The position numbers and the translations under genes are program-made. Of a stretch of DNA of 64,000 nucleotides, positions 1 to 64,000 are shown piece by piece. Source of the stretch: Calcarisporiella thermophila CBS 279.70 (taxonomy: Eukaryota; Fungi; Calcarisporiellomycota); the NCBI RefSeq assembly GCF_041956535.1, contig NW_027192192.1, forward strand, positions 1,277,111 through 1,341,110, given 5' to 3'. The stretch's first letter is position 1; each line of letters begins with the position of its first letter. A model generated the notes under the pieces. The model saw only the letters and a program-made list of their open reading frames with translations. It made no database searches and had not been told where the DNA came from.

Positions 1-579
1 GTAGAGGGGATTGTCTTTTCTGTAAACTTACTCCTCCGCGGCTGCTGTATCGGGGAGAGCGCTTTCTCCTGAAAGAGCGCATTGGGGTGAATATCTTCAG
101 GGCCGTTCAACAGGCCAATGTGTGACATACGCGGAGAAAGGCAGGGTGGCGACCTTGAATTCTGAATTCCATTATCGCTGGGGACGGATGTCAAGGGTGG
201 TGATTTCAGCACATTTTGGAATAGATCTTGTATTCATTTAAAATAGAGTGTGTGTTAGGGGCAAATGGACACGAAAAAGAAGGACTGTCAACTATCCATA
301 GCTACCACTGAGGTTGTCGGCAGACAGAGTGATGCTGTTCGAAGGATGAGACCCATTCCATCCTTTCCGCCACTGCCCGGGACTTACCGGAGGCGTCGAA
401 GCATTCTCTGATGAAAGCTGCGCACCCTTGGACTTGTTGGGGGAGACGGGGAGGAGCGAGGAGCGAGCTGCACCACTATTCTTGTCAGAAGAGGCCGATG
501 ATGGGTTCATGCCCGTGGAATGGAGCTTGTAAAACACCCGCACTAAGGACTGAAACTTGTTCAGGGGATGGCTAGTCAT
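1..579 (-). CDS. 5' part of a Ser/Pro-rich hypothetical protein running off the left edge
   Basis: ATG at 579 (MTSHPLNKFQ...). A GT-AG intron at about 307-228 joins to a frame that stays open to position 1 (DLFQNVLKSPP...). No recognisable domain; start uncertain. Confidence 0.5.
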
Positions 580-942
580 TTCCTCACAAGATGTGAGAGC
601 TGTGTCGAGGAATAACAGAGGAGAGATGGGAAAGCGCTGAGGGGATGTTCTTCTTCGTGGTGGCGGCAATGACGGGAGGGATAATTAAATACAGGAGAAA
701 GAGGGATGAGCGCACACGTTTTCCTTACGGTTTCATAAGATAAGTACAAAAAAGGGAAATGGAAAGAATGCATTCCACAGTTGCGGGTGGCCAATGCGAA
801 TTTGGAGAGCAGGATGAAAATTTCTTGACACGTATCACGAATGGCAGCAGCTGAGCCGATTTCCTCGCGTCGTCTGGCAGCAGTACTGACATCTTCTGCC
901 GGCAGCTCCTCTCCTCGGTGCACCGCTGGTTGAACGAGCCCT

Positions 943-975
943 GCCTGCACATCGCCTTGCCTGCACATCGCCTTG
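943..975. repeat. 16-bp tandem duplication (gcctgcacatcgcctt x2)
   Basis: Direct repeat visible in the sequence. Confidence 0.8.
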
Positions 976-1304
976 TCTATAACCTGAGCGGCTCCCTGGA
1001 GCTATTGTGCTACTTCTTTGGCTAGTAACCTAATCTTCCTTGCTAGAATATCATTAGACCTCGTTTGAGGTGCCTATTCAGGAAAATAGAGGAGTTTGCA
1101 TAACTTCTCTTCCGAGAGGTTTGGGACACAGCGACGAGGCCCAGCAAAGGGATCTATAGAGCACCCACTACCGGCTCAATTCTCTCTTCTGCACCAATCA
1201 AATGCAAGTTTGCATCTTTCAGAAGAGTTTCCTACCCATTTCTCCTCTATCCAAGGGAACCCAATCATACACGGGTGCGGATCCGAACAAAATTCGGGCC
1301 TCAG

Positions 1305-3190
1305 ATGCCCGTGGTGGCAACGAAGTTTCAGTCTTTTAATAGGGGCCATTCTTCAAATTCCAATGGAAACATCTCGCCATTCCAGCATCGTATCGCTAGA
1401 ATGTATACCGAAAGAATACCCCCATTAACCAAAGGTTATGCCGTAATACAGCGATCCAAATGTAAACCTGTGAAAATATACTACGAATTATATGGGAAGG
1501 GACCCCGCTGTATAATGATGATTATGGGTAATGTGTACATACTCTAGTTGATAGAATCTTTACTCTATGCTCGCTTTTAACACCTCGGCCCATTTCTTTT
1601 TTAATAGGGTTTGGTCTCCCTTGTCTCGCATGGTACAAATTGGTGAGCATTTAAATCGGTATAGCTTTGTCCTTACCTCACTAATCGTTAATGCATCATT
1701 TAGATCCACTATCTGATGTCCAGCTCCAATGAATTCTCCATTCTTGTGTTCGACCATTGTGGTGTTGGCATGTCAGGTGGGGCGTTGCTTCTAGTTCTAT
1801 GTAAAACTCGGATCCTCATTTATTCTATTAGAGGCGCCAAAGAAACTTCGCTACACGACGAAATCCATGGCAAAAGATGCGCTCGGATTACTCGAGTATG
1901 TCGGTTGGACAAAAAGCGTTCATTTGCTTGGGTGCTCGCTCGGTGGAATGGTGTGCCAGTTTATGGCCGCTTATCGGCCTAGCAATTTCTTGTCCCTTAC
2001 CATTGTCAGTGCCGCGGGAAAAACGAGGTTACCCGTAAGTTTTCCATAGATATGAACATGGCTACTATAGAAATGGGCTTCTCAAACTCTTATTGTTCCC
2101 ATAGCTGAGCGTGGTCATCAGAGGATCCCTTGTGGCGACTTGTAACAGGAGTGAATTGCGAGCCAGCCGAGTGGTGCGACTACTTTTCCCAAAGAGGGAT
2201 CTCCGGCGGCCTTCTCGGCATTCTCAGTACGCGACCAAAGTAGGAAGAAAATTTTGCTGGTGGATACAAATGCCCTCTACTCATCCTTTGTTTATCTACT
2301 GTCCTTACCCCTCTCAGCGTGAAGAGTATCAGAATTTATTTCAAGATGTTTATGAGCTTTCGGGCCCTCACTCCTTAAGAGGCCACATCACTCATCTAGC
2401 TGCCATTCTGTTGCATCGTTTCCCGCACAAGTACGCCAAGCGAATCCGGCGCTCCAGGATTCCCGTTATGGTGATGACTGGAACGCGGGACAGCGTGGTG
2501 TCTGTCAAACGCGTCGACATGCTCAGCCGCCGACTACGTGCGAGGCTGGAGGTGTTCGAGGGGGGAGGCCATTCACTTCATCTGCAATTCACGAGCCTAT
2601 ACGCAAGCTTATTAAAGCAGAATATTGCGCGAGGAGAGGAGAGACTGCCGGCGAGATCGGAAGAAGAGTCTGATCTGATGTTGCCCAAGGGGAGCAGAGA
2701 GAAGGCGGAGCCACTTCAATCGGTGTCTACGATCCTGCCGCCATCAGGCTCGTCCGAAACGGCTATTGAATTGGGGAAATCTGAGAGCGATATTCTCATT
2801 GTTTCAGATGAGGAGTCGGAAAAGGAGAAGGAAGAGGAATGGGAAGAGGAGAAGGAAGAGGAATGGGAAGAGGAGAAGGAGGTGGAGGAGGAGGGGACAG
2901 GGTTAGGGCGAGACCCCGTGTATTCTATCCATGGAGAAGAGCACCTCCTTTCTGGTCATATTGGTGACACTGAGAGTACGGGAAGAGATTCCGCACTTGA
3001 CCTTAATGAAGAAATCGACGAGATGGATAGCAAATTTTTCGGCATGTTGAACGTACCCCCCGCTACAGCAGTACAGGCTCGCCGTGGCACATATGCATTC
3101 GAATCGTACGACGAGGTCCTGGCCAATTTCACTCTGATGAACATGATAAAAAATGAGGCCAATGTCAAGCGGCGCACGCGGTATATTTAG
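1305..3190 (+). CDS. alpha/beta hydrolase fold protein (spliced) with acidic C-terminal tail
   Basis: Spliced frame gives IYYELYGKGP, VFDHCGVGMS, nucleophile elbow GCSLGGM, acid in GTRDSVV and His in GGGHSLH. Canonical introns join the ORF-track fragments. Confidence 0.85.
2824..2880 (+). repeat. 24-bp coding tandem repeat (EKEEEWEE, about 2.4 copies)
   Basis: ggagaaggaagaggaatgggaaga repeated within the hydrolase tail. Confidence 0.85.
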
Positions 3191-3860
3191 CCAGAGTGGA
3201 GACAAGAGTGTCTTCATCACGACGAGACGAAATAGCGCCATCTTTTCAGTTCCTGAAAAAATTCAAGTTTGTATATTAAGCAATCGGCATTGTTTTTTTA
3301 TTTGAAGTTTGCTGTTAGCATGATAACTTACGACCCAAGGTCTATACACCATTCCATATATATATAATGTCAATTTATTTGCATTGATAAGCATTGCGTC
3401 CATGATTCTCCCCCACAAAGAGTTGGATGGATTTTCTACATGAATATTCGCCTTTTATATGGCATGCGTAAGCCAAGGTAACTTTGGGATTATCAGTGAG
3501 ATATAAAAAAAGTTGCTTTAGCATATTACGAGAAAGCTGCAGCAAAAAAAAAGGGGAGGAAGGGGAGGAGGAGAGAGATAAGGGGTAGGACGGAAAGGAA
3601 TAAAGATATAGAGAATATAGCTAAGAGGGGAGGTCGGGGAGGGTAATAGAGAAATTTATCCCGAACAAAGATATATATTAATACAAGTTGGCAAGAACTA
3701 CATCAGAGATCCGTATGGTGCTGCAAATAAGTGTAAAATAAGGGCTGGAAATAAGGGGAGCAGATAATACAGAGCCGCACCATAGCGAGAAAATGGAGGT
3801 AAGGCAAGAAATAAGCAAGAAAAATTCCCATTGAAGAACCCGGCTGCGCGCCATGGCGCC

Positions 3861-5414
3861 TCACAACGGATACCACTCGGAATATCGCTCCACGGCACCC
3901 ACACTTCGCGCTCGCCGTCTAGACTGTAGGATGTCTACCGGAGAAGTTAGCCCCAAATATCTACCACTGCTGCTCTCCTCTTCAAAGTCCTCGGTGGCGC
4001 CGTTGTCCCCCTCCTCCACGCTCATTCCATCCTCTTCCCCCCTCCCCTCCTCATCCGACACTTGCCTCTCCTTCTCATCCAACAGGGCGAGCTCCCTCAG
4101 CACCTCCAGTATCAAACTTAGAGTCAGCGGGCTGGTGTTGGGAGGGACCAGGCTTGTGTACTGCTGAAGTGGGTCGGTTGGAAAGATACCGGTGGACACC
4201 GAGGAACGCCGTGATGATCTCCGTGGAGGTGTTGGAGGAGTGTAGTGGTTGCGGCGGCTAAGAGCACCGCCGCCATGCACAGCTCTAGACCGGGGGGCTG
4301 GACTCAGGCTCGTTACACCTAGGCCATCTCCTTCGCCTCTTCCTCCCACCCCCCATCTCCCCCACTCTCTTCCTCCTCCTCCTCCTCCTCCTCCTCCTCC
4401 TCCTCCTCCGCCGCCCCCACCTATCCGCCTCCTCGTCAGGATATCATATGTGTCCTCGGCCTCCGCGTCCTCATCGTCATTCTCCGTCTCCCATCCTGCC
4501 ATCGTCTCCATATTCAGGTCCATCAATCTTCTTATCGTTTTTTTCACCGCGCGCACCCGATCTTGCCGCGGTCCACGGAAGGCCCACAAGCGGGTGCGGA
4601 ACCTCTCGACCTCGGACTTGGAGAGGAGCTCGCGTTGGCACTGCCACTTAGCCCGAATGACATGGCATCGACAGGGAAGCCTGGGAAGCATAGAAAAGGC
4701 ATTCTGGCGAGAAGCAGCCTGACCGGAGCTTTCACTTAGGGGGGTCAGAGGCTCAGGTTGCCGAAGGAGGGAGCGGAGGGATGGGGTAGGAGCAGAGCTC
4801 GACGAGAGGGGTTGGATGGGGGAAGCTTCGGGCGTGGAAAGAGGGGGGGCGGTGTCGAGCATGGGGGATGAGGAGGGCGATCTTTCCGACTTCAGACACA
4901 GGAGAAACGAGTCGGGGGAAGCCGGTATCTCGTGGAGAGGCAAGGAAAAGATGTCGGTGATATGCTGTAGCTCGTAGAGTCCGCACTCAAACTGCGCCAA
5001 TGCCTCGTCGTCATAGTAAGGCCACCAGCTTCTCTCCTTGCCAGCCGTACTTGTTTCTTCTCTCTCTTCAGCTTCATCCTCCCGCTTGTTCGGGAGATGC
5101 AAATAGGCAGTTGCCGGGTGAACCACCGGTTCGATTAGCAGATATTTCCTCCCACGATTCACAAAGGCCACCCCGTCCGTGGTGAACTGCACACGCACCG
5201 ATCGATAGTACACCCCTGGCTGCCACTGGATCGCGTACTCCATGAAGCCGCGTTCCAAATGCCAAGTGGAGAGGGGGGGAGAGGAGGTAATGCGCGGCGT
5301 AGGAAGGAATTCACGCAGGCAGCAGAGACGGACCTTGTAGATGATGGGGGAGGGTAGGTTGTCTGCGGGGGTGAGTGAGAGTCTCGGGGGCGCAATGGGG
5401 GCGTTGGGGGGCAT
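3861..5414 (-). CDS. hypothetical protein, 517 aa, apparently intronless, with a poly-Gly tract and disordered C-terminus
   Basis: Long ATG-initiated ORF with a pyrimidine-rich leader and AT-rich 3' region. No family recognised. Confidence 0.7.
   Translation of the reverse strand: MPPNAPIAPPRLSLTPADNLPSPIIYKVRLCCLREFLPTPRITSSPPLSTWHLERGFMEYAIQWQPGVYYRSVRVQFTTDGVAFVNRGRKYLLIEPVVHPATAYLHLPNKREDEAEEREETSTAGKERSWWPYYDDEALAQFECGLYELQHITDIFSLPLHEIPASPDSFLLCLKSERSPSSSPMLDTAPPLSTPEASPIQPLSSSSAPTPSLRSLLRQPEPLTPLSESSGQAASRQNAFSMLPRLPCRCHVIRAKWQCQRELLSKSEVERFRTRLWAFRGPRQDRVRAVKKTIRRLMDLNMETMAGWETENDDEDAEAEDTYDILTRRRIGGGGGGGGGGGGGGGGGREWGRWGVGGRGEGDGLGVTSLSPAPRSRAVHGGGALSRRNHYTPPTPPRRSSRRSSVSTGIFPTDPLQQYTSLVPPNTSPLTLSLILEVLRELALLDEKERQVSDEEGRGEEDGMSVEEGDNGATEDFEEESSSGRYLGLTSPVDILQSRRRARSVGAVERYSEWYPL
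4371..4418. repeat. (CCT)n microsatellite encoding poly-Gly on the minus strand
   Basis: About 13 consecutive cct/tcc units followed by ccg units. Confidence 0.9.
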
Positions 5415-7182
5415 CTGAGGCTGATCAGGGGCGGTGAAAAGGGGGGGGGAGTGGAAGGGAGGAGGGGAAGAAGAGAATTGGGTGAATCAGAGAGAAGAGA
5501 ATACGGCCGGGGTTCTGTAGAGCATCAATGGGGAGAGCTCTAGCAGGAAACGGCTGAAGAGATGGTGTTGAATTGGGACAGAATCCTTTGCCCAAAAGTA
5601 AAGAGAAATATAATAGGAGTGTTAAGGAGGGGCATGTGGTCTTGGATCTAATATAAGACAAAATTGAGCCTCAGGATCACTTGTGGCAAAAGATTCATTT
5701 GTGAGAGTTTGCTAGAGATGAAATGTAAACTCTAATAGGGTTATCCCCTCGGCATCTTTTTTATTTTCCTGTTACGCTGTTTTTATTTCCTCAGTCTCCA
5801 TCTATAAATAAAGAGGGCTAAGGCGGAAGGCCTGGATAGATTGATAGAAGGTGCCAGTTATCAAAGACAGAGGCTCTTTCCATAATCACTTGACATACTG
5901 AGCGGGCATAGCAAGCCATCCTGAGAGCCCAGGCGATTTCGAAATGATCTATAGATCTATTTGCATCGAAGGGGAAAATAAAAAAAGAAATCTGATCATC
6001 TTTGCTACCTCAATACAGATGGAGTTAGCTAAGCTGGACTGTTCCTAGTTCAGAATGAAAATATAAAGCCCTGCGGAGGAACCTTATATGCCTTCGCTTT
6101 TTTTTAATTCCTCCCAATGCCCATATACTCCGAGTCTAAAAACAATGGAGCGCTGTCCATACGAAAACCCGGCCAGAGAATAAAAATCGGGCTTGGGTGC
6201 AGAAGCTCCGCGGTGGCCATTGAATGGCTCAAACCTCGCTTATCTTCTCCTTGAATCATGCCTACAGGGATTTCCATGCCATGTGAATTCCTCCAATAGA
6301 AACGGGCGTGTTTGAGAGCACAAATATAGGAAATTCAACCATTTCCGTGCTAGAGTGTGGTAAGCGTGGATGCTTTTTGGTGTTTTTAGAAGGTGACTTG
6401 ACTCCTGGAGAAACTGCCCGGGCCCATATGATAAAGCTCATCAAGCTTGCTGCGGGCTGATATGAAAATGACGCGAGCAAGCCGTGGGTCGTATGGATGC
6501 CAGCCCAAGGTTGCCAATCAGTGCCCCGTTTTCTTACGGCTCACAAGGCGACCCCGCCCCCTCCGCGTGCAGCAGGGGCCTAGGAGAAAGACGCGTGGAG
6601 GAGCGTACGGCATCCAGGATAGCGTTAAATAGGACTGGAGCAAATGCGATGACATATCCGCATTCCCAAATGGCTTAGTGTCGTTTGAGGTCTTGTAGAC
6701 AGGAACGCCCAGGGATGGAAGTGGGGGGGACTAAAAAGGGGAGATGAAAGAGCCTCCCAGTCTTTAATAGTCTCAGCCTCCTCCGGACACCCAGGAGCAG
6801 GGGCCTGCAAGTCGACAGGAACGCTGTCGCTTAACCAAGTCACGGTGGACCTGCCCGCCTTTCTCCCTCGCCAGCGGCATGCCTAGTCTCGGGGAAGCAA
6901 GACCACGGTGTCTACCGAATGCATAATATTAAATTGTGACTTTTTTGTATGCGAAAATGGCCAAATGGTCGCGTAGGTTTCTCCGTCGCCCGTTCCAAGC
7001 AAGTTCCTTTTCCAACTGCGGACGGAGAATAGGCATAGGCGAGTCGGCATTCTTCGGATTCACAAACTCGGTAACCAAATACATGGTTCTATATACACCG
7101 AGACATCTGGATCCATGAAGCAGAATGTCTTTTTATAAATATATCGCCTGGTCCGACGGGACCTCACAGACATTTCGATGAA

Positions 7183-8341
7183 ATGTGTGGTTTCGAAACC
7201 TCCTCTTACTCCCCCATGGATATCAACTCTATGCTCCACGGATCCCTCCCCTCCCCGCCTCTGCCCCTCCCCACCAAGCTGCCCAAGATCACCACGGATC
7301 CCCCCGCCGACATCTTCGCCGTCAAAAAGGGAAGGAGGGGCAATGAGGCACGCTCCCCGAGGACATTCCAGTGCACCGGCTACGGGGACTGTAACATGGT
7401 GTTTAGCCGCAGCGAACACTTGGCCCGCCACATAAGGTAGGGGGTTGTTGATGCGTCTCTGAACTGGGGGGCTGGTTTCATTCACCGCGAAGGCTAATTT
7501 TCTCGGCATCGTCATGCTTGCGACAGGAAACACACCGGGGAGAGACCTTTCCGCTGCATCATACCCAGCTGCAACAGAATGTTTTCACGCTTCGACAACA
7601 TGGTGCAGCACACCGCTATTCATCACCCCGACCGCAAACCCGTCTTGCCTAATGCGTGAGTGTCTTGGAGCTTGCCCATTATTCGTCTGCTATGGCGAAT
7701 CCTAACTCTTCCTTCCAAAATCAAGCGCCCCCATAGGTTCCACCGCGAGGCGCAGACGGAGATATCCGGTTAACGAGGAAATATCCGGTTTGCCACCCTC
7801 CCGAGACCAGGCCACTCCGGCCCTGGGTCGCTTCTCCCGCTACTCTCTGCCCGACGCGAAAATAGGCCGGCCACAGGTCGAGAGCTCCCAGAAAAAGAGG
7901 CGGCGCACCGTGACGGAGCCACTGCAGCCGAACAATCCAGCCTCAGGCCTCCATTTGAACCTCCCTCCTCCCCTAATGCCCTCGCAGACCTCCTCTCCGC
8001 CTCTTCCTTGCCTCGTGTCGCCGACCACAGCTACGTTTCAAACCTGGCTCAAAAACCCGGCCGCTCTCCTCCCCCTGCCCCACTCGCCCCAGCATCTGAG
8101 TCCGCCCACTTCGCGGCCCTCCACCTCTCGCCGCCTCTCCATCCAGGAGATCTGCAACATCGATGAGTCCGCACCCGCGGTGGAAAAACAAACCTACCCC
8201 CTCGCCGAAACGGCAATCGACCCCTTCCACAGAGACTCGCACTCGAGCGACACTAGTAAGAGCGACAGCGGCGTCAGCGTTGGGGTATCGGGATACGAAT
8301 TCTGGAGAAAAGGCTACTTTGACCCCAGATTCAGCTTTTAG
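7183..8341 (+). CDS. two-finger C2H2 transcription factor, NsdC/Usv1/Rgm1-like
   Basis: [24 protein letters not shown]|[28 protein letters not shown] across intron 7437-7526. A second intron ends at 7725. Alternative start at ATG 7216. Confidence 0.85.
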
Positions 8342-9418
8342 GAGAAGTTGAAAAAAAAAAACCATCGAGTGCATGACTTAGAACCCATTTGGGTATCCAT
8401 CGCTCACCATCCTTCATCTTCACCCGCATGTACTGTCTGTCTACATAGGAGCGTATCCTTTGGTCACGCTACCATTCCCGTAGATAACCAATGTTTGCTT
8501 TATCTTTGTACTCTTGGTTTAATTGTCCTCGGAATGGCACCCAATTAGTGGTTCTCTTTCTCTGTTTCCGTCTCCTTTATTATGACTTCCATTGCTTTTG
8601 CATTGCTTGAAAACTTTCCTCCAATATGAGGATGTATACCTGCCACGCTGCAGCTTTCTTCTCCAATTTCAATCTTTCATATCCGCGTATGTTTTTGAAG
8701 ACGACCCTCAAATACACACAAGCTGAGCTGATATAACTAGAGGAGAGAAAGTGCGAGTTTGAAATTGAGGATGCTTGGCAAACAACTGACGTGGGTCAAC
8801 TCTTTCCGCACAAGGTTCCTGGCGAGGTGCCACTGGAGAAGTCCATGCGGTGGCTACCGTTGGAGAGAGGCGGGCGCAGGCGGGGGAAGGACACATAAGA
8901 GGGCTGTTGTAGAGAAAAACCGGAATGGGAGCTCCAAGCCATGGTGGCATCGGCGGATATAAGATTAGGCCGGTGAATGCAAGGGGGAGTGATTAGGGAA
9001 ATGGGAGGATTTCGCCACAGTAATTCGATAAGGTCTCCGTGATCACTTCTTGGCAGTGCGCACTGCCTGCTGTCTGGAAATTGAAACTCCAGCCAACCAA
9101 ATTGTACATTTGGGCCCACGAGGCCTTGATTCACTTGGCGCCTAATGCCCCCCGCTGAACTTTGCCGGTGGTACTGGAATGCTAATTAATTTTGCATTTT
9201 CAAATATATAGTGATCGCTAAGTTTGCCGCGCTCTTCTTCCTCTGCTCAAGGGACTTTCTACGAGAAAGCGGCCAACAACCGTTTCCATACTTTTCCAAG
9301 AACGCCTTGTCTCGCAGCGATAGCCCACCCGGTATTGTATCCCACTCGACATTCCGAGCATCCCATTCCCCACTTGTCACCAATTCCATCGCCGAGATCA
9401 TTTCAATCCCACTGCCTC

Positions 9419-11162
9419 ATGGCAGATAGAACGGAGAAAACACACGCTGAGCCAACTGCCGAGCTCAACGGCCACCACCTTATTAGTTTAGACGAGCGCC
9501 GTCGAGCAGCTCTGGCGGAAATTGACAATGCAAAGTTTGGTTGGTGAGGGCTCCTTCCAGAGTGTTTTCTTTGCCACCCTTAACTGGGCGTCCTTGTTTG
9601 CTCATCCATTGTATCTCTTTTATTTTCTATATATCTCCTCTACCTACACAACCACCAGGTTCCATATTCGCGCCTGCATTGTAGCGGGCATTGGTTTCTT
9701 CACCGACTCATACGATCTCTTCGCGATCAACCTGGCCTCTCTCATTCTCGGGTGGACGTACTACTCGGAGAATGGCAACACGCTTCCCAACAACGTGGAC
9801 ACTGCCATCAAGGTGTCGGCCTCGGTCGGCACCATGGTGGGCCAGTTTCTTTTTGGGTATCTTGCCGACCGGGTGGGTCGCAAGCGGATGTACGGCATCG
9901 AGCTCATGATTATCATTGTCGCCACCATCGGCCAGACCCTGGCCGGGGACTCGCACTCGGTCACCTTCTGGGGCATCATCACCTTCTGGCGTGTGATCCT
10001 GGGAATTGGCATCGGGGGCGACTATCCGCTCTCGGCGGTGATTACGTCCGAGTTTGCCACCACCCAGCACCGTGGGGCCATGATGGCCGCGGTCTTTGCC
10101 ATGCAAGGATTTGGAATCCTAAGCGCCTCCATCATCTCCGTCATCATCCTTGCCGCCTACCAGAGCCAGATCAACCTAAATCCGCCCAACCAGGTTGCCC
10201 TCGATCAGTGCTGGCGTATCCTGATCGGAATCGGCGCCATCCCCGCTATCGTCGCGCTCTACTTCCGTCTGACGATCCCCGAGACCCCCCGCTACACCAT
10301 GGATATCGAGAACAAGATTTCCAAGGGGGCCAAGGACGCCAATGCTTTTCTCTCGCGGGGGGCCTCCGCGGGAGATTACGACGACGCCGACCTCCTTGAG
10401 GCCGCCGAGGTTCCAAAGGCGTCGTTCGCCGACTTCTGTCAATATTTCGGCAAGTGGCAAAACGGGAAAATTCTCTTGGGCACCGCCTCCACTTGGTTCC
10501 TGCTCGACATTGCATTCTACGGCTTGGGGCTTAACAACGGCTTCGTTCTGCAGGCCATCGGATTCTCTTCGAATGCCAACGCCTATGCCTCCCTCTTCTC
10601 CGCCTCGGTCGGCAACATCATCATCAATCTTCTGGGGACGGTGCCCGGCTACTGGGTGACAGTGTTCACCATTGAGCGCCTCGGTCGCAAGACCATCCAG
10701 ATCCTGGGTTTCGCGTTCCTCACCGTCATTTTCCTGATTCTGGGTGGTGCCTTCAATCAGATCAAGAACAGCAGCATCCCCGCATTCATCGTGCTATTTA
10801 CACTGGCCCAATTCTTCACCAACTTTGGGCCGAACTCCACCACCTTTATCGTTCCTGGAGAGGTGTTTCCGACCCGGTACCGCTCGACCGGCCATGGCAT
10901 TTCGGCAGCCTCGGGGAAGTTGGGTGCCATCGTCGCCCAAATCGGCTTCAGCCAGCTGAAAGACATTGGCGGGAAAAACGCGTTCATCGACAAATTGCTC
11001 ATTATTTTCGGGATCATTATGTTCCTTGGCCTCCTATTTACATTCCTCATCCCCGAGACGAAAGGCCGGACGCTCGAGGAGCTCTCGTTCGAGGAGCAGA
11101 GTGGATTTGTGCGCCGCTCCTCGCGTTCCCATCTCAAGCATCAAGAGAATCTGGATGCGTAG
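9419..11162 (+). CDS. PHO84: high-affinity phosphate:H+ symporter (MFS, PHS family), copy 1
   Basis: ERRRAALAEIDNAKFGW|FHIRAC, GFFTDSYDLF, GGDYPLSA, MQGFG, WFLLDIAFY, NFGPN, PETKG. One intron at 9544-9658. Confidence 0.95.
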
Positions 11163-11341
11163 ACTTGAAAAGCCACGTAGATTATTTATTATTCTAATTA
11201 TTATTAACTGTTAATTTTTCAAAGATTGGCTTCTTGACCCTATTCAATGTCCGTCTTGTTTTCCCTCCCACTCTCTTTTTTTTTGGGTTTATTTTCTATC
11301 TCCTAACCCGAAGCTGTTCGATAATGCATCCCTATATTTAT

Positions 11342-11371
11342 CCGTAAGCAACCGTAAGCAACCGTAAGCAA
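11342..11371. repeat. 10-bp tandem repeat (ccgtaagcaa x3) between the two transporter genes
   Basis: Three perfect units, plus an inverted partial copy (gcttacggt) at 11462-11470. Confidence 0.9.
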
Positions 11372-12099
11372 ACAAATAAACAACCCGACCTGCGCCTTCC
11401 TTCCCTGCCCTCCTCCCAACCCTTTTTCGGATGGGAAAACATCGGATGTTCAAGGAGCTGCGCTTACGGTACGATAGAGGAAGTGATGCTTCCCGGTGGC
11501 TTTCCGCTGGGTAGAAGGAAGAAACCCGTTTAGCGCTCACGACTGCGCTGATACGCCGCTCTCCTGCTTAGCTCAAGGCCCGGAAAGGGAACTTGCACAG
11601 GCCAGAGGGACAGGGAATCCAGCACTAAGGCAAAGATGCAAGACGGTGCGAATCGCGGCTTTGGGAAAGAAAGCACCCTACCGTGAATAAGGAGATATTG
11701 AGAGAGAGTTCGGAATTTGGTAATTCCCGCATAATTTCCGCCGCCGCCACCACACACATGGCTAGCATAGCGCACCTCCCAAATACGGCAAAATGAAAAG
11801 GACAATCCATTGGGCAAGCGTAGGTTCAGGCTTGCAATCGTAACGTTAAATAAGACAATTAAGTTGTCAAGGGTTCCCTTGCCAACTTAAAAAGGTAGAT
11901 GCGTCTTTGCGCTTATTCTCATAACTTACCGCTCTTCTGGGTTTCCTGCAGTATATGTGCTGTAGGAAGGTTTTTTTTTTTTTTTTTGCACTGCTTATAT
12001 TTTCGTGAACAAGAAAGGACCCACAGATATCCTTAGACTACTTCCACTCATTACCTTTTTTTTGCTTTGTTTAGTTTTTCTCTCCTCTCCCCTCTCCCA

Positions 12100-13830
12100 A
12101 TGTCAAGGCTCACTGACAAAAACTTACCTCACTCTGATCATTCCAGCGGATCGTACTACATTCATGAGTGTTCATTCGTTGACCTCGATGAGCGCCGCCG
12201 GGCGGCGCTCGCTGAAATAGACAACTCCCGCTTCGGGTGGTATCACCTCCGAGCATGCATTATCCTGGGGATGGGCTTCTTCACCGACTCCTACAGCCTC
12301 TTCATTATCGATCTCGTGGGTGTCCTCTTGGCGTGGACGTACTTTTCCACCCACAATCTCCCCACCTCCCTGGACATCGTTGTAAAGATGTCGGCCCTGC
12401 TTGGCGTGGTCCTCGGGCAGATCATGTTTGGGTGGTTGGCAGACCACGCGGGGCGTAAAAAAGTATATGGCATCGAAATCCTGCTGATTATCATTGCTAC
12501 CCTTGGCCAAAGCCTGTCCGGAAGCTCCTTGACCCTACCCATCTGGGCGGCGATTGCTTTCTGGAGAGTGGTGCTTGGCATTGGGATCGGAGGCGACTAT
12601 CCCCTCTCGGCCATCATCACCTCCGAGTTTGCCACAGCTAGTCGAAGAGGAGCCATGGTCGCCGCTGTGTTCGTCATGCAAGGGTTCGGAATCCTTGCCG
12701 CCTCCATCGTCTCCATCACCCTACTCTTCATTTATCACGAGGGATTGAGCGCCACGCCCCCCGACCCGGCCTCGCTTGAGATGTGCTGGCGCCTCCTAAT
12801 AGGCCTGGGGGCCATCCCTGCTGTCGCCTCCATCTACTTTCGTTTCACCATCCCCGAGACTCCTCGGTTTACAATGGATGTCGAGGGGAGAGTTACAAAG
12901 GGGGCCAAAGACGCGACCGCCTTCTTGGCACGGGGGACCGCGGCGGGCGACTATGACGAGGCAGATCTCCACGAACAGACCCAGCTGCCCAAGGCGTCTT
13001 TGTCCGACTTTGTCGCCTACTTTAGGCAGTGGAAGAATGGGAAGATCTTTCTTGGTACGGCGGTCTCATGGCTTTTACTTGATGTCACGTTCTATGGCCT
13101 CAGCCTTAACAGCAGCCTACTGCTGGAGGCGGTCGGGTTCACCACGGGGGAGAATGTCACCAACACTCTGTACTACACCTCGCTTGGAAATATTATCATT
13201 TGTCTTCTGGGGGGCATTCCCGGATATTGGACGGCCGTGTTCACCATGGATAAATTGGGCCGCAGGACGATTCAGCTAATAGGGTTTGGCATGCTTGCCG
13301 TCATTTATATCATCATGGGTGCTCTGTTCACTTTTTTAAGGTAAGAGTCCGTTGTTTTTCTATTTATTTCTCTACCTTTTGTTTCGAAACTGATCCTTCT
13401 TTTTTTTTTCACGCTCGAATCTAGTTCCGTGAATGTGATCGTCTTTCTATTTCTCTTTATCCTTGTTCAGTTCTTCTATAACTTTGGACCCAACGCCACC
13501 ACCTTTATTATCCCCAGCGAAATCTTCCCCACTCGCTATCGTTGCTTGTGCTACGGCATCTCTGCCACATCGGGCAAACTAGCCGCGATTTTCGTGCAGG
13601 TTGGCATCAGTCACACGCATGTGCATTTCGGTTTCGCGTCCCTTATTGACAAACTGTTCATTGCGTTTGGATGTCTAATGTTCGTGGGCTTCCTAATCAC
13701 TCTGGCACTGATTCCGGAGACAAAAGGCAAGACGCTGGAGGAACTGTCGAATGAAGTGCAATATGATTTTGTAGTGCAGTCCCACCAGCGACGCGTGAAC
13801 GGTACGGCGGTGCACCATGGCACGGTGTAA
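12100..13830 (+). CDS. PHO84: phosphate:H+ symporter, divergent tandem paralogue (copy 2)
   Basis: Same motifs as copy 1 (ERRRAALAEID, GGDYPLSA, MQGFG, NFGPN, PETKG). One intron at 13341-13424. Confidence 0.92.
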
Positions 13831-14151
13831 AAAATCAGAGAGTTTTAGGTTATTACACATGAAAGTGGCTTATTCGTTCTCTCATAGCTCAGTGACTTTA
13901 AAATAATTACATGATGGACAGTATTTTTACCAGATTCGAGCCCTATTTACTCCCTTGTGTTGATTGAATTGTATGTAAGATTTTTTTTTATGTGTTATTT
14001 CTTCCTCTAGTCGGGCTTTCTTAGGATATAGGACATTGTAGGGCCATTCCCCTTTTTTACTTTAATTAATGAGCTAGTTAATCTGAGCCACAAATACTTT
14101 TCTGCCACGAAAAACTGAACCGCAAAACATAAAGATATTAAATAACCATCC

Positions 14152-15811
14152 ATGCAGGAGCGAATTGTAGATTATCAAGTTCGAGATGTAAGTTGAGGAA
14201 AATAAACCAACAAATCAACTCAGGATTTTATTACAATTTGTATTCCTCTTCTCCCCTCCCCATCCCCTTCTTACGCTCCTTTAGTTCACCCCTTCATACC
14301 TTGTTTTGTCCAAACTCTGTGATGAACATGGCATTTGGGAGCCTGTGAAGCAGATCTTGAGTACCCGACCAGAGCTCGTTGAGATTTACGAGTTTTTCAC
14401 GGCGACCTTCCCTCCTCCTCCTCCTATCCATGGTGCTGCCTCAGTGCTTAGTCCACGATGCCAGGCCCTTGTTGAGGATCGTTTGGAAGAAGGAGATGTC
14501 ACGTCTGCACTTGAGCTCCTCGAAACTCTCATCACTCCAAACAGTAGCATTCCCGCCCATTTTTTAGCGCAACTGGTGCGAGCCGGGCTTGAGGCTGAGG
14601 ATGAAGGCTCCGGGATCCTACTTTTTCGAGTATTGCAGCATATCATGGATTCGCAGGGTGCTATGAGTTTGCGAAAACTATGGATAGAGCCGGAGAAAAT
14701 AGACAAGGTCCTTTTACAAGACCACTCGAGCTTCTGGGAGTTTCTGAAAAGCATCTTTATCAAGTCATGCGGAGATGAAGAGCCGGTACGGTTCAGAATT
14801 TGCTAAAACCGATCCTTTTTCATCCTTCTATGATGTATGACGATTCTCCTTTTTGGCAGGCGGCCCGATATAGATTATTTATGGACCATATCGTGACCTT
14901 GCTGGAAACCGATCTACGCGCAAACCAAGGTAGGTCGAAGCATGAAGCGCTATCGGTGAAACAACTAGGCCAACTCGCTTTTCTCTCCCGTGCATCTTAC
15001 ACTAGAAACTCGCTCCAAGTCCCTCTTAGGACGCGTTTTTGCCCGCGGATTTTTTGGAGCTCGTGTCGATATCAAACCCGCATTAGACTGCATATTCAGC
15101 ATATTCGAGCGTGAAAAGCCCTACCCGGAATGCGCGCGCATCGCTCAACGCTTTACCCATTTACTGGTGATCTGGTTGCGACTGGAGAAGAATCCGTCGC
15201 AGACGCTATTGCACGAATCGACCACGCGGCTCAATGGCTTGTCACTGGAGCAATCCTATCTTTTTCTTCAGGTGCATTGACATTTCTGCATCTCTGCTGG
15301 CGACCCTGGCTTAACCCCCCTTATCTCCCCTCTCCCTCCCCATTGAATGTAGACGATTGTCTCCCACATTTTTCGATACCAGCTACTGGACATGGTGTTC
15401 CGACACCGCTGCCTCTATCCCGGAGTCTCGTCTTCACTTATCAATGACTCGGCACCCGTCACGCTCGAACGAATCATCCTTGCGCACTTCCATGCACACC
15501 CGCGCTCGCGAGATAAGGCACGCAAGGGCAAACGAGCCTCCAGAAAGTCCGGGGATCTGGACCGGGAGAAGGGAGACCGAGCCGAATGGTTCCTCGGGTA
15601 CCTCTCGATGCTCTTAAGATCTTATCTCGATGCACATACGAGGTACGGCATCACGGGGCTATGTGAGGAAGATTGGGACGTGTTGCGGGAGTATGGGTCG
15701 ATAGGAGTGGAAACACTGGCAGACGAGCTCGCGAGTGAGGATGGATTCACGGCGGAGATGGCGCTGACCCTGAGGTGGATGCAGGCGGCGATCGACGCTG
15801 TGCCTTGTTGA
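14152..15811 (+). CDS. hypothetical helical protein (5 exons); possibly Nse5/SIMC1-like
   Basis: Canonical introns (14188-14284, 14786-14859, 14930-15005 and one more) give a continuous frame. The family guess rests on remembered similarity only. Confidence 0.7.
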
Positions 15812-16411
15812 AAATGGCGATCACAACCTTGTATATAGCGCGCTTGCCTTCATCTCCTTTGTAAATAAATGCAACTCCCTATCTTGTCCATATTGGAATT
15901 GGAGGTGGCCATCGAATCCAACTACGGAAGAGCACTGGGCGACGGTTGGGTGCTTTGAAATAGGGAGCCCCCTCATTATAGGCAATGTTGGTTCTTGGGG
16001 AGGGGGAGGGGGAGGGGGAGGATGGGACTCTTCAACCTTGGCCAAACGAAACAAAGACAACCTCCCAAGCCCATCAGGTGAGGTTCGATCCGTTTGGGTC
16101 TTGGACGCTTATTCAAATCTCCAGGTGCAACTTTATTGGCGCAATTTAGATCATTGTTACACAAATCATTCGCGATTTTCCACTTCTGCAATTGGGTACG
16201 TCTCCTCCTTTTTCTCTCCACCTTGCCTTCAAGCCATCCCTATATCATCGGCATTGTATATCATTAGCATCTTGTTCTTGGCATATCTTTCCCTCTATAT
16301 TTATCTGATTGTGCCCTAGAGAAAGAAGATCGCCCTTGCTCTCCTCTAGTCTTACTACTCCCCTTAATTAGCTCGGGTTTTCCTAGGTGGGACTTTACGA
16401 TTTCAACTCCA

Positions 16412-17041
16412 ATGTTAAGCTCTCTTCGTCTCCACTTCCCCTCTTTTTCCTCCCTCCATCTTCTCTCTACACTCCTCATCCTCTGCTCTCTATGTGCCGC
16501 GCAGTCCGGGTCGTTTCCTCCTCTCCCAACCCCCACCGTGGTCATGAGCGATGATGAAGGCGATGCGGACATCGACGAACCTGTATGGAAACCCACTCCC
16601 GAAGCTCGGGCCCGCCTTATGATGTTTGGGATCGGATTTCTCATCCTGTTCGTCTCATTCTTTGGCTATGTCCTGTACGTGTACACAATAGAAGAGTACT
16701 GCTCTCTTCGTGCAGCCGAAAATGACATCGAGGAAGGAGAGAGCAGGGGACGGAGTCGGATCGCCTTGTGGTTGGATCGGTGGCGGCGAATCGGCATGAC
16801 AGAACGCTGGGTGGTCAGCTCAGGATTGGGGAGGCGAACGGACTCGGGGACACCAGCGCAGCAACCCAATTCAAGGGGGGCCGATCCCGCTCGAGGCGAG
16901 GAGGAAGGCCTAGCATTGCTGACGGTGCAGGAGGACGACGAGACCTCTTTAAATAAGGATGGGGGGGAAGAGCAGGGACCCCATGCGGTGCCAAGTGGTT
17001 CCCCACCCAGCTACGATGAAATCTTTGGAGAGAGGGCATAG
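16412..17041 (+). CDS. type I single-pass membrane protein with C-terminal PPxY motif
   Basis: Hydrophobic signal-like N-terminus, TM segment LMMFGIGFLILFVSFFGYVLYVY, terminal PPSYDEI. Confidence 0.75.
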   Translation: MLSSLRLHFPSFSSLHLLSTLLILCSLCAAQSGSFPPLPTPTVVMSDDEGDADIDEPVWKPTPEARARLMMFGIGFLILFVSFFGYVLYVYTIEEYCSLRAAENDIEEGESRGRSRIALWLDRWRRIGMTERWVVSSGLGRRTDSGTPAQQPNSRGADPARGEEEGLALLTVQEDDETSLNKDGGEEQGPHAVPSGSPPSYDEIFGERA

Positions 17042-17303
17042 CATTTGCATCCTATGATATTCACCATTTCTTTACATTTTGATTTTGTTTTCCTCCTTTT
17101 CACGCCTATCTGTATTTTACGTTTTTTTTCTTTGCTAATGTATTTCGAAGAAACCGTGATGAATATGACCCCTTTTGATTGCTCTGGGTGTGGTGCAATC
17201 TGCGCAAAGACACTTTTTCTTAATAATAAATATAATGAAAATCTCTATTCGATTTCGAACTCTGACAAGCTATTTACAGAAATTATAGAGGGTGCTGGGG
17301 GTG

Positions 17304-17893
17304 CTATTCCTTGAATGGGGAGGAGGATCCAAGATAAGTGTTAATCATAGAGGGCGGTGTGTTTATCAGCTTGGCCCGAATAGTGTTCTTGCCCATTTCC
17401 TTATGAGCAGCCCAGCGATGGCAGCCGCCGAAACTTTAGGAGGAGAAGAAAGTTAGCTGAGAAGAGCGGGCAGATAGACGAGACACTTACGCAAAATAGT
17501 AGTCATTCCCATTGTGCTTAACGTGATGGATATCCTGTGAGCAATTAAGGTGATTAGGTGTGCCGACTTGGAAAATCGAGGATCATAGCACTCACCACAG
17601 GCGTCAGCTTCTCCGCCTTTCCTGCTTCTATCACCTTTTTCATCTCCTTCACTTTCTCATCATCGAGAATCGACGGGATTGGGCGATTCACCACCGACAA
17701 TGGGATGTCGACCACCTTGATGATATAGATCCAATTGATTGAATGATGTCAAATGTCAAAGTAAAAAGCAAGTCATGCTCGCATTCACCTCGTCTACTTG
17801 GTTTCCATGGATTGAAAAGTTATCATGCTTGGGTTGTGAAGAGGACATTTTCCAACGAAGCTGCTGATGGAGTCGCAGGCTGGGACGAAGCAT
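17304..17893 (-). CDS. SRX1: sulfiredoxin (4 exons, absent from the ORF track)
   Basis: Exons 17893 (or 17848)-17789, 17715-17596, 17534-17491 and 17433-17304. They give ...NFSIHGNQVDEVVDIPLSVVNRPIPSILDDEKV...LTPVDIHHVKHNGNDYYFAFGGCHRWAAHKEMGKNTIRAKL, containing the Srx signature FGGCHR. Confidence 0.95.
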
Positions 17894-18349
17894 ACAGTAC
17901 TAAGGGGGGAGCCGAAGGGATAAATAAACTTCGAACCCCCTCTCCCTCTCTCCCCTAACCAATTTATATTGGCGGCAAAACGGAATCAAAAAAGTGTCTT
18001 AATAATCATATCCCGAACGGATAATTTCGAGGATAGCCAAGTAAATCGAGCGATTGTAAGTTATACTTATCAGGAGATATAGACCAGAAAACAAAATAAC
18101 ACCGAAGAGCCACTCAGAAGTTTATTTGTCAGAGAAATAATTAAAAAAAAAAAAAATATAGCGTAGCAATTGCAATCAAAAATAAGAATGTAGTGTATAG
18201 CTTTGAATATAATTCATTCAATAGAGGTTACAACAAGGAAGCCAACTCCATCCATAGTTAGATATGCGGCCGTCTTTTTAATCTGGAGAGATAACAAGAA
18301 AATATATATACACATATATACATGCACAGCTTTGTAATAGCGGGCTCTG

Positions 18350-18877
18350 TCAGCTTGAGGACGTGACTAGTGTGCCGTCTGAAGCGGGAGGGATGCCGGG
18401 CCAGCTCCTAGTGCCCCGACTCGCGGTCAGAGCCTCCTCAATGGCCTTTCCAAGTAGTGTTACATTGATAGGCTTGCCAACGCAACCATTCTAATCCAGG
18501 AGAGCATTAGGCAGTTCATCCATGTCATAAGAATGTCGGCGGGGACTTACCATTCCAACCCGATAGTACACCAATTGTTGTTCTGCATCGTCATTGGTGG
18601 TCACCGCAATGATTGGGATTTCCCGATTTTTGCCACACTGGCCGCTCCTGATGTGCTTGGTGGTTTGTACTCCATCGAGTACGGGCATGTCAATGTCGAG
18701 CAATATGAGATCAAACTCGACCTCCTGCAGTTGCTCGAGGGCGGAAACGCCCGATGTCAGCGGGACTATAGTGAGAAAGAGATGGGAGAAGTGTTTCTGA
18801 AGAATGCGATTGAGAAGACGTAGATTTGTGATGTTGTCGTCCACAAGAAGCACGCGCAAGTGGGGATGAGATTGCAT
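18350..18877 (-). CDS. stand-alone receiver-domain (CheY-like) response regulator, 155 aa
   Basis: VLLVDDN, phosphoacceptor LLDIDMPVLDG, IIAVTT, and GM|NGCVGKP across intron 18550-18491. No output domain. Confidence 0.88.
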
Positions 18878-19962
18878 TGGATGGACCGAATGGAGGGGAA
18901 TATCAGTGTGTAATGGATAGGGGAGAGAAAGGGTGGGAGAGGAGGCCTGAGAGAATCACGGGTCGCAATGCAAAGAGGCGTGGGGAGTGCCAAGACACTG
19001 AGGGAAACGAGGGGACAAGAGAGAAGAGAGAGCGAGAAAGGAAGGGGGCAATGAGGGGAGAAGACAATGGAAGAGATGGAAGGAGGAGAAAGAGCAAGCG
19101 AGGCAAAGAGAAAATCTCTCTCGGCTTATGCTCCGGGTTCTGTGCTGGAAAATTTCCCAACACCAAAGTCCAGAACCTGCTTAGTAACCTTCTGCATTGG
19201 CGGGCTGACAAGGGTTTTTTACCCGAATTCGACCACGGGCATGGGCCTTAATCGACCACAGGAAGTGGGCGCATTCGCCCTCAAGGTGAAATCGGCCCAG
19301 TCAGGGGCCGGGTGGCAACCACGCCCGCAAATAGGAGGGCGCGGATTTCGTTACATCTTAATTTAATATTAAGGTCGGCCGATTGACGAGAGTTTCGATT
19401 AGGCACCGGGCATTAACAAAAGAACAAAAATACAAAGATAAGCTTACACCGACGCCCCGGGTTCCTATCCAACGGCATTCCGAGGGCTCAGAACGATATT
19501 CTTCTGGCGGCGCCTTATTGTTAGCTAGATCACATGCTATGATTGCAACGGGAGCGGTCTCAAACCGCTCAATGCTCCTTTGGAGCTCTTCCGGCACAAG
19601 TTAGGCTCATTGAAGGAGGAATAGGGAGCCACTTGGCAGAAAGTTATTGCGCAGATCTTTTTGAAAGCAACGGGAAACCTCGTTGAGTCCGGATAAATTA
19701 GTGCGAGGGAAAAAAAAAAGAGTTAATTTTGAAACATCGAGAGGGAGATTTTCAAGCTCGCAGGAGGCAACGATACACGGGCTCCTTGATACGAATCTGA
19801 TGAGCCGAACACCGGCTCGATCCGCGATCCACATGACCGTTTGCTTCGGTCAATTCAGAATCGATTCCGAATCAGCCTTCCGGATTTTACATTTTTGGGA
19901 TCGATTTTAAGCGTTAAGAAGACACAATTGCATCGCTCACCCATCGTCCCATTTATCCAGAG

Positions 19963-21335
19963 ATGTCTTCCCAAGAAGACACAAAGACACGCGATGATGT
20001 ACTACAGTTTCTCGACTCTTTAGATCTAAACTCAGATCGACATCCTTCCGAGCTCGAATCGGCAAATACTCCCAATGCAGACACAAACGCGATCCTCAGC
20101 TTCTTGGATGAATTAGACGCGACCACAGAACGCAAACCAGCCCCAGATGCACCATCCGCCCCTTCTGCAACCGAAACGATACCCATCGATGTTGACCCGA
20201 AGCCCGCTGCGAATCCATCACAGCCAGCGGATACCAAGGCAAAGCAAATGGAGAAACAAAGGGAAAAATCGGATTCCAATACCTGGCTTTCATGGGGAAA
20301 CAACATCTGGAGCACCGCCAACACCGCCATAAAAACCACGCAATCTGTTGTTGAGTCATCCGTTAAGAAGAGTCTGTCCGATGGCGGGACTGCTCGTCTC
20401 CTGGAAGAACGAGTGCGATCCATCGTGAATAAGGAATCCATTGGCAAACTCGGTAGGGGGATGATGAGGAAGCACTTGAATCTCATCGACTTGACCATTT
20501 GTTATATTGCCATGTTTAGGGTCCAACTTACAGAAGTTTACAAGTGAGTTTCTGGAAACCATTGCGCCCCCGATCGTGGAGCACGAAGCGATTGAACTAT
20601 GGATCGGAACGGATATGCAATATGAGGGTGTGGAGGAGCTAGTGTATAGGGAGTTTTCGCGTGTGCTGGATCTCTCACTAGAGGACAGCAATATCATTAT
20701 ACGAAAGGGGAACGAAGAGGAGGACTCGCATCAAGGTGAGGGAACAACAGAGCTGCATGCGTGCTCGGGATTGGATGAGGCTCTTCGCCTGGCAGAGGTA
20801 AGGCATGCAGGGCTCTATTTGGCCATAGAAAAATGTTAACCAGAGTTTGGGCGTGCCGTCCTCTTTCAACCGCCTTTAGGCCAATATTGAGAAGCTGAAT
20901 AAAGCTTATACTGATCAGCTGCAAAATCCTCAACGTCCCCTCACCGGAGAGGACCTCCAGAGCCTGGACGAGGTAACAAGACTCCCGATTCGGCATAACC
21001 CTGTTTTCCTGGCGCTTCAGCCGTGTATATCCCCCCCCATCTTCGATGCCTCCATGCCATCGCAGGAGGCGGACGCCTGTCTCTTTTTCTTCGTCCTGGT
21101 CCATGACCCACAGTACAACATCCGGATCAAGAGCTATTCACAGACGATCCCAGCCGAATGGCTGAAATTGTCGTATGAGAGTAATGAGTGGGTGGAGGAA
21201 AGGATGGCGGACTGCGTAAAGCTAGCGTCTCAGATGGCTGCGCAGAGCTATGTGTATCGGCGGGCATTGCAAGGGACAATCCCATCGGCAATCAATGCAG
21301 AAATGGCAGCCGAAAAAGAAGAGAGCCATGAATAA
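19963..21335 (+). CDS. MTC1: maintenance of telomere capping protein 1 family
   Basis: N-terminal DVLQFLDSL, WLSWGNNIWSTA, ETIAPPIVEHE, VHDP...SYSQTIP and EWVEE motifs. Two introns. Confidence 0.8.
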
Positions 21336-21845
21336 ACTTCATATTGCTCCCATCGCAAGTGAGCAGAGACTGGATGGCCTTTTTTTTTTTGTCCAGAAAA
21401 ACCCTAAAAACTTGGAATCGAACAGTTCTTGGTGAAACCAAAAAACAAAAGAGAGTAGAGATGAATCAGCACTTCTTATATATGAGCAACATAAAAAACG
21501 CGCCCATATAATATAAAACAAATATAGTGTAGGAAATGGAACCTCTTCCGATCTACGGTTTGGGTGAGGAGAGAGTGCTGCTACAGAAGATTTTACAGCA
21601 AATGGACAATATGGTTTCCAAGTCAATTGAATGGAGAGTTAGTCGAGACCAGCATTGGTACCTGGCCGTGAAACTTAGGGCTAAATGCTCTGGTCGATCC
21701 TGCTATTGCATTTGGATATTGCTTCTTAGGCCTATACCTCTAATCTCACAACTGTGACTGCAAAGTGATAATTTGAAATTCAGACAACGCATTATAAAAG
21801 CGTAAACACTAAGTTATTTTTCTTTTACTGATTATATTTTCTTTT

Positions 21846-21880
21846 TTTTTCGTTTTCTTTTTTTTTTTTTTTTTTTTTTT
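21846..21880 (+). repeat. poly-T/pyrimidine tract at the putative 5' end of the snoRNA host gene
   Basis: Run of more than 20 T followed by a C/T-rich segment. Confidence 0.85.
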
Positions 21881-21961
21881 CCCTTACCTTCTCTCGTCTT
21901 CCTGCTTTCTGCATATCACATCCCCGTTCTTCACGGTAAGCTTGTCTTTCCAGTTTATTAT

Positions 21962-22043
21962 TATTTATGATGATACTTTGACTTATTGTTTAGGCCTTCG
22001 GGGCCAATGGAGAACAATAAACCTCTAAGAAGTCCTGATATTC
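21962..22043 (+). ncRNA. SNORD61: intronic box C/D snoRNA, U61/SNORD61-like
   Basis: Box C ATGATGA at 21967-21973 and box D CTGA at 22035-22038. The guide CCTCTAAGAAGT is complementary to conserved 18S ACUUCUUAGAGG and matches the remembered 3' end of U61. Confidence 0.85.
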
Positions 22044-22189
22044 ATTGGCTTCTTCTTTTATTCAAAATATCAATGCTGTTATCAAGTGGCTTACCGTTTT
22101 AACTTTTCCATCGTAGATTATCTCCTCAAAGCTGAAGTGCAGTGATAGCAGGTAATATATCTTTTTAATTCGTTGATTATGTCATTCTT

Positions 22190-22272
22190 GGAAATGATTA
22201 GTACTTTATGTCCAATTCAATCTGTCAATCCACGCTTTTTATTTATAAGCGAGAAAAATACGTTATGATCAC
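22190..22272 (+). ncRNA. intronic box C/D-like snoRNA with 18S guide (snoR14/SNORD110-like), degenerate boxes
   Basis: 15-nt guide TCAATCTGTCAATCC (22217-22231) is complementary to 18S GGAUUGACAGAUUGA. C-like ATGATTA at 22194-22200, D-like ATGA at 22265-22268; D' is non-canonical. Confidence 0.65.
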
Positions 22273-22574
22273 CTTTTTTTTTATGTTTATTTCCGTCCCC
22301 TTGTCAAGTCGCATGCTAATCCTTCATTATATTGCTTAGGTTCCTCTATCACTCCATACCTTTATATTCAATCAATAAAGCATATCTTATTTAAAGCAAC
22401 TTTTCTTCAATTCAAACTTATGTGTGGGACAGCCTGTTATTTAAAATATATATGATTCAAACTAAATTAGTGAATCTAGGATTCAACTATTTTATCATTT
22501 CAATTCAACATCAAATGTGACATGTCATTAAGAGGAATATTTTTTTATTGGATTTAATAAAATAGGTCTTCAGT

Positions 22575-23243
22575 TTAGATGTTGGAGGGGTAGAGCATCT
22601 GCAAGAAATAAGGAAGAGAATCAGTGGCCAATTCAAAGCTACAAAAGGCAGAGAGCCACTTACGACGCGGACAGAGGCACCAAATGCGCGGGGAGGAAGA
22701 TTCGACCTGAACTTGGCCTTCACCACGCCGGAGGTACCATGGGTCCGTGTAACACGTCCCCAGATCACGCGGATCTTTGAGCCGTTCACCTCACGCTTCG
22801 CCCGATAGACGTATGCAACGCGCTTGCCAAGGTAGAACTGAGCATCTGTGGGGGTCTTGCAGTTCTCGATCTGGACAAGGGAGGTGTTTGGCGATTGGTT
22901 GCGCTTGGCACGCTTGAAGCCGAGAGCACGGCCCTTAGCATACAGACTATTAAAAAGGACTTCCATTAGTGAATCATGGGGAGTCGAAAGAATGCATGCA
23001 TCGATTGTATTGGATTTTATCTCCATCTCTATTCCACTTATGGACGGAACCAGCATTGCTAATTCCATCGAATTCTTTGGATTTAAGAAAGTGTCCATCA
23101 TTCTCAACCCATCTCCTCGGATAGATTCCCTCCAAACAACATTGATACTCCAAAGCAACCGACCCATCCATCGAATCCATCCATCATCTCCTCATCTTCC
23201 ATCAGCTAACGGAGCAGATTACTCACCGAACAGGTTGAGCCAT
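22575..23243 (-). CDS. RPL33: 60S ribosomal protein eL33 (L35a)
   Basis: MAQPVR|LYAKG...[11 protein letters not shown]...[25 protein letters not shown]...VRV|MLYPSNI. Intron 1 at 23226-22947 and a second short intron. Confidence 0.97.
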
Positions 23244-23438
23244 TAGTTCCTCTGATATATCTTCGGTTCTCGAAGCGTTTAGAGAAAAAGAAAAAAAGGA
23301 GGTCCAAAAATTTTGATGGATTTCTTTTGATAAAGTGCAACTCGAGGCCAAGTAGGGGAGTCCAAGCCACACATTCTTGTTATTTTGGCCACCCAACTCC
23401 TTCCATAAACCTGGTTCTGCTCAACACATCTTCACCTC

Positions 23439-26400
23439 ATGTCAAGCAGCAGTGAAAATGACCAAGACTTTGTCTTCCCTCCATCCCCGAATTGGTATTC
23501 TGCACAACTCTGCGACTATTCCCCAGCGCTGAATCTCTTCGTCTATGCCGCACGCAGTTTGCTCTATTTATTAGATTCGCGAACCCTCATCTATAGGGGA
23601 CGTTTATTGGGCCATACGCAGCGGATCAATGGAGTGGCCATTGCACCGGATGGGAAGAAATGTGCCTCTGCTGGCACCGACCAAATGGTTCGTGTTTGGT
23701 CTCTGGAGAAAATGCATTCACTAGGGGTGGTTGATTTGCACAAGGTATTTCGAATTCAGACTGTTCTTTGACCCTATCAACTAATCGACGTACGTGTTCC
23801 AAACTGACCGCCTTAACAAATATGTTTTTTAGAGTGAAGTTCTTGCCATTACTTGGATAAACGATACGACGCTTATCTCGGGCGACAAAAATGGTCAACT
23901 GTTTCTTCTCGACATTGATACCGCTAAATATACCAAATTCTCGTTTCTTTCGTCAGCAGTATACTGCCTCGCCGCTTTTTCTGATATGGTTGCAGTTGGG
24001 TAAGCGACAAACAGTAATTCAACTTGAGCCCTAAAGCTGAATATACTGCATCTACTAGATATCAGAACGGAACCATTGCTATTCTTAAGGCAAAAATGGA
24101 AGAAATCTCAGCGCTGTATCAACTTCAAGGTCATGACGATGAAATTCATTCACTCAGCTGGCAACCCCCAATCTCAGAAGGTGAGTGTTGATATCGCTTC
24201 TGAGGCATGCGATGTATTGAAATAGTTTATCGGTGCTGTTCATTCTTAGCAAGAGTGCCCTATCTCTCCTCCGGAGCCCGTGACAAAACGATAAGAATAT
24301 GGGATGTTCCAGAAGAAAAGGAATTGCATAATTTTTCACTACCCAAAGCAAAAGGGCATTACACTGAGCAACAAAAGTCCCGCCTCTGGGTTACTACCAC
24401 GTGGTCGCTCTCCAACCCGAACATCTTGTTCTCCAGCTCTTATATGTGAGTTCCTTTTTAAATCCTGAAGCAATTCACAAAGTTACCCTTATTTCTATTT
24501 TTTTTTCTCGCTAATCTTAGGGGTGATTTGCTTAGTTGGAATATCAATGCAAGAAGAGAAAAGCCAGAAAAATTCGGCGAGGCCCATTCGAGATGTATAT
24601 TTAAAATATTAATGACCGAGGGAGGGAAGCAACTCATCACCATCTCGATGGATCGACAGGTAGAGTGGGGCTCTTCATTTTTTACCAGCTCTTTTCATTG
24701 AATTAACTCGCTGAATTTCACTGCCAAGATCGCTTTATGGGATGCTGCGACTCGCAAACCTCTACTTCTCCTCTCAGCTCTGGGGGGCCACGTCTATTCC
24801 CTTTCCCTCTCTCAACCCGACCCCTCCCAGCTTGCCCTCGGCTTGGGCGATAACACGCTCCGTATCTGGAATCATACCTCCTCAGCAAATCCTTACTCCT
24901 CTATCTCGTTATGGAAAGGGCTGAAAGCCAAGGTTACGCGAGTGGCATGGCACCCAACTCGCGAGGGAATTATCGCGTACTCGACCGATATAGGCGGGAT
25001 TGGAGTAGGAGATTGCTACAGTGGAGGGTCGGGAGGAAAATTGGTAGGAATGAAGGGTTGGCATCGCGATAAAGTGTACGCACTGTGTTGGGGCCGCCGG
25101 CCCCAAGTGGCCGAGCCAGAGAGAAGGAATGGGGAGGAGGCTGGGATAGGCGAGGCAAAAGAGAGCAGCCCTGAAAATCATGGGGGGAATGCAAACGAAG
25201 AAGAGCTAGTTCTTTATTCCTGCGGTGGAGGCGTTGTATTTATTAGCGATCCAGCCAAGCCGAACAAGGCGCCCGTGGATTTGGACCAACTAATCGAGAA
25301 GTCCAATCCCGGTTGGGCCAATGTTGTAAGGGTAGGAGGTTTAATAATACGATGGGCGTTTTTTTTTTCGAGATTTATAGCGACTTTACTGATAGGGCAA
25401 GACTTCAAAAGCAGTGCAACGTACTGAGGTGATCGCTCATCCCCGCGGTACCCATGTGGCGATTGGTAACGCTGATGGATCTATTGAAGTCTACTCCTTG
25501 CCAGCGCTTAAGTTCTTGTATTGGTTCAACGGGCATACGAGGCTGATTAATCGGCTGCGGTGGTGTGACACCTCGGAGGGATACTGGCTAGCATCGGGTG
25601 CAGATGATGGAATGTTAGGGATCCACAATTTGACAGATACCAGTGTGTGCAGCCATGATACGGGTAAACCGCACTTGCTCTTTAATCCCGCCAACCCTCA
25701 TTTTCCCATAAATCTAACCCTCGCTCTAACCTCTCTCACTTTCAGCGGCTCTACCCATACCTACCAGCTCCTGTTTTCGCTTTTTTAAAGCTCATAAAAA
25801 TGGCTTAACTGATATCGTCTTTCGGCCCTCCAATCCCCTACACATCTTAACCACCTCTTTTGATGGGTTTGCCGTCGTCTGGAATATCATCGATGGCTCA
25901 CGGTTAGCCCAATTTCGTGGCCACGAGAACCGGATTCTGTGCGCGGCCTGGAACGTATTGGACGAGGATGTCATATGGACCGGTGGGGATGATCAGGTTG
26001 TGTTCGGATGGAGAATTAGTCGGCATCCCTATAGACCCCAGGAGCCATCCCCTCCCAGCGAGGAGGATAATAAGGTGGTGGTGACGGAGTTCGAATCTAC
26101 TGCCAACTCTCTGGGTGGAAACGAAGGCAAAGAGAGTGTCAGGTTAGTTTCGGAAACAAATATCAAAACGGGGGGTGATAGGAAGAAGCGAGGAAAGAAA
26201 ACAAAAGCGAATCTATTTCCATTGAGCACCTCCGCTTTCATGGCCAGTCCCCGCCGAAGAATGCAAGAGGAATGTTTCTTGATAGGAGAGAAACTAATGG
26301 GAAAATGTGTGGATGTGAGTCAAGTAATTGAAAAGGTTGAGAGGTTGGCTGCAATGGGCGAGGAGTCGGGCGCAGGGAAGGATGGCCAAGAAGCGCAAGT

Positions 26401-27447
26401 GAGCGAGAAGTTGAGTTTGGAGAAAAGTTCTGGAGATATGAATGGCGATGGCGAGAGAAAAGCTCCTGCAGTGGTGGATTTGGTCTTCGGTGAGACCCAG
26501 GATATTTACCGTCTTGTCGACACTGAAGGTATGACTACCCGATCCTCTGGAATACTCGGTCTCAACCCTTGACCTTTAATCCTTAACAATACAGCAAAGA
26601 ATCATGAAAGTACGGTCTCTTCTCCCTTGAATCTGGCCATTCCCCTCGAGTTGTGGCGCGGTAATGTCGCCGGCATGCTGAATACATCTGAGGCGGAGAG
26701 TACTCCCACGCTCCAAGATTGGGTAAAACTTGCATTTAGTCCTCTAGGTAAATCACAGATTTCATCCATGACGCAACAGAAATCAATCTCTCAACCTCGA
26801 TCTACCTTTTTTTTTCATTAGCTGGTCGTGACGTTTGGGTGGTGCAAATGCGTAAATTGGCAGAGCGGCTCAAACGCACTGATCCGCATCTCTCCGCGAT
26901 GTGCTTTCTTGCCTGTTCTGACCCAATCTCTGCAGTAGCTGTCTACAGACAAGAAGGGCTTTACCGCGAGGCGATCGCCCTTGCAAAATTACGGGTTCCT
27001 GACGCAGATGCGCTAGTTGGTGAATTACTAGTGGAGTGGGCAGGAGTATTGGAAGATAAGGGCCACTATGAGCAGGCAGCAAAGTGTTATTTGGCAAGTG
27101 GGGCGACCGGAAGCGTGCAGCATGCACTAAATGCGTTGAGCAGGCGGGGGGATATGAGCGCTCTTCGTGCTGCAGCTTGCCTAGCTACACTGATGGACGA
27201 CCCTTCCAAGGAGGAACGATTGGCGAGATATATCGCTCTCCGAAATAAGAAGGAGGCTGAGAGTGGCGCAAAAGAAAACCCAACAGTGGAGGAAGAGAAT
27301 CAAAGCGATGCGAATGGGGAGGGAAGTCAAAGGATGGGCACGAGCGAGTTCAGCCCGCCGGCCCATGAATTGGAGAGTACCGGTGCACAGATGCAGCCAT
27401 CCCATGATACCCAAAGAGGGGAAAAGCAGATGAAGCCTGGCGAATAG
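23439..27447 (+). CDS. GEMIN5: Gemin5 orthologue (WD40 repeats plus TPR-like dimerisation region)
   Basis: N-terminal PPSPNWY and multiple WD40 repeats (GHDDEIHSLSW, GHTRLINRLRW). C-terminal YREAIALAKLR...WAGVLEDKGHYEQAAKCYL matches the remembered animal Gemin5 motif. Confidence 0.85.
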
Positions 27448-27907
27448 ATTCGAGCACGAGGAAATTCCTTTTTTAACCTTTAAGGGGAGGGGGGGGAGGG
27501 GCTTGGACAAGGATGATACCTGTCAGGTCATTGAAGTGACAGTTCTCTATGAAAGGGGGCCAAAGTCAGCCTACCCGATGGTCCGCTATTCCGCTGACGA
27601 ATTAGTACAGACAACGGCTCAGAGCATTAAAAAATGGGTTAGCGTTAATCTACGAAATTGATTCGGAGCTATTGTTTATTTCGTTGAATACTTATAGAGA
27701 AAATGGGAAAGAGTACATATAGGAGCTTGAAATGTGGGGAAATACATGGAAAAAGACAAAAAAAGCATTTAGAAAGAGAAAAAGAAAAAGCATCGTCGCA
27801 AGTAAAAAGGCCTAAGGAAAAATGTACAAAAATATCAAGCCGTTCTCTCCACATCTCCAAAGCATCATATATAGAAATCTATGTATGTAATAAGGGGATG
27901 GATTAAG

Positions 27908-28748
27908 TTAAGAGGAAGAGGAGTTGTTTTGGGCGATGGATTGCTGGAGCATGTTGCGATATGAGACTTTCTCTCCCTTTTTTGAGAAGAACACGTTTGT
28001 GCTCGTCGCACGCGCTACTCCCGTACGCTCGTTGAAGGTTCGGCAAGTGTCGAACTTGGGCGTATACAGATGCAATGAAACCGCGGGCTTCTCCCTGGAG
28101 GGATTGGACACGCGATGCAGCCCAATCTTGTCGTGAATGTAGGTAACGCCATCGCGCTTAAACGTGGTCTGATTGACAATGCGCATTTTTTCAGAGGAGG
28201 AGTTCTTGATCGCGGTGGGGCAATCGGTGGTACCGCATTTGGGGCACGGGAGTGCAGAGTCCGCCTCTGATTCCTGGTAATCATGAGAATCCTGCGGGGA
28301 AGAGGGCCAGGAGTACAGGGTCTCCGTGAGTTCTCCATCGAGGATTTTCATAATACAATGGGAGCCTGAGTGATCGTGAATGGCACTAGCAAACGCCTGA
28401 CGGTTAGTACCGGCCATGCCAGGGCAGGAAACAGCAGCAGAGTCAGCATTCTTACCTCTGGTGCCCTGCTCCCCAGCAGAGAACCAGCAAGTTGAAGTGG
28501 CCATTGCCGTCGTCGACCAGGTTCCGGGTGTAGCGGTAGGGATCGAAATGGGCGTACTTGTGCCAGTCGGTCTCGTTAGAACAGTAGTTTTCCATAAGCC
28601 GCTGCACACGGTTGACATCGACGCTGTCGGAATCGAGGCCGCCGTCAACCAGCTCAGCGTGGAGCAGGCCGACGAGCTCATCAAGGGATTTGGGGATGGG
28701 GACGTCGTCGTAGGCGGGGGAGGCGTGGGGGGCTAGATCGGTAGACAT
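27908..28748 (-). CDS. CDO1: cysteine dioxygenase type 1
   Basis: YTRNLVD, CW...S|AIHDHSGSHC, GLHRVSN and AVSLHLYTP: three-His iron site, substrate Arg and the Cys-Tyr pair. One intron. Confidence 0.93.
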
Positions 28749-29341
28749 GGTTGGCAGCAGAGGAGGGGCGGCAGAGCAGCGCTGGCAGGAAGAGAAAAAA
28801 AGGGTGAGGAAGACAGGCCGTGGGATTTTGGCCATTTATTGGAGCTCTAAATATAATGAGTCAAAGCCCAATTTCTATTTGCTGGCATGGCAGCAGGGCC
28901 TAGGGCCTGTCTGGCGTGCGCTAATCGGTGCTCCCCTCTCTGCTGGGCCGCTTTGCCCCCGCTGATGACCACATCGAATCACGGCGCGGCCCGCCCTCGC
29001 AGTCAGCTTATGCGATGTTCTATGAAGCGGCATGAAGATTTGGTTTCCGGCCTTGCAGCTTTTTTGGATGTCAGTCGAGCAACGACGGGTTGGGATCTGT
29101 GACTGCGGTTGCCTTTGTGTCTGCGTCATTTGAACCTTGTCGAAGAAATCAGTTCTCCGCGTATTCACCCTCTCCTGGCAACGGTGTGTGCATTTCAGAG
29201 AACACAAACATCGTCGACTCTTTTACACGTCATTTCGCCCCGGCTTGGATTTGTTTGCAGAGATTTGTTGGCGAATCACTCTAAGCATCCTTTGCCTTTT
29301 TTTCTTCCTTCCTGGATTACTGTTGGTGTGAGGTGATCGCA

Positions 29342-32300
29342 ATGGAGTCTGGACGCGCCCACGCCTCACCCCAGCACTTGAGGGATTCTCTGGCCGCCTT
29401 TCTGCGCCGTGCGCCTCTTCACTACAACTATGATTTCACTCAGCAGAGAGTGCGCTATGAGATCCTCCTAGAATGTTACACATCTCTATGGGGCAGGCGG
29501 GATGAATTCATGCATTTGCTTTTTCCCCGCGGGTTCGAAGACGCGGGAGGAGTCGAGGGGATTTTGCAACAGCAGCAGCACGAACTAGACTTTGATCTCC
29601 CGGCTGACGACGAAAATTTGCCGGAATATTCCCCGGCCGCAAAGGGCAAGGCATGCGGGCATGTGTTTCGGAGAGGAGAGCCAGTATACCGTTGTAGGTG
29701 AGAGATGATTCCTGCTTCATAGCGTCCTATGTCTGGCATTCAGCCGACATTTCCGCCCTCTACTATGCCCGCATTATTAACGAGAGACCTTTTTTATTTG
29801 GCATTCCGTAAATCTAGAAATTGCGCCCTCGATGACACATGTGTTTTGTGTTCCAGATGTTTCTACGCTTCAGATCACAGTGGTCACGATACGGTTATTT
29901 CAATAAATAGCGGGACGGGCGGTTGCTGTGACTGTGGTGACCCGGAAGCATGGAAAATACCTATGCACTGCCCATACCATTCCTCTGATCCCGATGCTTC
30001 GAATTCCTCTGACGATGCCACTGCTAATCTTTCCAACCCCGCGTCGGCAACCGCTGCTCAGTCTTCCACGGATGGGTCCAAGCTTGCCGCCCTCCCCTCG
30101 GAATTTATCGACTACATCCGCACGACCGTCTCCACCATACTCGATTTTGTGCTCGAAACGCTCACCTGCTCCCCCGATGACTTAACGCAGCAGAACACCG
30201 TGGAGGCCGTGAGGAGTAGCGCCAACAAATCGAGCCGGTTTATTGAAAAAATCTCAGGCGAGCCCGAGCCAGAACAAACCACCTATGCTTGTGTGCTGTG
30301 GAACGATGAAAACCATTCGTTTGAGCAGGTGATCTACCAGCTTCTGGAAGCCACAAGCTGTCAGAGGGAAGTAGCGAGGAGAATAGCAGAAAATGTGGAC
30401 AAGAGGGTAAGCTGGGCGCATTGGCTCTCCCTTGTAGAGCGGCAAGCATAACACAGATCTAATGCCTCTGAAATATAGGGTCGCGAGATAGTCGAGATCT
30501 CCAACGATCTCCCGCGCCTTGTTCAAATAGCAAACTCGATCTCTTCGGTTGGGCTGGCAGTCACCGTTCGCGCCGCGCGTGATACCTTCCGCGAGCAGAT
30601 GTCTGGCCTGCTCATCGACTGGCTACGGATGCTCTCCTGCGGCAAGCACCGATTCTTTTCAAATGTGCCGGGCTCCGCGGAGGCCTTTCGACAGATACTG
30701 TGTGAGGAGCTTTGTCGTGAGTGGGATACCGTAGATACCTCATGTATGATTACAATTGGCGAGATGGGGCCCGAGGGATGGGATGATCACGAAGGCAGGG
30801 ATATGTCTGGGGATGAAGAGGACGAAGACATGGACGAGTCGGCTAATGAGGACGACTTCAATCCGATGGTGGTCGATAATAATACTGAGAGCGGAGTCCC
30901 TGAAGAACCGACTCAATCGGGTGTATTGTCGGTGCTGGACACGGGATCCATTCGCTCCTGCGAAGATCCAAGATTAACCCTCCGAATAGACTGGCTGCTA
31001 ACGTACGACCTCCGGTTGTGGAAAGAGGCGCGGGGTATACTGCGCGAGCTGTACATCGGCACACTAGTAGTGAGCCCTGAATATAAGAAGATTATGGGTA
31101 CGGTTGCTTTTCATTCTGTTCTTTGCTCTAAGGTGGGGGTATCCTTTGACCTCATGGATGGCTTTTTACATAGGCATTCGATTTGCCCGCAACTATGGGA
31201 CCCTCGCCAATCACTTCTTGCTTCGTGATCGCGAAATGGAGCATTCCGTGATGCTCTTCTCTGTGCAGCTCTTCACTGTACCCACGGTTGCGTATATGCT
31301 CGTGAGTGATCACGACTTCCTCTCCGTTGTGTTTGCCATTCTGCAAATGTACTTCACGAGAGACAACGTCATTTCGATCGCCGATGTCCACCGCCCGGTC
31401 CCACCGAATGCACAAATCAACTGCGACTCTCGAGCGTTCAAAAATTGCCGCTACTTCCACATCTTCCACGATCTAAGATACCTCGTGTCAACCGATGCGG
31501 TGCGCGGCATTATCCCCCGCAATCGTTACTACCTCTCGCAGTATCTTGATCTGTTGACCCTCTTCCAGGGAATGAACCCCAATGTGCGCGCATCGGACCA
31601 GCACGTGGAATACGAGTCGGAGACATGGGTGCACGCCTTTAATCTGACGCTACAGCTATCTCGCTCGTGCAGGCACTTTGCAGAGTGCTTTACAATGAAC
31701 ACCGAAGTGTTGAGCAACACAATCCGTCGAGTGCTCCAGAAACTCTCGGGCTGGGCGGGCATGCGTCTCATGGGGCAAGCAGCCTCCGAGCAACCTGGCT
31801 TCCACACGGTGGCCATGCATGCTGGAAACTTCAAGGTGGTGAAGTTTAGCGTGGCTTCGCAGCCCGTGTCCTTCCACCATCCATTGCACTGGTTCCTGGC
31901 CGAACTCCTTGAGAACGTCAGCCTGCTAGACGACGCGAAGCTGCGCGCGTTTGGGTGGGAAACTTTCCGGGATCTGGTGCTGAGTTTTGCGGAGCTACCT
32001 CAGGAGGACACGGAGGAGCTTGGGCAAGAAATGGCCCTCCGCCGGCCTGTGGAGGACAAACTGCTCATGGTGGTAGATTATCCAATCCAGGTGCTCGTGC
32101 TGCTCGCGCAGATTCGCTCAACACTGTGGGTGCGAAACGGGTATGGCATTCGTAGCCAAGCACACCACTATCGGGATGTATCTCTGCGCGAGAACACATA
32201 CGACACGGACATCTATTTGCTGCAGATTGCATTCACGGTGCTGGATCCAGACGTTTTGCTCGTGTCGCTACTCGACCGATTCGATCTAGTCTCATGGTTC

Positions 32301-35300
32301 AGCGGACACCGCGAGCACCGCCTCTACGACCATGCGCAGACCGTTTTCCTTGCGGAAGAGTTGCTGCTCCTCCTTATCATATGCATGAGCGAGCGCGCCA
32401 AGGCGATCGGTATGTCTGCGGAGGAGGAGATCCGGCGCGAAATCATTCACGGACTGTGCATTCAACCGATTGCGTACTCGGAGCTGACCCGCCGCATCCC
32501 CGAACGCCTGAATGAGAACCCACGCTTCGATGAGATCCTAACGCAGCTCGCCAACTTCAAACCGCCCGACGGCATGTCCGACCACGGCACCTACGAGCTG
32601 CGTGATCAATACTATGACGAGGTGAACCCCTACTTTGTGCACTACACGCGCAACAACCGCGAGGAGTCGGAGGAGATTCTCAAGAAGCGGCTGAAGAAGA
32701 AGTATCCAGACGCGACCCCGCTTCTTCTCCCCCGGCTCACCAAGATCGACGTGGGCCCCTTTGTAAATATTGGCGAGGCTTTGCACTCTAAAACCATGAC
32801 GCAGATTATTTTTTATGCACTTTGGAATGCCATGGACGACACCAAAATCACAAACGACACCCTCATTGACGAAGCATTGCATTTGTGTGTGATTGCACTT
32901 TTGGACGAGAACAACAAAGCATCGAAACACTGGCATACTAGAACGGGGGGCCAAGAGGGGATGGAGGTGGAGGCTGGCGAGAGCGGCATGGAGGGGTTCG
33001 CACGCCACGCCACCATGGAGAGATTCTCGGTGGTCCAGGACATCGAGCGCCACCACATCAGCCTGCTCACATTGCTATTACGCTGCGCATCGGATGCCAC
33101 CTACAAGGAACTGCATCCGAAGGTGCACTGGATCCTCGACCGACTCGAAGAGGTGGGCCCCGCCCTCGCCAAGGAGCTCATTGGCGATTTCCGCCGAGCG
33201 CTGGCCGCCGCCTCAGCCTCGGCCCACCGCCCCTCCCAGACCGAGCTGACGGAGCAGGAGCGGAAAAAGCAAGAGGCACGCGAACGCCAGGCACGGATTA
33301 TGCAGCAGTTTCACCAGGCGCAGCAGAGCTTCCTTGAGAAGCACGAGGATCTCTACGAGGACGATGAGTACGCAGACGACACCCTCGAGTTGTATTCCGA
33401 GTCCAAGGTAAAGGCCGAAGGGGACGAGCACTCGGAAGAGGAGGTGCTCTGGCTATTCCCATCGGGCACCTGCATTGTATGCAAGGAGGAGGCAAAACCT
33501 GGCGAGCTGTACGGGATGCTTGGGCTCATCCAGCCCTCGAACGTGCTCCGCCAAATGCCCTTGGAGGATGCGGACTTTGTGAGTGAAGCGTTGCACGTGT
33601 CGGAGCACTTGGACGTGGCCGCGGCTCCACAGGGCATAGGAGCTTCGGCAGAGGCCTCTGCCCACACACCCTCGAACCTTTCCGTGGGCTCTATGGCGCC
33701 CCCCACCGGCTCCTCCGCGGGAGGCGTGCCACCAAGCCAAAGCCGCCTGCAGTGCAAGGGCTTCCCGGCCGACTCGCATTGGTCCGGCACCTATTCCTCG
33801 AGCTGTGGGCATTTCATGCACATCCGCTGCTTTGAGACCTACTATGCGTCGTTGGAGCAGCGCCATGGGGCGCAGCCCACCCGCAACCACCCCGAGGACA
33901 TTGAGCGCATGGAGTTCATTTGCCCGCTGTGCAAGTCGCTCGGCAACGTGATTCTGCCCATCGTTTGGCGAGGGGTGCATGAAACCTACCCGGGCGTGTT
34001 GTTCCCGGACACCGAGCTGCGCGAGTGCATCGAGCTTCAGCTTGGGACGCTCATTGACGAGCTGGAGGACGTGGTCTGGCGTGGGGTGTCCACGGGCGAG
34101 ATCGACCCGTGGCCACTGTCGACGGGGCGCACCCTCTTCCGAAACGGCCAGCAGGGTGGGGACGCAGCGAGCGAAACGGCGAGCTCCCCCAGCGAACCGG
34201 AGGAGCTTCTGCCCATTGGGCGGAGGGCTCGCAGCGCGTATCCCGCACGGTTCCGGCAAGCCGTCGCGCAATTCCCGCAGATTCTCCAGGACTTTCTGCG
34301 GCCGTCGGGCAACCTTCTCAACAGCAGCTCTGCCGACCTCTACGACGAGTTCTTCTCGAGCATCCTGGACGACCAGCGCTCCGATCACCCGTCCTCGTTG
34401 CCCTCCCAGACCAACCCCAGTCTGCACCCCTCCGAGCCGACCGCCTTGCTGGTCAACCCCGCCGACACGCAGACCGTGCGTAAAATGTACGTGCGGCTGG
34501 CCGCCGTGCTCTTCGAGCTGCACCCCAAGGCCAAGCAGAATCGCCTGCGCAACGATAGCGGGGCGAAGTCGGCGGAGCTCCTGTGGGATCTGTTCGGCTA
34601 CACCATCTCCTGCAACGAGGCTGCCCAGCGCGGCATGGGGGTCCCCACGGCCGGCGGGGAGGGCGGCTCTGGCACCGTGGTGGACGGGCTCAGCCAGCAG
34701 ATCACCACCCTCCATCGCGTGCTGGCGCAGTCGATCGCCACCTACCTGGGAATGATGGCCCGCAAGGAGCGGCGCGCCCTGTCCCTGAAACGCCTCCTCA
34801 CCCGCCGCCTCCGCCAAATCCTGGTGGAGCGGCCGTGGCCCCGCGACCACACCGACACCTCATCGAGCATGATGTACGGCGAGCTTGCGCCCCTGTTGCT
34901 GGAGGATCCGTTCCAGGTGCTCTCGGAAGTCACCACCAACCCCTTCTCCAACGTGGCCCCGCACCACCTCATTCGCCTCTGCTACGCCGCCGAGGTCGTT
35001 CGCTCGCTGGTCGGGATCGCAGAGTCCGTGATCGCCGGGCACGCGTGGCTCCGGGACGAGCGGACACGGCAGTTCCAGGTGGCGGCGGAGCGGCGTGGGG
35101 CGCGCGAGAATGAGCCCACGGACCGGCTGAGGGAGTTCATCGCATGGCTGCTCCGGCAGTGCGGGCATGGCGAGGAGACCGTGGGCCGCTTCTTCTCCGC
35201 ACCCCTCGGTGCGTATGTGAGGCTTGTGCGCTCCACCACGCTGCCTTTTCTCCGCCGCCTGGTGATCCTGATGCATGCGCGCTTTGGGATCCAGTTTCCG

Positions 35301-36211
35301 CGGGCGCGCGAGGTCGGCATCTCCACCGACGAGACGGAATACGATCGGCTGTGTCGGTACCTCAATCTGCCCACGCTGCACGAGCTGTGTGCCGGGATCC
35401 GCGTGGCCACCGGCGCCCGTCCCCCATCCTCCACCGGGACCCCCGACGGCTCGACGATGGCCACGATCATCGAGGGATGGTGCCGACACCTCTTGCGGTA
35501 TCGCCAGCAACAGGTCGGCGCAGGCGCCGCGGGAAGCCCCCTCGCGGTCGGGAAGCCGGAGCCCATCTCGCTCCACTACCCGGCCATCTATCAGCTGGTG
35601 GGCCTGCCCTATCGGCTGGACACCCTCTTCGACGAGAGTCTGAAGCGCGTGTGCAAGAACTGCAACTGGCGGCCGCCGGATCCGGCGCTGTGCCTCTTCT
35701 GCGGCACGTTTGTGTGCAGCCAGAGCTTCTGCTGCTCCAACGAAAGGGAGGGCGAATGTAATATACATATGAAGACGTAAGTGGAAGCCGGCTGTGTGGT
35801 TGGGCTTTGGAATTCGTGCTCACCTCTGCTTCTCTTTCCTTCTCTCTCTTGATGCCCCCGCATAGATGTGGAGGCGAAGTAGGGCTCTATTTCCTGGTGA
35901 AGAAGTGCGCGTTGTTGTTGTTGCACCACCACAACGGCTGTTTCATGAACCCGCCCTACTTGGATTTGCACGGAGAGGTGGACCTTGGTTTAAGGTGGGT
36001 TGGGCCTTAGGAGACGGGATTCCCCCTCCCCCTAACCTGCGACTAACGCTGGGTATGCTTGATATTTTTTATTAGGAGAGGACGACCCCAATTCCTCAAT
36101 CTGCGGAGGTATGACGAGGTACGTAAACTCTGGCTCCAGCACGGTATTCCTGTGCAGGTCGCTCGCAAGATTGAACAAAGCTACGACCTTGGCGGGTGGA
36201 CGACCCTATAA
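29342..36211 (+). CDS. UBR1: N-end rule E3 ubiquitin ligase
   Basis: UBR box (CGHVF...YRCRNCALDDTCVLC...GCCDCGDPEAW), ClpS-like LWNDENHSF, RING-H2 (CIVC...SSCGHFMH...CPLC) and C-terminal PYLDLHGEVD...RRGRP. Five introns. Confidence 0.96.
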
Positions 36212-36492
36212 CCTATGGCGCCGCTGGAACTTTATTGAAGGGATGGAGGGGGGAGGGAGGACCAAAATTTCTGCATGTCTTTGTGCTTATTTTTTTTTCG
36301 TACTTTTCTTCTACCTCTTTAATTTTAGCTTTTCTTATTTCTCACGCATTGATTATGAAAACCTCATTTTTTTTTAAAAAAAAATAAAAGTTTCTGACTT
36401 TTTTTTATTTAACAAGGTTTTCGTTACAATTTATTTCCATGGTGTTCAAGGGTTCTCAAGGAGAGCTCTTCGAGAGCGAAGGGCCTATTCCG

Positions 36493-37329
36493 TTATCGGT
36501 ATTTTACATGGCCCATTTCTTGTCGCTTCTGAAGCTTCTGTTGCCGCTTGGACTGGGCCGGCTCGCCCTGACCTTGATCGGCGCCAGAACGGCCGAAGAG
36601 GAACGGCGAAAGGTATCCCCATGCCTTGTAGACGGCATAGCACGGGATCTGTTACCATTCAAGGAAGACAAGATAAAATTAGAGATCAATAGGTGCGGAG
36701 GGGGATTTGACAATGAGGAAATGGATCCCATTAGGCCGTACCGCTAGATATGTGTACCAAAACTTATCCGAGAGAATGGACGCCAGGTGGACGAACCACG
36801 TAATGTAGATGATGTCGAAAATATACCTATAGAGCGGATCGCGTCATCTTTTGGGTTAGCATTGGCCATGGTTCGGGTGCTGGACTGTCGACTTACGCAG
36901 TCAATCCCTCGGCGCTCAGATCCTCCCCGCTTCTTACGAGCTGCCCGTCGGAAGCATAGGTTGGGTTGCCCATCTGGTAGAGCTGGCGGTAGAGGAACAG
37001 GGAGAGCCCCAGCGTGGACAAATACCCGATCCAGTGCCGCGTGCTGAAAGAGCTCCAGAAGAAAATGACGCGGACTAGAACGTAGACGGCCTGTTCTGAA
37101 AATGCAAAGACATTAAGAGGAAGGCTAGGCCCCATCCAAGACAGAGAAACGTTACGTTAACGATCAGGAATCCGCGCTGTAGATTCTCCAGCGTCTTCTT
37201 GTTCTTAATCGCAATCTTTTTTGCAGATGTATTTGCCTAGTGCATGCAAAACATAGAAAAAAAAGAGAGGACAATGAGGACATGGGCAAACTATATGCCC
37301 CATTTTAAAACGCGAATGATGGGTACCAT
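36493..37329 (-). CDS. SND2: SRP-independent targeting protein 2 / TMEM208 (DUF788)
   Basis: M|ANTSAKKIA...GEDLSAEGLTA|YIFDIIYITW...SKRQQKLQKR. The first coding exon is the ATG alone. Confidence 0.9.
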
Positions 37330-37519
37330 GACTGCTGCTGACTTGTCTTTTTCCGTCAAAGGATGCGAATTAGCGAGAAGGGAAAGTGTGAGGGCAATCA
37401 AGTCCCCGCAATGCGGAGGAAACGCAGTCACATATTTGTTTATTTTCAACCGAAATTGGTTTGCCCTATTCCAATTTTCTTATTTGATTTTCCGTTGTAT
37501 AACGGACAGTGTATCGAGA

Positions 37520-39186
37520 ATGCCACCATCAGGTCAGCTCAATTCCCCCCCTGAATGCTTTTGGATAGCCCCCTTGAAGTGTCCCTTTTAACCTTCATCC
37601 ATGTTGCTTTCCATCCCCTATAGTCGAAGCTGTGCCCCATGCGGCGAATGCCGTCCCTGCCAAGTCGAAGAAGCGGCGCGCCGAGGATGAAGGCATGGAC
37701 TCCCAGCCCGCAAAACGCACTCGCCCTGAAGCCAAACCACGCACCCACGTTCCCTCCAAGCTAGAAGCCAAAAAGCGCCGAAATCGCCAGCGGCGGCGTG
37801 AAAAACGCGCTCAAGCTCGGTTCGCTCTCTCAAGTAAGAAGCCAGAGCCCCTTAATGTGCTTCCGGGAATGTCGACGGTCGTTGGCACGGCTTGTGTATT
37901 TGGAAATGGCGACTGTGGGCAGCTGGGCTTGGGTGACGAGAGGACGACGGTGAAAGCGCCCTTCCCTCTGCCTGCGCTGGACAACATCGTCGAAATCACG
38001 GCTGGTGGCCTTCACTGCCTGGCGGTGACCAATGAGGGGAAGGTAAGCCACTCCTTCCCTTGTTACCTGGCTAATGCGATGTGTGACCAGAATGCTTCGC
38101 CTTTTAGGTTATTTCTTGGGGCTGCAATGATAAGTTTGTGCTTGGCCGCAGTGGCGATGAGTACGAGCCGGCGCCTGTTGAAGGCCTCGATGAGGTTAAG
38201 ATTGTTCGGGTGGTGGGAGGAGACAACGTCTCGCTTGCACTCACCGATCAAGGCCAAGTCTATGGGTGGGGAGTGTTCAGGGTAGGCATCCGCGACCATT
38301 CATTAAGCATTGTTCGCCACATCCACCGACTCATGTGATCTAAACCTGCTTATAGAATAACGACGGCAAGGACATTGGATTCAGCAGGGATATCCCCCTT
38401 GCCAAATCGCCTACGCGGATCGATGGGCTGCTCCACGAGACTATCGTGGAGCTTGCGGCGGGGGTTGACCATGTGCTGGCGCTGTCCGCCTCCGGCCGGG
38501 TGTATGGATGGGGCAATGGCCAGCAGTACCAGCTTGGAAAATTGGTCCCCGAGGACCAGGTGAAGGAGCACCTTTTCCCCCAGCCCCTTCCCCTCCAAGA
38601 TATTGTCCATATCGCGTCCGGATCCTACCACTCCTTTGCGGTGAACAAAGAGGGACAGCTCTTCGCCTGGGGCCTCAACAACTTCTATCAGTGTGGCATT
38701 CTGGCGGGGTCCGAGGGAGAAGAGCCCGTGGTAAAGGCGCCCACGCTTGTGGAGGGCTTACGTGGAAAGCGCGTCAAGCAAGTATCCGCGGGCGAACACC
38801 ACTCATTAGCGCTGTTGGACAGCGGAGAACTCTTCTCCTTCGGGCGTGCTGACTCGTCCCAGCTCGGTCTTCCCACCACCATGCTGGCCCAACTGAACGA
38901 AAATACCAACGAGGGAAGCTTCAAACAGGCGGTCGCCGTGCCCGCCAAGATTCCTGATCTCCCCGAGATCGTGCAGATTGCCTGCGGAAGCAACCACAAT
39001 CTTGCCCTGACAAAAGGGAACGAACTCTATGCCTGGGGATTCGGCGAAAGCGGTGCTCTGGGTACGGGCAAGGAAGAGGACGAGGTCACGCCATGTCTTG
39101 TGCGCGGAAAGCGGATCATCGATTATCAGCTTCTCAAAATCTCGGGTGGAGGTCAGCATTCACTCCTTCTGGCCGCAAAACCCTAA
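37520..39186 (+). CDS. RCC1-repeat protein, probable Ran GEF (Pim1/Srm1-like)
   Basis: Basic NLS-like N-terminal tail, then FGNGDCGQLGLG, AGGLH, WGCND...LGR, WGLNN..QCG, QLGL and GGGQH repeats. First exon is 13 nt (37520-37532). Confidence 0.88.
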
Positions 39187-40010
39187 ACTCCCTCCTTTGT
39201 AGATGCTCTAGACTTTTGTTTTTTTTTTTGGTTTTTCTTTTCTTAGTTTTTTTTTTTATTTCAACGATATACGCAAAGTTTATATACACGATGTTGCTTT
39301 ATTTCTTCTCTTTTATATTTTTTTTTATTTACCCTAATACTTCTGTACCTTTTTCTTAATTTGCAATACCATGACGCTTGTCGTTCATCTCCCATCTTTC
39401 CACTCTCCCATGCGCGCATGAAGCATCTCTCCGAGAATTCCTTTTGGTGGGGTAGAGTGCCTTTGCAGTACGGCCGCTCCGCACCTACTAGCGAGCTTGC
39501 ACGCCCAGCGCTGGAAGATAAAATATCAATTTGCCACTGTAAATGAGATTGCCCTTTGCGGCCAATGGCGGCCCGCAACTCTTGATTGAAATTCATTTAT
39601 TCAATTCCCCTCTCCCATTTCCCATTTGCAGTGGCGAGAAATGTTGGGTGGCCCGTGCTTATTACTGGCCAGCATCAGTGCTGGTCGAGTTTCTGCTAAA
39701 AAGGTTAATATGTGCAGGACCCTGTGCCGTGCCTGCCATTAGGAGCAAATTGTGTAAATAGTGAGCTTACCCTCTCTGTTTGTCAGAGGTTGGCTGAATT
39801 AATAGAGCATCGACTAATTAAATATACTTAGGCGGCTCCATCCTCTCTTCTATTTTCATTTTCTTTCCCAAGTTTTTTTCTTTTTCATTTTGTTCATTCC
39901 TCACACTCCTTACCCCAACCCTTACACTCCTTTACACCCTCGCCAGACGAATCAACCCCCCAACTACACCACAACCCAGACATCTACGCTATACTCTATC
40001 CAACCCCACC

Positions 40011-41218
40011 ATGCACATCACAGGCAAAGTCGTTCTTCCTCTGGCTCTGGCCCTCAGCGCTGGGGTGGCCGCTACCTCCGAAGCCAAGGACCCCTTACAG
40101 ATCCAGGTGAGCTCGAAACAGCCCGCCTTCACGCCCCCGGAAGCAACCGCTCATGTTGGAGATGTGGTCGAGTTCCGGGTGACCGATGGCTCACCGAGCA
40201 TCACCCAGGGGAAAGGGCCGGCCGGAGCAGAGGCCTGCGAACCGGTCGAAGGCGGATTCGATAGCGGGATCCAGCAACAAGGATCCACCTTTAAGCTGGC
40301 GCTCGAAGAGAAGCATGTTGGAACCGTAAGAAAGCCCATCGCCTACTCTCCCTGAGGATAGCAAAATTGACCCATTGTTTGTATACTATTGCTTAGATCT
40401 TTTATTTCAGCAAGGCGGACAAGAATTGTGAGAATGGTCTGCGAGGGAGCTTGACTGTTCTGCCGAAGCGAGATGCGAATGAGCTCAGCGTGGCCAACCC
40501 GAGCCAACCTGATTTGAAGGAGGGAGAAGTCCGAGTGGAGGAGGAGGGAAACAGGTTTGATGAGCAAGCTGAACTCGAGGGCGAGGAGGAGGAAGAAGAG
40601 TGCGAAGAAGATGAGGGGGAAGAGGAAGAGGAGCGCAGAGAAGAAGAACCAGGAGTGGATGAAGAGGTGGGAGGTGTAGAGGAGCCAGATGAGAAAGAAA
40701 AGAAGGAAGAGCCTATCCCAGCTGACAGTGAAGGCAAGGAGGAGGAGGAGGAGGAGGAGGAGGAGGAGGAGTGTGAGGATGAAGAGGATGAAGAGGGGGA
40801 GCCGAATGAGGAGGAGACCACGGAAGAAGAGGGGGATGAGGACGAAGAGTGCGAAGAAGAGGAAGAGGGGGAGGAGGGGGCATCACTCATTAGTGACGGT
40901 GGGAGCCTCCCCACCGACTACGCCGGGACCAGCACTCTGCCCGTTTCCTCCCTCCTCACCGAGGCGAGCATCGCGACTGCGGCTCCGAGCGGGACTTTGT
41001 CGAGGGCTGGCGCATCTGGTCTCTCCAGTGCTGCCGTGAGCTCTCCGACTGGGTCGGCCGCCAAGGCAACCGTCGGAAAGGCTAGCAATCTGAATAGCTC
41101 GGCGAAGCCATCCGGCTCGTTTGAGGACTTGTACGGAAGCGGGGCCCTCTCGCGTCCGTCCGCGCTGCTCTCCACTGCGGCCTTGCTGATGGGTGGCCTG
41201 GCTGTCATCCTCTTCTAA
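40011..41218 (+). CDS. secreted, GPI-anchored cupredoxin-like protein with poly-Glu/Cys stalk
   Basis: Signal peptide, FTP...GDVVEF...GGFDSG domain, intron 40326-40396, acidic tract, Ser/Ala/Thr linker, and GSGA omega-like site followed by a hydrophobic tail. Confidence 0.85.
40738..40770 (+). repeat. (GAG)n microsatellite encoding poly-Glu
   Basis: About 11 consecutive gag codons. Confidence 0.85.
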
Positions 41219-43740
41219 ATGTTAGGCTAGTTAGAGTTGTTATTCGTAGGACATCTTCACTACTTTGTACACTGTATCACCCTTCATTTCTAATACTCAA
41301 TTTAAGCTCGCCTCAAGTCGAGTCGCATAATGTTCAAAGCCCCCCCCCTATTTGTTGAATTTAATAAAATATAGAATTTAGCTTGGCCGTTCCATGGATC
41401 GGAGGTGCACAAAGGAAGGCCATGGCCTATGGCCAGTGAACAAGGCACGAAAGACGCCATCAGCAGGCTATCGGAGGCCGGCCTTTGTTTGAGCATGCGC
41501 TGGCGTGCGGATCTCTTCCTGATCGCCGGCAGCGGGCTTCCCAGATCCCAACCCAGTCCCGGTTCCGAAGCCCCATCTTTGGCCCGTCGACGTGGATGAG
41601 TAAGATGCGCGAAAAAGCCAAATTAGGCTATTGGGCCCAACTATCTAGCTCGATCTTCACCGCGATATTACGTAACTTGGCACCGGGGGAGAGTGACCCT
41701 CCAACCTAGGAGTCAACCCTACCCACTTGCACCATCTCGGCTTGAAGGCCAAGCCACCAGCGCAGTTGAAAAAGCTTAGATGGGATTGAGGGGGTGTGCG
41801 AGCAACACGGGGGACACACTCATTTCGGCCCAACCTATTGACTGGCATAGGCTGGGTGAACGTGGTCGGAAAAACTATAATGCAGGCACGAGGTGGGAGA
41901 AAATAAGAAAACCAAGCGGCTCTCCCGCACAATAGAGTCGCTTTTGTCAGCGCAGAAGGGTGGGGTTTGGAGGCAGGGCAAATTTCTTCGCCTTAAGGTA
42001 GGGCTGCGGTTGCTACCCCGCACTATTTGAATAGGACACTTTGAACGCACAAAAAAGGGAACGTAAGGGTTACATTCAATCCATTTAGGATTTAGTGATA
42101 ACAGCCTCTTTTTAGCGAACCGAATACAAGCCTCCTATGGAGTCTGAACTCTGCGCCGCCAATGACGGCAGGGACAGAGAGACATGGCCCCTATAATACA
42201 GACCGGGCCAATGGAGGCCCACCGGGTCCAACTCGACCATCGTTCTCCAGACCAGGGGATTTGCGCAAGCTCCAGTGCAGAGAGATCCCTTGTGGGACCG
42301 TTCTCGAGGATGCTTTCTTGAGCAGGCGCGCGGCCTTTCCCCAGCTTCATTTGCAAAACACGTGGGGGAGCAAAAGCCCCCCAATTCTAATCAGCAGCAG
42401 AGCAAACACAAGCGTCTGGTGCTCGTTTCAGGCCTCTGTTTTGGCTCGTTTGGTCACGGCGGCACCGTAGAGCGAGGGCTTTGCTCGAGGGAGATTCGAT
42501 AAGCACTGCTTTTTTTTTTCAGTGAGCCGTGATTTCCTTTGTTCGTTTTCAGATGCTTTTCTCCAATCTGGAGTGCTTGTTCGATTTCTATTCGTGTTTT
42601 CGTATTTCCGGTGACGAGGAAGGCAGGAGGGGAGCCATTCGGAAATCGGAACCAGGGCAAAAGCGGATTGACAGAAGAAGTCAGATTATGTCTGAAATCG
42701 ATAAGCGCATGCCTTTGTGACTGCGCAGGGAGGGGTGCATATGAAAGAAATCCTAAAAGGCAGATTCGGCCGGAAGGCCCGCTCCACGAGACAACGAGTG
42801 GTTCCACCGTGTGCAAGCCTGGAGTAATGATCTGAGAAACCATGTGTGTGGTTCTGTCTTGCGCAATTGCACCATTGGGCGCTCGCCCCCAGCGAGTGCT
42901 TATTCTGCCGCTGGTTCTAGCTCGCTGAGATTGCAGAGATCTCCGTTGGCTGGCCGTGCGTCAGCGGCTGCTTTCCACGAGCCAGGGGCGCTTGAGCACT
43001 GCTTGTCCTGCCTCCCGCATTTTTGCACGGGCAACTCCGCCACCGCGGTGGATGCTTTGATCTCGGCTGGGCACGGCTGGGGAAAGAGTGGAGAAAGCCA
43101 TCGCTCGGTTTGTGACGCACCAGAACAAAGGCGTGGGGGAGTGCATCGCTCGATTTTTTTCGTGGGAATCGGGGGGGAGCAGCGTCAGGCAATGCCGCGC
43201 GGATCCGGATCTCAACTCTAAATCGCCTGGATGCGGGGACGCCCATCGTGACTCACGGGGGAGGGGGAGGAGGAGGAGGAGGAAAAAACATGAGCCTAGG
43301 GCGACTAAGCTGGGGAAGCCGGCAGAATGGCACAAGGTTGTTGAAGAAAATACGTCAGTTGTCGAGAGCAGGCGAGCTGAGTTGCGAGGGGCATCTATTA
43401 ATATATTGAGTTGCAATTGTAGAGTTAATTGCTATGGAGACGGATCGATGAGAGCGGGTGAGGCCGGGGAGTGGTGGAGAGGGTGGGACAAAGGGACATG
43501 ATGAGATGGAACTGATAAAGTCGGAAGAAGCGGGGGGGGATATTTGTCAGGGGAAACGGCCCTCGGCGGGAGGGCAATCTTGGCCGCAAGCCGAGGCCCG
43601 GTTCTTCCCGCAGCGCTCATCCACAGTCAGGCCAACCCACCGTGACAAAGGCGAGGCCGCCACGCCCTGCCGTCCCCTCACACCGCGAGAGCGGCCCTCG
43701 GCAAGGCCAAGCCGGCGGCAGTTTACCCTGCGGGGCGGCC

Positions 43741-43747
43741 TATAAAG
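43741..43747 (+). promoter_or_regulatory. putative TATA box of creA
   Basis: TATAAAG in a GC-rich context, about 400 bp upstream of the ATG. Confidence 0.45.
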
Positions 43748-44139
43748 CGTGCCAATGCGCTATCGATCTTGGCCTGGACATCCTATCAGTGCTGAGAATT
43801 CTTCCCCGCATTACAACGCCTCGTCGATTTGCTTGCTGTGGTTTGCTGACGTTACACCTGTCAGTGTCCGTGCTCCGAACCGAGCGATAGCGTGTTTTCA
43901 AATAAAAATTTTCAGATTCTAATTTTTTTTATTTCTTGCTTGCCCCACATTTTTCTGGCCAGTTGGCATTGTCGGGGTCTCCGGCAGGAATTTTTTGGAC
44001 ACTCTTAAGTAGCCCGCCCCTGCCCTCCGCACGGAGCCTCCTCTCTTTCTGCTTTCCTCGCTGACAAAGCTGCCCCGGACCCTTGTCTGTTGTTGCCTGC
44101 CGCATCGTCTTGTCTCTTCGCCATCCCTCCCTGCTCGCC

Positions 44140-44961
44140 ATGTCATTCGAGGCCGCCGTCTGTCTACTCGAATTCGCAAAGGGCGCACGCCAGGAATCCG
44201 CACCCCCCTCGCCATCCGCATCTCCCGCCGAGTCCCCCGCCGCCTCCCCCAAAATCTCCCCCGCAGCCAGCCCCAAGGCCGCCAGCGCCCGCTCGGCGCC
44301 CAAGAACAAGGACGCCCCGCGCCCCTACGAATGCCATATCTGCTCCCGTGCATTCTACCGCCTCGAGCATCAGACCCGCCACATCCGCACCCACACCGGC
44401 GAGAAGCCCCACCGCTGCACCTTCCCCGGCTGCGAGAAGCGCTTCTCGCGCTCCGACGAGCTCACCCGCCACTCCCGCATCCACACCAATCCCAAGCGCC
44501 GCAAGGGCGCAAAGCCCCGCGGGGCCCCGAGAACCGCCGACCCCCCCTCGCCGCACTCGGTCAAGAGCGACAGCAATGACGAGGCCCTCGCCACCCCGAT
44601 GGCCTCGCCGCGGCTGGAGCCCCTCACCACCCCCCAAGGGGGCAGCTGGTCCGACTCCGAGAGCGACACGCCCGCCGTCTTCACCCCCGAGACCTCGCCC
44701 CAGCCCGTGAGCCGCCCCCACACCCCCACGCTCCCGCTGCCCTCCGTGTCGCGGCTGACCATGTTTCCCTACAAGAGCGGCCCCGCGCTGCCGTCTCCCG
44801 CCCTCGAGCACATGCCCGTCTCGTCGGTGCGCACCCCGCGGCTGTCCGATCTCTTGAACGACGCCCCCACTTGTCGGGTCCTGCCCCCGCTGGCGAGCGT
44901 GTCGCCAAGGTATATGGCCAGCAACGAGCTGGTGGAGCTCCCGCCCCTGCGCGACCATTGA
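44140..44961 (+). CDS. creA: carbon catabolite repressor CreA/Mig1 family C2H2 protein
   Basis: [56 protein letters not shown], with C-terminal LSDLLN and LPPL motifs. Intronless. Confidence 0.93.
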
Positions 44962-45352
44962 ACACATAGTTAGTCCTTTTTCTTCCTTATATATTCTGCA
45001 TATTATTCTAGCCTTAGCCTCTCCTCCCTCGCTTGTATAAATTTTCATTGTCTTCCCCTCTTGTACAGCCCCAGCCCCCTCTCACCCCCTAAACCCCCTC
45101 CACTTCTCTAGAAATAGCCTATTCCAAGATTCCCCCTCACTTATATATCAGTTTCCTCTCCCCTTCCCCCCCTAAAGCCCCCCTACATTTGATAGAAGTT
45201 GCTTATTCACCTAATTATTTTTTAAAAAACGTTTTTATTTTATATTAAAAAAAATAATGCCTGTCAATCGCTTTGTGCTAATATGGAATGGAAATGAGGG
45301 TGAAATGTAGGACTGCATTAGAGGACTCAACGCCGGGAATCTCAGCGCGCTA

Positions 45353-45559
45353 TCATTCAGGGCCGGTTTTGCCGTCCTGATGCTTTGCTTCTGGATCCCC
45401 TGCGCCGCCGCAGCCGGCGAATTCCTTGATGCGTTCTTTGACATGCTGAGGATCATTCTTGACCTGTATGACTTTGTCTTTGAGTTTGCCGATGGTGGTC
45501 TTGTCTCCATCGGCATCGGCAGCCGCATTGGAGCGATGTAATAGGGGGTTGTGTTCCAT
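45353..45559 (-). CDS. small hydrophilic protein (68 aa), hydrophilin/LEA-like composition
   Basis: GC-rich ORF between AT-rich flanks, with (TA)n and TATA-like elements upstream. Charged, Gly-rich sequence with no hydrophobic core. Confidence 0.5.
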   Translation of the reverse strand: MEHNPLLHRSNAAADADGDKTTIGKLKDKVIQVKNDPQHVKERIKEFAGCGGAGDPEAKHQDGKTGPE

Positions 45560-45865
45560 ACCGATAGGGTGGTGGTGTATAAACTGGACAATGTCGTTCG
45601 AAACACGATCCGAGTTGATTCAAGGAATCGAGAAATGGAAATATATAGGAACGCCAATAAATTTCGGCCCTTCTGCCTATATCTACTTTAATTACACACT
45701 GTATATATATATATATAGGGCCAAGGGCGTAGCCAAACTCTATAAATGTCATTCATTTTTCGTTATATTTTGCTCTCAAAAAGGGAAGTAGAAAGAACAA
45801 AAGAAATAAAAATAAAGGCAAATGAAAAAGTTGACAACGGTACAGCAGCCCCCACTTTCTCAGGT

Positions 45866-46717
45866 TTAATGGTTATTTTTGGATACCCCACCAGCCGCTT
45901 TGTGAAGATCTTGTTCTATCGGGAAGAAGGGAAGAGGAAGAGTTAGACACCCATCGGCGAACCCGGAAAGTCGGATCGTAGCACTACGTACCCAGAGTAT
46001 ACACATGTGTTTTCAGCTCGAGATGTTCTATATTGAGCGAATCCTGTAAATAGAGAAAAGGTCGAGTGGAATGAGTATGAGCGCATGAGCCCCATTTCTA
46101 GTCAGGTGTGGTATAGTTACGTAGAGTTTTTTGAGCTCATTTCGGAGATCGTTGAGCTGCTCCGTGGTGGCTGCGCTTGTGCGAAGCTTCTTCAAATCCT
46201 TATCCACACTCTCAATCTTTTTAGCGTATTCTCGCACCTTATTAATACCAACGCGAAAGATAAATAATATGTCATTAGGATGAGTCGGCGCTGTTTAAAT
46301 TTCAAAATAATGCAAGAAAGAAAGGGGGGGAAAAGGAGGATGAGGAAAAAAGAGTAACCCCCTCAAGTTACCTTGTTTGTTGATGATTGCAGCTCTTCCA
46401 CAGAATGCAACAAGAGACTGGATGCCGTGCGGTATTCATCAAGAAGATAGTAATACCCAGCCCCACCTGCTAGAGCAGCACCGAAAATGAATCCAATGAT
46501 CCTGTGAATGCCGCAGAGTGGGAAATTTCGGATACAAAGGGTGAGTTCGATGAAGAAACCAAGTGGATGACAGTCGGCCTTACCCCCCTCGGAATCCGCC
46601 CACCGGCTTCTTCGCGGACCCAAAGATGCCCCCATTGGCTTCCGATCTCGCCACAGATGAAGAAGAGAAGCCGCGCCTTGCCGAGGTGCTGATTAGTCTT
46701 GCAACAAAGGGCGACAT
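45866..46717 (-). CDS. conserved fungal mitochondrial single-TM coiled-coil protein
   Basis: Presequence MSPFVARLISTSARRGFSSS, then KKPVGGFRGG|IIGFIFGAALAGGAGYYYLLDEY, then a coiled coil. Five exons with canonical sites. Confidence 0.8.
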
Positions 46718-46920
46718 TCTGAAATTGTCTAGATTGGAATTCTAATCGTTTTCGCTTATTGAGCTAGTGTTCGAGTTTCGTATTTTAAAGTTCCGGTGGC
46801 TTGTTTACTCTCTTTCCGAGTTTAAGATGGAGAGTGGATGTGCTGCTAATTCCGTTCATTTCTACAGAAATAACACCGTCCCGCAGGATCTTACCTCTTC
46901 CTGGCCGGTAAATAAATCCA

Positions 46921-48498
46921 ATGGACCTATCATCTTTACTGAAATCAGAGATTGATCGCAAACGCAAGAAGATCGAAGCCGTCAACGGCAATGGACCCAA
47001 GAAGAAGTACTATAGTCGTGCAGAACTGGAGAAAATACGGGAGAAGGAGTACCTTGAGGAACAGGAGAGGCTGGAGCGAGAACGCATGGTAAGTCCCTCC
47101 AGCCAGACGATGGCTCGGAGATGGGATCCAAAAAGACTCTCATGGCCCTCGTTTCAAAAATAGGAAAAGCTGAGAAAGCGTCTTAAACTGGACGAGAAGG
47201 AGGCGAAAGATCAGGGAAGTGAGCATTCGGATGTTGAGGACAAGGAAAAGGAGGATCAGGAGAAAGAGGAGACCGACACATTAAATTTGAAGCCAGAAGA
47301 AATCACACGGAGATTACGTGCTCGGGGGCAGCCAATACGCCTTTTTGGCGAGACCGATAAAGAGCGAAAGCTCCGGCTCCGGGCTCTGGAGCTAATTGAA
47401 GAGAGGACAGAGGTAATTCAGCTATCTATATTCAAAGGGGCGAATGGCTTTGCCTTGAATAATAATGCTGACACTGTGGATAATTAGGGTCAACGGAATG
47501 ATTTCATGAGAACGCTCGAGAGTTTGGAATCGGGTATGGAGCTTGAAGTATTGAAGAAGCAGGCCGACTCTGGCGAGGACACCGGTAGTGGCAACGATGA
47601 AAAGTCAAAGGAGGATCTGAAGGTATTTTAATTTTGCTCTGCCTTTTCACTCCCAGTTGCTAATATTTCGTATTAGGAATTGCCGATTGACTTGGGTTTA
47701 TTACGCACCGAGCCAGACAAGTTATATGGATTAATATATGTATATTTAAAGGTATGTAATCTATACTATCGCAAAGGGCCTGTGTGGATTGTCAATAAAC
47801 ACCTTTCCCTTTACTTTATTTTCTGTTTAGCGTCGCTTAAAAGACTGGGAGCAATATATGAAAGACCGACCAGGTAGGGCATTGCATCTTTGAGAGAGCT
47901 CAGTCTTGGGAACCTTCTAATGACTCCTCCACTATTTGCTGTAGATCACGTAAAGCATAGCACTCAGGGCAAACTTCAAGCAGCCATGCAGAAACAGTCC
48001 GAGCAATATATGAAGCCGCTTTTCAGAAGACTGAAGACAAAGGTATGCTTTCTTTACTTCGTAGCAATTCCCTCTGATATTCCTTTTGGAATGGCCCGTT
48101 CATCTTTTACCCTCGCATATACTAGGATCTCGAACCCGATGTCTTGGCACGGATTGCTGAGATCACGCACTATATGCAAAACCGCGAGTATATGAATGCG
48201 CAAGATTCTTATCTTCGTCTCTCCATTGGCAACGCGCCATGGCCCATTGGAGTAACCATGGTTGGGTATGTGACCCCTAGTCCCTCATGAATTGGGAAAA
48301 TGCATGCTAACGCGTGTGATTTTTTCTGGGATGGATAGTATTCATGAGCGTTCTGCACGCGAGAAGATTTTCTCGACGCAGGTGGCCCACGTCTTGAACG
48401 ATGAGACCTCCCGGAAATGGATCCAGTGCATCAAGCGTTTGATGACCTTTTGCCAGCAGAAATATCCCCCGGACACTCATGCCCAATTGGTGGGCTAA
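46921..48498 (+). CDS. PRP18: pre-mRNA splicing factor 18
   Basis: [17 protein letters not shown] (SFM motif), [19 protein letters not shown]|[10 protein letters not shown] and [14 protein letters not shown]. Confidence 0.95.
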
Positions 48499-48699
48499 CC
48501 GAGTTTGGTCCTTTGTTGCCAGAGCATAGTTTTTGCATGCATGTAATTTTTCAATAAATATTTCGAGTCCAAAAAAAAGCAAAGAAACGTGTTTTATTTT
48601 ATAAAAAATGAGACGCAGTCACCTTGGGGCATCCCAACGCTGGTCGTTTTTTGGATGGGGGGGGGGGGGAGGGAAAGGGGAATAGGATGGTTTTGGGGT

Positions 48700-50256
48700 T
48701 TACAGATGGAGCTTGATTAATTCGTCACTGACTCCGGATGGGGTCACGATGCCAAGGTCGGTGAAGAGCAAGGTGATGTAGGAGGGGGGAGTATAGTCTA
48801 CAGACGGGTTGATGGACTAAAGGGGATGGGAAAGAGCTCGTTAGAAACAATCAACAAGAGTAAGAGGATGGTTCTTATACCTCAAAGCCTTCAATATCCT
48901 TCTCGGAGTTGTCGCTCCCCATGCCTTCTAGATTCGGGAACGCCAGGACGTCCGGTGTGCTAGTGGGTAAATCGTACTGATTCAAAGGGAAGAGGCGGAC
49001 AAACTTGTAACTATGTGAAGTAAAATCAGGTTTGGAGGTTAAATAAAAAAGAACTCGACGGTAGGAAAGACTGCGAGCCTCACCTCTCTGCAACGGCATA
49101 GAAAGGCTTGTTGGCCTCCTTTGCCACGACTGCAATCTGATAGGTGCCAATCTGGTTGATCAAGCCGCCATTTTCCACGACTCCTTCTGCCCCCACTAAT
49201 ACCATATCCACCTTATGAATGATATACCCCACCGCAGAGTCCAAGACAACCGTGGAGGGGATTCCGTGTTTTCGCAAGACTTTCGCCGCCTTCAGCCTGA
49301 TACAAGTTGGAGAGTGTAAGTGGAACTCCAGTATATTGAAACGAATAGATATCCATCACATGGGCGGAAACGGAGAGGACCAAGGGCACTTACCCTGCAG
49401 AAGACGGCCGTGATTCCGTCACATACACCTTGAATCGTTTGTTGGATTGTGCGGCTCTGAGCAGCAAGCCCATAACTACCCTTGAGTACGAATGGATAAG
49501 GATAACCTAAGGGGAAAAGATAGAGGGAAGTTCGAGGGGAAAATGCAATTAGGATCAACCTCTGATAGAGCATCTATTATTTTTATATAAATACAGCATC
49601 ATCCTTGATGAATTGTTCGCCGAATTCTGCGACTTTATCACGACAAGCAGCCGCACGAGCAACAATGAATTCTCCTCGTGAGATGAGATGCTTCTTAAGC
49701 GCATCAAAATCCTACAGAGAACAACACCGTTGTAAGCCTCGGGAAGCAATAAAAAATAAATTACTCAAACAGCGGATGCGAAATGTTATACCATAAGGTC
49801 ATGAAACACACGCGTGACAAATTGCATGAACACATCACATCCTGCCGAGAGGGATATTGAGTTTCGTGTAGAGGATTTGAGTGTTTGAATGGCGTTTTTT
49901 AGTGTGTCCATGAGCTCTGCGGATGTGGTAGCTGTGTTATGGAAAAGTGGTAAATAAGCACAAGGGATTGGGAAATATTAAAGAGGAAGAGACGGGAAAT
50001 ACCTTCACTCTGTTTGACAAACTCAACAAGAGACTCAATGGCGGCTACAGGCATCGGAACATCCTAGACGAGGCAACCAAAATAAAACAATAAAATCTCG
50101 CACATACGAGGTCACGATCTCGAGGGAACCTACCGGATCCTCGCTAAGGAAGCGCCTATAACACTGTACGATATCGAATTTGTCTGCCAATCAAGAGCCA
50201 GTTAGCATATTTGACATCAGCATTGCGGGTTATATAAGCTCCATTTTACCTGCCAT
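48700..50256 (-). CDS. GCN3: translation initiation factor eIF2B alpha subunit
   Basis: Spliced protein has [59 protein letters not shown] and [10 protein letters not shown]. Confidence 0.95.
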
Positions 50257-50541
50257 GATGCCTCGGTTTTTACAAATAGGTCGAGTTTTCTAATTCATGA
50301 TGACTGCTTTCAGTTAATTGAGGAATGTGCTGCGACACAACTCCTGGCTATCATTCGACGCGACTTATTTTTATATTTTTTTTTGGGTTTAAGAAATCTT
50401 CTGCATTCCACACACACTCTAACTTCCATTCCTAATCTAATTTCCCCATACTCCTTATACAGTTGTCCTTTTAACTAATCCTAATCCAGTTTTGTCTCTA
50501 TTTTCTCGTGCTATTCTATCATCAATCGGAAATTGGCCGGG

Positions 50542-53500
50542 ATGAGCGACATATCAGACGATGATGCATATAAAATAGTGTCTGATGAAGATGACGACGT
50601 CTATCAGGACGATGAACCTGCAACGAAAAAGGTAAATGGAGGGAAATCTAGATACTCATGTCTAGATCAGATTAGTTCCTTAGTTCATTCTGCTTGAATA
50701 TTCTCACTTATCCTGTCCATGTTCTTTGCGGACGACAGAGGGCCACGGGGAAGAATAAGGTCACCAAAGCCAAAGCCAATGGCGATTCGGAAAACGTAAA
50801 GCCGCGGGTCATCAAGCGCAAACAAGCCAAAAAATCGGAAGATCCCGAACTAAATGCTAATGCAGGCGTTGGCGAGGACGGGAATGCCGAGAGCCCACCG
50901 AAGCCCAAGGCCAAAGCCGCCGCAAAACCCCGCGCAAAGAAAGCCACCGGGCCAAAGGCTGCCGCTGGTAAGAAGAAAACCTCTGCGCTAGAGGATGGGA
51001 ATGCTGGTGCAGAAAGTGAAGAGTCAGATGATTCCGATTTCAAATTTGCGGAAAAGGAAACCGTTCTGGAAAGAAATATTGGTTCTGCAGCCGATGATAA
51101 ACGCACCGTTGAGGAAATCTACCAAAAGAAGACGCCGCTGGAACACATTTTGCTTCGCCCGGACACCTACATTGGATCGGTGGAGCACATTAAGCAAGAA
51201 ATGTGGGTCCTAGATTCGGAAGAGAAACATATGAAAAAACGAGAAATAGAATATGTTCCTGGCTTGTACAAAATCGTAGACGAAATCATTGTTAATGCTG
51301 CTGACAATAAGGTATTAGCTAGACCGCTTGGCCATTTTTCTGACTGCATGTTCTAGTTTAACACACTCCATCGCCTACGCTATCTTTTATAGATTCGTGA
51401 TCCTGGAATGAACAAGATTAAGGTCGATATTGATCGAGAAAAGAACGTAATTAGCGTCTACAATAATGGCAAAGGGATTCCTGTCCAGATCCACAAGGAA
51501 GCGGGGGTCTATGTCCCTGAGTTTATTTTTGGGCACTTGCTCACCTCCTCCAACTATAACGATTCAGAAAAGAAATTAACCGGTGGTCGTAATGGATATG
51601 GTGCCAAACTCGCCAATATTTTCAGTACTGAATTTATCGTTGAAACTGCCGATCTCACGAATGGCAAATCTTTCAAGCAAATCTTCTCCGATAACATGTC
51701 CAAAAAGACAAAACCAGTCGTCAAGGACTACAAGGGAAAGGAGGAGTTTACCAAGATCACTTTTAAGCCAGACCTTGCAAAGTTCGGAATGACTGAGCTG
51801 GACTCGGACTTTGAGTCTCTCATCAAAAAGCGTGTCTATGACCTTGCTGGCACGGTACGTGATGTCAAAGTATTCCTTAATAACGAGCAGATCAAGATCA
51901 AGAACTTCCAAAAATACGTGGAATTCTATCTCCAATCTACCAAGAATGGGTCCGCAGGGGAAGAGAGTACCCAAAGAAAACCAATCCTTTTATACGAGTG
52001 TGACCGCTGGGAAATTGCCCTGTCCGTTTCTGAAGGCCAATTTGAACAGGTAGGCTGGGATCAGTGTGATTTTATCTCCTCTCCGTTCGGCTTATAGAAT
52101 GGGTCAACTGTTTTAATAGGTCAGTTTTGTGAACAGCATATGCACAACCAAAGGGGGCACGCACGTCAATCATATCGCGGACCAGATAGTGGACTATATA
52201 AAGAACAGTGCGAAAATGAAACTTAAGCCATTTCAGATTAAAAGCCAAATGTGGGTTTTCGTCAATTGTCTTATCGAGAATCCATCATTCGATTCACAGA
52301 CCAAAGACACTCTGACCTTGGTTCATCGCAAGTTCGGTTCGACCTGTGTGATCCCGCCTGAAAAACTGAAAAAAGGTAATTGTTCATCAGCTTAATTTTG
52401 TCTTTCCCTTTCCTTTCTTTTAATACTTTATCTTCCATTGACCTTCCTCCAAAAAATTCCTGGACAGTACTAAAATCGGAGCTACTCGAAAATATTGACT
52501 CTATGGCAAAGTTTAAACAAGAACAAGAAAAGAAGAAAACAGACGGTGCCAAGAGATCCAGGTATTCCTCTTAGTTTAGTGCATTTAAAATATATAGAGT
52601 CGCTATAATCGATGATATTATTATTCCCTAAGGATCACGGGTATCCCGAAGCTTGACGACGCCAACAATGCCGGCACTAGGAGGGCCAAAGATTGCACCC
52701 TCATTCTCACTGAAGGAGACTCCGCCAAGGCACTCGCCGTTGCTGGCCTCAGTGAGGTGGGACGAGACGATTTTGGAGTGTTTCCACTTCGTGGAAAGTT
52801 GTTAAACGTGCGCGAAGCTTCCCACACACAAGTCATTAATAATCAAGAGATCAACCATATCAAGAGAATTCTTGGTTTGAAGCATGGGATAAAATACACT
52901 TCAACCGACGAACTCCGCTATGGAAAGTTGATGATCATGACCGATCAGGTCAGCACGAAGTTTCATTCAAACGCTGATGTTTCCATGCGCTAATGGCTTT
53001 TGTATGGTTATTATTTTTGCGCACAGGATCATGATGGTTCTCACATCAAGGGTTTGATCATCAACTTTTTGGACCACTTCTATCCCTCACTTTTGGAGCT
53101 GGACTTCTTGGACGAATTTATCACCCCTATCGTCAGGGTAACAAATTGAGTCGTCTCACTCCCCATCTTTAAATATTTTAGTTAATGCAACGTTTTTATA
53201 AATAGGTTACAAAGGGGAATCAGGATCAAGCATTTTTCACAATGGTTGAATTCGAACAATGGAAAGAGAGTCAACCTGATGGGGGAAAGAGTTGGAAAAT
53301 CAAATACTATAAGGCAATCTTTGATCTATAAATAGAGTGCTCCTTAGGATTTCTTACCTCTTCCATTTCAATTCCCATAGGGTCTCGGAACTAGCACCAA
53401 CAAAGATGCAAAGAATTATTTTTCAAATCTAAATATACATCGAAAAAGGTTTGAGCCGGTCACTCCGACGGATCGCCAAATGATCGATCTTGCCTTCAAC

Positions 53501-56215
53501 AAAAAGAAAGCAGACGAGCGTAAAGAATGGTTGCGCCAATACCAAGTAAATATAGTACTGTGCTCTTTGCTTGCGCCGCCTTGACATTCATTTTTTATCT
53601 TATCAGGCTTTCTCGTACATGGATCACACTGAAAGCTCCATTTCCATCTCCGACTTTGTCAATAAAGAGCTGATTCATTTCAGTATGGCAGACAATGTCC
53701 GCTCTATCCCCTCGATGGTAGATGGTCTCAAACCCGGTCAACGCAAAGTCATGTACGGAGCAATCAAAAAGAAGATCAGGGATGAAATTAAGGTGAAGAT
53801 CCTCTGGCTACGCGAAGTGTTCCTCCAACACCTTTTAATCTGCCCTCAATCTAGGTCCTGCAACTACAAGGTTATATCTCCGAACAGACCGCCTACCACC
53901 ACGGTGACGCAAGTTTGAATGCGACTATTGTTGGCCTTGCCCAAAAGTTTGTTGGGAGCAACAACATCAACTTGCTTGAGCCGATCGGACAATTCGGTAC
54001 CCGGTACAAGGTAATATATCTTCTGCTAACTTGAGGTTTTTTTTTTTACAAAAAAAGTAAAATGATTTCTCCTAAAATTTGAATTTATCAGGGGGGTAAA
54101 AATGCTGCTAGTGCTCGTTACATTAGCACAGCGCTCTCTCCTTTGGCCCGTAAACTCCTTCACCCTTCGGATGATAATCTTCTCGAGTATCTGAACGAAG
54201 ACAATCTCTCCATTGAACCTAAATGGTAGGGCAAGTCATATGGCTTTCTCTGGACGCGGTTTGATAATGACTGTTATACTAGGTATGTACCGGTCATCCC
54301 CCTAGTGCTTATTAACGGCTCCGAGGGCATTGGTACGGGCTGGAGTTCGTTCATCCCCAACTACAACCCTGAAGATATCATCGACAATATTAAACGGCTG
54401 TTAAGAGGCGAAGAGATGGTCCCCATGCATCCATGGTACCGCGGCTACAAGGTAGACTCTGAGCGTAATGTTCTTGGTTGATTGAGTGCCTCATCCCGTT
54501 GTTCACCCAACTCAAATAGGGCAAAATCGAGCGGTTTGACAATAAATCCTACAAAGTCACCGGAATCATAGAGAAAAGGGAGGAGAATATCCTGGAAATC
54601 ACGGAGTTGCCTATTCGCGTATGGACCGAAAATTATAAAGAACAGCTGGAGCTGTGGATTGCAGGCACCGACAAGCAGGGTGCCATTATCAAGGTTTTCT
54701 ATGACAGAATAGGTGAATTGGCGAATGGGTATTAACGCGAATTTCCACCATTGCTAGGATTACAAGGAGATAGGTGTGGACGACAAGATTCATTTCGAAC
54801 TCAAACTGACCGATGAACAGATGCGGAAAGCGGAAGAGGATGGGCTCGAGAAAACCTTTAAATTGTCCACGACCTTGTCCATGAATAACATGGTTTGCTT
54901 TGACAAGGAGGGCCGAATAAAGAAGTATCAATCGGTCGAGGAGATCCTACAAGAGTTCTACGATATTCGATTCGAATATTACCAGAGGCGAAAGGCAAGT
55001 GAAAAAGCAGGAAACAAAGTTACAAGTGGACCATATCCACTCATCGCTCATTTACTATATAGCAAAAATTGTTGGATAAGTTCCGTGAGGATTACAAGAT
55101 CCTTGACAACCGTGCTCGCTTTATTCTTATGGTGATCCAAGGGAAACTCATCATCGCGAACCGCAAGGAGGCAGACGTTGTTGCCGATCTACGCGCCCAT
55201 AAGTTTGACCCAGTCCATGCTTCCAATGAGCAAGGGGAGGAGGAGGAGGGCGAGGACGAGGGAGAGCAGAAAAAATCGCGCGACCACGGTTATAATTACC
55301 TGCTATCTATGCAGATGAGGAGTATGACCATCGAAAGGGTTAGTAATTTATTGGGCTCGGTAAGCCTCGTTAGAAAGCCTGAGAGAAGACTAAAACTCTC
55401 CCCTGTTCTCGCCACAGGTTGAGAAACTGATGAAAGAGAAAGAAGCCAAGCAGCGGGAGTTGGACGCACTGATTCCCCTGACGGTGGCCGATTTATGGAC
55501 CCGTGATTTGGACGATTTCTTGGAGGAGTGGAAGGTGAGTGAAGATCAAGCCCATCTCTTGTAACCTCTTAGACGCTTACATCGTGAAACCACACAGGCC
55601 GAGCTAGAGCGTGACAGACTGGCCGAGCTCAGTGCAACTTCGAATAAAAAGGGCAAGCGTGCCCGGAAATCGTACACAAAGTCTACGGCAAAAAAGGCGG
55701 CTAAGCCAAGTGTAAGCGCAGCGAGCAAACTTCAAGCCACTCTGGACTCCCTGTTCTTTTCCTCCGCCGCCTCGGGAGCTGCTGCAAGCCCGTCCCTATC
55801 AGCGGAAAATGCCGACAGCAGTGCTATATCTCTGCCTGATTCACCGGTGGTCAAACAAGAGCCTGTTGACCAGAAACCTTCGGAGGCGAAACTGGTAAAA
55901 GCGACCAAGCGAGCACCCAAGCAGCCGAGGCAACCCAAAGCTACCGCACCCAAGGCCCAAGCCCTCAAGGAGTCTGACGATGAGACCGAGAAGAGCTCAG
56001 AGCCACCGGCCCCTCGCCCTCAGAGAGCTCGCAAGAAGATGGTAAGTGAACCAATTTACATTTATGTTCACCCTGCCGCTAAGTGAAGTTGGTTGTAGAC
56101 GTACATGGAAATCTCCGAGTTGGACGATGATGCAAACCTTCCTATCAATAAGGATGACGAGGACGACGACTTTGTCGATAACGGCGACGACAACGATTTT
56201 GACTATGACTTTTAG
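50542..56215 (+). CDS. TOP2: DNA topoisomerase II
   Basis: [49 protein letters not shown]|[18 protein letters not shown] and active-site ASARYI. Many introns, two of them GC-AG. Confidence 0.98.
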
Positions 56216-56960
56216 AGGCGCTGCAAATGCATAGCATCTGCTCTTTCCTCTCCTATGCTCTCCACATCCCATGTATTTCCCCCTCTCTTAGATGCTGAGT
56301 ACAATTTAGTGTGTTTGTTTATATTTGCATATTTTCCCCCCACCATCTTTTTCGTATATGCTGATGAACTAGTTTTGAGAATAATAAATGATTTGTGCAT
56401 ATGTCTCGGCTCGTCCCCAAAGAACCCGCCCTTGCCCCTTGGTCTCGAGGGAACAGAGGCGCGGGATTAAGGTTAGGCGTGATAGCTGGGCGTGCCCGTG
56501 GAGAGCGGCCACGTCCATTGGTCTGCCTGTCGAATATACAGAGCATTACGCAATCGATATCAAGAATATAAGAATCTCCTCATGGTCGCTTCCGCTCCTC
56601 CACCTGATCTATACATCGACCCCAAGCTCGCCTCAGGCCGCCATAGGCTGGCGATGGCTCAGTCATATGGGAAATTTTTATGGCTGACTGGGCTCGAAAC
56701 TCCGCGCTTGGCCGCCGGCTAGGGCGCGAGAGAACGAAGGGCTGAGCTTCCGCGACTTCCTAACTGGGCTGACCCTTGGGGTACAGCGGCCGAATTCAAG
56801 GTTTGTCATATTTCATTTTGGGTCGCATTTGGGACCACTCAGCTCAGATTCGTCAGTGTGGGGAGGGCCTTTGCCCGTAAAATCGGCCAAGTCCTATATA
56901 GCAGCCTCTCCACCCAACTTTTTTTAGGGTTCTCCGTCTCATTAGCTTACCATTTTTTTA

Positions 56961-58498
56961 ATGTCATTTCGGAAAATTGGAACTAACATAACCGTTGTGG
57001 GCGCAGGCGTCATTGGCCTCACCACTGCAGTACTGTTGCAGCGCCACGGCCACAATGTGACGATTGTTGCCGCGCATTTCCCAGGCGATTACTCCATCGA
57101 GTACACCTCTCCTTGGGCGGGTAATGCCATGTCAATGTTGTGAGGCTGCAGCCAAGAATATTAACCGGGGCCTAATAAAATAGGTGGTAACTGGATGTCC
57201 ATCGCCGGCATCTCCAACAAAAAGTACCAGAGTGAGTATCCCCCTTGCATGCCGGCGCAAATTTATGGAATGAGGCTGACTCGACTGCTTGTTCCGAAAT
57301 ATGCATGTAGAATTTGATGCTGTCACATTCCATAAATTCTTGGAGCTCGCAGAGAAAAATGAGACCGGCATTATGCGAGTTAAGGGAACTTTGTACTTAG
57401 ACGTTGCGGCAAGGGACAGAGAGTGGTATCGTGAGCTTGTTCCCGATGTAATTAGCGCGAATTGAAGCATCAAAACTTCGAGACATTTGACCTACTGCTT
57501 GCCCTTTTTTCTTATCGTGACTAGTTTAGAGAGATTCCTTCGAATGAGTTACCCGAGGGGGCTGCGTATGGCATATCTTACACCACAGGTGGGGGCTATA
57601 TCTTTCCTTCTTTTAGTTAGGGCTGTACTCTTGCTAACCCCTCTTCCTCTAGTTACAATAAATACAAGAACTTATCTCAAATATCTTCTGAATCAATTCC
57701 TTGCCAATGGCGGACAGACTCGCAAGGTTAAACTCGATCATCTGCTTGAAGCGGCTGAAGCCTCAACCGATGTAGTGGTGAATTGTACGGGCATTGGCGC
57801 GAGGACACTGGGCGGAGTCAATGATTATCTTGTATACCCGACAAGTGGACAAGTAGTGCTTGTGCACGCTCCGCATGTGAAGGAGACGATCATTCGAGAG
57901 GGTAATGCCGCATTGATTAGTGTGATCTGATCCGCCCTTACCTTGGGGGGTTTATATTAGGAGTGGACTATGTCAGCTATATCATCCCCCGAAAGGATGG
58001 CGAGGTTGTCTGCGGAGGAACTCGAGACGCCTATAATAGGTAGACCCAATCCTATTCTTGGCTTCATCTTCTTTTTCTTTTTCCTTACTCTTGTTCGGCC
58101 CTTTCCTCTCTTCTAGTGGCGATGTTCCAAACGAAGACACGACGCGTGCGATTCTCCAACGGTGCTGCAAACTCTACCCTCCGCTTGCTCACGGAAAGGG
58201 CCCAGACTCCTTGGAGATCTTGAAGACATACGTTGGGCATAGACCCACTCGCATTGGGGACATCCGACAGGAGATTGTTCATCAAAGTATATACTGAAAA
58301 GACTTGCTCTGGGCTTTTTAATCGAGTTGTAGCTAACCTTCTTACCCAGCTACTCCTAACGGTAAGCAGATCATTGTTGCTCACCATTATGGCCACGGCG
58401 GTTACGGCTATCAATCAAGTTGGGGCTCCTCGCAGGAGATAGTTGACATGATAGAGGAAGCACTCCGAGAAACTCGGGCAAGCAAACCCAAGCTTTAA
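56961..58498 (+). CDS. DAO: D-amino acid oxidase (FAD-dependent), probably peroxisomal
   Basis: GAGVIG, YTSPWAG, VVVNCTGIGA, YIIPR, GHRP, HHYGHGGYGYQSSWG and C-terminal -PKL (PTS1-like). Eight exons. Confidence 0.93.
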
Positions 58499-58975
58499 GT
58501 TTGCCGACGCATGATTTATATGCTAAAAGCGGCCGGCAGATTTTTTTGTTGTATTGTTATTGTGGTGTGTTTTTATTTTTGTTTTTCTCTCTGGCTAATG
58601 AAGCATCTAATGGGGGGACCGAGGAGCGGACGGCATTAAATTATGTATCTTTCGGCAATTAACAAAGAACACAAAAACTTTCAGCGACATCTTGACGACA
58701 TTCGATGAGCCTAAATGTACGATAAAAAGAGAAATGCTTTTGTAAACCCGTCCAACTCTTTCCCAATATCCTATAGGTATACTCGTGATACTTCGAGTCT
58801 TTGTTCGAAGTAATTTTCTAAATTTCTGAAAGCATTTTCCTTCTAGAATGGTGACACGACTGCGGAAGGCTTGTTTTGTGTAACATGTGGCTCGGCGGCA
58901 ATGGAGTATAAAGTGCCAGCTCTCCATGAGAACGAGGTGTCCAACAACCTTAAGATTAATACATATAATCTTCAA

Positions 58976-60690
58976 ATGAGTCAAGACCCATCTCAAGGAC
59001 ATCACGGCTCTATGCCGCCTCCCTCATCAGGACAGCAATATCCTCCGTCAGGCTACCCTCCCTACCAGGGCTACCCTCCACCCCCACAACAAAATCCGAG
59101 TTCTCATTACCCGGCTCCGGGTCAAGGCCCCTATGCTCCTCCTTCTCACCCTCCCCCTCCTCCTGCTAGCCAGGGCTCGTATTCCGCTTCTCCTTACCCA
59201 CCACCCGGCCAGGCTCCGTATCCACCCCCCTCTAATTCTCCCTCTGGTCCTAGCATCTACCCACCGCCTTCTCATCCCCCTCCTGGCCAAGCTTCATACC
59301 CTCCTCCTCATCCACCGCCCGCACAGGGCGCATACCCCCCTCCCTCGTACCCGCCTCCTAATCAAAGCCCATACCCGCCTCCTAACCAAAGCCCCTATCC
59401 CCCTCCGCAGCACCCACCTTCCGTCCCAGGTAGTGCTACTTTTTCCTATCCTCCTCCGCCAACCCAAGCCCCAGGGAATGCAGCCTATGGTGTGCAGTAT
59501 CCTCCCGCGACACCAATGACGTCAATGCCTACGCCTGTGCCTAGTGCAGGGCCAACGACAATGCCCAGTGGCACCGCACCTGTCGCTGCTCCCGCTGCTC
59601 CGTGTCCTCCCCCAGATCACGACGCGAAAATCATCCGTGATGCTTGCAAGGGCATTGGATGCGACGAGAGAGCTATTATTAATGTCATAGGTAGGGAAGA
59701 AAATTCAAATACTTCTTTTCTTGTTGGTAAAGGCTGGAAAAACTGATTTCTTTTGTTGTTAAAAATAGCCAATAGAACTCCACAACAGAATCAAGCCATT
59801 GCAGAGGCCTACCGGCGGCTGTTCGCCAAGGATTTAATCAAGGTCTTGGAGTCGGAACTGAGGGATCCACTGGAGCGAGCCATCCTCGGACTGTTCCTAG
59901 AGCCAATGGCCTACGATGCCCGCGAAATATTTAATGTAATTTACAATTTTTTTTTTTTCATCCGATTTATTTTTATTTTCGATATTCATCTCGTGATTTT
60001 GTAACTTAGGCATGCAAAGGGTTTGGCACCAACGAGGCTGCTCTCATCGAAATCCTAGCGCTGCGCTCTAACAATGAAATCCGCCATCTCACCGCCCTGC
60101 TCAAAACCTCGCACTCCAAGGATCTCTCGAAGCTAATGAAAAGCGAGCTCTCTGGGAAGCTGGAGGACATGTTCCTTGCACTTGCCAAGGCGGAGCGCGA
60201 CGAGCGTCCCGTGCCTGATCCGCAGCACGTCAACACGGACGTGGAGAATCTCTATCGCGCTGCACAGGGATTCATACTGAACGAGACTCCGTTCATCGTG
60301 GTATTTGCACATCGGAGTGAGGCCCAGCTCCGGGCCATCTTCCAGGAGTACAAGAGGAAATACGGCAAGGACCTATACGAGGTGATCGACAAAAAGTTCA
60401 GCGGCCATCTTCGGAAGACCCTCCTCACCATCCACTCGCTGGTGCAATCACGGCCTGAGGCGGTGGCCACGCAGATTGAAGAGACCATGAAAGGGGTCAG
60501 CTATCGGGAGAGCAACCTGGCGCGAGTATTGACAAGGCACCGGTACTTGCTGGACCCTGCCTTCTTGGCCCAAGTCAAAGTGGCGTACAAGAAATTGTAC
60601 GGAAAGGAGTTGCGGAGACGAATTTGTGAGCAGACTGAGGGCCATATGCGGACCTTATACCTAACCCTTTTGAATGAGCCGATATCTTAA
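58976..60690 (+). CDS. annexin with long Pro/Tyr/Gly-rich N-terminus (A7/A11-like)
   Basis: YPPP-repeat head followed by annexin repeats KGIGCDE, KGFGTNE, LYRA..G.NE and MKGV..RE. Two introns. Confidence 0.92.
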
Positions 60691-61337
60691 CCCCTATGGC
60701 CGCTTATTGTTGCTGGGTGGTTTTATGATATTCCACCACGTATTCTCGGCTGGGTAAAACATTCAGTTTTTTTTTTTTTAGCAAATTATGGATGGCGCTT
60801 GTTCTACTATATATTTAGAAATTTTTTAAAAATACTACTGTGTTCTAATGGCTTATGGTAATTAATTTTTGTGTTCATTTCAATTACGCGTGGTAGTATG
60901 GTTTTTCCTCTAGTTTAATGACAAAAAACAAAGTCACAATAATATATATTCAACAGCTACTTAATCAAAAGAGTAATCAATATAAATACAAAACATCCAA
61001 TTGTGTTAAAAGCTATTTAACTCCACTACCAGAAAAAAAAAGACTTAAATAAAAAAGAAAGAAAGGGAGAGAAAGAGAGGAAAGAGGAGGGGGGATGAAA
61101 TTAGGATAAATTAATTTTAAATGATAAGGAAAGCTCGCTTCCGTGAGTGAACGTAAAATAGAATGTGAGAAGTATCAGCAGCAAGGATGAAAAATGACAA
61201 AAAAAAAAAACAAATAAAAATAAAATAAAAATAGGAATAAAATAAAAGCAAACGTATAAACAGAAACAGATGAAGCGAAGAGATAATTAAGAGAACAGCA
61301 AAGTAAATAAAGAATCGTTTTCAACATCCAGTGGTCC

Positions 61338-62838
61338 TCACTTTTTTATCGGCACCAGCCGGAACAGCGGGACTATATGATGTTGCTGCTTCAGATATGC
61401 GAGAATTTGCACACGCTGCTCGTGACTGAACTTGATGCTGGCCATGCGACGCACCGCGCGTGGGCAGTTTAGGCAGAGGAGGAAAGGATATTTCTCATAA
61501 AAGGCGTCCTTCAATCCCCACGAATAAGGCATCTAAACGAGTGGTGCAAAAAAAAGTTAGGGTTTCACGCACGGAGCAAGAGCAACTTGCACGTGAAAGG
61601 GACTCACCATTGGATCACCTTGACAGGTCGACATTGCTAAGAGATCGTAGCAAACGGCGTCAATGTCGTAGCTGTCCGCAAACATGATCATATTGTCCCT
61701 AGAGAGCATAACAAAATGGGAGGCAATACTCGTGAGTATGAGTGAGGGAGGCCAAAATTCAACAAAACAAGTCTTCCAACCTCAAATGTGGACAGGGTAT
61801 AACGTCGATGCGTTCGTCATGAGGGATCATTTGTTGCAGCACGGTTGGCATGATGGTCTCCGGGATATTTTGTCCTACGCGCAATCTCTGGGCGACCTGT
61901 GCAATCGCATCGACAGGCGGGATAGAAACGTTGGGGTCGAGTTTACGATCACACTGGTATTGCAACCGTTGGGAGGTCTGGACCGTGCTTAAGCGCTGCA
62001 GTTCAGTCGGAGGTTTGCTTGGGGAAAGGGGAGGATAGACAGGGGGAGATTGCGCTGAAGTAATGTAGGAGAGATTAAAGGCATCTCCAGAGTTTGCTGG
62101 AGGCGGGTTTGTGCAGTAGCGAGTCGTTGTAAGCGCCACAGACGTAGAATTTTGCGTCGGCTGAATGGAGGGTAGACACTTGAATGAGGGAGGCGAGCCG
62201 GCAGAAGTGGTAGTAGGATCGGGAGGGATGGCGTGTTCGGGATCGAATTCTAGAGGGGATATGGATCCATCGATATCGGTTGAGGTAGGGGATGATGTCA
62301 ATGGGGCCAGAGAAGAGGGCATAAGATTTGAATTCGCTGATGAACTGGGGGATGACGAGAGGGATGGTGGTGAGAGGGGTCCGGTAGTGATTCGCTGGCC
62401 TTTGACATTGGCTGCAGTCAGCCCTCTTAGAAATTCAACCATGCGAACTGTTTCTTCTCCTGATCCCCACAGATATTTCCATCCCTTTTCTATGCGCTCC
62501 ACTTCCACTCCCAGCTCCTTCACCACGACTGCCAATTTCCGCAGCATCGTGTTTTCCGCATCTATTTGGGCGGTGGACTGTTGCAGTGTCCTAAATTCCA
62601 GGGCACGCTGCTCTTCTGTTTCCCTGAGCTTCTGTAGTTGATCCTCGAGTTCCCGCATATGCTTTTCACGGCGTTCCCGGAACGCCCGCTGGGCAGCTCG
62701 ATTTTGAACTTTGCGCAGTTCAGCGGCATTGGGATTGGGTTTACGACCAGGCTTTTTGCGCTGCGGTAGATCGGGATGCGGGGTATAGCTGGAGTTTGTT
62801 GTCACCGGTAATTTAGTAATGGTGGGTGCGGTCGACAT
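61338..62838 (-). CDS. bZIP transcription factor (Yap-like basic region) with a DUF3425-like C-terminal domain
   Basis: RKVQNRAAQRAFRERREK plus leucine zipper. C-terminal PTVLQQMIPHDERIDVIPCPHLR...GDPMVPYSW...FYEKYPFL. Two introns. Confidence 0.88.
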
Positions 62839-63506
62839 CTTTTATTTTTCCGTTGCAAAGAAATCCTTGTTCCGCTCTGTATCCGTTCTGCACAATTTTG
62901 CGGATCAAAAGCTTATAAAAATACTGCAAGTCCAAGACTCTTCTCGCAGGCGTCAACAGCAAAATCACAACGGAGCAGCTGGGGGAGGAGATCCTGAAGG
63001 TGGGAGGAGGGGCGATGCACTCAGTGAAGCGTAATATAAGGAAAGTTAGTAAACGGAAAGAATCCGAAGGAAGCGTGGAGGCTGGCCGAATGGGAATGAA
63101 ACCAGAGGCCTGCTTTTGAGAAAGTGGGAAAACTAAAGAAAAGAAGTGGAAAAAACGGAGCCTGGCTGGGATTGGCGAGGATAGCCGACCTCGCTCGTAA
63201 AACCGAATGCGACACAACCTATCGAAAGCACAGTCCATCGGGAGCTGATTTGCGTCCAGTTGGTGGTATTGTGCCGCAATCAAAAATAGGGCCGAATATG
63301 CGATGGGCGGAACCTGATATCATGAAAAATTCCTCGGCCCCTTTGAAACCAAGTTCAGGAGAGCACTAGGCCGCGTGCATTTCAGAGGTTTCGGTCAACC
63401 GAATTGCATTCCGGAGAAAAACAAGTAATATTGGAAAAAAGTGGGAAAAACGTGGAAAAACAGGGAAAATCCAATCGAATCATATGAAAATCTGCATCTG
63501 AATTAA

Positions 63507-64000
63507 TCAACACATGGTTTTCCGCGTGGGCGGTCTGCGGCCAGGAGCAGTTGGACGCGAAAACCGTGCGCTCGGCTGCGGAGGGGCGGTTGGTAAAGAG
63601 GAGGAGCTTTCGGAGGATGCAGCCGAGGGGGAGGCTGGGAGCTCGTCCCGCAGGTGCTGACCGGTTAGCTCTGCCGGGTCGTTGGTCTCGAGCTTTAGGC
63701 TGACCCGAAGACCCGCCTCCGCCTCGAGCGCTTGAAGCACGCAGGCTTTACAGGAAGAGTACAGCATACGCTCACGAATTTTGGACTTGGATGGGCAAGT
63801 ATACGCAAACACTACAGGCAAAATATGAAGATACATAGAAGAGTATTAAAAAGGAGCAAATTAAAAGCAAACAAACGCGCTCCCGGATTGTTTCCTACCG
63901 AATGCTTCCTCGCCTTGATGTGCAAATGCGAATATGCTGTACCGTGGAGATTCGGCCGAAATTGCATTGGCAAGCGCATTTTCATCCGCCGATAAATCGA
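63507..64000 (-). CDS. TWF1: twinfilin, 3' part (gene starts beyond the right edge)
   Basis: ADF-H motif PRYSIF...F|VFAYTCPSKSKIRERMLYSS followed by the capping-protein-binding tail FSRPTAPGRR. Confidence 0.88.

Follow-up and report, generated by a model that had tools for sequence, protein, structure and literature searches.

A candidate non-coding host gene with two intronic box C/D snoRNAs in the early-diverging fungus Calcarisporiella thermophila

Mammalian UHG and GAS5 are the classic host genes in which each intron carries one snoRNA. In Neurospora, non-coding UHG-like hosts of the same one-snoRNA-per-intron kind have been verified by RT-PCR, and the same catalogue lists CD44, an intronic snoRNA whose D' guide directs 18S-Um1227 by 15/0 pairing and whose counterparts are HBII-55 and plant snoR14 (PMC2780460). 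In plants, U61 and snoR14 form a published cluster, "cluster 49" (PMC5122169), and both of the corresponding methylations have been mapped (PMC8053127), Arabidopsis 18S U1384 (the equivalent of U1382 in the fungus described below) being an experimentally mapped Nm assigned to U61.1 and U1235 a mapped Nm assigned to SnoR14.

Here we compare these systems with a locus of Calcarisporiella thermophila, which lies in a 64,000-nucleotide stretch of the genome (hereafter the window), in the gap between an MTC1-family gene, whose last exon matches PF10310, and RPL33, which is read from the minus strand and has its stop codon at 22575-22577. This gap probably holds a small non-coding gene on the plus strand, transcribed by RNA polymerase II, which would act as host for two box C/D snoRNAs, one in each of its two introns. 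Four lines of evidence are directly in hand: the anatomy of the locus, the complementarities to rRNA, the homology of both RNAs to known families, and the recurrent linkage of the same two guides in other organisms.

Anatomy of the candidate host gene

The preliminary description had credited the ORF-free gap between MTC1 and RPL33 with the full anatomy of a gene: a pyrimidine-rich start, two GT-AG introns of about 180-190 nt (roughly twice the local length), a 35-nt middle exon without ATG, a branch point, an AATAAA and, in each intron, a segment complementary to 18S rRNA. Every one of these features was found where it had been placed, and the observation is confirmed at the sequence level. 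A TATA-like box (TATAAAAG, 21793-21800, plus strand), which may serve as the promoter, is followed by a stretch (21802-21935) that is 81% pyrimidine, and putative exon 1 (21836-21935, plus strand, 5' end tentative) occupies the pyrimidine-rich end of this stretch and closes with the donor G/GTAAGC. Putative intron 1 (181 nt, 21936-22116, plus strand) runs from this donor to an acceptor TAG at 22114-22116, with a branch-like TTTTAAC (A at 22102) 14 nt ahead of the acceptor. Putative exon 2 (22117-22151, plus strand) is 35 nt long, and is followed by putative intron 2 (188 nt, 22152-22339, plus strand), in which a branch-like GCTAAT (A at 22319) stands 20 nt ahead of the acceptor TAG at 22337-22339; the donor of this intron, CAG/GTAATA, lacks the usual G at +5 yet retains the full CAG/GTAA match. 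Putative exon 3 (22340-22400, plus strand, 3' end approximate) contains the AATAAA at 22374-22379. The test for protein-coding potential was a scan for ATG run exon by exon (21802-21935, 22117-22151 and 22340-22400), which found none in any of the three putative exons.

Elsewhere in the window, introns that plausibly join ORFs measure ~70-85 nt, with donors of the form GTAAGN or GTGAGN, branch sites CTAAC, CTGAT or CTAAT and YAG acceptors; with signals of this type and lengths of 181 and 188 nt, both putative introns are thus local in kind but more than twice the local length. A general intron-like pattern applied to the gap picked out exactly two segments, 21936-22116 and 22152-22339, and two such segments in series were recovered in 0.17% of dinucleotide shuffles of 21880-22400. 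The 521-nt region has no paralogue in its own genome.

Three further observations concern the exons and the surroundings. The end of exon 2 (22137-22148, AGTGATAG) pairs with the start of exon 3 (22346-22357, CTATCACT) over 8 perfect bp, extending to ~11 bp with one mismatch, and folds across intron 2, MFE and centroid alike, show the pairing, which might draw together the two splice sites flanking snoRNA 2 or else be chance (~1 in 80). Between MTC1 and the putative promoter, a GC-richer island (21536-21757, plus strand) holds a 73-aa ATG-initiated ORF after a TATA-like run; it gave no Pfam match, no Rfam match above noise and a fold z-score of -0.2 against shuffles, and could bear on where the host transcript starts. 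RPL33 itself (22575-23243, minus strand) reads as three exons (23227-23243, 22664-22945 and 22575-22598) separated by introns of 281 and 65 nt, and encodes ~106 aa; the matching NCBI protein, at 138 aa, is longer, which suggests that the public model extends too far. Over exon 2, two further RPL33 paralogues in the genome reach 95% and 93% identity.

The box C/D snoRNAs of the two putative introns

The element in intron 1 (snoRNA 1, 21962-22042, plus strand) is of the U61/SNORD61 type. A canonical C box, AUGAUGA (consensus RUGAUGA), lies near its 5' end at 21967-21973, a canonical D box, CUGA, near its 3' end at 22035-22038, and between them is an internal hairpin with a UUCG-type loop. The guide, CCTCTAAGAAGTC (22022-22034), is complementary to the organism's own 18S rRNA at 1378-1390 over 13 nt without a mismatch, abuts the D box, and is identical to the guide of the snoU61 consensus; the hallmark of the family, at least 10 nt of complementarity to the 18S site CUUCUUAGAGG abutting D, is therefore present. 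The D-box spacing rule is obeyed, in that 18S U1382 is paired with A22030, the fifth nucleotide before D. The combination of guide and D box occurs once in the genome, and the RNA aligns with environmental and plant-like U61 RNAs (alignment A2). Among 5000 dinucleotide shuffles of intron 1, 80 gave an antisense match of this length or longer. Plant snoU61 is the top Rfam family for the interval (21.8 bits, E 0.074), at a score below the gathering score of 55 bits (RF01170). We regard the identification of snoRNA 1 as secure, and its predicted target for 2'-O-methylation is U1382 of 18S rRNA, in the organism's own numbering.

The element in intron 2 (snoRNA 2, 22188-22274, plus strand) is less canonical, and its guide, its register and its alignment with relatives place it with the SNORD110/HBII-55/snoR14/Neurospora CD44 type, where HBII-55 is what we take to be SNORD110. 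Its guide, TCAATCTGTCAATCC (22217-22231, plus strand), lies downstream of a variant C box, AUGAUUA (22194-22200), and is perfectly complementary over 15 nt to the organism's own 18S rRNA at 1231-1245; a match as good arose in 4 of 5000 dinucleotide shuffles of intron 2, and outside the rDNA this is the only exact copy of TCAATCTGTCAATCC in the 28 Mb genome. The guide expected of the family, a complement of the 18S segment beginning GGAUUGACAG between C and D', is accordingly found downstream of the C box. In the Rfam SNORD110 consensus the order is C box, 8 nt, AUCUGUCAAUCC, 1 nt and a D' box CUGA; snoRNA 2 has the register of guide, 1 nt and D' position in common with it, as well as the layout overall, and the published Neurospora CD44 sequence, alike in layout too, carries the same guide as snoRNA 2, 1 nt before CUGA. 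On the basis of the shared guide, register and target we assign the intron 2 element to the SNORD110/CD44 family, and by homology its target is most likely 18S U1234 (Arabidopsis U1235, Neurospora U1227).

The boxes of snoRNA 2 depart from those of its family. At the expected position of D' stands CGCU (22233-22236, plus strand), which makes up the 5' side of a short hairpin, CGCUU/AAGCG (22233-22252, plus strand), where the relatives have CUGA or AUGA (alignment A1). The D box is AUGA (22265-22268, plus strand), with A in place of C at position 1; in alignment A1 it falls under the CUGA D boxes of all relatives. The terminal stem is merely 2-3 bp long. Boxes C and D each keep the GA dinucleotide needed for the sheared G-A pairs of a k-turn, and presumably the U at position 6 of the C box could pair with the A at position 1 of the D box, where a k-turn normally has G-C. 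With variant D' and D boxes and a weak terminal stem, snoRNA 2 could be poorly functional. A longer snoRNA 2 of ~135 nt, with a C' box UGAUCA at 22266 and a D box CUAA at 22316, was considered and rejected, since AUGA is what lines up with the D boxes in all relatives and CUAA coincides with the branch site.

Of the checks that had been proposed, comparison with the organism's own rRNA bore out both guides, each being a perfect match (1378-1390 and 1231-1245), and comparison with Rfam went half way: a weak, sub-gathering snoU61 match supports the element in intron 1, and SNORD110 was not matched in intron 2. At gathering thresholds, Rfam returned no match in the whole 64-kb window. With E-values up to 10, the SNORD110 model gave no match on 22150-22345, and the sole C/D match in intron 2 was a partial snoU36a of 12.9 bits over the C-box region; snoRNA 2 thus has no Rfam C/D match that spans both guide and D box, and lies below the gathering score of 64 bits (RF00610). 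Neither snoRNA stood out on MFE folding (z -0.5 and -0.3), which is the expected result for C/D RNAs. Allowing G-U pairs and one mismatch, no convincing second guide was found in snoRNA 1 or snoRNA 2. Alignment A3, a covariance-model seed, was abandoned, since the relatives align inconsistently in their 3' halves.

Other candidate matches in the window and genome were also inspected. Genome-wide matches to RF00610 and RF01170 away from the locus were noise and lacked matching guides, near matches elsewhere in the genome to a SNORD110-type guide with D' (L016-L020) lacked C boxes and were judged chance, and a 15-mer with one mismatch on contig 10 lay in GC-rich surroundings without boxes. Ten other antisense matches of at least 13 nt in the 64-kb window were examined, none with C/D boxes. 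The only other rRNA antisense match of at least 15 nt in the window (1542-1556, minus strand, against 25S 1975-1989) has no C/D box nearby, and is consistent with chance because ~0.6 such matches are expected in 128 kb. A 13-14 nt antisense match to 25S 322-335 (CTCGCCAATATTT) occurs twice, at 32764-32777 (minus strand) and 51609-51621 (plus strand), both copies lying in apparent coding regions without C/D boxes; the repetition is probably a shared protein motif or a coincidence.

The departures of snoRNA 2 from its family are the ground for the strongest alternative to our reading, namely that the host and snoRNA 1 are real, and the intron 2 element is a decaying SNORD110-type relic that either does not assemble into a snoRNP or does not direct methylation. 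It would account for CGCU at the D' position where every relative has CUGA or AUGA, for the AUGA D box, for a 3' half without a second guide, for the weak terminal stem, and for an Rfam C/D match that stays weak, partial and confined to the C-box region even at E-values up to 10. Uniform decay does not predict, however, that the guide should be intact at 15 of 15 positions while three of the four D' positions have changed, and boxes C and D retain the GA needed for both sheared pairs of the terminal k-turn. The AUGAUUA C box is moreover found, letter for letter, in an environmental contig (L099) where it stands alongside canonical D' and D boxes, the majority of yeast snoRNAs operate without a functional D', and no canonical second copy of snoRNA 2 exists in the C. 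thermophila genome, leaving no other gene that could supply a SNORD110-type guide. Weighing these points, we think it doubtful that snoRNA 2 is a relic, and we favour a host gene that delivers two functional snoRNAs.

Linkage of the two guides in other eukaryotes

The two guides recur together well beyond this locus. A scan of metagenome contigs anchored on the U61 guide and D box yielded 87 matches, of which 25 were accompanied on their own strand, no more than 900 nt away, by the SNORD110-type core CTGTCAATCC, whilst its reverse complement occurred in none of the 87; the chance expectation is ~0.15. One of the 25 (L098) was antisense rDNA and was discarded, leaving 24 usable matches. Three layouts were seen. 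In thirteen contigs (L036, L037, L051, L053, L054, L055, L057, L058, L075, L076, L078, L084 and L100) both guides are in a single snoRNA of ~90 nt, with the SNORD110-type guide, CUGUCAAUCC, before D' and the U61-type guide, CCUCUAAGAAGU, before D; several of these double-guide snoRNAs lie directly downstream of GTAAGT donors, and are thus probably intronic. About six contigs have a plant-like tandem of two snoRNAs 80-180 nt apart, and four (L074, L103, L104 and L099) have the two snoRNAs in two adjacent introns, as in C. thermophila. In L088, which falls outside these three counts, the second guide lies 474 nt upstream.

In the four contigs with adjacent introns the order is GTAAGT, a U61-like snoRNA, CTAAC and YAG, then a short divergent exon, then GTAAG, a SNORD110-like snoRNA, CTAAC and YAG. 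Between L074, L103 and L104 the snoRNAs are near-invariant and the splice signals are kept, whilst the middle exon can hardly be aligned, and an internal hairpin in the SNORD110-type snoRNA carries a compensatory change between L074/L103 and L104 (alignment A4). Constant snoRNAs on either side of a diverged exon are the pattern expected of a host whose exons are not its product. The protein-coding neighbours differ, CIAPIN1 in L104 against MTC1 and RPL33 in C. thermophila, which indicates that the conserved entity is the two-snoRNA unit and not a wider synteny. The claim that the gap is a snoRNA host with two intronic snoRNAs is supported by these contigs, in which the guides are again paired in adjacent introns, together with the membership of both RNAs in known families and the exons without ATG. 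As a side observation, the SNORD110-type snoRNAs of L074 (877-880 region), L103 and L104 have a second guide before box D, which we take to be complementary to the conserved 18S 5' region UAAUUCUAGAGCU.

The tandem layout also lends itself to a second alternative, in which both snoRNAs are real and are cut by nucleases from an unspliced dicistronic precursor, in the style of plant and yeast polycistrons, with GT and AG around them incidental. It draws on the plant-like contigs, where both snoRNAs stand 80-180 nt apart, and on the published polycistronic U61-snoR14 cluster of plants (PMC5122169). Two ordered intron-like segments with one snoRNA in each would then have to be an accident seen in just 0.17% of shuffles, and the same splice signals would have to recur by accident around both snoRNAs in four independent environmental contigs in which the sequence between them diverges. 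In addition, 45 of 55 Neurospora C/D snoRNAs are intronic (PMC2780460), and the distances from the snoRNAs to the 3' splice sites fit intronic processing. We therefore hold a dicistronic precursor to be improbable. It is very improbable indeed that the exons are instead the UTR of MTC1 or RPL33 with no separate host gene, as the stop codon of the MTC1-family gene, at 21335, is itself overlapped by an AATAAA and leaves 450 nt to the TATA-like box and 600 nt to the first donor, RPL33 is on the opposite strand and has its own AATAAA (TTTATT on the plus strand) ~25-30 nt past its stop, near 22545-22550 and short of 22400, and the GT and AG signals can be read on the plus strand only.

The U61/SNORD110 pairing looks old, because the two guides are also together in plants and in environmental eukaryotes. 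A bolder reading, which we offer tentatively and think unlikely, is that the U61 and SNORD110 guides are an ancient linked unit, perhaps derived from a single double-guide snoRNA, which met different fates: kept as one RNA in many environmental eukaryotes, split into a tandem in plants, placed in two introns of a host in early-diverging fungi, and separated in animals. On this proposal the SNORD110 member of C. thermophila would have lost D' and would rely on a variant k-turn re-paired between U6 of the C box and A1 of the D box, and it would either methylate U1234 without D' or act only as a chaperone that binds 18S rRNA.

Proposed expression and comparison with described systems

For the two-snoRNA host gene that we favour, we infer transcription, splicing, processing and both methylations as follows. 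A transcript made by RNA polymerase II would start downstream of the TATA-like box at 21793 and end shortly past the AATAAA at 22374, and its spliced product would have no coding function, its role being the delivery of the snoRNAs. Snu13, Nop56/58 and fibrillarin would assemble on each snoRNA inside the pre-RNA; in snoRNA 2 the terminal k-turn would form from the variant C box AUGAUUA and the D box AUGA, with both sheared G-A pairs kept. Splicing would free the lariats, and debranching followed by exonucleolytic trimming that stops at the snoRNP boundaries would give RNAs of ~80 nt. SnoRNA 1 would then guide 2'-O-methylation at 18S U1382, whilst snoRNA 2 would pair over 15 nt with 18S 1231-1245 and most likely guide methylation of U1234. 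From the 3' ends of the two snoRNAs it is 74 and 65 nt to the 3' splice sites, and 60 and 45 nt to the branch adenosines; the distance to the 3' splice site is reported to be important for the processing of intronic snoRNAs (PMC2780460), and the 74/65-nt spacing may be said to resemble that reported.

If this is correct, the known gene content of an early-diverging fungus of a poorly sampled lineage grows by one gene, apparently unannotated, and by two snoRNAs, and the locus predicts two 18S methylations, Um1382 and Um1234. Both methylations are present in human, and we know of no equivalent of either in yeast. The locus also places a U61-type guide among the fungi. Neither the main text of the Neurospora catalogue (PMC2780460) nor that of the fungal snoRNAome survey uses the name U61, and on that ground such a guide may not have been reported from a fungus before. 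The design of the gene, by contrast, is not new, being known from Neurospora and from animals; the preliminary description had called this the most hidden system in the window, which overstates its novelty, as the design has already been published for fungi (PMC2780460). Less familiar is the occurrence of both guides together in plants, in C. thermophila and in many environmental eukaryotes, sometimes in one RNA. Such repeated adjacency offers a concrete case for studying how such guides come to be divided, copied and carried from one intron to another.

The closest described systems in gene design are the UHG-like hosts of Neurospora (clusters I-V, Liu et al. 2009) and the mammalian UHG/GAS5/SNHG genes, which, like the gene proposed here, carry one C/D snoRNA per intron, flank each snoRNA with canonical splice signals, have exons that are short and free of meaningful ORFs, and have the snoRNA rather than the spliced RNA as the conserved product. 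The pyrimidine-rich stretch before the first donor in C. thermophila recalls the 5'TOP starts of the vertebrate hosts. Compared with the Neurospora hosts, that of C. thermophila has two introns only, and its pair of a U61-type and a SNORD110-type snoRNA is not among the five clusters, CD44 being tabled as a single intronic snoRNA; splicing has been verified by RT-PCR for the Neurospora hosts, whereas the C. thermophila introns are so far read from sequence.

In guide content the closest system is the plant U61-snoR14 cluster, which has the same two guides near each other on one strand in the same 5'-to-3' order, directed at the same conserved 18S uridines. Plant clusters are expressed as polycistronic precursors without one intron per snoRNA, unlike the layout in C. 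thermophila, and in plant snoR14 boxes C, D' and D are all canonical and a second guide, for 25S U803, is present, whereas in snoRNA 2 of C. thermophila boxes C and D are variants, D' is missing and we could find no second guide. Human SNORD61 and SNORD110 (RF00270/RF01170 and RF00610) have the same guides in the same registers, the guide lying before D in U61 and before D' in SNORD110, although both C. thermophila snoRNAs fall short of the Rfam gathering scores of these families. The two human snoRNAs are likewise intronic, yet they lie in different protein-coding hosts, which we take to be RBMX for SNORD61 and NOP56 for SNORD110, and are not side by side. The environmental double-guide snoRNAs stand at the other extreme, with both guides in one RNA, whereas in C. 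thermophila each guide has a snoRNA and a putative intron of its own.
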